Shown: in pieces, positions 1 through 64,000 of the stretch
Numbering within the stretch: position 1 is the stretch's first letter
Layout of the letters: each line of letters begins with the position of its first letter
Source of the DNA: Asterias rubens
Lineage: Eukaryota
Length of the DNA stretch: 64,000 nt
Assembly (NCBI RefSeq): GCF_902459465.1
Contig: NC_047083.1
Coordinates: 682,001-746,000 of the forward strand
Reading direction: 5' to 3'
Position numbers and translations under genes: made by a program
The notes under the pieces: generated by a model
The model's database searches: none
The model's input: only the letters and a program-made list of their open reading frames with translations
What the model was told of the DNA's origin: nothing

Positions 1-155
1 CTTGCTGGGTAGCTTCTTTTGAGAATTATTACTTTGGAGTAGATTTTTTGGAATTCAGGAGACTTTTCTACTAACGCAGAGTAGGTTTCAGAATTTGGGA
101 GACTTCTGAGTTCTGCTATATATAAATATACTAATCTTGAAGTCGAACCACTTAC

Positions 156-219
156 CATCATCAAGTTTGTTTGCCTTTACAATCTTCTCAGCATGGTCTA
201 TAATGTTGGAACACTCAAT
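156..219 (-). CDS. PRMT1: Protein arginine N-methyltransferase 1, coding exon 4 (gene continues beyond left edge)
   Basis: tttgtttag|ATTGAGTGT...GATGATG|gtaagt translates [21 protein letters not shown], matching PRMT1 [21 protein letters not shown]. Confidence 0.93.
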
Positions 220-426
220 CTAAACAAAGGACAAGAAAAGTAACAATTTAATTTGAGTATTTAGATGAAGACAAATGTCTCCTTTCTGAAATTTGTAATT
301 GTAGGAATGTTCTAATTTGAAGGAATGAGTAATATAGTGCGCACAAGTATAGATGACATCATCAAACTGCTGGAACATTTCATTTGAACGCTCAAAATAC
401 GAATGCACATATTCCTGCACTTCAAG

Positions 427-943
427 TTCAACACAATGAAGCGGTACTAATCTAGATTGCATGTGTGTTGTGCTCCTGTTCAACACAATGTAGCGGTACT
501 AATCTAGATTGCATGTGTGGTGTGCTCCTGTTCAACACAATGAAGCGGTACTAATCTAGATTGCATGTGTGGTGTGCTCCTGTTCAACACAATGAAGCGG
601 TACTAATCTAGATTGCATGTGTGGTGTGCTCCTGTTCAACACAATGAAGCGGTACTAATCTAGATTGCATGTGTGGTGTGCTCCTGTTCAACACAATGAA
701 GCGGTACTAATCTAGATTGCATGTGTGGTGTGCTCCTGTTCAACACAATGAAGCGGTACTAATCTAGATTGCATGTGTGGTGTGCTCCTGTTCAACACAA
801 TGAAGCGGTACTAATCTAGATTGCATGTGTGGTGTGCTCCTGTTCAACACAATGAAGCGGTACTAATCTAGATTGCATGTGTGGTGTGCTCCTGTTCAAC
901 ACAATGAAGGGGTACTAATCTAGATTGCATGTGTGGTGTGCTC
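427..943. repeat. 52-bp minisatellite, about 10 near-identical copies, in a PRMT1 intron
   Basis: Unit TTCAACACAATGAAGCGGTACTAATCTAGATTGCATGTGTGGTGTGCTCCTG starts at 427, 479, 531 ... 843, 895. Confidence 0.97.
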
Positions 944-959
944 ACTAAGAACATGCCTG

Positions 960-1113
960 ACTTTTGAGACGCTGTCGTAACCAAGGTTCTTTTGAGACGC
1001 TGTCATAACCAAGGTTCTTTGATCATAGACTTTTGAGACGCTGTCGTAACCAAGGTTCTTTGATCATAGACTTTTGAGACGCTGTCATAACCAAGGTTCT
1101 TTGATCATAGACT
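960..1113. repeat. 41-bp tandem repeat, about 4 copies (first shortened)
   Basis: Unit TTTTGAGACGCTGTCRTAACCAAGGTTCTTTGATCATAGAC. Confidence 0.92.
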
Positions 1114-1198
1114 TAATTGGAAAAAATTAGTCAGAGTCAGTGGGGATTGGTCAGCAACAAATGCAAACAAATTCTTTTTATAACCAAATCCAAAGCTA

Positions 1199-1405
<207 letters not shown>

Positions 1406-1661
1406 TCAATCACCAAAAAAATGGATTTATACAAATGTCTTTGAACAATATTCTCATTTATTTATTTCTGTTCAGTCATTCCACATCCAACAGCACAATT
1501 AGTGCCAATAACAGGACGAATGGGGAACAAGAAGAAATGTTTAATTTTACATTTGGAAGGAAAACCCAAGAGGGGAAAACACCCGCAATGTAGGGATTGA
1601 AAACCCAATCAACAGTAAAGGCTCCGGCTAAAGTGGGATCCACAGAAACCACTGAGCCAAC

Positions 1662-1915
1662 CAGGGCCCAATTTCATGGCTCTGCTTACCGCCGAATTTT
1701 GCGCTTACGAACACGATTCCCCGTTTACATGCAAGCGCCAAATTTTTGCGCTAGCCTTGTAAGCGTAGAATGCCTAGTCACGTGGAGTACGCACGCGCAG
1801 AAGCCAAAATTCGCCGCTAACCCGTGAAATAGGCTTGTCGTAAGCACAGAACTCCCTGCTTCCGTAAGCGCCGATTCTGTGCTTACGGTAAGCAGAGCCA
1901 TGAAATTGGGCCCTG
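1662..1915. mobile_element. MITE with perfect 30-bp TIRs (CAGGGCCCAATTTCAT family); single-end relics at about 4440, 20450, 21930, 30280, 55270
   Basis: CAGGGCCCAATTTCATGGCTCTGCTTACCG ... CGGTAAGCAGAGCCATGAAATTGGGCCCTG; no TSD found. Confidence 0.85.
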
Positions 1916-2093
1916 ATCCCTGTGTAAAGCCCGTGTTCTCCTTTAGCAGAAAAGAGCAGGATACCAGTCACAAAAATGATATGCGACAAGGTAATTTGGC
2001 TGGTAATCTTATTGTGGTAAGCAAAAGAAGAAGGTACTTATCGCGGTACAAGTATACCCCAATTAGGAATCGGGAGAATAGGTATACACCAAT

Positions 2094-2180
2094 AATAATG
2101 ATAATATAAATAGTAATAATTTATTTTTAATATAGTGTCTTACATAATAAATCTCAAAACGCTGTACAGAATTTTACATA
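2094..2180 (-). mobile_element. L2-type LINE/SINE 3' tail relic
   Basis: Minus strand reads tacagcgttttgagat...taagacactatatt...(AT-rich TAA-type tail), typical of L2-dependent 3' ends. Confidence 0.5.
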
Positions 2181-2422
2181 ATTATTATAAACATTAAGCT
2201 AAAAAGAGTAAACAAAACACAGCAAAATTACATTGTACAATAAGAACGACAAAACAAACAATGACATACACCAATACGCGACATTCAACAATACCTAAGT
2301 GTTGAGGACTGCGTGCGTTATTGCTGCGGTGTCTTCAGTGCCTGGATTACGCACAAAGAACCGCAGTTGACAAGTTTTGTCAATAGAGGGCGCTACCAAT
2401 TTTGTTTGGTCAGATTGGTCTA

Positions 2423-2623
<201 letters not shown>

Positions 2624-3361
2624 CTATTATTCATTGGAGGGAGGGAATATCAATAAGTAACACATAAAAAAGTGATGAAGAAAAAAAGTGATGAAGAAAA
2701 AAAGTGCTACGAATTGTGAAATTATATTAAAAAGATATTTAATACTTGGCTGTACCCGCAAGTTTAATTTAAAACATAACTTAAAGTTATTATACGTTAG
2801 TTTTTATTTTTAGGTGTTGTGTTGTAGCCTAATTGTACAGATAAACAAGCGGAGTGGATTTGTTTTTATTCTATTTTAAAATGAATGAATAAGTGGTGGC
2901 AGGATATGGAAACTTTCTCTAAAATCTAACAAAGTTGACCGGGTGGGACCGGCTTTCGATTCGAGTTCGAGTTCGACATTCGATTCGTCAAACAAAACAG
3001 TTTATAAATAGTTTTAAAAATAAAGGGGAACTTACACACAACTAAAATGTTTGTATTATGTTTGCTAAATGTGCTAAGGACACACCATTTTATTTAGCTC
3101 ACGTTTGGATGGAAATAATTTCACAAAGAAAAGAAAGGTCGAGTTGACTGTAAAGTGCGCACGTGCACGTTGTTTTCCGGAAAAAAAATAGACAGCTAAA
3201 AAAGTAAAACTCGCAACAAAATTCAATCTCAATTAACATTACCAAGCACATTAATAATCTTGGAATCACAATACATATAATCTATAATAAAACTGAAACA
3301 GAAATTCAAGATAATTAGTCAATAAAACTGACAAAATTTCCTACAAACAGAAAATACAAAC

Positions 3362-3379
3362 CTCCATCGTTTCTGCCAT
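3362..3379 (-). CDS. PRMT1: PRMT1 coding exon 1 (MAETME)
   Basis: ATG GCA GAA ACG ATG GAG|gtttgt, phase 0, joins exon 2 in frame; resembles the short vertebrate first exon ending in ME. Confidence 0.75.
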
Positions 3380-3921
3380 GCTGCATCTACTTATTGAACG
3401 AAATTAAATGCACGCCATGCGGCTTGGGTACTACGTCACAGAAACTGGAGGTCAAAGGGAACGGACACAAGTAAAATTAATTATGTATGCTGTTAAAGTA
3501 AACCTTGAGGCCAGCTTCTTTTCTTTAGCTTGTTTACTCTGTGGTTTAATGGGGTATTTCTGTTTACAAATTTATTAAAAATACATTGTGCTATAACATC
3601 GAGTATTTCGAAATGAAACCTAAGCCATTTTAATGAAAATATATTATTTAATTTTTTCTATTTCATTCTTCAGCAAACTAGAAAAGAATAACTATTATTT
3701 TACTTTTGTAAACATAATTTTGTTTCGGCCCACCCTCGGTTTGTGCCAACACAAATTTTAACAGTGCACATATTTTTGCATGTCGTCGATCCGTTGTGTG
3801 TCTCATTTACATAATAAACCGCAAAGTGGATCTTGGCACCACACGAAACGATCTGACTTATAAAATCGAATTCCTCAAGAAATTCATCTATTTCTACAAG
3901 TTGTCCAGCGATCACAAACTT
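3380..3921. promoter_or_regulatory. Putative bidirectional promoter plus non-coding first exon of the tetraspanin
   Basis: PRMT1 ATG at 3379 (minus); strong plus-strand donor tt|gtaagta at 3922; TACGTCA element at about 3431. Confidence 0.5.
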
Positions 3922-4673
3922 GTAAGTAAATTATTAAAATCTGTATTTATTTGATGATGTAAATATTGTAGGTGCGTGGAAATCGGGCTGAAGGTTTGTA
4001 AGTAATTTGAGTGAAATTAGAGTGGGATTTGCACTGTCAATGTCGTTCACACACCCGTGTGACGACTGAGTAATGATGGGGTGACAGACGTCGATTGACG
4101 GGGGATGGAAGGAGCTTCACACGGTCGGTCGGGCGGGCGCGGGCCTGTCGGTGTGGTGTGGTGAGAGATCGAATCATTTCAGAGATTGTAGGCTGAGCCG
4201 TTGAGATAATTGCCAATTTATGAGTGACAATCTATGATAAATGGAGGGCGCCCATGAGTTGGATTGCAGCCGACAGTGTACTGTTTTTAAGCTGAGCAAA
4301 CTAAGTTAACTAGCCAAGCACAGAAAAACCTTGTTAAGCAAAAATAGTTTCCCATCCATCATTTACATTGCGATGTGACTGGTGCCCAACTCATTTTTTG
4401 CTAAGCAAAGATAATTTCTAAGCAGTGTTTTCTGCTAAACATGAAATTGGGCCCCTGTGTGTAGTGAGTGGAAAAGCAGAACATCATGGAAGGCAAACAA
4501 AAAGGGGAATAATTATAATGGAAAAAAAATATTTAAAGAAATAGGGCCTCATATTAATAATATTTAACATAATTCGCACACATAATAACAACATTAGTAT
4601 TGGTAAAACAATAATAAATCATTTGTCATTTGATCCTACTATAATATGTAACTAGACTAGGGGAAGGGTGTTG

Positions 4674-4781
4674 CTACTTCTAGAAACTATTTTAAGGCTC
4701 CCCGTGAGCGGGGAGCGCTACTTCTAGAAACTATTATAAGGCTCCCCCGTGAGCGGGGAGCCTCATAGTTTCTAGAAGTAG
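4674..4781. repeat. Short palindromic element with GC hairpin, partly tandem-duplicated
   Basis: CTACTTCTAGAAACTAT..GGCTCCCC(C)GTGAGCGGGGAGCC..ATAGTTTCTAGAAGTAG. Confidence 0.75.
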
Positions 4782-5515
4782 GGTTTAGCAGCGCTGAGGA
4801 ATAATGTCATAATTTTTAATATGATGTAGCAATTTGAATTCATGATTTTGTTTTTGCTTCATACAAGTTTTGATATATACATGTACATGTATATCAACGC
4901 TAAAGTATGATCATTCCTCTTTTGGAGTAGCGCTTGGTAACATACAATTTGCTTAATTTAATTCTTATTTGTAATAAATTATTATCAATCATTATTTATA
5001 AATTAGGCTAATTGCTAGAATGATGAGTCAATTTGTGTAAACCCAGATGCTGGATGAACATGTTTTATGTATGAAAACCTTGTCCCTGTAATGGTTACTC
5101 CTGTCTGTGTCAGATCTCTACCGCACTATCGTTTGAGTGACATCTAAAATGAAAATGCTGAATCCTTGCTGGACCAGGATTACACCAAGCAAGATGTTAA
5201 TTACAAAACTAGAATCAAAATAAGAATTCATCATATTAAACTGTTTTACTTTATATAAAAAAAAATTAAAAATTAAAAGAAAACTCTAAGGCTAGAGAAG
5301 ATTTGTGAATTATTTATCTCCTTCTGTCTCCTGTTTCATGGGTTAGAAGTATATTTGGGTTTAAACACCACTCTTCGAGAGAAGGATGTGGAATTTTTAC
5401 AAAAGACCACCAGACTTGTCCTGTCTTGAGTTTACTGGCCCGACACTAAAATCACTGACGGTTGGTATGGTGTAAAATTCAAACTCGGCCTAGCCTTGTC
5501 TTGTGTGCCTCTTAA

Positions 5516-5908
5516 AGGCACTATACATATTTGGTAATTGTCAAAGACCAGTATTCTCACTTGGTGTATCCCATCATTTAAGCATAAAATAACAAACCTG
5601 TGAAAATTTGGGCCCAATCGGTCTTCGAAGTTGCGAGAGTGATTAAAAGAAAAAACACCCTTGTTGGACGAATTTGTGTGCTTTCAGATAGGAATAAAAG
5701 ACTTCTAGCAAGAAGTCCAAAAGACTTCGAGCAAGAAGTCTTTTATTATTTTAGTGAGAAAGTACCTTTCTCAAAAACTACGTTACTTCAGAGGGAGTCT
5801 TTTCCCACACAATGTTTGTATATTATCAACAGCTCTCCAATGCTCATTACCAAGTCAGTTTTTAAGTTAATATCTGTTTTGAGTAATTACCAAATGTGTA
5901 CCTTCCCT
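5516..5908. mobile_element. TTAA-target MITE, family A variant (Kolobok/T2-type)
   Basis: ttaa|AGGCAC...CCCT|ttaa; internal sequence shared with family A copies. Confidence 0.8.
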
Positions 5909-6310
5909 TTAAATTCTTACGCAACCTTCTTAGCTGCACCAGCTGTATGTTATTATATTATAAACGCCTCCATCTGATAAATATCATGTTATTTTAATTT
6001 AAGGTTATTTGTGCTCAGTAATTACTACTTGAGCCTCTACCTTGACTAGTACAGACTTCCAGAGCTGCCTCATGTGCATGCCAAGGAAAGACAGGAATGT
6101 AGTCAATGTCAAAGGGCAGGTTAGACTTGTCAAAGTCTGTTGGTAGGAACAATCTTAGTGTTTTTGCTCAGAACAAGTGTCATTTCCAGGATTAAAAATG
6201 AGAAAATAGAATTAGCTGATTGCAAACTGCTTACCAACCAACCGGACCTACATACATCATGTACCATCCATTTACATTGCATGGTGTAAGTGCAAACAAA
6301 TAGTTATTTT

Positions 6311-6349
6311 GCCTGATGTTTCGACCCTAGCAGAGCTTTACTAGAAGGC
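6311..6349 (-). repeat. Penelope-like terminal motif (hammerhead-like), copy 1
   Basis: GCCTTCTAGTAAAGCTCTGCTAGGGTCGAAACATCAGGC; same family as 36220-36258. Confidence 0.45.
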
Positions 6350-7794
6350 TAAGGGATTACACATACAAATAAAATAAAAATTCAGTTTATATTTTTTTAA
6401 ACATCAACACTTAAATTACTTACAATCATTGTGACTGAGTCCATGTGTCACTTGTTACAAAACAACCAAAATGAGAACCATTCTACTGCAAACAATAATT
6501 AGCTGAAACTTCTATTTTAAAAACCTCTTTTATGACTCACCTCTCCATGCTAATTTCTATTGATAGAATAGGCCTACTTCCTTAACAACTTTAATTGTTT
6601 GTTTTGTTGTTTTTATTCCTCCATGGTTATAGTATCTTTTGTATCAGTACTTGTCGGTTTGTCACATATAATCACCAAGTACCTAGCCACAAACCTGTTT
6701 TTATACCGGTAACGGTGTTGGGGGGGGGGGGGGGTAATACAAAATAAATCAGGTATTTTAAAATCTGTTTAAATGATAGGAAGGAAAATAGCAGAGAAAG
6801 GTTAGAAATGTTATTCTGCGTAAAACGTTTAAATCATGAATGATAAATCGATTAAGATGTGATGAATCACAGTTCAGCAAGTGTGTTTTTTAGTCTCGAT
6901 AACAAATTCCTTCAGATTTAGGAATCTCAAAAATGCAAAATCTAATCTATCTGTGTGTATTAGGAAAATCGATATCGTACAAACATACTTTTGTTGGAGT
7001 TGCTTGCTCCTGAAAACCTGTGTCATTCGAAGCCTGATAAAATGATTAAACTTTATAAAATAAATTTAAAAAAATTACATGTGGGCCAAGAAAATAAGCA
7101 AATCTAAATATAATGGCTTAATTCTGAAATGACCAAACAAAATCAACAATGGATGGATAATTTTTGTTCTTTTTCTTACTAATCACTGTATACATCTTGA
7201 TCAATTGGTGCGCTTTCAACCGTTGGAAAATATGTGTTAAAAATGTTATTGTTATTGTCAATGGTAAATGATAAATGATGAGTACCCTCACCTTCTGTAC
7301 TTGATGTTTATGATTCTGCTCAGTGCTCACATTTATTTGGATTATAAAGATCCCATTGCCTGAAGCATATAATAGTGATTCACTCCTTTTCAATGCCACA
7401 CTACTTGATGGCATCACTGCCCAATATGTTTATTAATCCAACTAGAATTCTAGAAGGGGAGGAGTGGCTCGTTGTAAGGCATTCACTTTCAAAATTTGGT
7501 GGAGGAATTCCAGCCATCTGTTCACACTGGTCAGTACCGGTGATATTTTGACATGTGTGTTTTTGTTTATGCAGTTTGCAAGTATGAGTTGATAAAATGA
7601 AACGGGCCTTTGCTGTTCATTTAGTGTGATTGAGATGCAAAATAACTATTTATTAAAGAGTCAATACTGTTCACACTGTTGATATTTTGACGTGTGTGTT
7701 TTGAAATGCAGTTGTGCAAAATGTATTGATAAAATGAAACGGATGTTTGCTGTTCATTGTAGTGTGATTGAGAGAGATGCAATATTATGTATTT

Positions 7795-7906
7795 AAGGCC
7801 TGTACGCTTCGTTTTTGAAAGGGCAAGGGCACGAGGCATTTTCTAGGGCACCAAGGCAATGACCAGGGGGCACAGAGGCAATTGCCTCCGTGAAGTATCA
7901 GGCCTG
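7795..7906. mobile_element. hAT-like MITE (CAGG...CCTG) with 6-bp TSD, short copy
   Basis: Flanks gtattt/ctattt (5/6 match); homologous to 9278-9453 and 16158-16331. Confidence 0.75.
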
Positions 7907-8849
7907 CTATTTATTCTAGAAAAAGGAAAACATCACTCAGTGGAAAGCATTTTTCAAAACTGTGAAAAAATAAATGTCCCCTTGTGTGCAGTATTAGAGT
8001 GGATAAAAAGAAACAGACATATGTTTTTTTTTTGTGCGTGATTGAGATGCAGTGGGACTAATTCTAGAGTTAATAATACTCTAGTGGTGGTTACACAGTG
8101 CTCTCCTCAGCATTTACCAAAATTGGGGAATTATGGACCAGAATTTTTGATGTTTGGCCAAAGCATGCCTGTTGTTGAAACCAGGTCCTCTGGATGTTTT
8201 TCTCATGTTTGTTTTTCCTCAACTAATTCAGACCAACAGGGCCAATACAGGAAAGATCTCCTCACAGTAACAAGCCATAAACGATCTTAATCAGGAAGTT
8301 GTGAGATATTTTATTGAAGGCTACAATAACAATTGTTGGTTATTGAAACCAGCATAAAAGTCTTATATTGGCTGTTTACACCTAGTTTGAGCATTTAAGG
8401 CTGGATTTGTGGCATGGTGTATGCATGGTGATACTGCAGTACTTGGAAGTAAAGTGTTTCTCAAAATTCATTTTACTACCCAAAGCTGTTTCTCAAAATA
8501 TATTATGTATTATCCAAAGCTGATGTACTTACCACATTATAAGTTTTTATTACCACTAATTTTCAGTCATTGGGCCTACCAATCCTCGAATTAACCGATG
8601 GCACTCACAGCGGTGCCATGTGCTTTTATTACTAGTGTCCTTTGTAAGGTTTCAATACAAATTGACATTTTCCTCATTGAAGTGCCCCTTAACAGAGGAA
8701 AATTGTTGTGCCCCGCCAAGAGTCAAGGGCCTGCATAACCAAATGGTACAGACCCTTTAAATGTGTCCTTTCCTTTAATCTTGAATTCTTTCAGATTACC
8801 TGACAGTGTATGCAGGCATCTTGACTTAAGGTCATCTGAGGTCGTTGCC

Positions 8850-8933
8850 ATGGGATCATCATATGATAAGGAGCCATGTTGTGGCATCTCTCTTCTTAAG
8901 TACATCCTCTTCATCTTTAACTTCTTCCTCCTG
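8850..8933 (+). CDS. CD151/TSPAN11-like tetraspanin, coding exon 1
   Basis: MGSSYDKEPCCGISLLKYILFIFNFFLL|gtgagt; acceptor ttctttcag at 8794. Confidence 0.93.
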
Positions 8934-9277
8934 GTGAGTCTTCTCAAATCTTTCTGCCACCTTTAAACAAAAGTTAAACATCAAGCCCCGTCAGTCGTGT
9001 GGATTTTTACCCCGAATTCGAGCCCTGTGTCAAGCTGATTGGATTACCTCATAAAATGCACTCACACAAAATATATTGTTATGATTGTTTGGTACAGGAT
9101 ATGCCTTAATACCTGCATGGATAAATCCCCAAAAGATCTTCTACCTTCATCTAAAAAATATTGACTGGAGATACAATATGTCGACTTTCTCCAGAAGACG
9201 ACCAGAGCATACTGATGGAAACGTTGAGTTGAAACCATCGGTTCTTTTCAGAACCACCCCCAACTCATTAGAGATAG

Positions 9278-9453
9278 CAGGCCTGATACTTCATGGAGGC
9301 AACGGAGGCGATTGCCTTCGTTGCCCCTTGCCATTGCCTTGGTGCCCTTGAAATGCTCCAGTAGAAATTTACAATTTCCTCATAGGGTGCCCTTTGCCAA
9401 GGAGAAAATGCCTTGGTGCCCTTACCCTTTCAAAAACGAAGCATACAGCCCTG
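9278..9453. mobile_element. hAT-like MITE with exact 6-bp TSD AGATAG
   Basis: agatag|CAGGCCTGATACTTC...GAAGCATACAGCCCTG|agatag. Confidence 0.85.
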
Positions 9454-9760
9454 AGATAGTCATTACATGGTGTTACCGCAAACCTTTCTATATCAGATTT
9501 CCACCATGCAAAGTTTCAAATCCTACTTAATATGTCGACTGTGACAAGTTTAGTAGTTATTTTGGAAATCATAGAGATCATTTGTTTACATCATAAATTG
9601 CTGTAAGTGGACATTTCAGAAGATTCTGAAGTACTTTTAGATTTCATTTGCTTACTAGAAATGGAAAATCACATATTAGCCATATTTTTACCATTTCCAT
9701 GTTGTAAATAAGGAAGGAAAGGGACTTATTTTACAGAATGCTTATTTATTTTTTGTCTAG

Positions 9761-9952
9761 CTCGGTGGTGCAGGCGTTTGTGGCATCGGACTCTGGACTC
9801 TACTCAAGAAATGGGACTACGCTAGCCTGCTGTGCGATGACCTCTACACAATATCAACTTACGTTCTGATCATTTCGGGTGGTGTGATCATTATCATAGC
9901 TGCATTGGGGTGCTTCGGTGCTCAACAAGAACACAAATGCTGCTTGCTTATT
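9761..9952 (+). CDS. CD151-like tetraspanin, coding exon 2 (TM1-EC1-TM2)
   Basis: tag|LGGAGVCGIGLWTLLKKWDYASLLCDDLYTISTYVLIISGGVIIIIAALGCFGAQQEHKCCLLI|gtaagt. Confidence 0.95.
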
Positions 9953-10598
9953 GTAAGTGAAGTCAGGAGACAAGACCTTCGGTTTTTGACGACCGTATTT
10001 GGCTGTTGAAGCCATTGGTATCAGTTTTAGTTACTGTCGTGAAGACTATAACTAGTATCAAAACAAAAAACAACTTTAAGGGGAGGTATGATTTTGTTTG
10101 GTTATCACTCCTACAATTAATGGAAATAGAAAACTTACTTGGCTAAGTATAGCAGCTTTTGATTGTTTCAAGCATTTTGAGAAACATTTCACTTCAAAGT
10201 TTATGTGGTTATGGAAAAAGAACATTGTTTGTCCCTTAAACAATTTGAATCTGAGAAAAATTTACTGTCAGATATTATGTTTCTCAGATTGTGTATTCCA
10301 ATGTTACGGATTGTTCTTCCTGCAAAGACAAAACAGCTCAAGATTTCTCAAAAGTGCATTTTAAAAGGTTAATTGCATTTTAAAAAACTTCATTTATATA
10401 GGATAAAAACAATCAAATGGCCACAAAAACCAAAGGTAATGTATACTTTGCCAATTAAGGTGACAAGTGGAGGCTTCAAACCTTACAGATTTCTTTCATG
10501 CCAATTTTATTTGGTCTTTCACAAATTAGAAGCAGAATTACTCATGATCTACACATAATTTCAAAACTTTCTTATTTTTTTTTATTCCCTCCTTGCAG

Positions 10599-10673
10599 TA
10601 TTTTACGTTTCTGCTCTTCCTGTGTTTAGGCGAGTTGGTTGTTGGAATTTACGTTTACATCTACAGGGAGTCC
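10599..10673 (+). CDS. CD151-like tetraspanin, coding exon 3 (TM3)
   Basis: cag|YFTFLLFLCLGELVVGIYVYIYRES|gtaagt. Confidence 0.95.
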
Positions 10674-10747
10674 GTAAGTATTATTAATATCATATACTTT
10701 ATTTATTTTGTAACACTTCACGCTGGCAAAACACTAGAGCGTCCATA

Positions 10748-11030
10748 GTAATAATAAAGAAGAATAATAATATCAGTCGTTTTTTATATAGCGCTTTATT
10801 CACCACGTCTCAAAGCGCTTCCACATTATTACCCCTGGTCACTGGGCCTTAAATCATTCTTTAAACCATCTCAGCTCCCTGGGGAGTATACAGCCTGTGC
10901 AACCAAATATGTAGCACACTAAGCTAATCTATCACAAGAACCATCTCTGCCCTCACAGGTACCCATTTACATGTACATGTACCCCTGGGTGGAGCAAGAC
11001 ACTTTACCGTAATGGCATTGTCCTTTGGAC
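10748..11030 (-). mobile_element. CORE-like SINE with L2-type tail
   Basis: caggtacccatttac...ctgggtggagcaagacacttt resembles the reverse CORE domain; tail tatatagcgctttatt...ctcaaagcgctt plus (TAA)n. Confidence 0.65.
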
Positions 11031-11272
11031 GAGTGCTTGCTATATTTCTTATTATCAACCAAAGATGCCTTCGAGTGAACTTAGGAACTGTGGCTTGCAA
11101 GTCTGAGGAGACCTGTAAACAAGTGTGCTTGCTATGTGACATAAAAAAACTGGGTTAACCCTCATCTTGGTGCAAGACGTTTCTCGTTTACCTTGTTTGT
11201 CAAGGCATTTAAACTCCAAGTTAATCAAATCAAAATTTTGTAAAACCGACTCCTCCTTTCCTTTTCTTTAAG

Positions 11273-11377
11273 GTGAATATAGAGTTAGAACGATGCTTGA
11301 ATGAGACGATTGTTGCCAATTATGGTATGAAGGGACAGAAAGAATTCACCGAAGCCTACGATGATCTCCAGAGAACC
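11273..11377 (+). CDS. CD151-like tetraspanin, coding exon 4 (EC2 helices)
   Basis: aag|VNIELERCLNETIVANYGMKGQKEFTEAYDDLQRT|gtgagt. Confidence 0.95.
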
Positions 11378-11439
11378 GTGAGTATTTTTTTCTTTTTCTT
11401 TTTTTTCAAGAACAATTAGCACCAATAACCAAGTATGAA

Positions 11440-11640
11440 ATGAGAAGAAAGGTTCACTTCTAGAGGAAAACCCCAAATGGGGAAAACTCACACAATCAGT
11501 TAGGGATCGGAAACCTAACCACGGAAAGCTCCGGTTTGAGGCTCTATTACATGCATAACACAACACACTGGACCTCCAGTTTAACGTCCCATCTGAAGGA
11601 CAAAGCAACAATGGTTACATGTCCCGCTTAGGGACACAAG
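11440..11640 (-). mobile_element. SINE-like dispersed repeat (related pieces at about 1545-1610 and 51495-51685)
   Basis: Shared ggaaaaccc...gggat(t/c)g(a/g)aaacc(c/t)aa motif; the 51.6-kb copy carries a B-box (ggttcgaatccc on minus). Confidence 0.5.
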
Positions 11641-11646
11641 TGGTAA

Positions 11647-12012
11647 AGCCATTGGACCCTTTCGGTACAGAAAAAAAAAAAAAAGTTCACAGATTTACAA
11701 ATAATTTACAGGGTTTACAGAAGGTAATGGTGAAAGACTTCTCTTGAAATATTAGTCCATGAAATGCTTTACTTTTTGAGAAAACGGTAAAACAATATAA
11801 ATTCTCGTTAACGAGAATTACGGATTTGTTATAAACACATGTCATGACACGGCGAAACGCGCGAAAACAGGAGTGGGTTTTCCCGTTATTTTCTCCCGAC
11901 TCCGATGTCCGATTGAGCCTAAATTTCCACAGGATTGTTATTTTATATATAAGTTGTGATACACGAAGTGTGGGACTTGGACAATACTGTTTACCGAAAG
12001 GGTCCAATGGCT
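11647..12012. mobile_element. TTAA-type MITE, family C
   Basis: AGCCATTGGACCCTTTCGGTA...TACCGAAAGGGTCCAATGGCT|ttaa; 21-bp TIR. Confidence 0.85.
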
Positions 12013-12320
12013 TTAAGACTGAGACTCGAAGCCACACCAGAGTTTGAAATCGGTGCGCTTAACTGCTCAGCAAATACACACGGTACAGAAATTCATGGTT
12101 TACCTGTAAGAACTTTAATAATATGTATTCCCAACCTGCCAATCGGTGAGTCTGACATGGTCTAAACTAAAGTGAGCCAGCTTTTGCAAGTTCCCTTTGC
12201 TGATGCGTTTTCGAAATAAACATGTTATTGCACTGTCTTCAAAGAGATTCATTCCAACAATGAAAGTTGCAATATTAGTTTAGAAATCCAATCTATCTGT
12301 TTCACTTCCTACTTGTATAG

Positions 12321-12476
12321 TTCCAATGCTGTGGTGCTGCAAGTTATGCCGATTACCAGCTAAGCCAATGGAAAGTGAGTGGTAATGCTGGTAACCTGAG
12401 TACCCCAGATAGCTGCTGTAAAACGGAGAGCAGCTACTGTGGCGTGAGAGACCATCCGTCAAATATCTACCACTTG
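12321..12476 (+). CDS. CD151-like tetraspanin, coding exon 5 (CCG, PDSCC)
   Basis: tag|FQCCGAASYADYQLSQWKVSGNAGNLSTPDSCCKTESSYCGVRDHPSNIYHL|gtaagt; compare CD151 PDSCCKT...CGQRDHASNIY. Confidence 0.97.
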
Positions 12477-12840
12477 GTAAGTCACTGGTTCCCAAAGTCA
12501 TCTCGTAAGCATTTGCTTTGTAAAGTCACTGGTTCCCCCCGAGTCATCAAACAAAATTCACCATATGCTATAAGTCACTGGTTCCCAACGTCATCTAGCA
12601 AGAGTTTACTTTGAGAGTGATTAACCCTCACTTTAATTTGTTTGGGTAGGTATCATTGCATTCCTTAGCAGCAAAGACTGTGAATGTTCAGTCTCAAGCA
12701 CCATTGTTAGTTCTTGGGTACACAAATACAGAGAGGATCAAAATTAAAGCGGAGTTTGTGTTCAGATGTTTGATGTCATTTCAGACAGTTTATGATGCAA
12801 CCTGGTGACTGATTGATCAATATGTTTTTCCTTGACATAG

Positions 12841-12924
12841 GGGTGTGTGGATGGACTCGCTAACTACTTCAGTGGACATCTGGCCATTATCGGTGCGGTG
12901 TGTGTAGCAATCGCAGGTGTACAG
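12841..12924 (+). CDS. CD151-like tetraspanin, coding exon 6 (TM4 start)
   Basis: tag|GCVDGLANYFSGHLAIIGAVCVAIAGVQ|gtaaga. Confidence 0.95.
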
Positions 12925-13109
12925 GTAAGATAAAGACATCAAGACAAACAGAGCATTCATAAGGAATTGTAACCACAAGGTTGTCAGTTCGAATCCTACC
13001 AAGCTAACTGCTGATTTCACAATGACTAGAATTTAGTATTATCGACTAGTTACCAAATCACAATGTCTTGTTTTGTGCAATTTATAATCATAGACATTTA
13101 ACCAATGTG

Positions 13110-13561
13110 GGTATGTTCAGACAGCGTACTAAGTTAAACCCAAACCGGTTTAAATTCTACGAGCAGCGGGGGGTGGTCGTAACAATAAAAAACCCTTGCG
13201 TTCAGACAGCACTGAGTTAAACCCAATACGGTTTATCTTTGGTTTTGAGAGGTCAAAGCAAACGCGGCCCCGTGACTCTAACATCCTGTTTATCATTGGT
13301 CACCGTGTGTTTACATAATGATTACGGAGGTCAATGGGTCGTCTGTTGTGAGTTAAACCGGTTGTGGTATTTTTTATTCTGTCCACACACAGTGTTAAAA
13401 GTTAAACCCGAAGCGGTCTAAAGATAAACCCCCTCCCTGGACGGTTTATCTTTTGTGGGTTGAACTCGATTCGGATTTTAGAACCGTTCAGACAGACCGA
13501 GTTGAACTCGATTGGGTTAAACCATGAGTTAAACCAATTTTAGTACTGTGTCTGAACGACC
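13110..13561. mobile_element. Non-autonomous DNA transposon with GG..GTTCAGACA-type termini (Harbinger-like)
   Basis: ggtatgttcagaca ... tgtctgaacgacc; internal repeats of gttcagacag and ttaaacc. Confidence 0.55.
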
Positions 13562-13705
13562 TCTTTTTGTATGAGAGAGATTGGCTTTAACCAGCTTGAT
13601 GTTTATATCCCATTGCACGCACTGCAATTTCCCTACGTATATGAGAAAAATGTAGATTTGTGTTTGCAAAGGGCACCCCAGAAATAGCACAGGGTGCCGT
13701 GAGTC

Positions 13706-13914
13706 AATGGACCGTTCCGGCTTTCCACTAAGCTCCGCCCACCGCGCACGTGAGCAAGACACGTGTCAAGCACTCCCAATGACATTCTGCGTGATTCTGC
13801 CGCGCGTGCCAAATATACGCGCACGCATGACCGCGTTTGTCCGACCACAATCATTGCTGTGATCGGTCAAATGGGTGAACGCGCAGTTTGATTGATAGGC
13901 CGGATCGGTCCATT
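13706..13914. mobile_element. GC-rich MITE with 16-bp TIR
   Basis: AATGGACCGTTCCGGC ... GCCGGATCGGTCCATT; no TSD seen. Confidence 0.6.
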
Positions 13915-14037
13915 TGAGGCCTGCCCCTGTTGGAGTTTTGTCAAAGTCCCCTTGACGGGAACATCACACAAACATCCATTATAATATCGTTGCGGTACCC
14001 GCTGCCAAAGCATAGGATTCTAACTGCCTCTAGCTAC

Positions 14038-14230
14038 CGGGCAATCTTAGTAATCTAGTTGGTAAGACACTCTTAGAATTGCAAGGGTCATGGGTTCAAA
14101 TCCCACCCGTAAGATGCCTGTGAAATTTTTTCACAGGACTTTGGAGAGTACCAAGTATACAATGCTAACACACATTGGTGTATGAGTAAAAACCAAAATT
14201 AATATTCTTTATCCCCGATGCAAAGTTAAC
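14038..14230 (+). mobile_element. tRNA-derived SINE
   Basis: A-box-like tagtaatctagttggt and B-box gggttcaaatccc followed by a non-tRNA body. Confidence 0.65.
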
Positions 14231-14314
14231 ATCCAATAGACTCAAATTTAAAACCAATGAATTTTCTACATTTTCTTTATTATTAGTTTAATTTTATTTG
14301 TTTTTTCTATGCAG

Positions 14315-14383
14315 ATATTTGGTCTGATCTTCTCGATATGTCTCTACTGTCATCTTAAGTACGAAGAACAAGAGCCGTACTAA
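14315..14383 (+). CDS. CD151-like tetraspanin, final coding exon 7
   Basis: cag|IFGLIFSICLYCHLKYEEQEPY*; total CDS 765 nt = 254 aa, all introns phase 0 as in CD151. Confidence 0.95.
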   Translation: MFGLIFSICLYCHLKYEEQEPY

Positions 14384-15572
14384 ACTGAATAATGTGCAAA
14401 GTCAATTTTTGTTATGTGCAAAACTACTTTATTTTTCAACCTGTAGATATTATGCGTGCTTAAAAACTATCGACTCTCTTTTGTAACTAGAGGGCAGTGT
14501 TTTATTACCGTAACCATGCAGATTTGTATTTCTCCAGCTGTGTATTTTTTGGCTAATTTTTGTGAATTTTGAGTGTTTTAATCGATGTTTGATAACTAAA
14601 CTTAATACAAGTATTACTATAAAAATCACTCACATTATAAAAAGAAAACAAAGGGGGGGTGTATTACATTATTTGGTTTTAACCATTCACCGATATCGAA
14701 CAAAACTAGCATGGTAGTGGTATAAGGTCTGAGCCTAAATGGAGTCTGTCTTAAAATTCCCACACATTTTGTATCAATTGTTGTTTAGCTTCTGGCTTAT
14801 AACAAAAAACCAAGCGTATTCTGACAAATATTCTGATAATGATTATGCAAATGAGCTTTGTAAGTGTACACTTTTTTAATTAAATTTAATAACATAGTTG
14901 AAAAATGGTATATATCATATGATTGTTCATTTTAGTATTTGATTGCAAATTAATTGTTTAGCAGAATTTGTCTGTCATCAATACAGGCACATGTAACTCC
15001 AAATTAAAATGCCTCTAAGAATTTTTTCTGCTGAAAATGGTGCTGTTCTAGTGATTATTTTTTTCTAGAAAGTAGAAAGAAGTTTGCAGGTTACTTTAAT
15101 TTACACTGTGTAAGCTTTACCAATAAGTGATTGGGTTGATGCTAGGGGTAGAAGTTGGGGGGGGGATAGTCTTTGAAAATCAGTCCTTTAATAAGCAGTT
15201 CTAGCATCACTCAAGTACTTTAATGTATTTGCAATCTTCCTCAATATTATGTACTTGCCTCGATTGAAAATGTATTGTACTAATCCATAAGACGTGTAAA
15301 TTATGCAACTCTCATTATTATATTTACTATTTTGTATATAACGTTTATAAAGTATTCAGTAATAATTGGTCACTTAGATTGCTTATTTTGACCTGATGAC
15401 CTAGTTGGTGTAGTCTTAGTCACAAGGTGTTACATGGTAAGATTTTATGAGTGCGTAAGTTTAGAGAACAAGAGGTCAGGCGTGGTATTTGGCCCTTGGA
15501 GAAGAGTAGGCAGTTAATGAGTAAAAAGGCTGGCAAACATGTACTGTATTGAACTTTTGGGGGTGGCCTTAA

Positions 15573-15934
15573 AGGCAGTGGACACTATTGGTAATTACTC
15601 AAAATAATTATTAACATAGAACCTTTCTTGATTACGAGTAATGGGGAGAGGTTGGTGGTATAAAACATTGTGAGAAACAGCTCCCTCTGAAGTGACGTAG
15701 TTTTCAAAAAAGAAGTAATTTTCCACGAATTTGATTTTGAGACCTCAGATTTAGAATTTGAGGTTCTTGAAATCAAGCATCTGAAAGCACACAACTTTGT
15801 GTGACCATGGTGTGACAAGGGTGTTTTATCTTTCAATAATATCTCGCAACTTCGACTACCGATTGTGCAAAAATTTTCACAGGCTTGTTATTTTATGCAT
15901 GTATGTTGAGATACACCAATGGTGTCCTGTGTCT
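15573..15934. mobile_element. TTAA MITE, family A
   Basis: ttaa|AGGCAGTGGACACTATTGGTAATTACTC...GTCT|ttaa. Confidence 0.85.
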
Positions 15935-16157
15935 TTAAGGCGAACGAACAGTTTTTTAGATGCATCTGAAGGTAAAAAAGACCAAAAAAAAAACAGTTAA
16001 GAAAAGTAAGAATTAGTCGAGCAACAGCTACAATGACAGGATCCCTTACTGTGTTGAACTTTCGTGGGCGCCCTTGATGGATGCGGGGTTACGATCAAAT
16101 TGTTGGCCATTGCATGTATATAAATTTCCACTGTTAGGCAATGATTGTGGACGATTG

Positions 16158-16331
16158 CAGGGCTGTATGCTTCATTTTTGAAAGGTCAAGGGCACCAAGG
16201 CATTTTCTTTGGCAAAGGGCACCCTATGAGGAAATTGTAAATTTCTATTGGAGCATTTCAAGGGCACCAAGGCAATGGCAAGGGGCAACGGAGGCAATTG
16301 CCTTCGTTGCCTCCGTGAAGTATCAGGCCTG
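16158..16331. mobile_element. hAT-like MITE with exact 6-bp TSD CGATTG
   Basis: cgattg|CAGGGCTGTATGCTTC...GAAGTATCAGGCCTG|cgattg. Confidence 0.85.
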
Positions 16332-16768
16332 CGATTGTAAAAAATATAGGCCTAATGCCCTCATTTGAATAATTTAGATTTGATGATTGGACGATTTACA
16401 CCACTAGGGGTGTCTTGTCAACCAATAAGCTGGGCTGGATTTCAAAAAGCGTTAAGATTATCACCATATTGATTTGTACAGTGACATCATACTTTGCTTA
16501 GCAATTAAGATTAGTACACAGTTAAGATTAATCTTAGCCGGTAGTGAAACCTGCCTGTGGTCTGTTTTTTGGAAAATAAACGCATGTAAAAGTTTTTATT
16601 TAATGATTTTCTCGCTTAAAGCTGTAGTCGCAATTAATCAGTGAACAATAACTTTCTTTTTGTAGAATAAACAATAAATTTGAATGGTTTGGTTTTGTTA
16701 ACTTGTTGTGTTTTATAGGCCAATCTCAGCCATGATTGGTGCTCTGAAAAGTCTGGTCAGAACAAGAC

Positions 16769-17153
16769 GTCGTCGTCCTATGAGTCATGGCTGACCCTTT
16801 GTGACCCTGTTTATGATGTAGTTCCACTTCTGTCTATCCAGTGCAGATCGATAAGCAACGTTTATTGATAAGCCCGTGAGTTCTTTGATTCCCTCTGTCC
16901 AACGAAGTTTTTGACGGCCACGTCGGCGACTACCTGCTACACATCCTTGCACAATGATCTTCTCAAGGTTGTCCCCCTCTCTTCTGGATATGTGACCAAA
17001 GTACTGAAGCTTGTTTTTGTTAATTTTTGAGGGCAAGGTGGGTCTATCTTCTCCTATCAGGTTTCTAACAAAAACATTGGTCTTGTGCTCTTGCCATGAT
17101 ATTCTCAGCATTCTCCTCCAGCACCACATCTCAAAAGCGTTGATCCTGTTCCT
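16769..17153 (-). mobile_element. 5'-truncated RTE-clade (BovB-like) LINE with 13-bp TSD
   Basis: Open frame AFEMWCWRRMLRISW...LQYFGHISRR...RRRGRQKLRW; (GAC)n tail; TSD GTCAGAACAAGAC at 16756-16768 and 17154-17166. Confidence 0.93.
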
Positions 17154-17401
17154 GTCAGAACAAGACACTGGAGGTTAAACAAGGGGGACCAGCCCACTAT
17201 ACGTCAAACCAGGCCAATAAGGGCAATAACCTTCATGGAGGCAATCTCCTTCAATCACTGCGCTCTAACACAAAACTGGATTCATTTAAGAACTGCCTGA
17301 AAACCCACATACATGTACATGTATACAACAAGTTGCTCTGTAGTTTGTACATGCAAATGTTACTTGTTTGCTTTCTGCATTTGAAGACCACAAACAACAT
17401 T

Positions 17402-18923
17402 CTATCCAGTGTGGACACGCTGGTGGACATGGAGGGACTTTAAATATGGAAACTCTTTCCCACAAGTACCACAAACAAATGGTTTCTCTCCAGTGTGGAC
17501 ACGCTGATGCTCTTTCAGTGCAGATTTAAATGAGAAGGTTCTTCCGCAGATATCACAAACAAATTGTTTCTCTCCAGTGTGGATACGCTGATGTTTGTTA
17601 ACAGATGACGTTGACGAAAAGTTTTTACCACAAATATCACAAGCAAACAGTGTGGGTAAGCTCATGATTCGTCAGGTGTGCTTTCCTCGAGAAAGCTTTT
17701 CCACAATAGTCACAAACAAATGGTTTTTCTGCAGTGTGAATATGTTGATGTTTGGTCAGATAGGATTTTATGGAGAAGGCTTGTCCACAAAGATCACAAA
17801 CAAATGGTTTCTCTTCAGAGTGGATACCTCGTTGGTGAGCGGAAAGAGCTGATGTCTGCACAAAAGCTTTTCCACAAAAGCTACAGACAAATGGTTTCTC
17901 TCCAGTGTGGGTACGCCAATGAAGGATAACGTACCCTTTATTCTAAAAAAGTTTGGCCACAAGTCTCACAAGCAAATGGTTTCTCTCCAGTGTGGATACG
18001 CCGATGGTCTGTCAGGTGCGTTTTCTTCGTGAAAGTTTTTTCACATAAGTCACAAGCGAATGGTTTCCCTCCAGTGTGGACACGCTGATGAGTTGACTGT
18101 GATGATTTACATGTAAAGGCTTTTCCACAAATGTCACAAAAATAAGGTTTCTCTCCAGTGTGGACACGCTGATGGTTTATCAGGGTGGATTTGAGAGAGA
18201 AGGATTTTCCACAAAGGTCGCAAACAAAAGGTTTCTCTCCAGTGTGGATGCGCTGATGGTTGGTTAGGGACTTTAAATATGGAGACTCTTTTCCACAAGT
18301 GCCACAAACAAATGGTTTCTCTCCAGTGTGGACACGCTGATGTCTAGTCAGGGCTGATTTCTTTATGAAACCTTTTCCACAAAGATCGCACACAAATGGA
18401 TTCGCTCCAGAGTGGACAACAACCTGATGGCGTGTCAGGTTATACTTTTAAGAGAAGGTTTGTCCACATAGATCACAAACAAGTGATTTCTTTGCAGTGT
18501 GGACACGGTGACGCTGATGACGGTTCAGGTTCTCCTTACGTGAAAACGCTTTTCCACAAAAATCACAAACAAATGATCCCTCTCCAGAGTGGACGAGCTG
18601 ATGGGAAGTCAGGTGTGCTTTTCGTATGAAAGATTTTCCACAAATGTCACAAATGAATGAATTCTCTCTAGTGTGGATTCTCTGGTGGTTGACCATGCTG
18701 CTTTTAAGTGAAAAATCTTGACCACAAACATCACAAACAAATGGTTTCTCTTTGGTGTGGGCATGTTGACTGCGTGTCAGTGGCATTCTATGGCAGTATT
18801 CTCCACATATATAGCTGGACTATAAATGTTATTCCTCCTTGACCGTTTCCCACAAATGGAGTCAAAACAAACAAAGTCTCTTCACAGTAGACTGTGATGC
18901 ACGGATTATGTGTTTTCTTAGCA
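17402..18923 (-). pseudogene. C2H2 zinc-finger pseudogene (ZF1), about 16-18 fingers
   Basis: TGEKP-linked fingers broken by an in-frame TAA at 18448-18450, a frameshift at about 17945 and a linker deletion at about 17650; acceptor ttttttcag at 18924. Confidence 0.88.
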
Positions 18924-19030
18924 CTGAAAAAAAAATCAGCAAATTAATGATTTGGACTATGATCCAAAGATATTTTTAGGGCCTACATGTATGTTATCTA
19001 TGATAACTTTGTACAAAAACACTTCTTTAA

Positions 19031-19403
19031 AGGCAGTGGTAATCGTCAAAGACTAGCCTTCACAGTTGGTTTATCTCAACATATATGCATAAAATAACAA
19101 ACCTGTGAAAATTTGAGCTCAATCGGTCATCGAACTTGCGAGTGGTAACAAAAGAAAAAAACACCCTTGTCACACCAAGTTGTGTGCGTTTAGATGGTTG
19201 ATTTCGAGACCTCAAGTTCTAAATCTGAGGTCTCGAAATCAAATCCGTGGAAAATTACTTCTTTCTCGAAAACTATGGCACTTCAGAGGGAGCCGTTTCG
19301 CACAATGTATTATACCACAAACCTCTCCCCATTATTACTCGTCACCAAAGAAGGTTTTATGCTAATAATTATTTTGAGTAATTACCAATAGTGTCCACTG
19401 CCT
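19031..19403. mobile_element. TTAA MITE, family A
   Basis: ttaa|AGGCAGTGG...GTGTCCACTGCCT|ttaa. Confidence 0.9.
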
Positions 19404-20029
19404 TTAAGAAATGGACAGCTTTGGTAATAACGTAAAGAATTAGTCGCCATAAAAACTTACAGTATGGGTGCGTTCATTTAGCTTCCCTGGGTCGGCGCCC
19501 TAGAGTAGTATGTCACGGTAAATGTAATTTGTGTACACGTTTTTTTGGAAAAATTTTCAAATCATCACATCTGGACAAAGTCATCATTTAGTAAGCCCTG
19601 TTATGTGTCATAGTAATTCCACAAATGTAAGGAATAAAATGAGGTATGTTGGAGTAGTATTGGACTTTTTTAAGTGGGAGAAATTTGCAATCAAACTACC
19701 TCGCATTTTGCGTCTTTGAAAACTTAGCGTTTAAGACATGTATCAAAGGTGGGCTGTAATGGTGACAGTGATGAGACAGATGTTAAAAGCGGAGCCATTA
19801 ACAGCTCAACAAGGTGGGCTAGGTCAGGTGTGGTACGTGCGTTATTATTTTCTAATCTGAACAAAATACAAACTAAAAAAGCATGCACGCTTATTACAAA
19901 AACTGTGGAAGCTAACTTAAGCAAGTTAGAAATACACACAATAACTGTTTAGTAACTTTATAAATTAGTGAAAGTAGTTACGTACCAATTTAGAACAGAC
20001 GATTGCAGTACGAACGATCAGATCCAGAT

Positions 20030-20110
20030 CTTGTACTCTCTGCTGTTGTTTAAAAATGCCCCCGCGGCGCGTCGAGCGAGCGAGAAGTTTAACATGGCGC
20101 CCTCTCTAGT
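20030..20110 (-). promoter_or_regulatory. Candidate promoter of ZF1 (CpG-rich, YY1-like AACATGGCG, GCGCCCTCT)
   Basis: CpG cluster and motifs upstream of the ZF1 exon; possible donor attg|gtacgt at about 19985. Confidence 0.4.
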
Positions 20111-20186
20111 CATATCCACCGTGGTGACGAGAGGGATGGGCGGGGCTGCGTGAGTGGGGACAACACCCCTCCCTCTGCCGTGTTCG

Positions 20187-20266
20187 TTAGTTTGTTTGTT
20201 TGTTTGTTTGTTTATTTGTTTGTTTGTTTGCTTGTTTGTTTGTTTGTTTGTCTGTTTGCTTGTTTT
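20187..20266. repeat. (GTTT)n microsatellite
   Basis: Direct reading. Confidence 0.95.
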
Positions 20267-20946
20267 ATTTTTGTTCAGTGCAAAAATTAGTGATTTCTCC
20301 AGCTGCAGCCTCGGCAACTAAATCGGAAACGGTGTTCCGTCCGTCATCCTTGATAAAAGAAAAACAGGATTGCCAACCAAGTTCCATTATGCTATGCAAT
20401 TTAAGCAATGTCTTGTGCTTAGCACTAAGCAGCCCTATAAAATTGGGCCCTGATGCCCCAGGTATCAGGTGGATTCCTTTAGTAATAATTAAATAATTAA
20501 ATCAATGTATAAAATAAAGACATAAAAAATGTCAATCAATTAAGAAAAGAAAAAAAATAAGGTCACTTTAGAGTAACCAGAGGATGTCAATCAATGGTGT
20601 AGTTTTCCAGTAAAAGGGTTAAAACAACCAAATCAAAACAAATTGAAGGTTCTTTATTTGTATTCCCAAATTATTTTTTATTCCCATGTTCTGAAAAGGC
20701 ACTGTTGTGATAATACTTACGAAGGACTTGTACAAGGCTACACTCATGTTTATTCATATGCTAGTAAGCCCTGTGTATGTCACACAACCAGTTTTCTACA
20801 GTTACCTCAATAAACCATTGTGTTTCAACTTATAACAACAAGTCTCCAACCTTGTAACTTTATAGTATTACAACATGGTTACAGAAGCGTACTACCGTAG
20901 TCATATGCAATTGTGTCCGCCATGCAATACTGTCCACTCCGGACAC

Positions 20947-21845
20947 GTATTTATTTGTATTTATTTGTTTATTTCCTTTATTTACCCAGGGTGAGCAATA
21001 TCAGTAAAAAACTGGTTTCCATTTGGGCCATGCGAACAAACTAACATGTTAAAAGTAAACATAAAATCACATGATAAATTACGACATAAAAATTACGTAA
21101 AATATTTAAGAATGTTAATATTAACAAAAATTCTCTCGGCAAAAGCTTACCGGTTCAGTTCATTAAAGGCAGTGGACACTATTGGTAATTACTCAAAAAT
21201 ATTATTAGCATAAAGCCTTACTTAGTAACGAGGAATGGGGATAGGTTCATGGTGTAAAACAATGTGAGAAACGGCTCCCTCTGAAGTGCCATAGTTTTCG
21301 AGAAAGAAGCAATTTTCCACGAATTTGATTTCGAGACCTCAAGTTTAGAACTTGAGGTCACGAAATCAACCATCTAAACGCACACAACTTCGTGTGACAA
21401 GGGTGTTTTTTCCTTTCATTATTATCTCGCAAGTTCGACGACCGATTGAGCTCAAATTTTCACAGGTTTGTTATTTTATGCATATGTTGAGATACACCAA
21501 CTGTGAAGGCTAGTCTTTGACAATTACCAATAGTGTCCACTGCCTTTAAACATATCAGTCGAGTTCGGTAGGTGCAACCAAGGATTAATCTGGCGGCTCT
21601 TTTCAGTTACCGTGACCCCATGAAGTGGCACCGTAACTCAATAGTCTTTTCAATAGTCTGTTCAACAGGTTACTATGTGCGTTGTATCGGCCTCCCTAAA
21701 CCGTACAACAATAGGCCAAACTCGGTAACACAAAAGTTTTAACCAACGTATGCATATGCAATCGTGTCCGGGGGTGCAAAAACCTTTCGGTGGACATAAA
21801 ATGACTGTACATCATACCGAATATCAGTAACAAGCAATATGCAAC
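20947..21845 (-). mobile_element. L2/Crack-like LINE 3' fragment interrupted by a MITE
   Basis: RT C-terminal remnants (LVKTFVLPSLAYCCSVWG in the 29.9-30.2 kb duplicate; KRAARLILGC at about 21560-21600) and L2-type end accctgggtaaataaagg plus (TAAA)n. Confidence 0.75.
21167..21545. mobile_element. TTAA MITE, family A, full-length reference copy
   Basis: Perfect 24-bp TIR AGGCAGTGGACACTATTGGTAATT with TTAA on both sides. Confidence 0.95.
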
Positions 21846-21979
21846 AAATGGAAATTTGGTTGGTAATCCTGTTTTTATCTAAGAAGAAATTTCATGCTAA
21901 GCAAATTTTTGTGCTTAGCAGCTCTATGAAATTGGGCCCAGATCTACTTGTTCTATTCTAAACAAACATAGTCAATTAA

Positions 21980-22384
21980 AGCACTGGACACTATTGCAGT
22001 ATTGGTAATTACTCAAAATAATTGTTAGCATCAAAACCTTCTTGGTAACGAGCAATGGAGAGCTGTTAATAGTAATGGTATAAAACATTGTGATACGGCT
22101 GCCTCTGAAGTAATTTTTGAGAAAGAAGTAATTTTCACTAAAATATTTGAATTAAATTTGAGACCTTAGCTGAGGTCTCGAACTCAAGCATTTGAAAGCA
22201 CACTTGTGCGACAATGGTGTTTTTTCTTCCATTATTCCCTCGCTACTTCAACGACCAATTGAGTCTAAATTTACCCCTTTTTGTTATTTTATGCATACAT
22301 GTACATGTACATGTACGTGTACATGTATACATGTATGTTGAGAGACACCAAGTGAAAATACAATACCAAAGGTGTCCAGTGGCT
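21980..22384. mobile_element. TTAA MITE, family A variant (chimera of the two copies at 30326 and 30694)
   Basis: ttaa|AGCACTGGACAC...GTGTCCAGTGGCT; sequence switches at GAAGTAATTTTCACTAAAATATTTGAATT. Confidence 0.8.
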
Positions 22385-22943
22385 TCAAAATAAAAATTAT
22401 GAACACATAATTATTAAGAATTATATTCACTGGGGATACCTAATGTTCTTGTTCTATATATTCTAAACATACATAGTCAATTAAAATAAAAATTATGGTG
22501 ACAAAACTATTGAGAAGTTTATTCCATGTGAATGTACTTGTTCTGTTCTAAACATACAGTCATAAGGGAAGCTTTCTACTATAGCATTATCTTCAAACTG
22601 TGTGAGTTTAATGTAAATCTTTCCTACAAAAAGTACCCAGACCCTTGTTCAGTCACAAGTTGACTGACCCCATACTGGATATCATCGATTGGGCCTGCAG
22701 TCTAAGCTTAAAGGGTTACGTTGCCTTGGATTGGGCGAGTTGGCGCTTGAAGGCGCTTGAAACCGTTTATGAAAACATGCCTCAAAGTTGCATGGTGTTC
22801 CTTAATACAACACGTGAACTAACACATTCGGCCGTTTTGTAGTTAAAAAAGTAACAGGAAAACCACGCCATGTCCATGCATACTTCGATCGTGTTCCCAG
22901 GTTTCGTTGAGCATACTGCATAATTATAGTTAGAACGGATCAT

Positions 22944-24130
22944 TTAATTATTTTCCTGCGGTCGATGTTCACGCTGCTGATGGGTGGTCAGAGAACGTTT
23001 GTGTGAAAAAGCTTTTCCACAAATGAGACAGAGATACGGTTTTTCCCCAGTGTGGACCCGCTGATGACTAGTTAAATTAGTTTTCTGAAAAAATGTTTTT
23101 CCGCAAATATCACAAAGAAATGGTGTCTCTCCAGTGTGGATTAGATTATGGTCTTTCAAGTGAGATTTTCGTGAAAATGCTTTTCCGCAAATGTCACAAA
23201 CAAATGGTTTCACTCCAGTGTGGACTCTCAGGTGGTCATAGGAAGATTGAATCGAAAATGCTTTTCCACAATAGTGACAAACAAAATGGTTTCTCTCCAA
23301 AGTGAATTCTCTGGTGTCCAGCAAATTTGATTTGATTTGAAAGTTGAGTTGATTGTCCACAAATTCCATGTTTCTCTCCAGTGTGAACTCTTAAGTGAGT
23401 CCTTAAATTGCTTTTGTGAGCAAATTCTTTTTCACAAATGTCACAAACAAAATGGTTTCTCTCCAGTGTGGACACGCAGATACAAACCCAATTGTTGTTT
23501 TGAAGGAAATGCTTTTCCACAAATCTCACAAAGAAATGGTTTCTCTCCAGTGTGGACCAGCTGATGGCGTGCCAGTGACGATTTATGCGAGAAAGCTTCT
23601 CCACAAATATCACAAACAAAAGGTTTCTCTCCAGTGTGGACACGCTGATGATCTATCAGTGAACGACTATATGAATACGATCTTCCGCACAATTCACAAA
23701 CACATGGTCTTTCCGCTTATGGACAGTCAGGTTAAACTTTTGTGAAAAAGCTTTTCCACAAATATCACAAACGAACGGTTTCTCTCCGGTGTGGGTACGC
23801 CGATGAACAGTCAGGTAAATTCTTTGTGTGTAGGCATGTCCACAAATTTCACACACAAAATGGTCTTTCTCCGGTGTGGATACGCGTATGAACAGTCAGG
23901 TTATTTTTGTGTGTGTAGGCATTTCCACAAATGTCACAAACAAACGGTTTCTCGCCAGGTTGGGTACGCTGAGGGAGTGTCCGTGAGCAGGATTTTCCAA
24001 AAGTTTCACAAACAATTGACTTTTCTCCAGTGTGGACTCTTTGGTGCTTTCTTAGTTAGTGTTTTTGAGAGAACGACTTGCTACACACATCACATACAAA
24101 TTCAAATGTCTTCTTCCGCTCACAATTCAT
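22944..24130 (-). pseudogene. Frameshifted duplicate of the ZF2 zinc-finger gene
   Basis: Same N- and C-termini as ZF2; lacks 7 fingers (588 bp); 13-bp deletion at 23713/23714; three +1 insertions (about 23285, 23451, 23859). Confidence 0.9.
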
Positions 24131-24833
24131 GTTCAAAAATTATTTTAAAACATCATTGCCAACATCACAAATAAACAGTTTCCCCTCCTCCGTGCAAGTT
24201 CGATTTATGATTTAATTTACATCAGTGTCTTTAAGTTAACAGTGGTTGATGACTTTAAAGTCGCAGTGTTACATCACTCATCTGCAGAGAAGGCAGAAAC
24301 AAAACGTGTATTTTTCTACTAATGATTTAATATTATTATTTTTATTATTATTATTACTCAAATGACTTTAGCATAGGCTTTTGAAATCAATCAATCAATC
24401 AGTCAAAGGTCAGATGCTGGAGAACTAACTACTTCTAGCTTAGAAACTATCAGCTCACCCTTTCTAGAAGTATTGCAGAACAGTTGAAAATACCACTTGA
24501 TTATCTGAGTTTTTCCATAAAAAAGAAAAGGATGAGGGCATGTTTTTGTTTTTTCTTTTTTCTTTCAAAGGTGGCCGCCAAGCATTTTTATTCAAACTTG
24601 CCACCAATTATTCCGTTTAAAATCACCACTTACTTTATGTAGTTTGTAAAAGATTAGTAAGTTTAATGAAAAATTAACTTAAATTTTTTTTTTTTTTTAA
24701 CAATATGTAAAATAAAAAATAATTAAACAAAGGATGCGGCCTCAAAATAGAAAGGGAGGGGACGATCAACTTTTGGCCTTATTTAAGCATTTTTAACATA
24801 AAAGCTCTCTCCAATGGTTTTTGTTTCGTTTAA

Positions 24834-25184
24834 GGATTTGAGTACTTTTTCAAAATGTCCATAGATTTACATTAAACTTACAGAGTTTGAAGATAATGAT
24901 AGTGGAAAGCTTCCCTTCAAATCTTACTTACTGAGGTGCTGTAGTTTTTGAGAAATGAGTAAAACAATGACATGAAAAAACGTTTGAAATGATTAAAATA
25001 TTGTCGTCTCATGAGACGAAAATTATTTTCATGACATTGTTTTACTCATTTCCCAAAAACTACAGCACATCAGCACTTAATATTTTCAGGGAAGCTTTCT
25101 ACTATCATTATCTTCAAACTGTGTAAGTTTAGTGTAAATCTATGGAAATTGTGTTTTTTGTCCTACAAAAGTTACATAGACCCT
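24834..25184. mobile_element. Long-palindrome TTAA MITE, family D (fragments at about 22570-22645 and 31360-31435)
   Basis: Arms ttgaagataatgatagtggaaagcttccc / gggaagctttctactatcattatcttcaa; ends ...AGACCCT|ttaa. Confidence 0.75.
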
Positions 25185-25393
25185 TTAAATTAGTTGACAG
25201 AAATTAACATTTTTTTCACATACCTGCCATGTATCTTGCCTTTATAAACAAATGTTCTCCAGCAGATTTCGTTGGTACACCACCCATTCCAAAGATCACA
25301 CACGACCAATGACTCGACTACAATGTACATGTAGGCCTATGCACATAATATATCACAATCCCCCGTTGGCCTTCCCACAACACACTGCATGTT

Positions 25394-25758
25394 AGTGGAC
25401 ACTATTTGTAATTGTCGAAGACTAGCCTTCACAGTTGGTGCTCAACCATGCATAAACAACCTGTGAAAAATTGAGCTCAATCCGTCATCGAAGTTTCGAG
25501 ATAATAATGAAAGAAAAAACACCATTGTCACACAAAGTTGTGTGCGTTTAGATGGTTGATTTCGATACCTCAAGTTCTTAATCTGAGGTCTCGAAATCAA
25601 ATTCGTGGAAAATTACTTCTTTCTCGAAAACTATGGCACTTCAGAGGGAGCCGTTTCTCACAATGTTTTATACCATCAACATCTCCCCATTACTCGTCAT
25701 CAAGAAAGGTTTTATGTTAATAATTATTTTGAGTAATTACCAATAGTGTCCACTTCCT
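25394..25758. mobile_element. TTAA MITE, family A (left terminus deleted relative to the 34298 copy)
   Basis: Homology to 34298-34681. Confidence 0.85.
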
Positions 25759-25780
25759 TTAAACATGGAGGCCGAATTAA

Positions 25781-26084
25781 AGGAACACATTGCCTTGGAA
25801 CGGTCGAGTTGGTATTTGAAAAGCGTTTTGTAACCGTTTGTTATAAAATGCATATGGTTCGAAAGATGTTGTAAAAGTAGAATACAATGATCTACACAAA
25901 TATGCCTCGAAATTGTGTGGTTTTCTTTTTACCTCGTCCGTGATAGTTCGCGACGTAAAAAGTAAACCGTACAGTTTTGAGTGATACTTGTGTGGATCAT
26001 TATAGTCTACTTCTAAAACATCTTTCTAACCATTATGCATTTCATAACAAACGGTTTCAAACGCTTTTTATAGACCAACTCGAC
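25781..26084. mobile_element. TTAA MITE, family B, right-truncated (duplicate at 34704-35004)
   Basis: ttaa|AGGAACACATTGCCTTGG... Confidence 0.8.
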
Positions 26085-26409
26085 TTCTACCTCCCCATGT
26101 GTAAACAAATTAGACAAAGCCAAGTTTGCTCGGTATGGCACATTTCTATGCTTTTTACGGATGACTAGTCGTCACAGTCGGTACAGATCAGTGTATTTTT
26201 GATCAAATTTTGAATAATAATAACGGAGCTGATAACAAAAGCTCCACTGTAAACGTGAACCAAGGGCAAGGTGTTTTTTTACGGATGACGTGTCGTCACA
26301 GCTGCAGACAAAAACCCACTCACTCGACCCAGAATTGACAATTAAAATCAGTGGATTGGATCCAAGAGTGAGTAAACAACGGCTAACGTACTTCTAGAAA
26401 CTATGTTAA

Positions 26410-26717
26410 AGGAACACGTTGCCTTGGATCGGACGAGTTGGTCTATAAAAAGCGTTTGTAACCGTTTGTTATAAATTGCATATGGTTGGAAGGGTGTTTT
26501 AAAAGTAGAATACAATGGTCCACACAAATTTGCCTCGAAATTGTGTGGTTTTCATTTTACTTTGCGAACTAACACGGTCGGCCATTTATTGGAGTCAAAA
26601 GTTTGACTCCCATAAATGGCCCACCGTGTTCGTCGACGAGGTAAAGGCAAAACCGTGTAATTAGTTCGAGGCGTGTTTGTGTGGATCATTGTATTCTACT
26701 TTTAAAACATCTTTCCA
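26410..26717. mobile_element. TTAA MITE, family B, truncated at the duplication breakpoint
   Basis: ttaa|AGGAACACGTTGCCTTGGATCGG...; its counterpart at about 35300-35602 runs on to the right TIR. Confidence 0.8.
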
Positions 26718-26942
26718 GTTTTTGAGAAATGAGTGAAAAAATGTCTAATTTAGACTCCGAGCGAGGTGGTCAAAAACCCCTAAAGGCATCTAATACTACA
26801 TTTCAACCCTACTTAATAGTTAAAGGCGTTAGCAGTTCTTATTTAGTGACAATGTTCGCAAAATCATGACACGAGAATTATTTCGCCGGATCATAATCCC
26901 CTCTGTTGATACAAATACATGTAAACCCTCGTATTATGCATT

Positions 26943-27010
26943 GGGCCTCATGGCCTAGTGGCTATCAGTCGCGCTAACATCTCTGATACCTGCGAGTTCG
27001 AATCTCCATG
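26943..27010 (+). mobile_element. tRNA-like SINE head / pseudo-tRNA
   Basis: A box TGGCCTAGTGG and B box GTTCGAATC, but no convincing acceptor stem. Confidence 0.55.
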
Positions 27011-29140
27011 TGAATCCAATTTTTTGTTTTTTCCCCCAAAACTAAAAAAATATTTCTTTTTGTAATATTTAAGTTTTTAGATTCTTATCTTTATATCGAT
27101 AGTGTTGCCTTTTCTTTTTCTCAATTGTTAGCCAAACATAACCTGTGTGCATGTGTAACCCGGAAAAAGGGTACACTTAGAAAATGAATGAATAAAGCTA
27201 AATAAGAATGCTAACTATGGGGGCACTCGCTTGAACAAATGAGAAAAACCAAGATCGGTAGGGCTAAGACGCGAGGAGATGCAAAAAAATAGGAACAGTG
27301 ACTCAAAGTGTAGGTTTCTCAACAAAAACAACTAAAAATAGCTTTATTGACTATAAATCAATCAACAAAAGCAGTATTAAACAATAAAAACCTCTAGACC
27401 AAAACGAATGGACTTGGACCTCGCACTTTAAAATTACTCTGTTTGAAACCTCAACTTCAACAAAGGAAACCTATACCAAGAACTATTAAAAAACTCAACT
27501 AAACCAAAACTAAAATACAAACACAGTTAAACCATCAAACACAGTGCCAAAGAAAAGTTACAAATTAAAATCAAAATGGCTTTAGGATACCGAGTCCAAA
27601 ATAGCAGAAAATACACTTGAAAGATGGCAAAATTACATGGTGAAGAGAGAGCTAAGAACACATGTGCTCCCTGCGCTGCCAGGCTGCTATCTGATTATAA
27701 TTATATAGGCTACAATGCACTGGATGGGTGACTACACTACCAAAGGATTAAGAAACTGTTTACCAACATGTAACAAAAGACTTCTAAGAAATAACAACCT
27801 ACATGTACAGGGGTGCAATAAAACAGCTGAAGGGACAATGTAAACAGGAAAAGCAATTAACTAGAACCTGGAATTAACTAACTTGAATAATAACACAATG
27901 CATTTTCTACCCCTACTACACATGCATGACAAGATGATGTTTGAAAAACACAGTAAGCGGAAAATGGTGATCATAAGCGCAGAGTTTGGTGGTTAAGAGT
28001 TCTGTGAAATCAAATCGTACTAGATCAAACATCAAACCACAGACCCTAAAAAAAATTAAAAATCGTAATTAATTAACCACGTGACCCATATTTGCATATT
28101 TAATTGTACAAGGGGACAAAGTTGTTGGAACTTCCTGTTGATGCTGTTATTATCATGAGAACATCAGCATAAGTATTGGAATTGCACTGCCTATTGAACC
28201 ACTTGGAGTGTTCAAGGAGTCCAACACGTTAGTCTAGAGTCCAACTCTGATTGTAAAAATCAATTCAGGCATCATCTTCAATTTAATTTTATGCAACAAG
28301 CAAACTTATACATTTTCTGATTTTATTTCAAAGGGTAACATAAATGGCTGTTAGCAAACGGTTTCCAACAAAAACTACATGGTGTACGTGCACAATACTC
28401 TAACTGGCCTCAAGCATTTACCTCTAGATAATAAATCAAGCATTCAGTTCAAAATGATAAAAGTTTGTTATCGCCACATAATTCAGCGAACCATAAATCA
28501 TACACAGCTACTATTCACAAGAACATCTATGTGTGGAGGGTAACAGACAGCACACAATGGAACCGGAGTTTAACACAAGGTTTTTTCCCAGCAAGAGTTG
28601 TGGGGCCCAATTTCTCTAGTATTTATTTTGGGTATTTTGTTTATCTGTTTCATTTACATATATGGTTAAGTTTTATTTTACGCTAACTGTTTTTGTGTTT
28701 GTTCTTCCTGTAATTTTGAATTGTTTTGCCGCTACATAAGATTACACCCACTAAATAGAATTGCTTACATTGCTTTCTTCGTTAGAAAAAGGGGGGGGGG
28801 GTCCGTACTCGTTAAGGTTTGCTTTTTATGGGCCCCTCCATCCCCTACATGTGTTTTGCATTGATTTTTAGTTTTTGTTTTCTATTATTGTACGATTGCA
28901 TTGGCTTGTAATAAATTATTTATTACCTTCTGTGTAGACTAAGCAAGTCTCGCGCGTATTTGAACTTGCGGGACCATTATGTTCCAAACCTTATGGAGTT
29001 TTACGTGGGACATTTTGTTTCGTCCATTATTTTAGTTTAACGTAGTTTATGACCATGAATATTATAAATATTGTTGGAAATATAATACTAGTTAACAAAA
29101 CGTATACAAGTAAAATCCTTCAACAAAAGAAAACCTACTT

Positions 29141-29515
29141 TCGGGATGTCGACTTCCCGAGATAAATTATCACAGCAAGATGACAACTGACGTTTAGGAT
29201 GTCGACATACCGAGATTATTAGATTAGATTAGATTAGATTAGATTATAATTCTTTATTGTCCGCATAACATATACAGATAATTGTTTTCCATTGGCAATT
29301 GGAGACATTAAACAATTATTATTATTATTATTATAATAAACATGTTCATAAAAGCGAACAATAAAATGTAAAGCACAATACAAAACCACGAAAAAATTGC
29401 ATAGATAAATTGCTGAGATAAATTATCACAGCAAGACGACATCCTACTTTTAGGATGTCGACATCCCGAGATAAATTATCACAGGAAGACGACATTCTTC
29501 TTTAAGAATGTCGAC
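29141..29515. repeat. About 53-bp palindromic tandem repeat interrupted by a (TCTAA)n-tailed retroposon fragment (about 29218-29412)
   Basis: Unit GAGATAAATTATCACAGCAAGACGACATCCTACTTTTAGGATGTCGACATCCC. Confidence 0.75.
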
Positions 29516-29519
29516 TGTT

Positions 29520-29930
29520 TGTAGTTATAAGACTCCTTGGGGATAGGAGAAAAATTTGGAAAAACCGTGACCTCAATTTGACCTCTACTTCCGGGTCAAC
29601 CGGAAGTGGGACCATATCTCAAGAACTACTCAACCGATTTTCAATTTGTTTTCACTTACAGACTCCTTGATCTTAATATTGACTGTGAAAACTCGTGACC
29701 CAATGTTGGCCTCTACGTCCGGGTGAACCGGAAGTGGGACCATACGCCAATTATTATACAACCGATTTTCAATCCTGTTTGTTCAGTTTTATCCTCCTAA
29801 GGCATTAAAAATAAACTTTGAAAATCCATGACCCCAAGTTGACCTCTACTTCCGGGTCAACCAGAAGTGGCACCATATCTCAAGAACTACACAACCGATT
29901 TTCTAACTTTTTTCAGTTACAGACTCCTTG
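29520..29930. repeat. About 130-bp tandem repeat, 3 copies
   Basis: Each copy has TGACC..GACCTCTACTTCCGGGTCAACCGGAAGTGG.ACCATA..CAACCGATTTTC. Confidence 0.85.
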
Positions 29931-30325
29931 GGCGTTAGAGATTAGCCTTAGGTTACCGTGACCCCATGAAGTGGCACCGTAACTCAATAGTCTTTTCAAA
30001 AGTCTGTTCAACAGGTTACTATGTACGTTGTATCGGCCTCCCCAAACCGAACAACAATAGGCCAAACTCGGTAACACAAAAGTTTTAACCAACGTATGCA
30101 TATGCAATCGTGTCCGGGGGTGCAAAAACCTTTCGGTGGACATAAAATGACTGTACATCATACCGAATATCAGTAACAAGCAATATGCAACAAATGGAAA
30201 TTTGGTTGGTAATCCTGTTTTTATCTAAGAAGAAAGTTCATGCTAAGCAAATTTTTGTGCTTAGCAGCTCTATGAAATTGGGCCCAGATCTACTTGTTCT
30301 ATTCTAAACAAACATAGTCAATTAA

Positions 30326-31074
30326 ATGCACTGGACAATATTGCAGTATTGGTAATTACTCAAAATAATTGTTAGCATCAAAACCTTCTTGGTAACGAGC
30401 AATGGAGAGCTGTTAATAGTAATGGTATAAAACATTGTGATACGGCTGCCTCTGAAGTAATTTTTGAGAAAGAAGTAATTTTCACTAAAATATTTGAATT
30501 GAATTTGAGAACTCGGTCTCGAATTCAAGCATTTGAAAGCATTAGTCTCTCGCAACTTCGATGACCAATTGAGTCTAAATTTTCATCAGGTTTTTTTGTT
30601 ATTTTATGCAAATGTTGAGATACAACAAAGGTGTCAAGTGCCTTTAAAATAAAAATTATGAACAACCCTGTAACAACGGATCTACTTGTCTATCTCAAAA
30701 TAATTGCTAGCATCAAAACCTACCTGGTAACGAGTAATGGGGAGCTGTTGATAGTATGACACATTGTGAGAAACGGCTCCTGCTGAAGCAACATAGTTTT
30801 TGAAATAGAAGTAATTTTCACTAAAATATTTGAATTAAATTTGAGACCTCAGCTGAGGTCTCGAACTCAAGCATTTGAAAGCACACTTGTGCGACAATGG
30901 TGTTTTTTCTTCCATTATTCCCTCGCTACTTCAACGACCAATTGAGTCTAAATTTACCCCTTTTTTGTTATTTTATGCAAACATGTACATGTACATGTAC
31001 ATGTACATGTACATGTATACATGTATGTTGAGATACACCAAGTGAAAATACAATACCAAAGGTGTCCAGTGGCT
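30326..31074. mobile_element. Two tandem family A variant MITEs (30326-30643 and 30694-31074)
   Basis: Both sit in the same flanking unit (...gtcaattaa|MITE|aaataaaaattatgaaca). Confidence 0.8.
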
Positions 31075-31539
31075 TCAAAATAAAAATTATGAACACATAA
31101 TTATTAAGAATTATATTCACTGGGGATACCTAATGTTCTTGTTCTATATTATTCTAAACATACATAGTCAATGTAAATAAAAATTATGGTGACAAAACTA
31201 TTGAGAAGTTTATTCCATGTGACACCGGATCTACTTTTTCATGATTTTTAAAAACACTTAGGCAATTAAAATAAAAACAATTGGTTACAAGATTATTATA
31301 ATTTTATTCCCTAGAACAACGGATGTACTTGTTCTGTTCTAAACATACAGTCATAAGGGAAGCTTTCTACTATAGCATTATCTTCAAACTGTGTGAGTTT
31401 AATGTAAATCTTTCCTACAAAAAGTACCCAGACCCTTGTTCAGTCACAAGTTGACTGACCCCATACTGGATATCATCGATTGGGCCTGCAGTCTAAGCTT
31501 AAAGGGTTACGTTGCCTTGGATTGGGCGAGTTGGCGCTT

Positions 31540-31760
31540 ATTATTATTATTATTATTTATTCGGCCAAGATTTCAACAAACAGTACGAGATACAATATTG
31601 AAATATAAATAAAGAAATATAACAGTATAAGAAACAATGAATGTAAACTTAAGACATCTAGAACAATTGTAAACCAATGATTGAGTGAGACAGAGCACTG
31701 GCAATCAAGCAAGACAATTATAAAAACAGACAGGACAAGCCCATTCTAAGATGGCCAGGA
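31540..31760 (-). mobile_element. 5'-truncated LINE 3'-UTR insertion with (AAT)n tail, present only in duplication copy 2
   Basis: Copy 1 reads GGCGC TT GAAGG; copy 2 has TT[attattatt...ccagga]TT. Confidence 0.8.
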
Positions 31761-31949
31761 TTGAAGGCGCTTGAAACCGTTTATGAAAACATGCCTCAAA
31801 GTTGCATGGTGTTCCTTAATACAACACGTGAACTAACACATTCGGCCGTTTTGTAGTTAAAAAAGTAACAGGAAAACCACGCCATGTCCATCGATCGTGT
31901 TCCCAGGTTTCGTTGAGCATACTGCATAATTATAGTTAGAACGGATCAT

Positions 31950-33734
31950 TTAATTATTTTCCTGCGGTCGATGTTCACGCTGCTGATGGGTGGTCAGAGA
32001 ACGTTTGTGTGAAAAAGCTTTTCCACAAATGAGACAGAGATATGGTTTTTCCCCAGTGTGGACCCGCTGATGACTAGTTAAATTAGTTTTCTGAAAAAAT
32101 GTTTTTCCGCAAATATCACAAAGAAATGGTGTCTCTCCAGTGTGGATTAGGTTATGGTCTTTCAAGTGAGATTTTCGTGAAAATGCTTTTCCGCAAATGT
32201 CACAAACAAATGGTTTCACTCCAGTGTGGACTCTCAGGTGGCCATAGGAAGATTGAATCGAAAATGCTTTTCCACAATAGTGACAAACAAATGGTTTCTC
32301 TCCAAAGTGGATTCTCTGGTGTCCAGCAAATTTGATTTGATTTGAAAGTTGAGTTGATTGTCCACAAATTCCATGTTTCTCTCCAGTGTGAACTCTTAAG
32401 TGAGTCCTTAAATTGCTTTTGTGAGCAAATTCTTTTTCACAAATGTCACAAACAAATGGTTTCTCTCCAGTGTGGACACGCAGATGCAAACCCAATTGTC
32501 GTTTTGAAGGAAATGCTTTTCCACAAATCTCACAAAGAAATGGTTTCTCTCCAGTGTGGACCAGCTGATGGCGTGCCAGTGACGATTTATGCGAGAAAGC
32601 TTCTCCACAAATATCACAAACAAAAGGTTTCTCTCCAGTGTGGACACGCTGATGATCTATCAGTGAACGACTATATGAATACGATCTTCCGCACAATTCA
32701 CAAACACATGGTCTTTCCCCGGTGTGGACACGCTTATGGACAGTCAGGTTAAACTTTTGTGAAAAAGCTTTTCCACAAATATCACAAACGAACGGTTTCT
32801 CTCCAGTGTGGGTACGCTTATGAACAGTCAGGTAAATTTTTTGTGTGTAGGCATGTCCACAAATTTCACAAACAAATGGTCTTTCTCCGGTGTGGATACG
32901 CGTATGAACAGTCAGGTTATTTTTTTGTGTGTAGGCATTTCCACAAATGTCACAAACAAACGGTTTCTCTCCGGTGTGGGTACGCTTATGAACAGTCAGG
33001 TAAATTTTTTGTGTGTAGGCATGTCCACAAATATCACAAACGAACGGTTTCTCTCCGGTGTGGGTACGCTTATGAACAGTTAGGTAAATTTTGTGTGTGT
33101 AGGCATGTCCACAAATTTCACAAACAAATGGTCTTTCTCCGGTGTGGATACGCGTATGAACAGTCAGGTTATTTTTTTGTGTGTAGGCATTTCCACAAAT
33201 GTCACAAACAAACGGTTTCTCTCCGGTGTGGATACGCGTATGAACAGTCAGGTTATTTTTTTGTGTGTAGGCATTTCCACAAATGTCACAAACAAACGGT
33301 TTCTCTCCGGTGTGGGTACGCTTATGAACAGTCAGGTAAATTTTTTGTGTGTAGGCATTTCCACAAATATCACAAACGAACGGTTTCTCTCCGGTGTGGG
33401 TACGCTTATGAACAGTCAGGTACATTTTTTGTGTGTAGGCATGTCCACAAATTTCACAAACAAATGGTCTTTCTCCGGTGTGGATACGCGTATGAACAGT
33501 CAGGTTATTTTTGTGTGTGTAGGCATTTCCACAAATGTCACAAACAAACGGTTTCTCGCCAGGTTGGGTACGCTGAGGAAGTGTCCGTGAGCAGGATTTT
33601 CCAAAAGTTTCACAAACAATTGACTTTTCTCCAGTGTGGACTCTTTGGTGCTTTCTTAGTTTGTGTTTTTGAGAGAACGACTTGCTACACACATCACATA
33701 CAAATTCAAATGTCTTCTTCCGCTCACAATTCAT
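31950..33734 (-). CDS. C2H2 zinc-finger protein ZF2 (594 aa, about 19 intact fingers, single coding exon, no effector domain)
   Basis: Intact ORF from ATG 33734; TGEKP linkers; acceptor tctctgcag at 33886; upstream donor cag|gtatgt at 34118. Confidence 0.92.
   Translation of the reverse strand: MNCERKKTFEFVCDVCSKSFSQKHKLRKHQRVHTGEKSIVCETFGKSCSRTLPQRTQPGEKPFVCDICGNAYTHKNNLTVHTRIHTGERPFVCEICGHAYTQKMYLTVHKRTHTGEKPFVCDICGNAYTQKIYLTVHKRTHTGEKPFVCDICGNAYTQKNNLTVHTRIHTGEKPFVCDICGNAYTQKNNLTVHTRIHTGERPFVCEICGHAYTHKIYLTVHKRTHTGEKPFVCDICGHAYTQKIYLTVHKRTHTGEKPFVCDICGNAYTQKNNLTVHTRIHTGERPFVCEICGHAYTQKIYLTVHKRTHTGEKPFVCDICGKAFSQKFNLTVHKRVHTGERPCVCELCGRSYSYSRSLIDHQRVHTGEKPFVCDICGEAFSHKSSLARHQLVHTGEKPFLCEICGKAFPSKRQLGLHLRVHTGEKPFVCDICEKEFAHKSNLRTHLRVHTGEKHGICGQSTQLSNQIKFAGHQRIHFGEKPFVCHYCGKAFSIQSSYGHLRVHTGVKPFVCDICGKAFSRKSHLKDHNLIHTGETPFLCDICGKTFFQKTNLTSHQRVHTGEKPYLCLICGKAFSHKRSLTTHQQREHRPQENN
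32787..33542 (-). repeat. Nine near-identical 84-bp zinc-finger units (coding minisatellite)
   Basis: First Cys codons spaced by exactly 84 bp; mosaic of two finger types. Confidence 0.95.
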
Positions 33735-34297
33735 GTTCAAAAATTATTTTAAAACATCATTGCCAACATCACAAATAAACAGTTTCCCTTCCTCCGTGCG
33801 AGTTCGATTTATGATTTAATTTACATCAGTGTCTTTAAGTTAACAGTGGTTGATGACTTTAAAGTCGCAGTGTTACATCACTCATCTGCAGAGAAGGCAG
33901 AAACAAAACGTGAATTTTTCTACTAATGATTTAATATTATTATTTTTATTATTATTATTACTCAAATGACTTTAGCATAGGCTTTTGAAATCAATCAATC
34001 AATCAGTCAAAGGTCAGATGCTGGAGAACTAACTACTTCTAGCTTAGAAACTATAAGCTCACCCTTTCTAGAAGTATTGCAGAACAGTTGAACATAAATT
34101 AACATTTTTGTCACATACCTGCCATGTATTTCGCCTTTATAAACAAAATAATGTTCTCCAGCAGATTTCGTTGGTACACCACCCATTCCAAAGATCACAC
34201 ACGACCAATGACTCGACTACAATGTACATGTAGGCCTATGCACATACGTGTATATCCCAATCCCCCGTTGGCCTTCCCACAACACACTGCATGTTAA

Positions 34298-34681
34298 AGG
34301 CAGTGGACACTATTGGTAATTGTCAAAGACTAGCCCTCACAGTTGGTGTATCTCAACACATACATAAAATAACAAACCTGTAAAAATTTGAGCTCAATCG
34401 GTCATCGAAGTTGCGAGATAATACATGTAATGAAAGAAAAATAACCCTTGCAACACAAAGTTGTGTGCGTTTAGATGGTTGATTTCGATACCTCAAGTTC
34501 TTAATCTGAGGTCTCGAAATCAAATTCGTGGAAAATTACTTCTTTCTCGAAAACTATGGCACTTCAGAGGGAGCTGTTTCTCACAATGTTTTATACCATC
34601 AACATCTCCCCATTACTCGTCATCAAGAAAGGTTTTATGCTAATAATTATTTTGAGTAATTACCAATAGTGTCCACTGCCT
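34298..34681. mobile_element. TTAA MITE, family A
   Basis: ttaa|AGGCAGTGGACAC...GTGTCCACTGCCT|ttaa. Confidence 0.92.
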
Positions 34682-35706
34682 TTAAACATGGAGGCCGAAT
34701 TAAAGGAACACGTTGCCTTGGAACGGTCGAGTTGGTATTTAAAAAGCGTTTTGTAACCGTTTGTTATAAAATGCATATGGTTCGAAAGATGTTGTAAAAG
34801 TAAAATACAATGATCTACACAAATGCCTCGAAATTGTGTGGTTTTCTTTTTACCTCGTCCGTGATAGTTCGCGACGTAAAAAGTAAACCGTACAGTTTTG
34901 AGTGATACTTGTGTGGATCATTGTAGTCTACTTTTAAAACATTTTTCTAACCATATGCATTTCATAACAAACGGTTTCAAACGCTTTTTATAGACCAACT
35001 CGACTTCTACCTCCCCATGTGTAAACAAATTAGACAAAGCCAAGTTTGCTCGGTATGGCACATATCTATGCTTTTTACGGATGACTAGTCGTCACAGTCG
35101 GTACAGATCAGTGTATTTTTGATCAAATTTTGAATAATAATAACGGAGCTTTATAACAAAAGCTCCACCGTTAACGTGAACCAAGGGCAAGGTGTTTTTT
35201 TACGGATGACGTGTCGTCACAGCTGCAGACAAAAACCCACTCACTCGACCTAGAATTGACAATTAAAATCAGTGGATCCAAGAGTGAGTAAACAACGGAA
35301 AGGTGTTTTAAAAGTAGAATACAATGGTCCACACAAATTTGCCTCGAAATTGCGTGGTTTTCATTTTACTTTGCGAACTAACACGGTCGGCCATTTATTG
35401 GAGTCAAAAGTTTGACTCCCATAAATGGCCCACCGTGTTCGTCGACGAGGTAAAGGCAAAACCGTGCAATTAGTTCGAGGCGTGTTTGTGTGGATCATTG
35501 TATTCTACTTTTAAAACATCTTTCCAACCATAATGCACTTTATAACAAACGGTTACACACGCTTTTCAAAGACCAACTCGACCGATCCAAGGCAACGTGT
35601 TCACAAAGGCTACATTGTAGCTGCAGACAAAAACACACTATATATGGATAAGAAACCCAGTGAAAGTCTCATTAAATCACCGTGTACAGAGCCTGGGCCC
35701 AGTTTC

Positions 35707-35935
35707 AGCCATTGGACACTTTCGGTAAACAGTATTGTCCAAGGCCCAACTTCGTGTATCACAACTTATATATAAAATAACAAACCTGTGAAAATTTAGG
35801 CTCAATCGGTCATCGGAGTCGGGAGAAAATAACTGGAAAACCCACCCTTGTTTCCGCACGTTTCGCTGTGTCATGACATGTGTTTACTATAAAACCGTAA
35901 TTCTCGCTATCGAGAATTGATAATTGTTTTAATGT
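35707..35935. mobile_element. Family C MITE, partial
   Basis: AGCCATTGGACACTTTCGGTAAACAG... Confidence 0.7.
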
Positions 35936-36219
35936 TATCGAGGTTGGGTAAAAAGTAATTTATTAGTGAATGAGGCTCAGGCTAAAAGGCTATGGGGAAA
36001 ACCTCACCACCCTCGATGTTGTTCTTTGTGTTTCCATCTTCTTGCTTGTGGTCAAGCCAGTCCCTTCCCTTCACCCCCCCCCCCCCTTTTTTTTTGTCCC
36101 CCTATTCATTGTTTACCCCCTGCTTTTTTATGTATGCTTTCTAACCCCATTCATGTATTTCCACTTCACTGCTTATGTTTCACTTAGTTACCTGTTCATG
36201 TTTGTTGTGTTGTCATTTA

Positions 36220-36258
36220 GCCTTCGAGAAAGACTCTGCTAGGGTCGAAACGTCAGGC
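36220..36258 (+). repeat. Penelope-like terminal motif (hammerhead-like), copy 2, at the end of a pyrimidine-rich repeat starting at about 35970
   Basis: GCCT TCGAGAAA GACTC TGCTA GGGTC GAAACGTC AGGC. Confidence 0.5.
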
Positions 36259-37027
36259 CATTAACTATTTTTTGCATAAATAAGAAGATAATGATGTATA
36301 TTTGGTTTGCGGTAACACCACGTGTCGGGAGGAGCTTTGATCGTGGCTTTTTAGTCGTCCTGATAGCCGCTACAAACAGCGCCCTCTTGTGATTAACCTT
36401 CGCAATTTAGCCGAGTTATATAATGTGGGGGCGTTTTTCGTGGCCGAGTTGCAGAAGAATAACCGCGATCTAAGACTTGAATCAAGTCTATGGTCATGGA
36501 AGTATCGCAACTATAAAAAAAAAAAAAAAAAATGGTGTAGTTATGCGAACGAAACGAAATGACATTTGACAAATCAGGCCTGCAACAGTCTGTGACAAGT
36601 ACACACACTTTATTTGTAGATAAAAAAACAAAACAACGACCTTAGTATCTACTAATATTCTAGATGTGAATTTTGACATCTGCTTATTTTTAGGCGCATG
36701 AAGGCGCTTTCAACTGTTAATCTTCGTGCATAACAGCTGCAGTTATAATTAGCAACTTTGACTAGCAGTATGGTGGGTTTTTTTTGTTATCAATGGCCAA
36801 TATATAATAATGACCAAGGCCCCCCCCCCCATTATTGTTGTTTATTGGTTTATTTAAGAAAAGAAAGCTTTGCAGCCTTAAGGAGTCTGAATTGAGTTTT
36901 ATTTTAACATCATTAAGAAAGGCTTAACAAAAAATGAAACAAAAAAAGGGGGAAGGTACATACATTTGATAATCACTTTTAAAATAAATGGCAATACAAA
37001 CTTGTTGGTTTGAAGCCTATATCAACT

Positions 37028-37292
37028 CCAGTGTGAACTAGACTTGTGGACAAGTCGTTAATGGTCTGCCGCAGTGAGATAATTTAGTTGTGGCAGTGCT
37101 CTTGCGAGATTACTGCTGATTGTCGACTTCTACTCCCCATTTAATGGGACCATAGTCGTGAGAGCAGTTGTCTCGCGGGGCCAGCAGTCTCGCGAGACAA
37201 CTGAGGAATCGCGAGGAGATTCTGAATAGAGTCGGAACGATATCACCGCGACAGACATTTAATGACTTTTCCACAAGTCTAGTGTGAACTGG
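37028..37292. mobile_element. MITE with about 40-bp imperfect TIR (Harbinger-like)
   Basis: ACTAGACTTGTGGACAAGTCGTTAATGGTCTGCCGC vs GCGACAGACATTTAATGACTTTTCCACAAGTCTAGT. Confidence 0.65.
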
Positions 37293-37339
37293 CTGGTGGA
37301 TAGTCAGTTGAACTAGTCAGGAGACACAAACACATGCTT

Positions 37340-37773
37340 TCTCCTCGTCGCAGTGGACTGGTTGGCGCCCTTTAAATCTCTTTTCATGGACTCTCTGATG
37401 TATATTTATAAATACCTTTTTGAGAAAATGCTTTGCCACAAATGTCACAATTTAAAGCTCTTTCCCTTTGATGAGTTTCTAAAGATTTGCAAGGATGTAT
37501 ATGAAAAACTGTTTTACATGCCAACAATGGTTTGTGCCTAGAGTGCACAAGTAAATCAATTCTTTGTTCTTAAAGGTGGACACAATCTGGTCATTTAACG
37601 GACAGCTTTTTTAAGAGTTTGCTTTACTGAAATCAACGCAAACTACAGTAGTTTGTTTTCAGTGTGGATAAGTTAATACTGCTGGTGCTGGCACATTGTT
37701 TGCATCAGAGTAAAGGTTGCTCTAGAAATGTCACGAGAACAAGATCTCTCAAGTGAAAACAAGCTGATTTTAA
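37340..37773 (-). pseudogene. Heavily decayed zinc-finger remnants downstream of ZF4
   Basis: [12 protein letters not shown]-like and HT*EILFSCDIS...IHTENK-like frames with stops. Confidence 0.55.
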
Positions 37774-38145
37774 AGGAACACATTGCCTTGGATCGGACGA
37801 GTTGGTCTATAAAAAGCGTTTATAACCGTTTGTTTTAAAATGCATATAGTTAAAAAGATGTTTTAAAAGTAGAATATAATGATCCACCCAAGTATCGCTC
37901 AAAATTGCATGGTTGTCTTTTTACTTTGCGATCTAACACAGTTGGCCATTTATGGGAGTCAAAAATTTGACTGCCATAAATGACTGACCGTGTTAGTCGA
38001 CGAAGTAAGGAAAACCGTGCAATTTCGAGGCATGTTTGTGAGGATCTACTTTGATAACATCTTTCTACGCATATGCATTTTTTTTGTTAACGGTTACAAA
38101 CGCTTTTCAAAGACCAACTCGACAGATCCAAGGCAACGTGTTCCT
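37774..38145. mobile_element. TTAA MITE, family B, flanked by an approximately 95-bp direct duplication
   Basis: ttaa|AGGAACACATTGCCTTGGATC...GATCCAAGGCAACGTGTTCCT|ttaa. Confidence 0.92.
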
Positions 38146-38258
38146 TTAATACTGCTGGCACAGTGTTTGCATCAGAGTGAAGGTTACTCTAGAAATGTCA
38201 CGAGAACAAGTTCTCTCAAGTGAAAACAAGCTGATTTTAAAATTCAGGAGGAAGATTT

Positions 38259-39044
38259 CTACATCACAACAGAATGTTTTTCTGCAGTGTGTACTGCTGG
38301 ATGCAGTGTGTTATGATGATGGATCAGTTGGCTTTTGTAGATGAAGACTTTTCCACAAATGTCACAAATCATTGGATTCGTGTCAATGTAAATGTGGACA
38401 CACCGATGGCGTTTCAGTGTCAGCTTATGCGAGAAAGCTTTCCCACAGATATCACAAACAAACGGTTTCTCTCCAGTGTGGACACGCTGATGGCGAGTCA
38501 GGGAAGCTTTATTTCTGTAAGAACTTCCACAAATGTCACAAACAAATGGTTTCTCTCCAGTGTGGACTCTCTGATGGCTAGTTAAACTGTTTTTATGAGA
38601 AAACGCTTTTCCACAAACGTCGCAAACAAATGGTTTCTGCCCAGTGTGCTTACGCTGATGGATGGTCAAGGAATGTTTTTGTGAGAAGGCTTTCCCACAA
38701 ATGTCACAAACAAATGGCTTCTCTTTGGTGTGGACACGCTGATGGCGTGTCAGTGAACTGTTTAATGAGAAGGTCAGTCCACAAAGGTCACAAGTAAATG
38801 GTTTCTCTCCAGAGTGGATTCTCTGGTGGCGGACAAGGTTGTTTTTTGTTGGAAATGCCTGTCCACAAATGTCACAAACAAATGGTTTCTCTCCATTGTG
38901 AACTCTTAAGTGAGCTATTAAGTTGCCTTTATGAGAAAATGCTTGTCCACAAACGCAACAAGCAAATTGTGTCCTCCCAGTGTGGACACGCTGATGGGTG
39001 GTCTGGTGAGGAGCTCCCGAGAAGGATGCTGCACAGGTATCCAT
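38259..39044 (-). CDS. C2H2 zinc-finger ORF ZF4 (261 aa, 8 intact fingers); possibly a severed 3' part of ZF3
   Basis: Open TGEKP array; its ATG lies inside a degenerate finger (GEKPFVCVTMDTC), 194 bp past the ZF3 stop. Confidence 0.55.
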   Translation of the reverse strand: MDTCAASFSGAPHQTTHQRVHTGRTQFACCVCGQAFSHKGNLIAHLRVHNGEKPFVCDICGQAFPTKNNLVRHQRIHSGEKPFTCDLCGLTFSLNSSLTRHQRVHTKEKPFVCDICGKAFSQKHSLTIHQRKHTGQKPFVCDVCGKAFSHKNSLTSHQRVHTGEKPFVCDICGSSYRNKASLTRHQRVHTGEKPFVCDICGKAFSHKLTLKRHRCVHIYIDTNPMICDICGKVFIYKSQLIHHHNTLHPAVHTAEKHSVVM

Positions 39045-39237
39045 GGTAACACAGACAAATGGTTTCTCTCCTTGATGCTTTCTCAGTTTGTGTTTGTATC
39101 TTTTCTTTATTGTGGGAAGGCTTTTTCACAGACAGCAAAAATGCTTTCTCCCCAAAGGTACTTGGTGAAGAAAAGGTCAATTACCAAAAACGTAACAAAT
39201 GAATGTGTCCTGCTTTTCTTCCAAAAGTTTTTTTCCA

Positions 39238-40428
39238 TCACTCTCCAGTGTGTAGCTTCTTATGGGCTTTTAGAGTGCCAGTACGAGAAAATCGTCTCCC
39301 ACATACGTCACAAACATTTGGCTTCTCTCCTGTGTGAGTACGCTGATGTTGCGTCAGAGTGTGTTTTTTAATGAAGGTTTTTCCACAGGTATAACAAGCA
39401 AAACGTCTCTCTCCACTGTGGACTCTTTTATGATTTTTGAGGGAGTCAGCACGGGAAAAGCCTTTCTCACAAATGTCACATTGAAATGGTTTCTCTCCAG
39501 TGTGAACTCGTTGGTGGTCTGTCAGGGTGGTTCTATGTGAGAAGGCTTTTCCACAAAGGTCACAAACGTATGGTCTCTCTCCAGTGTGGACCCGCAGATG
39601 GGAGGTCAGGCTACTCTTAAAAGAGAAAAGTTGCCCACATACATTACACTTGAATGGTGTTTCTCCAGTGTGGACTTTCTGATGACTTATAAGAGTGCTT
39701 TTCAGCGGGAAGGCTTTTCCACAAATGTCACAAACGAATGGTTTCTCTCCCGTGTGTGTTCTCTTATGTTGCTTCAAATTGAATTTATCACTGAATGCCC
39801 TTCCGCAAGAGTCACACGCAAAAGGTTTTTCGTGTGTGTGAACTCTTTGATGCCGCGATAAATTGCTATTGTTTGTAAAACCTCGACCACAAGTTTCACA
39901 GGCGAATGGTTTCTTTCCAGCGTGGATGAGTCGATGGTAGGTCAAGGTGTCCTTGGAAGTAAAGACTTGACCACAAACGCCACAAATAAATTGTTTCTGT
40001 ACAGTTTGAGTCGGCTGATGTTCTTCGAATGTGACTGTGTCCGCACAGGTTTTTCCACAAGTGTCAGATATTAATGGCTTACCACTAGGACGAAAACAAC
40101 TTGGACTCAAACTATTGCTTTCACTAACTTTGTTTTCACAAACTTTGTTTTCACTTATTATAATTTCACAAACTTTGTTTTCACTAATTATAATTTCACT
40201 AATTTTGTTTTCACTAACTTTGTTTTCACTAATTATAATTTTACTAATTTTGTTTTCACTAACTTTGTTTTCACTAATTATGATTTCACTTATTTTGTTT
40301 TCACTAATTTTGTTTTCACAAACTTTGTTTTCAATAATTTTGTTTTCACTAACTTTGTTTTCACTAACTTTGTTTTCACTAACTTCACTTGAATCAAGCT
40401 CTTTTTTAATGTCAGTGACGTGGTGCAT
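39238..40428 (-). CDS. C2H2 zinc-finger protein ZF3 (396 aa, N-terminal SENK(V/I) repeats, 9 intact fingers)
   Basis: Intact ORF; acceptor tttatctgcag at 40601; upstream donor acg|gtaagt at 41444. Confidence 0.85.
   Translation of the reverse strand: MHHVTDIKKELDSSEVSENKVSENKVSENKIIENKVCENKISENKISEIIISENKVSENKISKIIISENKVSENKISEIIISENKVCEIIISENKVCENKVSESNSLSPSCFRPSGKPLISDTCGKTCADTVTFEEHQPTQTVQKQFICGVCGQVFTSKDTLTYHRLIHAGKKPFACETCGRGFTNNSNLSRHQRVHTHEKPFACDSCGRAFSDKFNLKQHKRTHTGEKPFVCDICGKAFPLKSTLISHQKVHTGETPFKCNVCGQLFSFKSSLTSHLRVHTGERPYVCDLCGKAFSHRTTLTDHQRVHTGEKPFQCDICEKGFSRADSLKNHKRVHSGERRFACYTCGKTFIKKHTLTQHQRTHTGEKPNVCDVCGRRFSRTGTLKAHKKLHTGE
40126..40380 (-). repeat. Coding 15-bp minisatellite, 17 units (SENKV/SENKI/SEIII)
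   Basis: Consensus AGTGAAAACAAAGTT, in frame. Confidence 0.95.
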
Positions 40429-41444
40429 TGTACAAAATTGTATTTTACTAAGCAGTAATTGCTTACTTTAGAAAGTCTCCACTCACAGACCAGCTCAGTG
40501 TTCTCAATGTTTGTGGTTATTACATGTAGATAAAATCTCAAAAGTGTCAAAGTTACTGGTGGTTGCGGAGGTCAAAGGTCACAGTGTTACACTGGTCTAT
40601 CTGCAGATAAAGAAGAAAAGAGAAAGTAAGCATCTTCAATAATACTGATAGCCCAAGCATTAACTATTAAATACTCAAGACGCTTGAACAACGAGAAACA
40701 TTTTAGGACAAGTTTTCGACATTTTGAACTATTTTAAGTCTACGACACCAATCTTTGCTTTGCCTCTTAAAATTGAGGTAAAGGGATTAGAATGAGATGA
40801 CTAGACAAGAACGATGTAAATGTCTATGTTAACTTAGACGTCTTATAGAGACTGAGAGCCTAGGCTAAGACTGTATAAAGAGAGCCAAGGTGGGCCAGCT
40901 CAACAGAAATTCAACACGGTTCAGTGAGACTGTTTGGTATGTTTACTCCTAAAACTATGAGGTCCGTTCCGCTATTGATAGCGGAACAAACCTCATCATA
41001 CACATATATAGGTAGGTATGGTACTTGGTAGTAGGAGTATCACTATAGTATCAGTACGTCTTTGGACTTTGTTGACATCATCATCAGATTTTTACTTTAT
41101 TTTTAGCTGAACATTTCTCCTTTTTATGAACGTATCTGACACAATTACCACTGTATCAATATTAACAAGAACGTACTGATAATAATAGTACGACTCACGG
41201 GACCTATAATATACATTTGTTGCGTCCCAATTTAATGTTGAAATGTAACGATATAGTGTTGCAGCAGAGCTGCTGTACAGCAACCCATTCTCTAATGTAA
41301 TATAATACAACTAACTAATTGGTTGGTACGTAGATCGTGCCGTTTAATTATGCTCAGACTAAAAAAGTAAAAGTACATTAACCTTAAATTTGAGGCTTAT
41401 CGTTTGAATATGATGTTGGTTCCAAGATAAGGATAACTACTTAC

Positions 41445-41580
41445 CGTTTGGTTCCCAAACTTAACTGTGAACAAAGGATAACGGGGTTTAAAAATTCAGG
41501 TTTTTGGCACAGGAACTGTGTGGTGTAAAAGCAGCAGTAAAGCGCCCTCTATATTTTGCTGTACAAAGCGCCCTCTTTGT
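41445..41580 (-). promoter_or_regulatory. Candidate non-coding first exon and promoter of ZF3
   Basis: Strong minus-strand donor at 41444; two AGCGCCCTCT motifs (41541 and 41567). Confidence 0.5.
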
Positions 41581-42587
41581 CCTACTAAACTCCGGATCCT
41601 TTTCCCTATTCGTTGAGAATGCCAGGGGATTTCTTTTCAGTTGCTCATTATTCAGAAACAGTCTTATACACAACAGACGTGTTAAGTCATATTTTACGAG
41701 AAAAAAAAGATGAAAGAAGAAGAAAAAGAACAGCTAAGAAAGAGGGGATGAACAGCAAACACCACAATCGTCCGATATAGATGAAATCTTCAAAAACCCT
41801 GCATGATCAGCGAGGGTATAAATAAGCACAACAAATAATGCTTACACCAGATTACCAGCCAAACTACCAAGTCACATGCCACCATTTTGGCACTGGTGTC
41901 CTGCTCATTTCTGCTTAGCAGAGAATGTGTCGACCAACAAATTTCTGCTTACGCAGCAGCTCTATGAACTTGTCTCTGCTGCTGGCTGGAGATCCTCCCC
42001 GAAATGACCATATTTGGTGTGGACCAACTGGCCCGGGAGAGATAGATGTTGTTTCACTAAAATAGTAATGATTTATTGTAAAAGAAGCTGAATTATTATA
42101 ACCTACAAAAGATCTTCTAACCAAAACTAATTATGGATTACAGCAGAAGCAGAATTATCTTTCAATTAAAAAAATCACCTATTTTCAGTTACATAGTTTT
42201 AACCTCTTCCTTTATGTTCTGTCGTAAACAAATAAATACATCAAAATATATGAACAGTAGCAGCTAGTGAATTATAGTTAATTAATTATTCACTAATATT
42301 CATAGCACAGTACGGCTACCGCTGGTAATTAATTATTTATACACAGGCAGGCCTGCAGATGAATATTCTAAGGTTAAATTATTCATGACACATGCTCAAG
42401 TAATAAGTAAACCAATGAAAATGAAACCGGAATATTTTGTCACGTTGATTAATAACTGCCAAAGTTTAAAACAAGTTACATGTAGACCTATTTTTATTGC
42501 CACCTAGAACATGCACATGTGTACACCCATACCATTCAGTTTATGTATTTATAAGTCATGTATTACAGACAAAATACATGCGAGTAA

Positions 42588-42715
42588 GGCCGTGTCCGAA
42601 ACGGCGACTTCGGCTACAGCTACGGCTAGATCGCGCGCGTCTGCTATTCTTCAACACTGGTAGACGCGCTGATCTAGACGTAGCTGTAGCTGAAGTCGTC
42701 GTTTCGGACACGGCC
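42588..42715. mobile_element. PIF/Harbinger (Tourist-like) MITE
   Basis: taa|GGCCGTGTCCGAAACG...CGTTTCGGACACGGCC|taa; 3-bp TAA TSD, nearly fully palindromic. Confidence 0.88.
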
Positions 42716-43156
42716 TAACACAATGATGTGTACATGCATAGAGCGTACATGTACACATCATGTACATTTGCATTAAAGTGCATGTGCATAAGTGTGTGTA
42801 GCAGCATGCAGCTAGCATTCTCTGTATACATGTATTCATTCATTGTCACATAACGACACCGTATAAACTATCCCACACACACGAACAATAAAAAACCGAC
42901 GGTAGACAGTTCTTTGATGCCCCATTCATAGGGGTCTTTGTACACCAATAAAGAACCTTTCGCTTGACTGTACAAGCCACGCATATAGCTGTGATTTAAA
43001 CACCCTGACATCAACAACACACAGCGGTGATTTTAACCCTCGACGATCGACACCGTGGAACGAATCTACCGTGCACGAGAAGGAAATTCTACGGGAGAGA
43101 TCGAAGCGATTTCCCCCCTACCCAGGCTTCATACATCCGCTCCATTCGGAACCAAG

Positions 43157-43237
43157 ATGTGTTGTTCTTGCGATGCCGGCACTGCAGTGTTTTGCTGTAA
43201 ATATATACTAGTTGTAACCACGTGCATAAGCAATTTG
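43157..43237 (+). other. Possible first coding exon of a divergent or relic tetraspanin
   Basis: MCCSCDAGTAVFCCKYILVVTTCISNL|gtgagt; CKYIL motif and phase-0 donor, but no downstream exons established. Confidence 0.3.
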
Positions 43238-43822
43238 GTGAGTATATTTTGTGTGTGAAATACTCAATCCACAATGCAGTTTTAAGAAATAATGTCATCT
43301 ATCCGGAAATAAGATGTTGTGTTTATTTATAAAATTCTGTCTTTTCCTCGTGCATGCGTGACCTCTGTCTGTGTGGGTGATGGATGACGTTTGCCAAAAC
43401 ATTGAATGAGGATGCAAAATATTAAATTTATTTCTCTGTTTAATCACACTGATTCAGCTGTCATTATGTCTTTTAAGAGAAAGAAAAACAAGCATAATGA
43501 AAAGCCATTGTCCTGGAACAATTTAACAAATCAATACTTTCCTGTATGATGGAAATTAATTAATACATAATGCAAGGTTAAAGGATAGATTATGCAAAAA
43601 GAGTAAAGTGTGGAACGCGTGGGACGGTCGATTTACCGTTGATTTCAGAACAAGAAAAATTAATACCAGAAGGGAATAAAACATTAGGTTTTATTTTGGC
43701 ACCATCTATGTTCAAATTGTCCATTTTAGTTTAAATTAAACTAGAATTTCTCGATAAATGTTAAAAACGCAACCCAGTCTTGTGAACACATACCCTGTGA
43801 CCTGTGTCTTGTGTAAACTAAA

Positions 43823-43856
<34 letters not shown>

Positions 43857-45783
43857 TTTTGGGGGGGGGGGGTAATATCTTTAAAAAGTTTCCCCCGAAT
43901 CATGCTTCCTGATTGTGTGCATTAACTTTTTTCTACATCGGCTACAAGTGTTATAAAACTTTAAAATAATGTGATTTGGGGGTGAAAATTTGAAATAATA
44001 TTTTTATAAACTCGCCCCACACGTGGAATGCATGTTGTTGAAAGAGACTGTTTACATTGGCTTCAACAAGTCTCACCTAGACATTATTTACACATCTTGC
44101 ACCCGCATTATAACAGACTTTATCTGTACAAAGTAAACACAAAGAGACGCGTGCATGTGTGTAGACTGCGACAGTTTGGGTAAAAATTAAAAAAATAGTG
44201 AGTGACCTAAAACAGGACTCATTGGAAATGCGTGTGCAGAGTCTAGCCTCTAATTTTTATTAGCATAAATCGTCGCAGAAGACGCTTGAGAGACAATTAA
44301 TTATTACACATTCATACAATACAACGTGTGGTTATTATTACCCCCCCCCCCCCAAAAAAAAAAATAATAATAATAATAAAAAAATAAAAATACACATTCA
44401 TGAAATTATTCACTGTTCTGATATCGCGGCCAGTGACCAGAAATGATGTTCGTAGACTATAAATAACCGGACTGTTACCCCCCCCCCCCTTCCCCCATGT
44501 ATACACCCAAAACCAAATTGATAGTTGTGTCCACAATCTCAACATGGGTTATTTGTATACAAAACGAATGGTAATTCGTGGTGAAAATGAATAATTAATT
44601 TAGTACAAGTATAGTCTGAACCTAAATGTGCCATACATAGTTGTTATTATTACAAAATGCTAAGGGTACCATGTACAAGATGGCTGAATGCACTCGAGCT
44701 TCAAGACTCTATGGGATGAGGTCGTAACACTTGTCGTTGAGTGATTAGTGGCCTTTTGATAATGGAGGTATTTGGCTAAAACATAATCTGACATCTCGAA
44801 CCCGACCATGGTTAAATTTTGATTTTTTTTTTGGGGGGGGGGGGTGGCACTGTATCGTCTTTGCCCTTTCTCTATGGTTGCATATATACAAGCCCTGAAT
44901 GTCGTTCTTGAAGAGACGTAGCAATTTTCCTCCGGTATAAATGGGCATAATTGAGTATAATTTAAGTTTGCAGAGGGCATCATCACAGCAAAAACATTTA
45001 AGCACCATTGCTGTGGGTGGCGCGGGTGTGTTAGGCATGTGTATATGCAACTGAAGTATGTATACAGTGATGGAACATGTTGACCAAACATGACATTACG
45101 AACAACTGTAGCTCAGTGAATTATGCACAACACTGTAAATGGATTTTTTTACGTGGATTATGCCCGTCACGGAATGAAATAAGACACAGGGGCCCTCGGC
45201 GCTCTGTGACCCGGCGTCCTGCCGCGCCATTTGTCCCGGATAAGGCCGTTAGTCCACGCTCTGGCGGCCAATGGGGTTCAGAAGTGTAAATCCACGTCTG
45301 AGATTTGATATTGAGATTTTCTCTTTTTGGTGTTGCGGTGTGTGAATGTTAATTGTAAGAGTAAATGCCAAAATTGAATGTGGTTTTTCTTAAAGAGCCA
45401 ATGCCAATTAAAGTCTAAAGCAATTATGTGCACATTATTGGTTGTGTAAGTTTTTATGACTAAGTTTTTATGATTGAAATGTTTTTGTTTGCCACATCGA
45501 ATGTAATAATTCTTAATTTTAAAACAACAATGAATAATGAATAATATTTTCCCCAATTCGAAAAAATTACGTATCATTCGTTCATAATAAGTTGTTAACC
45601 GCAGTTCTTTTTAGAACCAACACTGCTCAAAAAAGATGCACACAATATGATGATACCACAAACCTCACCTAACTAAAAAAAGTAACTAAGTATACTCCCA
45701 CCCCATGCAAAGTTTCAAATCCTACTGATAAGTTTTTACAAACAAGATGATAGTCTAAACTCTTTTCCAACGCGTCCCTTTAA

Positions 45784-46166
45784 AGGAACACGTTGCCTTG
45801 GATCGGACTAGTTGGTCTATAAAAAGCGTTTGCAACCGTTTGTTATGAAATGCATATGGTTAGAAAGATGTTTGAAAAGTAGAATATAGTGATCCACACA
45901 AGTATCACTAAAAATTGCGTGGTTTTCCTTTTACGTCGCGAACTAACACGGTCGGCCATTTATGGGAGTCAAAAATTTGACTCCCATAAATGGCCGACCG
46001 TGTTAGTCGACGAGGTAAAAAGAAAACCACGCAATTTCGAGGCATGTTTGTGTGGATCATTGTATTCTACTTTTACAACATCTTTCTACCCATATGCATT
46101 TTATAACAAACGGTTACAGAACACTTTTCAAAGACCAACTCGACCCATCCAAGACAACGTGTTCCT
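45784..46166. mobile_element. TTAA MITE, family B, full length
   Basis: ttaa|AGGAACACGTTGCCTTGGAT...ATCCAAGACAACGTGTTCCT|ttaa. Confidence 0.92.
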
Positions 46167-46671
46167 TTAAAGATGGCCAAACCGTGGGATAGAGCTATTC
46201 GGTAAGAAACCCCTGTGAACCTGTCCCATGTAATTGTATCAACTACTCCAGTCTTATGACAGGTTTCTTTCTGTGGTGCTGCAATGTTAGCATATGTAGT
46301 TCTTGCAGTTCAATGAAACGTCTTTGGCAGGCTTTGTTTGTGCTGTTATGGGTTTATGGGTCGGCGGTGACAGGTGCGAAAGTTTATGTTGGAAGTGTCG
46401 GCCTGTATCTACATGTTGAGTTACAGTAACTCAAGTGTTCGTTCGTTGTTTTGTTTGCTGTTTAGATGATCTTCCCGTCAAGGGAACTCGGCAAACTCCC
46501 ACACAAGGGAATATATGCACCAAGCTGGCATCATGCATTCTCTCTCGTACATTCTTATTATACAAACATTGGTTTATCTCTGTCCTTAGTCTATGGTTTA
46601 ACGTCTTGCAAATCAAGAAACCGTTATTAAAAAAACTAGACGACAATATTCAATGTGATATCAGCGTTTTA

Positions 46672-46740
46672 ACATGGTAGGATTCGAACCCCAAAACTTG
46701 TGATTGCAAGTATTGCAGTTATCCACTGGCCCACGGTGAC
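46672..46740 (-). mobile_element. tRNA-like SINE head
   Basis: Minus strand: tgggccagtgg (A box) ... ggttcgaatcc (B box). Confidence 0.55.
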
Positions 46741-49700
46741 CAATGTAATTGTGTATTGACCCATAACGCGCAGTGCACTTTACACGTGCCTATCCTGCCC
46801 GCCATTTTTTGAGCCAATGTGCATTTTTAGTTGACCCAAATGGCGCAAATGACGGACGCGAAGCCCAAAACAAATGCCATGAGCAGAATAAGGTAACGAG
46901 CCAATATTTCACATGCACCATTTGTGACTGGTATCCTGCTTATTTTTGCTGAGCAGGAAATTGTTTAGCAATATTTCTGCTCATGCAAGCAGCTCAATGA
47001 AGTAGTGTTTTCGCTTAGCAGGAAAATGTTAAGCAATATTTTCTGCTAAGCAATTACTCGGTGAAATTTGCCCTATATACATATTGCATGCCATGGGTTG
47101 TTGGTTAAATTCCAATCAACCATAATATAACACTCGAGCTTGAAATCATGAGATGTATTTCAGTGTAGTCTCACTCTCTGCTCGTGTTAATCAATGTCTC
47201 GCTTCATTAAGATTTTGATGAGCTGTCTGCCTCTTGCATAATCATGCAGAACTTAATGGTTTCACTAGTCTTGACTCAACTCGTTGCTCAATTTAACAAT
47301 GATTCAGGCTGGGTTGACTAAAGCGTCTTGTGGATGGACAAGAAGACTAGATTGCACGCGTTTTATCTACGGCAGTTTCGTCTCAACACGCGCGCATCAT
47401 GGGGGTCAAAATGTGCACAAAGGATCGACTCCAAAAAGGCATAAATGGTATAAGACCATCGTCTGCTAAGCAGAAATGAGCATGATACCAGTCACAAATT
47501 GAACTTGTGACATGGTATAGTTTAGCGGGTAACCTTATTATGGTAAGCATTACTCTGTTATGCTGAGCTATACTTGTTATGCTTAAGCAGCTCTTTATAT
47601 AAATAATTGGGGCTTGTTGCTTAAGAATGTTTTTTAATTCTTAAATTATAGTTCCTTTCGTCGAGACGGCCATGTTGAATTAAAATGTACAAGATTTTGC
47701 ATCTGCGCGAGATTACTAAAAACAAGTGTGATGATGAAGGACCACGTGGCCCATTTCCCGTACCCTCCAAGGCATCTTTGAGTTAGAGTAGCGGCTGAGT
47801 AGCGTCGTCTTGCAAAGGGTATCATTGTGTTGCAACACGCGGTGTGAAATCTCATCTCATGGAAATCAACAAATCGCAATCACCCAAACATCATTGCCTC
47901 CTCCTCCTCCTCCTTTGGCCCGATGGAAAATAAATCAAGACGGTCAATCAACGATGCAATATTTAGCATTCGTAATATGCGGCAGCATCTTCAAGTAATA
48001 CTACAAGAGAACGGTCGCAGACCAATCATCTTAAAGGAGCTGTGCTGTCAGGATCAAAGCTGCAGGCCTTCAGCTTCACATGGAATTATGAACTGTCGTG
48101 CAGTTACTGCACAAACGCGTTAGCGAACGTGCTCTTTGAATAAAGTTAATGTATACGGTATCGGAAATGTTGTAAAATATTATTGCATGCATCGTGAAAA
48201 GTTGTGTAGGGCCTTTTTGAAATGTTGGCCATCCTCTTTTCTAGTACAAATTTTCTCAGTCCTCTTCATTAGTCCAAATTTGGAAACTCTATTTAGTATT
48301 TTTCAAGTTCAGAAAACACATTTTTGGTTTACGCGGTTTTTTTTTTAACAATTATAAATTCATTGATAAATCCTTGACAAAATAGTTTAAATATCTTTTC
48401 CCTTTAATGTTTACTGGTGTAAAATTAAAATTCAGCGTGTGTTTTGTGTCATGGTATAGTGGTATGCTTTGCACACGCTGCATCAATAAACTCGACACAC
48501 CATCTGCGTTAAATGTCATCGGCAGTATCGACTCCGTAAACCTGAAGTATAATTAAGCCTAAGAAAGTTCAGATGTTCCGGAGATAAACTCCGGGCATTG
48601 TCCTGCGGGGTCAAAGGACAAAGTTAGGAACTCTCTAGTGGAGAGCTTTTGGCATGATGATTCTCATGGAATGGTTAAGCTCTTTGAAGGTATACAACAT
48701 TTTGTAACATTTTTAAATCTCCTTGGGTCGATTTCACCAAGAGTTAGGACTAGTCTTAACTCCAAGGACTTCATAGTGAATACTGAGTGAAGAATTATGG
48801 AGCCATGGTTTTAATGCTATTGATTCTGACAATGTCTGCTGCAAAAAAGATCGGGGATCTTGAATCCTTTGACCAAAGCTGTACTAACTTCACACTTAAT
48901 ATCAGTTTCTCATTTTTGTTTTACCGTAACAAAACATCAGGTGAGGTTTGTGGTAAGCACCATGTGTAAATCTCGTTTGAGTTGTGATGGTTCTGAATGA
49001 GAACCAGTGGTTGACATAAAAAAAATCAAGCAACACTTTCAAAAGCAACTTTCCCCACAGGCGGGTCTATTGAGTATGGTGTGGCCATCGGGTCTAAATC
49101 AATTACAACCTTTTATACGAATACTAGCGATATGATCTTGAGACACTCGCCACAACCGAGTGGTAATTTTCTGCTCAGCATGAGAAGTAATTTATTCACG
49201 ACCTAAGGGCTAAGTCTGCGCTGTTGGTTGCCGCAACATTCACCAGACTTTGTTTTGAAAGATCTGTTTAAAGGGATACGTTTGGTAACCCCTCTTAAAA
49301 CTAAACTAAAAACGATACTTGGTGAGGAGAAAATACAGCAGCCTTTTGATATTTGAAATCATTTTGAGAATCATTTTCACTTTGAAGTAATGTGGCTTTG
49401 GGAAAAGATACCCCAACATTTTGAATTTGAGAAACGTTATTGTCAGAAACGTAGACAATATCTCAAAAACGCTACCACCTTTTGAGATGAAATTTTCACG
49501 GGTAATTTATTTTTGTATAAATATTCGTGTTTTTACATTTGTATAGGATTCAGACAATCGAACGGTTCAACAAACCAAATGTATATGTTCCATATAATTA
49601 AATATTCTTGCAAAATTAAAGTCATAGCAATGACATATCCTTCTGAATAAAAACCGGTTTGGATACATCAACGGAGAGAAAAAATCCCAGAGACACTTCA

Positions 49701-49872
49701 TGGCAGGTCTGTATAAACTTATCCATCTGCTATGCTGGTATTTTAATAAAGGTTTCCATTCCGAAATTGAAGCTACAGTTTCACACCTCACTGAGATACT
49801 TGAGACGTAGTGGGGCTAGGAATGAGTCTCACAGACCGACCCAGTATATCTTGAGAAATATACACCAGTTAA

Positions 49873-50400
49873 GGCACTGGACAATATTGGTAACTACTAA
49901 AAAATTATTGTTGGCATGAACACTTATTTGGTAACGAGCAATGGAGAGCTGTCCGATAGTATCAGCACATGACACTATTGGTATTTTACTCAAAATAATT
50001 GTTAGCAGAGAAACTTACTTAGTAACGAGCGATGAAGAGCTGTTGATAGTATCAGCACATGACACTATTGGTATTTACTCAAAATAATTGTTAGCAGAGA
50101 AACTTACTTAGTAACGAGCGATGAAGAGCTGTTGATTGTACAAAATATTGTGAGAAACGGCTCACTTGGAGAAAGAAGTAGTTTCTCAATAAAATCGGGG
50201 TCTGAAGCCATTTTAAGGCATCTGATGAAAGCACACACATGTGTGCAACAAAGGTGTTTATTCTTTCATTATGATTCTCTGCAACTTCGATAACCAACAA
50301 TGAGTCAAAAGTTTCACAGATTTGTTATGTATGCCTAGTGTTAGGATACACCAAGTGAGAATGGTGGTCTTTGACAATTACCAAAGGTGTCACTGGGTGC
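49873..50400. mobile_element. Family A variant MITE with triplicated left end
   Basis: GACA(A/C)TATTGG restarts at 49880, 49971 and 50061. Confidence 0.8.
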
Positions 50401-53400
50401 TTAAAGGTTTTCTATATCCATACTTGTATTGCAACAAATGATTCACTTTATTTTTGTAGGAGTAAACATGAACACGTGGGTAAATATTAATATTTGCTTG
50501 TTCTTGTAAAAGCCGGTATACCGGCATAATTCATGGACTTTAAAGCGACTCGTGACGTCATCAACGCTGAGAAAATGGCGTAAAAACTGCATTTATACAG
50601 CCAGTTAATTCTTTGATACTTTGCTTACCAACATGCTGTGAGCAATATATTTCCAAATATAGTTTGGATTTTGTACTATTGACAACTAGAAGAAAGGGCC
50701 CGAATTAACTCTTCCAACAAAATGAAGTGGTGTATGTTACCTTTAAAGAAAAGTAATTTTTTAGAGAGAGAGAGAGATGTTGCCGAAAATCTGTAGCGGT
50801 TATGTCCACACAGGTAGAATAATCACGAATAGGAATACACGATTTGAGAAACGCATATAGTAATGTTTTTTTTTCTTCAAAATGCTTAAACGAAAGCTGC
50901 TGCAGGCTTCTGTAACCAAATGTTTTTATTGCCATTTAATTTAAGATTACCAAACTTCATTCCCTTTAACCCACGCTGGTGTTACTGCAGTGATCCTCCA
51001 TGCCATAAGGCACACGCATTAGAATCGCAGCGGAATAGAATGCGCGGTATGCGACCTCCTTTAACATCTATAGATACCACAGTTCACCCTCGGTATATTA
51101 TCAAATTTATTTATGTTTGGTTATGATTTGATTGATTATATGAACTGTCAGACGTTGTGTTTAGTAATAATGTTATTCACTGAGGACTTGAGAATGGTCT
51201 AAACGAGGAAACTGGGATCAGAATATAAAAATTATTGACTTTGTGGTGGTTGAGTTTATGACAAACCGGAAGTAGATTCTGGCTAAGGAAGAAAGGATAA
51301 CACGGAGCCATGTCGTGCTCTTTCTTGTCATTAGGCCAAATAAATACGGACTATACACAAAGTAATTATCACCCAAAATGTGATTGTGTTTCACGACTGC
51401 TTGGTGCAGAGCACGTTCTTAGAGGAGCAAACACTCATAAACGTCAACACAGGATTGTATGTAGGAAACGAGAAGAACATCGTTCAACTTTAGATGTGGG
51501 TTAGGAAACCCTAAAAGGGGGAAACCCTAGAAGGGAGAAACCCTAAAAGGGGGAAACCCTAAAAGGGGGAAACCCGTGTAATTTGGTGGGATTGAAAACC
51601 CAATCTATACATGAAAGGGTCTGGTCTGATCGGGATTCGAACCGGGGTCTACAGAGGTGAAAAGAATGGGAAAGAAACCACTAATCTAACCTGTGGGCTA
51701 AGGAAACTCACACACTAAAAACGCATTTTCTGTGTGTTTTGTACTTTTCCCAAATTAAAGTTTACATGTAAGAATGATGAGATAGCTACGACAGGTCACC
51801 TATAGTGCATGTTGCAGTTTTTAGAGATTAATTTAAACCACTGCGTTAAAAAGAAAAAGAAAAAAAGAAAAAAGAAAAAAATCCAACCTTGTGTTGACCT
51901 TAATTATGGCGCAGAGTACCAGGATATCCTCTGTACTATGTATTTTCACTGTCGGTGTTTTGGACACCAGCCAGGTTCCTCATACGTTTATCGCCATGGT
52001 TGCATGACTTGATATAAATAAACCAACGTTGTTTTGCTCCTTGACATTTTGCGTGGTGAGATACAAATTGGCTCACGGCAGGTGAAAACGTGTCAGGTGT
52101 GTGACCTGAGGTCATGACCTCGTGTCGTGACCCCGGGGTCAAAATAGAGGCCTGTCAATTTGAATGTGTAACGGATAGTTTGCAGAGGTATTCCTTTAAA
52201 AATAGCATCGAGGTTTAGTACTTGTGGGTAAAGTGTACGGGGTAGAATGTCAAACTCAACTGGAAGGATTAAAGTAATGTTGGAACTCAATATCTTCCAA
52301 GACAGATGGTGTTCAAGAGATAAACACTTGGGACAAACATTCTGGATGATTTTGGAATTTTAGTAGCTTTAGAGAAAAAGACGAAGTGTTAATAGAGCAT
52401 GGCGTGAAGGTGCACTTTGTCAAGATACTCTTACAGCAGCTGGGGTGAAAGGTCGACTCGGTCGGCATCTCAAAAGTATTAATTACTTGTAGGACGCTCT
52501 CTGTAGGTAATATTCATCCGAGCACGCACACCTTAAACAATTTTTAATATTTGAAAGTGATATTTGTTCCCTTTTTCATACATAAAATAAATTCCCAGGA
52601 ATCTTAATATCACATTAATTTTGAGCTTTTGTGACATTTTTTTGTTTCCTTTTTTTGTTATACTTATAAACCATTTTCAGGATTCAAAATCTCACATTAA
52701 TGAGCGTTTTGTGATCTTTCACTCCTTGCTTCATGCATTGTTTTTGGCCTCCTTCTTGAGGCCTCCACTATGAAACATACAACTCATCTTCAGCAGGTCA
52801 ATTCTAGTCGTATCCACGCAAATATCAAGTCCTTATCAAGAATGGTGTTGCATTACATATTGACCCTCCCTAGCTTTAAGAGGGAATCACATCGGGTTGA
52901 AACGAGAGACACGTGCAGCTTATCAGCATTCAAATCCCGGCCGTTAAATAATGACGTCAGAGAGAGAGTAACCTTTTTAGCAACTCCAGTCACGTTCCAC
53001 GTATACTTGGTACATCTTTGCAATGGAAGTTACAATTCCATAAAATGGCGCCATACTATTTTTCCCAAGGTAGCGACATAATTTAAACATACTGTTGGTA
53101 TCCAAATTATTCAATACAGTCACCAGATTATTATGCAATCCTGTGTCCCCCCCCCCCCCCCCACCGGATAGCTCTAACCATCTAGCGCTCATACTTCAAC
53201 ATTACCCTCCACAACAAGGCTGGTGACTACATAGTCACTAAAGCAAGGGAATAGTCTATGAAAAATGTCAATTAAACCAACCAATTCAAGAGGATGTTAT
53301 ATAACATTATCTCTTTCAACATTAATCAACGATAGTCGAGTAGTAAATTTCACTAGTCGCCCATGCCAATAATGTATCTTTGTCTTTGGTATCTCGGCAT

Positions 53401-54247
53401 ACTCTACTACATGATTGTAAGTCGACGAGGATGAATATTTCGAGTGGAATGAGACTGAGGCGTCTTGAAGCCCAGGAGATCTGACCAGTGTCATTTGTTA
53501 TTCTTTAATATCTCAGTGTTTGGCTGCTTGAACATTCAGAATCCCACGATGGTCCGATAATACAGACCGGAGATTCTGGTAAATATTCTAGCCTGAAAAA
53601 CTCCGCAATAAGTCGGATGTGTGATCGAGGAGATATGTACGAACACGACGTGCAGTGAAATACTTATCCCTCTCGAAAAAAGAAATCACAATAAAACAGC
53701 CACAAGGGAGAGCAGAAACAACAAACAACAACGAAATTATTTCAAACATAGGGTGCGGGAAGAAAAACTATAGTTTCAAATTGATCTGAATTTTTTTTAT
53801 TATTGAGGAATGTTGAATATAAATAGCCTACATAATTATCATAATTACTGAGTGATAGCAGGCTGATGACTCGTCTAAATGCCCACTCCTCCTCCTTAGA
53901 TTGCTGCTTGATTTATTGTTCATTTTCCGGGACATTTCCGACTGCCCACTCTCGCATAATGACAGCGGTTTATTGCTCCCTCGAGGGCACAAAATCTGGC
54001 CGGTCATCGAGCACCGATCCACGGCGTGGAACGCGACCCTCGATGCTTTTTTTCATTATGTTCTCTCGGTAAAGTCTTTTTGGGCAAGTTGTTCCCATTG
54101 CGACTGTTGAATCGAAGACGTGTATAAACATCACGTTAAAAACGCTCTGTGATGAAAGAACGTGGCTGCCAGTGCAAATGAACGGCCCAGGGCATTATAT
54201 TGACATGCAGGGACTTTAGAACTGTTGTTGCAGAACCCCGATAATGG

Positions 54248-54615
54248 GGTAAATATTGGACCTGGTTAGCTATTACTGACCCCTTGTGAACATTTATTTT
54301 GGACCTGGATTTACCTTAGGAGTGAATATTTGACCTGGTTTGCTGACCACAACATAAGACCTAAGTGTATTAAATTTTATTTTACCTGACCTCTGGGTGT
54401 TGACTTAAAGGCAATAATGGAGGGTTAATATTGGACCTGGCTATAGCTATTACTGACCTCGTGAATTGATATTGGACCTCAATTTGGGGATGCATATTTT
54501 GACCTGGTTTTTCTGACCGCAATACATCTGACCTATATGTGTTGACTTAAGGGCAATATATGTAGGGTAAATACTGGACCGGATGAAATCACATTCAGGT
54601 CAATATTGGACCAAG
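54248..54615. repeat. Degenerate tandem repeat built from ATATTKGACCTGG subunits (about 190-bp higher-order unit)
   Basis: Recurrent taaatattggacctgg..agctattactgacc and gtgttgacttaa(a/g)ggcaata. Confidence 0.7.
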
Positions 54616-55494
54616 CATGCCAACCATGCGTTGTTTAAACACAAATAGGGTTGTGCTTGTTGATATTGTCTAATAGCATTACCTGACTCCAACATTATGA
54701 GCATATTATATTTAAAACAACAAACGTGCGACAGTTGTATTTCAATTGGTCATAAGAGTACCGCTAATAATATACTAATAATAATAATTAATTTTATGTA
54801 TAAATCTGAAATGAAAATGTGAGACTTCCACACAGTGGTTATCTATATGAAACCGAACGTGATGTTTTTACGAATGCTTTTTATAGAAAATGATGGCAAT
54901 AAGGAAATAACTTCCCTTATTGAAAGGAGTTTCCATTGTACAAAAATTTGCAATTAAATTCCAGAGCGGGTGGTCGGTTAGTTAAGTTTTTAGTTGTTTG
55001 TGTAAGTTCCTGTTTTAATGTCAACGTACTTCATCTTTGTTTCGTTTTGTGTGTGCCCGATTAAACGGTGAAATAACGCGGGGAAAAAAAGTGTGATTTT
55101 GCAACCAATGTCTAACTTTCTACAATATAGGGTATCTTAGCTAAAGCAAGCATAGCAAACTTATAATCAAGCATTATACAAGGTATTAAACTAAAAGCAA
55201 GCTAGAAAGCTAAGGCAAGCTTAGCAAGCTAACTAAAAATGTGTTTGAAGCACATACGATTAATGAAATTGGGTCCTGCCCCCAGATTGCGAGGTCTAAT
55301 TAGATAAAGTGCCAAGGGGCCAAATCACTTGACAGGCCCCTGTGCTGACATAAGGATCTCTGCTCGGCTATACTCATGACGATGTTCGCTTTAGATACAG
55401 CTGTAAATCGTAATTGTATAACATTAGTGGATGGACAAAGCTTCTTGATGACAAAGTCTGTCATCTTCTGGCGCAAAATCGTGTTTATGACGCA

Positions 55495-55998
55495 GAAATC
55501 GACTCTACAACCTTTTTGATAACAGTGTTTTCATTGTTGGTTTACGTGTTTGTATTCGGATAATTTCAGAGGCGTCAATATCGATTCCATCGTGGATTGA
55601 TTCGAGTATTAACAGTCGAATTCAATGGAGAGTCGACTCCGTAATGTTTTGTTATTGAGGGGGTAACTACAAGAGTATACAGATTTCTTTGTTGCATTCG
55701 GACATAACCGATCGGGATGTAAATGTAATCGACTTAGTTTATTGAGTCGAGTATTTTAAATCGAATAAGATGTAGAGTCGACTCCACAACCTTATGGCGG
55801 GCAAATTACACGTGTGTGTAATACATTCTAATCGACCCCGATATCAAAGTAATCGACTCCAGTCCTCCTCTCAATTGGAGTAATGCTGATTGATGATTGA
55901 TGACCGATGACTCAGGCCTGAATTATTTGGAATAAATGCATTCTACGTATTCGAATAAATTGTATGTCGAATAAGTTGTTTTTAGTAGAGTCGACCCC
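55495..55998. repeat. TCGA / GAGTCGACTC-rich degenerate repeat
   Basis: 14 TCGA tetramers counted by eye in about 500 bp. Confidence 0.6.
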
Positions 55999-56142
55999 TA
56001 AAGAGGTATCCTGTACTTTTGATGATTCACTTTGCCGCGCTTTGGTATACTGAGGTGTAGCAAGAGATGATGAATTGCTCCCTTCGTTTATAAAGGGGAT
56101 ATTGGTCACCGTATTTGCATTTGTTGGTTGGATTTATCTTAA

Positions 56143-56503
56143 AGACAGTGGACACTATTGGTTATCATAAAACCTTATACTTGATTACGAGTAATGGGGA
56201 GAGGTTGATAGTATAAAGCATTGTGAGAAGCTGTTCCCTCTGAAGTAATGTATTTTCGCGAAATAAGTAATTTTCCACGAATTTGATTTCGAGACATCAA
56301 GTTTAGAATTTGAGGTCTCGAAATCAAGCATCTGAAAGCACACAACTTCGTGTGACAATTGTGTTTTTTTCTTTCATTATTATCTCGCAACTTCGCAACT
56401 CCGATTGCGCTCAAATTTTCACAGGTTTGTTATTTTATGCATATGTTGAGATACAACACCAACTGTGAAGATCTTTGATAATTACCAGTAGTGTCCACTG
56501 TCT
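56143..56503. mobile_element. TTAA MITE, family A
   Basis: ttaa|AGACAGTGGACACTA...TAGTGTCCACTGTCT|ttaa. Confidence 0.9.
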
Positions 56504-56828
56504 TTAAGAAAGGTCCGTTACCATTGTTTGAGATTACTCATTAGTCCTCTATTTCATCATAAAATGATCATTAAGTTCAAAATCATACATTGTTCATACC
56601 CTCTATAGATTTCAAGAAACAAATATTACAGGAATGGTGATTTTTTTAAAGAAATATATCATATAGGGATGGTACATCGTTGGTTAATGAGGAAGTTATC
56701 CTCTATTTTTCAAGGCATAATTATAAATATTATCAAGAAATGCCAAACACGTAGTAAAGTTGGGAAAATAAAACAGTTGGCAAAATAGCATGGTCCTGTT
56801 TTTTTAAAATGAGAATCAGTTTCCTAAA

Positions 56829-57201
56829 AGCCATTATACACTTTCGGTACAGAAAAAAAAGGTCACAGATTTACAAATAATTTACAGGATTCACAGAACG
56901 TAATGGTGAAAGACTTCTCTTGAAATATTATTCGATGAAATGCTTTACTTTTTGAGAAAACATTAAAACAATATCAATTCTCGATAGCGAGAATTACGAA
57001 TTTATTTTGAACACATGTCATAACACGAGGAAACGTGCGGAAACAAGGGAGGGTTTTCCCGTTATTTTCTCCCGACTCCGATAACCGATTGAGCCTAAAT
57101 TTTCACAGGTTTGTTATTTTATTTTGTTATTTTATATAGAAGTTGTGATACACGAAGTGTGGGCCTTGGACATTACTGTTTACCGAAAGTGTCCAATGGC
57201 T
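56829..57201. mobile_element. TTAA-type MITE, family C
   Basis: AGCCATTATACACTTTCGGTA...TACCGAAAGTGTCCAATGGCT|ttaa. Confidence 0.85.
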
Positions 57202-60200
57202 TTAACCATTACCGAACACACAAGATCATGATGACAACACACCTTTAAAACTTGCTGTCCGCCAGGCTAATTACTATCCTTCGATATTTCGCCAGTGGGC
57301 ATGCGCTCTGGCGTCTTAAAGTCTAACGTTGAATCTAATTATATATCTTGCCTGCTGTTCTATGCACTTAACATTATTAAATTTGAATGGTTTTGAATTA
57401 TTTTAAATCGGCGGAAGAAAGTGGAAAGGTACAACAACTCCGATCTGACATAACAACGGATTTAGCCAGGAAAGGGTCATTCACATTGTCGGAAAATCGA
57501 CTGCTATGTTGTAGAACCATTCATGATTGACTCTACAGAATGTTGGTGGTTCGCTGACTGTGTTTCAATAGGCAAATTTCAGGTGTTTGTTTTTGTATCA
57601 CTATCTCACTAATTACAAAACACTGTAGGTGTTTTTGAACATGAACAACTCGTCTTTAGGATAAGGAGCAATTTTTGGGATGTTCTCAAGGCAGTGTGCC
57701 CCTTTAATTGGTGGTGGAGTTTCTTTGGCTGGCAAATCAAGTGTTTTTTTTTAACATGGACCGATAGTGCTGTGGCCTTTTTATTTGTTGAGGTTGGCTC
57801 AAAGAAGTGGCTTCGTGATTTTCTTATGATTTATGTGACTGTATGGTTCTGCAAATTCGTGATTGCAGATGATTAGACATGCGCCCTCTAGCATCTGCTG
57901 AAGTTTACCATGCCAACCCTAAGCATTAACTCCCCATCCGATGGAGCTCTCACATGTTTTTTCAATAATTTATTGTCAGCGTTTAAGTGATTTACTGCAA
58001 CTTGCAACGGTGTGACGTCATTTCTGGAGTAATTATACAGCAAATAGCTGGTCGTATGAACTGAGCGTTACTTGTATAAGCTACCACGATTTGAAATGAA
58101 ATTTTCACCGATGATTTTGTATTGTATTGTCTTTGTTACATTTATAGGGTTAAAACAAAAGAACTATTCCAAAGACCAAAACGTAAGCCTAAACTTCACC
58201 TTTAATATTTTGTATTTCCATTGTTTGTATATAATCTATGGATTGGTCGACTCTGATGCAAATTCCATACATTATTATATGCCTTTGAGGACGTCATTGT
58301 GTTCCTATAAAAAAAAACATTGGTCTAAATTTTGTTCCATCTTGAAACAATAATTTGACAGATATGGCTGGCCATAGGCGGCGCCCTAGGCACACTATAG
58401 TTACCATAAAGTTTGACGTCATGCGGCAGGCTGCCGCCTAAGCTATGTTAATAATGGTACATTGAATGAATTAAACCATTATTTCCAACTAATTGAGCTG
58501 TTTGAATGTGGGGAGAGGAATATTTTGTCAAAATCAAGCATAATTTATTTATCTTTTTTGAGAGATCGGAATTTGAATCTCCAAATGATATGGATTATTT
58601 TAATAAAAACTGCAGAATGCTGCCAGATACTGTATAAAACATAATTTAGAACATTTTGTTATCATCATTCAACAGACGATAACTATTGTTTTTTCTCTTC
58701 AGAAATTATTGTTCCCCCATAAATGCACGGTAGAGGGCGGTATGACACTGAGCTTTTGCTGGATCTCTTGCGCCTAAACATGCTTTATCGAAATCAAGTC
58801 GAAATCAACTCTCAGTTTCTGATTTGGCACACCATAGAGAATGGACCACATAGACCCTGCTTGCCATTTCCCCAAATATAGATCTGCATAAATTATGATG
58901 TTACAAGTTCAGAAGAGTCCCAACATTACTGAAGAGCTTTCATTCGAAATTACCAAAAAAAGATGGCCGACTCAAACACTGTTGACTTCAGATATGGGGG
59001 AACCGTGGAGGAACCATGGAGGTAGCATTACCTCCATGGAGGAACTAAGTAGGATATCAAAACAGCGGAAGCCTGATAAAACCATTCCATGATAAAACAC
59101 TGTTAGGAAAGTACAGCAGGATTCCCAAAATTATTTGCTAACAAATAAATAGGAATTCATTGCGTTGCGTGAATAAAAAAATACTTGCGGGAAAACAAGT
59201 GAATAATCACTGAATAGTTGGAGTGTTTGTTCATGATGAAGCTTCTTAAAACTTTGCATGGTTTTCGGAATCAAAACTCTTCAAAAAAGGAGATTTTCAG
59301 GTGATACTGATATGTGAAAATCTCTTTTTAAATGGTGCTATAGGCAAACACTACCTTACTAATGATGCATGCTATAATAAAGTTTTCTTTTTTATATTTT
59401 CTGAAAAACTTTGACAATATTGTGCGTAAGTAATTTTAAACAACACTTTTCTGGAAGAACATTATTGTTATTGCAAATTGCCGTTTATTATCTAGGGTTC
59501 CAAGTTCAAAAAATGAAAAGCAAGGACCATTCATTGCATCACCGGGAAACGCAATGGGTATCACCGAACTGTTTGAATCGAAACTGACACCGATACACAT
59601 TTTGTAAAGTTTTGTCAACAACATGCCATTAATTATTTCAACTTGTGCATAAAGGGTACTAAATGACCAATGGCAAACAAGGAAGATAAGAAAAACATCG
59701 CACAATCTACAAAAGAAAACAAACAGACAAACACCAAAACAAACAAACAAACGAACACCCTATTAAACAAGTGCAAATATTTACTCTGGAGTTTAACATT
59801 GTTCCATCTCCGTGGAAACAATCACCACCAGGAAACTCAACATTGTTTTATAAAAATTCAAGCAACCAAATCCTTCATTGTGTTTATTTTTAGACGGTCC
59901 CTAAAAACAATAAAGCCAATCATAGCGGGACGTCCTTTGCTCTGTTATCAGTATACCGCAAAATTGCGCACGCTCGTATAGAAATGGCGCCTTTGTAGCC
60001 GTACAAAGCGGATTATAGCGCCGTTTGTTTGGTTAATGTTTATTGGGGTTTGTTTTTGTGTTTCATTGTTTATGCGCCCATTTGGGCTTCACGTGATAAA
60101 CATAATTGAAATTCATCCAATGTTGGATATCAATAATTCATTAGTTGCCGGGACGTTCAGAAGAGTGGGTGTTCGTTTGGCGGCTTGCTGGCGCAGTGGT

Positions 60201-60248
60201 CTTTTTATTTCTCTCTGGATTTTATTGAAAAGAAAACTTGTTTCCGAA

Positions 60249-60314
60249 ATGGCTGTGTCGGGTTTTGTGGCATGTGTCAAGTATTTGATGTTTGCATTCA
60301 ACTTTTTGTTTTGG
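60249..60314 (+). CDS. Second tetraspanin, first coding exon (remaining exons not found in window)
   Basis: MAVSGFVACVKYLMFAFNFLFW|gtaagt; canonical tetraspanin TM1 and intron position; CpG-rich region upstream at 59.9-60.0 kb. Confidence 0.85.
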
Positions 60315-63300
60315 GTAAGTTGTTAAAAATTGTAAAAAACATTTTGTGAAATCTGAACTTATGCGGTTTTACTTTTACTTTAGAGCTTGTGGAGTAGGGC
60401 TCTTTGGTCGCAGTTCAACTTCAATTTTATTCTTCGGTTCTTCTAGGCTTTTTGGTTCAGAATTTTGATGGACCCAGAAAAGTGTGTTTGTGGTTTAGTA
60501 GGTCTAATCGCAATTTAGTTTTATGGTTGACTCTTGTTTCTGTGTTTCCCTGCGATATGTAAATGTATAACCTCTTCGAAAAGCTATATAAATTTAAGAA
60601 GTTGTTAAACAAGTTTCATCGTTGCAGGAGTTTTGAGTTGATTGAGTCCTCGGGAGGATGGAGGGTTACAATATAATCGCACCGCATACTTTTCATGAGA
60701 TTTGTACCTTATTTTAGTGTTTATAAGTAGTACAAAGTATGTCGGCATACTCTTTTTAGGCCCGTTCCTTAAGTTTTTTCGCAGAACCGAAAATATCACT
60801 TTTATTTTTTCTGATCTAAAAATTTTTCTATTTTGAACAGTTATGTCAGTCACAGTTCAATGCACAACTAATTTATTTGGTAACTTGATTCATTGGTAAA
60901 ACTTGAGTTATTTGTAACTTGAGTTTTCATTACTTGGAATGAAACACTGTTTCTGTGGTTTATGTGGATTCTGTACACCATTGCAGACAGGAACTATGAG
61001 AAATGTAAGACTAAACATTAATTCAGACTTAGGTGTGAGAAAACAACAGCTGACATTTTCTCAAGATTATAAAGAAATCCAGTCCTGCTTTTTGATCTAG
61101 ATTACTGAGGATAATGATCAAGTTCTAGCTGGAGGTTATTAAAATTGACATTTCCATTTTGTAATAAATTCTGATGATGGCTTGGCCATCTTTTTGTTTC
61201 TCACATTCAACTAATGTGTTCAAATTGAGGCTAGAAGGAGAAGTAGTCTGGCCCTTTTTGTGTTAAGAACTATAATTGCCACAGTGTGTTCAGGGTACGT
61301 GACTAAGATGCTATGGTCTACTGAGCCCTGATAAACAGAGCGGAACGATGAAACTGATGACATTTTGAAATCCTCGCCGCTGGAGCGAATCATCCATTCA
61401 ATGAATCCACGAATGACATTTTTCTCTCTGCGCTTTCTTTATAGGGAAAGGATTTTGAACCGTTTGTTTGATTGTTTTAATCCGCTAAAAATATAGATAC
61501 CAATTATTATTGAATAAAACTAAACTGCTAATTTAAATCATTTTAAAAGGTGGTCGGGTTTTTGAGATATCACCGACAGTCCGGAACGATTATGTCTACG
61601 CATAATCCGAATCGCTGTCTGTATTTCACACAAAGCTCATTTTATTAAATTATACCGACAACAAAACATTGAGAAAATTTCACCAGGAATGTTTTTCACC
61701 AGTCATGTGAAAAGGGCTAAAGTCTTAGACTGAGATCTCAGTGGAGACCTAAGACACTGCTAAATGTCATGAATGTGACTTTGGCACTTAGCCAAATAAT
61801 ATATTTATCATATCGGACTTCTTCTCCAGTAATTCAATCCCCGCCCCCGCCTTCTTCCTTACTGCAGATGTCTTAAAGAAGTTATTTATAATCCTGTAAA
61901 TTAAATCTCAGACATGTCAGCCACATTTTACAAGAAGGGCAGTCTCAAACATTTTTTTCCACACAAAATGATCAAATTAAAAGGCAATGTGTTTCTCTGG
62001 TTTTTGGACCGTTCGGTTGGTTTAATCCTAATTAAATGTATAGTCACTTTTTTGAGATATTGCTGAAAATCCGGAGCGAATTTGTCCGGAAGCCGATGTA
62101 CAACCCCTAAAAGGAATACACAATCGCAGTAAAGCTTCTCAGATTCAAATTGTGGGGTAGAAGAACTTATGTTTTACATAACCACACTACTTTGAATTGA
62201 AATTTTTCTCAAAATGTTTTATACTATCGGAAGCTGCTGTACTTCTATTCCAACAAGTAGTTTTTACTGTCATTAATTTAAGAGTGATTGTCAAACTTAT
62301 ACCTTCCCTTTAATAACTAACTGTCATCATGTAAAGAATGGTTAAATTTATCACATTCTTTATCTGCAATGTAAGAAGGAAAGTGAAATCGAAATAAGAA
62401 ATGAAACTCTATCAAGGTTCATTTCCTCTAAAAGGTAATCAATTGTAAGTTGAACAATTCCAACAATCATTTCCTTGTATCATGGTAAGGACAGAGAAGG
62501 ATGCTTGTATCAAATATCGTAACTTGTATAGGGAGGGCCTGCAAGGCCTCCAAGTTTACTTTTTAAGAAGTAACAGCAGCTTTGGGTTTATAAAGCATTA
62601 TGAGACCCTTATACTTTGAAGTAAGTGGAAGGAAAAATATGTAAATTTTTGTCTCCCAAGTTTGAATCTGAGAAGCGTTACTGACAGTTACATGTCTCAG
62701 CTTGTGTATTCCAATGTATCTACAATCATAGAGCTTACTCTATGCTACAACATATGATATCAAACAAACAGTTCCAATCACCAAGCTTATACAATCCCTT
62801 TAAATAAAGTCAATTGCAAAGATTTTCTTCTGTGCATAGCCAGTACTCTGCTTTTACACACAATCTGTGCTTTGTTTTTGTTTTAAATGTGTAACATTCT
62901 TAGTATTCAAAATGATGAACAAAAATATGTTTTGCTTTTTTTTCAAAATAAGAATTTGTTTATGTCTCTTTTGAATTCACAACAGTATTCAATGTGTTCA
63001 GTCCACTATCCCAAAACACTGTTATAAAACCCAAGTATTTTGGCAGTTCCTGCAACCTGCCTTCCCCTGTTTAGCCCTGATCATGGAGCTATAAAGTCCA
63101 GAAGTATTGAACACCTTGTCTGAAACTCAAGGACAAATTGTTGCAAGTTCAGCCCCTAGGGAAGCAGTCTTGCAACTTTAGAAGTAGTGCTGAGAGGGGA
63201 GTCAATGGAAACCATATAGCTAGGTCCTAGCTCTATGGGGAAACTAATAAAGTGGTGTATGCCAGTGGGAATTCAGTCATATTGCAGTGGAACATTTTGT

Positions 63301-63539
63301 CTGGTTAACTGATTTGTAACTTGGGGACACGAAGGGATGGTGTTGCGATTGCTTATTGTGTTTTGAGATTTAAGTGGAAATAGTGTGGGAACAGTGTTTA
63401 AAAAGGCTCGCTGTTGTAGTTTACAGTGGTAGCAGTTTCCCTTAAGTAAATAAACAAGTTTGACAAGTGAACCTGTGTCGATTGTTTGTGTAAAAACACA
63501 GTGGACTAATCCATTTCTAGGAGAACAGACGACTGAAGA

Positions 63540-63800
63540 AGTTGGTCTTCAAAGTTGCAAGAGAATAATGAAAGAACAAACACCCTTGTTGTACAAACTT
63601 ATGTGCTTTCAGATGCCTGAAGTCTTTTTATATTTCAGTAATAAAATAACTGTATGTTACTTCAGATGGAGCCATTTCTCACAATGTTTTACACTATAAA
63701 CAGCTCCCCATTGCTCATTTTACCATGGTTTTACTAAGTACATTTGTAATGTAAGTTATTATGCTTACAACTATTTTAGGTAGTTATCAATAGTGTCCAA
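63540..63800. mobile_element. Degenerate family A MITE
   Basis: Homology to family A internal sequence (aaacacccttg...ctcacaatgtttt...atagtgtcc). Confidence 0.65.
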
Positions 63801-64000
63801 ACAGACTAGGCACCATTTTACCTTGGCCTCCTAATAGTTGTTCCTGTTTGATAGCAGTAACTTGTTAAAGAACAATCCCCTTAGCCTTGCTCTTAAATGA
63901 TTTGTTCGTGGTGTGTTTTATATCTGAATCAGATGATTAATATTATAAACAGATCATTAATCAACTTGCTCCATTGGTTGACGTGGAGCTTGGTGTCAGG

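Follow-up and report, generated by a model that had tools for sequence, protein, structure and literature searches.

A fingers-only C2H2 zinc-finger gene of Asterias rubens carrying a nine-unit tandem finger block of probably three-finger origin

The zinc-finger cluster and the focal gene

The stretch of DNA analysed here, referred to as the window, comprises 64,000 nucleotides of the Asterias rubens contig NC_047083.1 (positions 682,001 to 746,000 of the forward strand). It has a GC content of 34–43 % and contains no runs of N; all coordinates given below refer to the window. Five zinc-finger arrays, all encoded on the minus strand, are located within 17–40 kb. At least two of them are broken in frame, namely the array at 17.4–18.7 kb, which shows two frame changes and a stop, and the sister copy of the focal gene. 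In addition, the pair at 38.3–40.4 kb may be one gene which was split by a frameshift. Since the focal gene is surrounded by paralogues and pseudogenes, and the finger number differs between close paralogues by in-register gain or loss, the locus is a birth-and-death cluster of C2H2 zinc-finger genes. Gain and loss of fingers within arrays has been described as a frequent route by which poly-zinc-finger genes diverge (Nowick et al. 2011, PMC3126818). The focal gene would be a young member of this putatively lineage-specific cluster, whose genes consist of fingers only and appear to evolve by birth and death.

The focal open reading frame (ORF) is situated at 31950–33734 on the minus strand, with the ATG at 33732–33734 and the TAA stop at 31950–31952, and comprises 594 codons plus stop. 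It encodes 17 canonical and three degenerate C2H2 fingers and nothing more. A Pfam search with the 594-aa product found zinc-finger families only (zf-C2H2, E = 3.8e-101; zf-H2C2_2, E = 1.3e-140), and just about 11 residues precede the first finger. The canonical fingers are arranged in tandem and connected by TGEKP-type linkers. Finger 1 (33621–33704, minus strand) is followed by the degenerate finger 2 (33549–33620, minus strand), which has lost its zinc ligands and ends in a B-type linker just before a block of nine in-frame 84-bp units, u1 to u9 (32793–33548, minus strand). Behind the block lie finger u10 (32709–32792, minus strand), which is of C type and has the helix QKFNLTV, and the diverged older C-terminal fingers (31959–32708, minus strand), seven canonical and two degenerate, which are also present in the sister copy.

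The structure of the transcript is indicated by a 640-nt RNA contig of run X9, in which 34296–34119 is spliced to 33885–33460. Exon 1 therefore extends at least over 34119–34296 (minus strand) and adjoins a very high-copy repeat at about 34255–34845. The 233-nt intron 1 (33886–34118, minus strand), defined by the junction in this contig and by its splice-site letters, is of the GT-AG type, with the donor CAG|GTATGT and an acceptor composed of a pyrimidine tract followed by CAG|ATG. The ATG of the focal ORF lies 151 nt into exon 2 and is preceded, four codons upstream, by an in-frame TAA; translation of the spliced sequence revealed stops in all three frames of exon 1. An upstream coding exon was rejected on these two grounds, and the focal protein is thus a fingers-only protein. 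This agrees with the initial annotation of the locus, which had noted that no effector domain was visible: the only upstream exon found in RNA is untranslated. The 5' untranslated region contains several upstream ATGs opening short ORFs. About 221 bp of the 3' untranslated region (31540–31760, minus strand) are peculiar to the focal copy, being missing from both the sister and the RNA contigs; with their high word depth they are probably a repeat insertion. No minus-strand ORF of at least 80 aa exists between the focal gene and the next upstream zinc-finger gene.

A search of a protein collection of 5.8 billion clusters yielded no close relative of the focal protein, neither an orthologue nor an allele, and only generic zinc-finger proteins. 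The best identities reached 52 % for the whole protein, 63 % for the N-terminal residues 1–66 and 56 % for a 10-unit block. Exact-pattern scans of metagenome contigs, performed with the A-unit pattern and with the unique downstream finger, gave no match for either.

The sister copy and the read-derived contigs

The focal gene belongs to one copy (29952–35526) of a segmental duplication of about 5.5 kb whose other copy is located at 21606–26717; 3.2 kb of non-duplicated sequence lie between the two. The copies have diverged by about 1 % in substitutions and also by several indels, and in the gene region 13 coding and four flanking substitutions separate them. Five of the 13 coding substitutions, an excess, are clustered in the single B unit; no donor of the clustered changes of the sister B unit (AGA, CGG, GTG) was found within the window. 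Outside of the nine-unit block one change is derived in the focal copy, a Q>R replacement at 32500 at a contact position, as polarised by RNA contigs of run X18, which are 95–98 % identical and resemble a close relative.

The sister gene (22747–24492, minus strand) is a transcribed pseudogene with a TAA stop and four frameshifting indels, and it has only one A and one B unit, as had been annotated initially. The TAA lies in finger 1 (24056–24058), a 13-bp deletion in the C finger lies opposite to focal 32719–32731, and three insertions of one T are found at about 23860–23863, at 23455 and at 23289. All three insertions occurred at linker junctions (CCATTTG to CCATTTTG), one of them at the junction of A and B. 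For this reason the length difference of exactly 7 × 84 bp that had been reported has to be corrected: the sister is 587 bp and not 588 bp shorter, corresponding to seven units fewer and one extra T. The X18 contigs lack the two T insertions that they cover, so these two lesions are derived in the sister. Hence the contrast of two versus nine units is a contrast between an intact gene and a decaying pseudogene, and a single deletion of seven units would explain it as well as an expansion in the focal gene.

The evidence from reads consists of 31-mer contigs assembled from short reads, which cannot count 84-bp units, so that their silence on the length of the array carries little weight. The RNA runs X7 and X9 yielded contigs with the letters of the sister at 33662 (stop), 32288 (+1) and 31890 (8-bp insertion), which demonstrates that the pseudogene type is transcribed and spliced. 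The sister haplotypes vary by sample, the 13-bp deletion being missing in X9 and one of the T insertions in X7. One RNA contig of X7 matches u8–u9 without mismatches, including a Q-type A unit which is absent from the assembled sister, so that RNA does include some array sequence of the focal type. In the DNA run X1 both letters were found at 33662, at a ratio of about 2:1 (342/507), and most diagnostic sites carried the sister type only.

These data bear on two alternative views of the focal copy. According to the first one the ORF is not working: it would be a recent copy within a family of transcribed pseudogenes which has remained unbroken so far, and the block would be an expansion of junk. 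The RNA contigs of the two samples, which at the three sites named above show only the stop-bearing sister type, are consistent with this view, as are the three degenerate fingers, all older than the duplication, the upstream ATGs, the decay of adjacent arrays and the lack of a close protein among the 5.8 billion clusters and thus of any public annotation. However, the frame is intact over 1782 nt, the zinc ligands are kept in all nine new units, and the X7 contig is of focal type. Furthermore, the twin took all five of the disabling lesions, which would have a probability of about 0.03 ((1/2)^5) if they were independent, a figure that weakens if the three T insertions were spread by conversion; this may be taken as a weak hint of constraint on the focal ORF. 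A non-working focal ORF is therefore considered rather unlikely.

The second alternative is an artefact of assembly or haplotypes, in which the two copies would be alleles of one locus misplaced 9 kb apart, making the contrast of two and nine units an allelic one, or the count of nine units would be an expansion made by the assembler. A divergence of about 1 % together with large indels is typical of alleles in a heterozygous marine invertebrate. In addition, X1 is mostly of sister type at the diagnostic sites, no DNA run contains more than 0.77 of the sampled words, and X7, X9 and X18 cover the bin of u4–u6 thinly or not at all. On the other hand, the window is free of N runs and the copies are separated by non-duplicated sequence. 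The units differ by structured, unit-specific variants and the 756 bp of the block contain no indel, which is unlike a noisy expansion. Moreover, both letters occur at 33662 in X1, in which every bin of the array has some depth, and contigs that cannot count repeat units are weak evidence where they are silent. Taken together, an artefact appears improbable, at odds of perhaps one in ten.

The nine-unit block and its mosaic structure

The block corresponds to the nine consecutive 84-bp fingers of the initial annotation, which had placed them at 32787–33542; it is the same array with the register shifted by 6 nt, and the top coordinate of unit i is 33548 − 84(i − 1). The annotated order A, B, B, A, A, B, B, A, B was recovered unchanged, with u1, u4, u5 and u8 as A-type and u2, u3, u6, u7 and u9 as B-type units, and so were the helices HKNNLTV, QKMYLTV, QKIYLTV, QKNNLTV, QKNNLTV, HKIYLTV, QKIYLTV, QKNNLTV and QKIYLTV (u1 to u9). 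Tandem Repeats Finder reported for the array a period of 84, 11.6 copies, 86 % matches and a score of 1327. The nine units share on average 92.3 % of their letters in pairwise comparison, with 58 % of the pairs above 90 % and an exact match between u5 and u8. By comparison, the remaining eight canonical fingers of the gene are ordinary, diverged fingers. The tandem repeat is thus real and far beyond chance. Oliver et al. (2009, PMC2779102) reported that within the mouse genome no other zinc-finger gene comes near Prdm9 in inter-finger identity above 90 %. By the standard of the mouse, where such high identity was found only in Prdm9, the block is not commonplace; it is notable, though not unprecedented.

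To describe the mosaic, each unit was cut into a head (codons 1–8), a body and a linker. The sister copy retains the ancestral order A–B–C, C being u10, the finger after the block. The units u3 and u7 combine a C head with a B body, their TTC..GAT head at the 5' end being donated by u10, and u4 has an A body with a B-type linker. Each linker-to-head junction within the block belongs to one of the three ancestral junction types. Read as a three-unit pattern (cB denoting a unit with a C head and a B body), the series runs [A, B, cB], one additional A, [A, B, cB] and [A, B, C]. The two types proposed initially are therefore not sufficient: u3 and u7 carry the 5' end of u10, so three ancestral fingers were involved. 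Both novel kinds of unit, those with a foreign C head and the A unit with a B linker, require breakpoints inside the finger bodies.

In contrast, the annotation of the array as a coding minisatellite has held up with regard to its behaviour: the units are near-identical and in register, breakpoints lie inside units, and the unit number differs between copies that are about 99 % identical. Judged from the mosaic, it probably took at least four events of unequal exchange in register, or of replication slippage, to amplify the three neighbouring ancestral fingers A, B and C into nine units. On the sequence evidence, the block consists of three old neighbouring fingers that were reshuffled and not of repeats that mutate independently. 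The locus thereby offers a clean and datable snapshot of array growth, in which three adjacent fingers would have grown by at least four in-register exchanges while the twin decayed.

If the focal protein is translated it is predicted to bind DNA. Under the standard recognition code, with Q or H at −1, N or Y at 3 and V at 6, the block is expected to contribute a degenerate footprint that is rich in A and repeats every 3 nt. The predicted site, roughly an A at every third base, holds too little information for a meaningful scan.

Contact-residue variation and comparison with known systems

The A and B units differ at seven amino-acid positions (D/E, N/H, N/I, N/Y, T/K, I/T, R/K) and show two or three synonymous differences in addition. 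Contact positions account for just two of the seven (helix positions 2 and 3); the residues there were inherited from two old adjacent fingers and occur in the sister copy too, so that both states predate the duplication, and no others are found at these positions among the two types apart from one new change in u2. All nine units have V at helix position 6. The variation of H and Q at −1 goes back to a single C/A difference where an (AC)n run meets an (A)n run; H is found in both types (u1 and u6) and in the A unit of the sister, a unit identical to u1. To explain this toggle, conversion or a mutational hotspot would be enough. Changes unique to one unit are few: I>M at position 2 in u2 is the only new one at a contact position, compared with two synonymous ones, CTG>CTA in u6 and ACC>ACT in u9.

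It had been stated that most differences in the helix codons within a type are nonsynonymous and fall on positions −1 and 2. The counts agree, with three nonsynonymous changes (H/Q twice, I>M once) and one synonymous change, and yet they equal the neutral expectation. The neutral expectation is 76–78 % nonsynonymous (78 % of the sites are nonsynonymous), and the observed proportions are 3N:1S in the helices and about 3N:2S per unit, which leaves the contact codons with no surplus of nonsynonymous changes. The eight variable positions include three of the four that contact DNA (hypergeometric p = 0.058), a value that rises to p = 0.18 when the test is restricted to the 19 freely variable positions.

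A further measure is the share of amino-acid diversity that falls on −1, 2, 3 and 6 (Baker et al. 2017, PMC5519329). It amounts to 0.377 for the nine-unit block, 0.304 for the whole focal gene, 0.315 for its older fingers and 0.25–0.28 for two neighbouring genes. In complete PRDM9 orthologues values of 0.33–1.0 were found, mostly above 0.5 (Baker et al. 2017, Table 1). The comparison of diversity at the four contact positions proposed in the initial annotation, carried out with this statistic, thus gave no PRDM9-like concentration, the block being close to the 0.25–0.32 of the ordinary arrays of the locus. With an inherited A/B difference, a shared H/Q site and an invariant position 6, the variation at base-contacting residues is not supported as a sign of selection here, and the hypervariable contacts on an otherwise constant scaffold that mark PRDM9 are not seen. 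Nearly all variation of the block may be ascribed to reshuffled old differences between A, B and C. For scans this implies some caution, as reshuffled old differences between adjacent fingers can mimic variation at contact residues.

Because the few new changes fall in neutral proportion, the best reading of the block is that of a coding minisatellite under little or no selection. Our preferred explanation, to which we assign a probability of a little under 0.6, is that of a young gene composed of fingers only, whose nine-unit block arose by unequal exchange among three adjacent fingers and evolved neutrally or nearly so. Counting against it are the rarity of such finger identity in the mouse, the three contact positions among the variable ones, the clustering of coding substitutions in the B unit, the sister-type letters of the X7 and X9 RNA contigs, and a length difference that one deletion in the sister would also produce.

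The alternative would be diversifying selection of a PRDM9-like or ZNF91-like kind, in which the array tracks a periodic, fast-evolving satellite or transposon target and the effector is provided by another protein. Such selection could account for a mosaic built by at least four exchanges within a gene pair only about 1 % diverged, for H/Q at −1 and I/M at 2 varying within types, for the focal-derived Q>R at a contact position, for a frame kept in the focal copy next to a twin with five lesions, and for an inter-finger identity that is rare outside Prdm9 in mouse (PMC2779102). However, the contact share lies below that of most complete PRDM9 genes and near that of ordinary arrays, position 6 does not vary, and positions 2 and 3 offer two ancestral states only. 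The new changes show the neutral N:S proportion, and the H/Q site is common to both types and the sister and is located in a slippage-prone AC/A run. Finally, an effector domain is absent and several upstream ORFs precede the ATG. Diversifying selection is accordingly regarded as unlikely. The most far-reaching version, a hypermutable, polymorphic and diversifying coding minisatellite in a fingers-only gene of an echinoderm, an animal without the KRAB/TRIM28 system, engaged in an arms race invented independently of those of PRDM9 and the KZFPs, has a very small probability in our estimate. A polymorphic array under selection would mean PRDM9/KZFP-like dynamics in an invertebrate gene that has no effector; the tests carried out here lend it no support.

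Among the known systems PRDM9 (Oliver et al. 2009, PMC2779102; Baker et al. 2017, PMC5519329) resembles the focal gene in that its finger units of 84 bp lie in a single exon, that units are nearly alike and some pairs identical (in the focal gene within the block), and that unequal exchange occurs in register and unit number changes. It differs in its KRAB, SSXRD and PR/SET domains, all of which are missing from the focal gene, in which moreover only nine of about 20 units are homogenised, in two fixed types. The contact share of 0.38, as opposed to values mostly above 0.5, the invariant position 6 and the lack of a nonsynonymous excess separate the two further. Given the missing PR/SET, KRAB and SSXRD domains, the contact diversity of 0.377 and the absence of a nonsynonymous excess, a PRDM9-type array finds no support. 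From the PRDM9-like reading with which the locus had been introduced, the minisatellite-like mechanics and the lack of PR/SET and KRAB are retained, whereas selection and function of the PRDM9 type are unsupported.

The clusters of KZNF genes in primates (Nowick et al. 2011, PMC3126818) and of KZFP genes in mouse (PMC5363842) likewise consist of tandem duplicates with many pseudogenes and TGEKP linkers, and in them, too, a change of finger number is the main difference between close relatives. Unlike these, the focal gene possesses neither KRAB nor another effector and belongs to an invertebrate lineage, and seven units gained or lost between copies about 1 % apart are an unusually large and recent step. 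Proteins with the automatic names OZF/ZNF146-like and ZFP2/ZNF271-like, which were among the best matches (32–56 % identity), share with the focal protein that they consist of C2H2 fingers alone; this similarity is generic to the finger fold and is no demonstration of orthology. Seen against these systems, the nine-unit block is an ordinary case of a known process, and nothing indicates that it works in a PRDM9-like manner.

Differences between the two copies

The focal gene, a minus-strand ORF consisting only of C2H2 fingers, and its sister copy, a transcribed pseudogene, are separated by 13 coding substitutions, five of which are located in a single 84-bp B unit, one of the two finger types of the repeated block (focal 32793–32876, sister 23776–23859). 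The divergence of the copies is thus about 6 % in this unit versus 0.7 % elsewhere, and the codons that differ (focal/sister) are GTT/GTG, AAA/AGA, AAG/CGG and ACT/ACC. A donor sequence for this excess of substitutions was not found in the window.

In addition, the sister copy carries three separate +T insertions in three different fingers (23863, 23455 and 23289, minus strand), each of which converts the linker-junction motif CCATTTG to CCATTTTG, a change absent from every other array in the window. Two of the three are also found in independent contigs, and their presence varies from sample to sample. These insertions could represent a recurrent hotspot or could have been spread from finger to finger by conversion.

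The copies are further distinguished by an insertion of about 700 bp in the intron of the sister (24492–25192) and a high-copy insertion of about 221 bp in the 3′ untranslated region of the focal gene (31540–31760), both of which are probably mobile-element insertions later than the duplication.

Repeats upstream of exon 1

Immediately upstream of the untranslated exon 1 of the focal gene, there are very high-copy repeats (34255–36400), for which the contig word depth sums to between 10^5 and 10^7 in each of the four runs. Since the transcript contig continues for 43 nt more into sequence unlike the window, the promoter may be located inside or beyond a repeat.

Other zinc-finger arrays of the window

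Two adjoining finger ORFs on the minus strand (38259–39044 and 39238–40428) lie in different frames with about 190 bp between them. As finger-like sequence extends 5′ beyond the ATG of the downstream ORF, the pair may be a single gene broken by a frameshift. The ORF at 39238–40428, a neighbouring zinc-finger gene, also contains a coding minisatellite in which a 15-bp unit is present in about 18 copies (40110–40385), giving this gene SENKV/ISENK-like repeats at its N-terminus. Furthermore, a minus-strand array of about 14 fingers (17300–18900), with two reading-frame changes and an in-finger stop, is a decayed member of the cluster to which the focal gene belongs.
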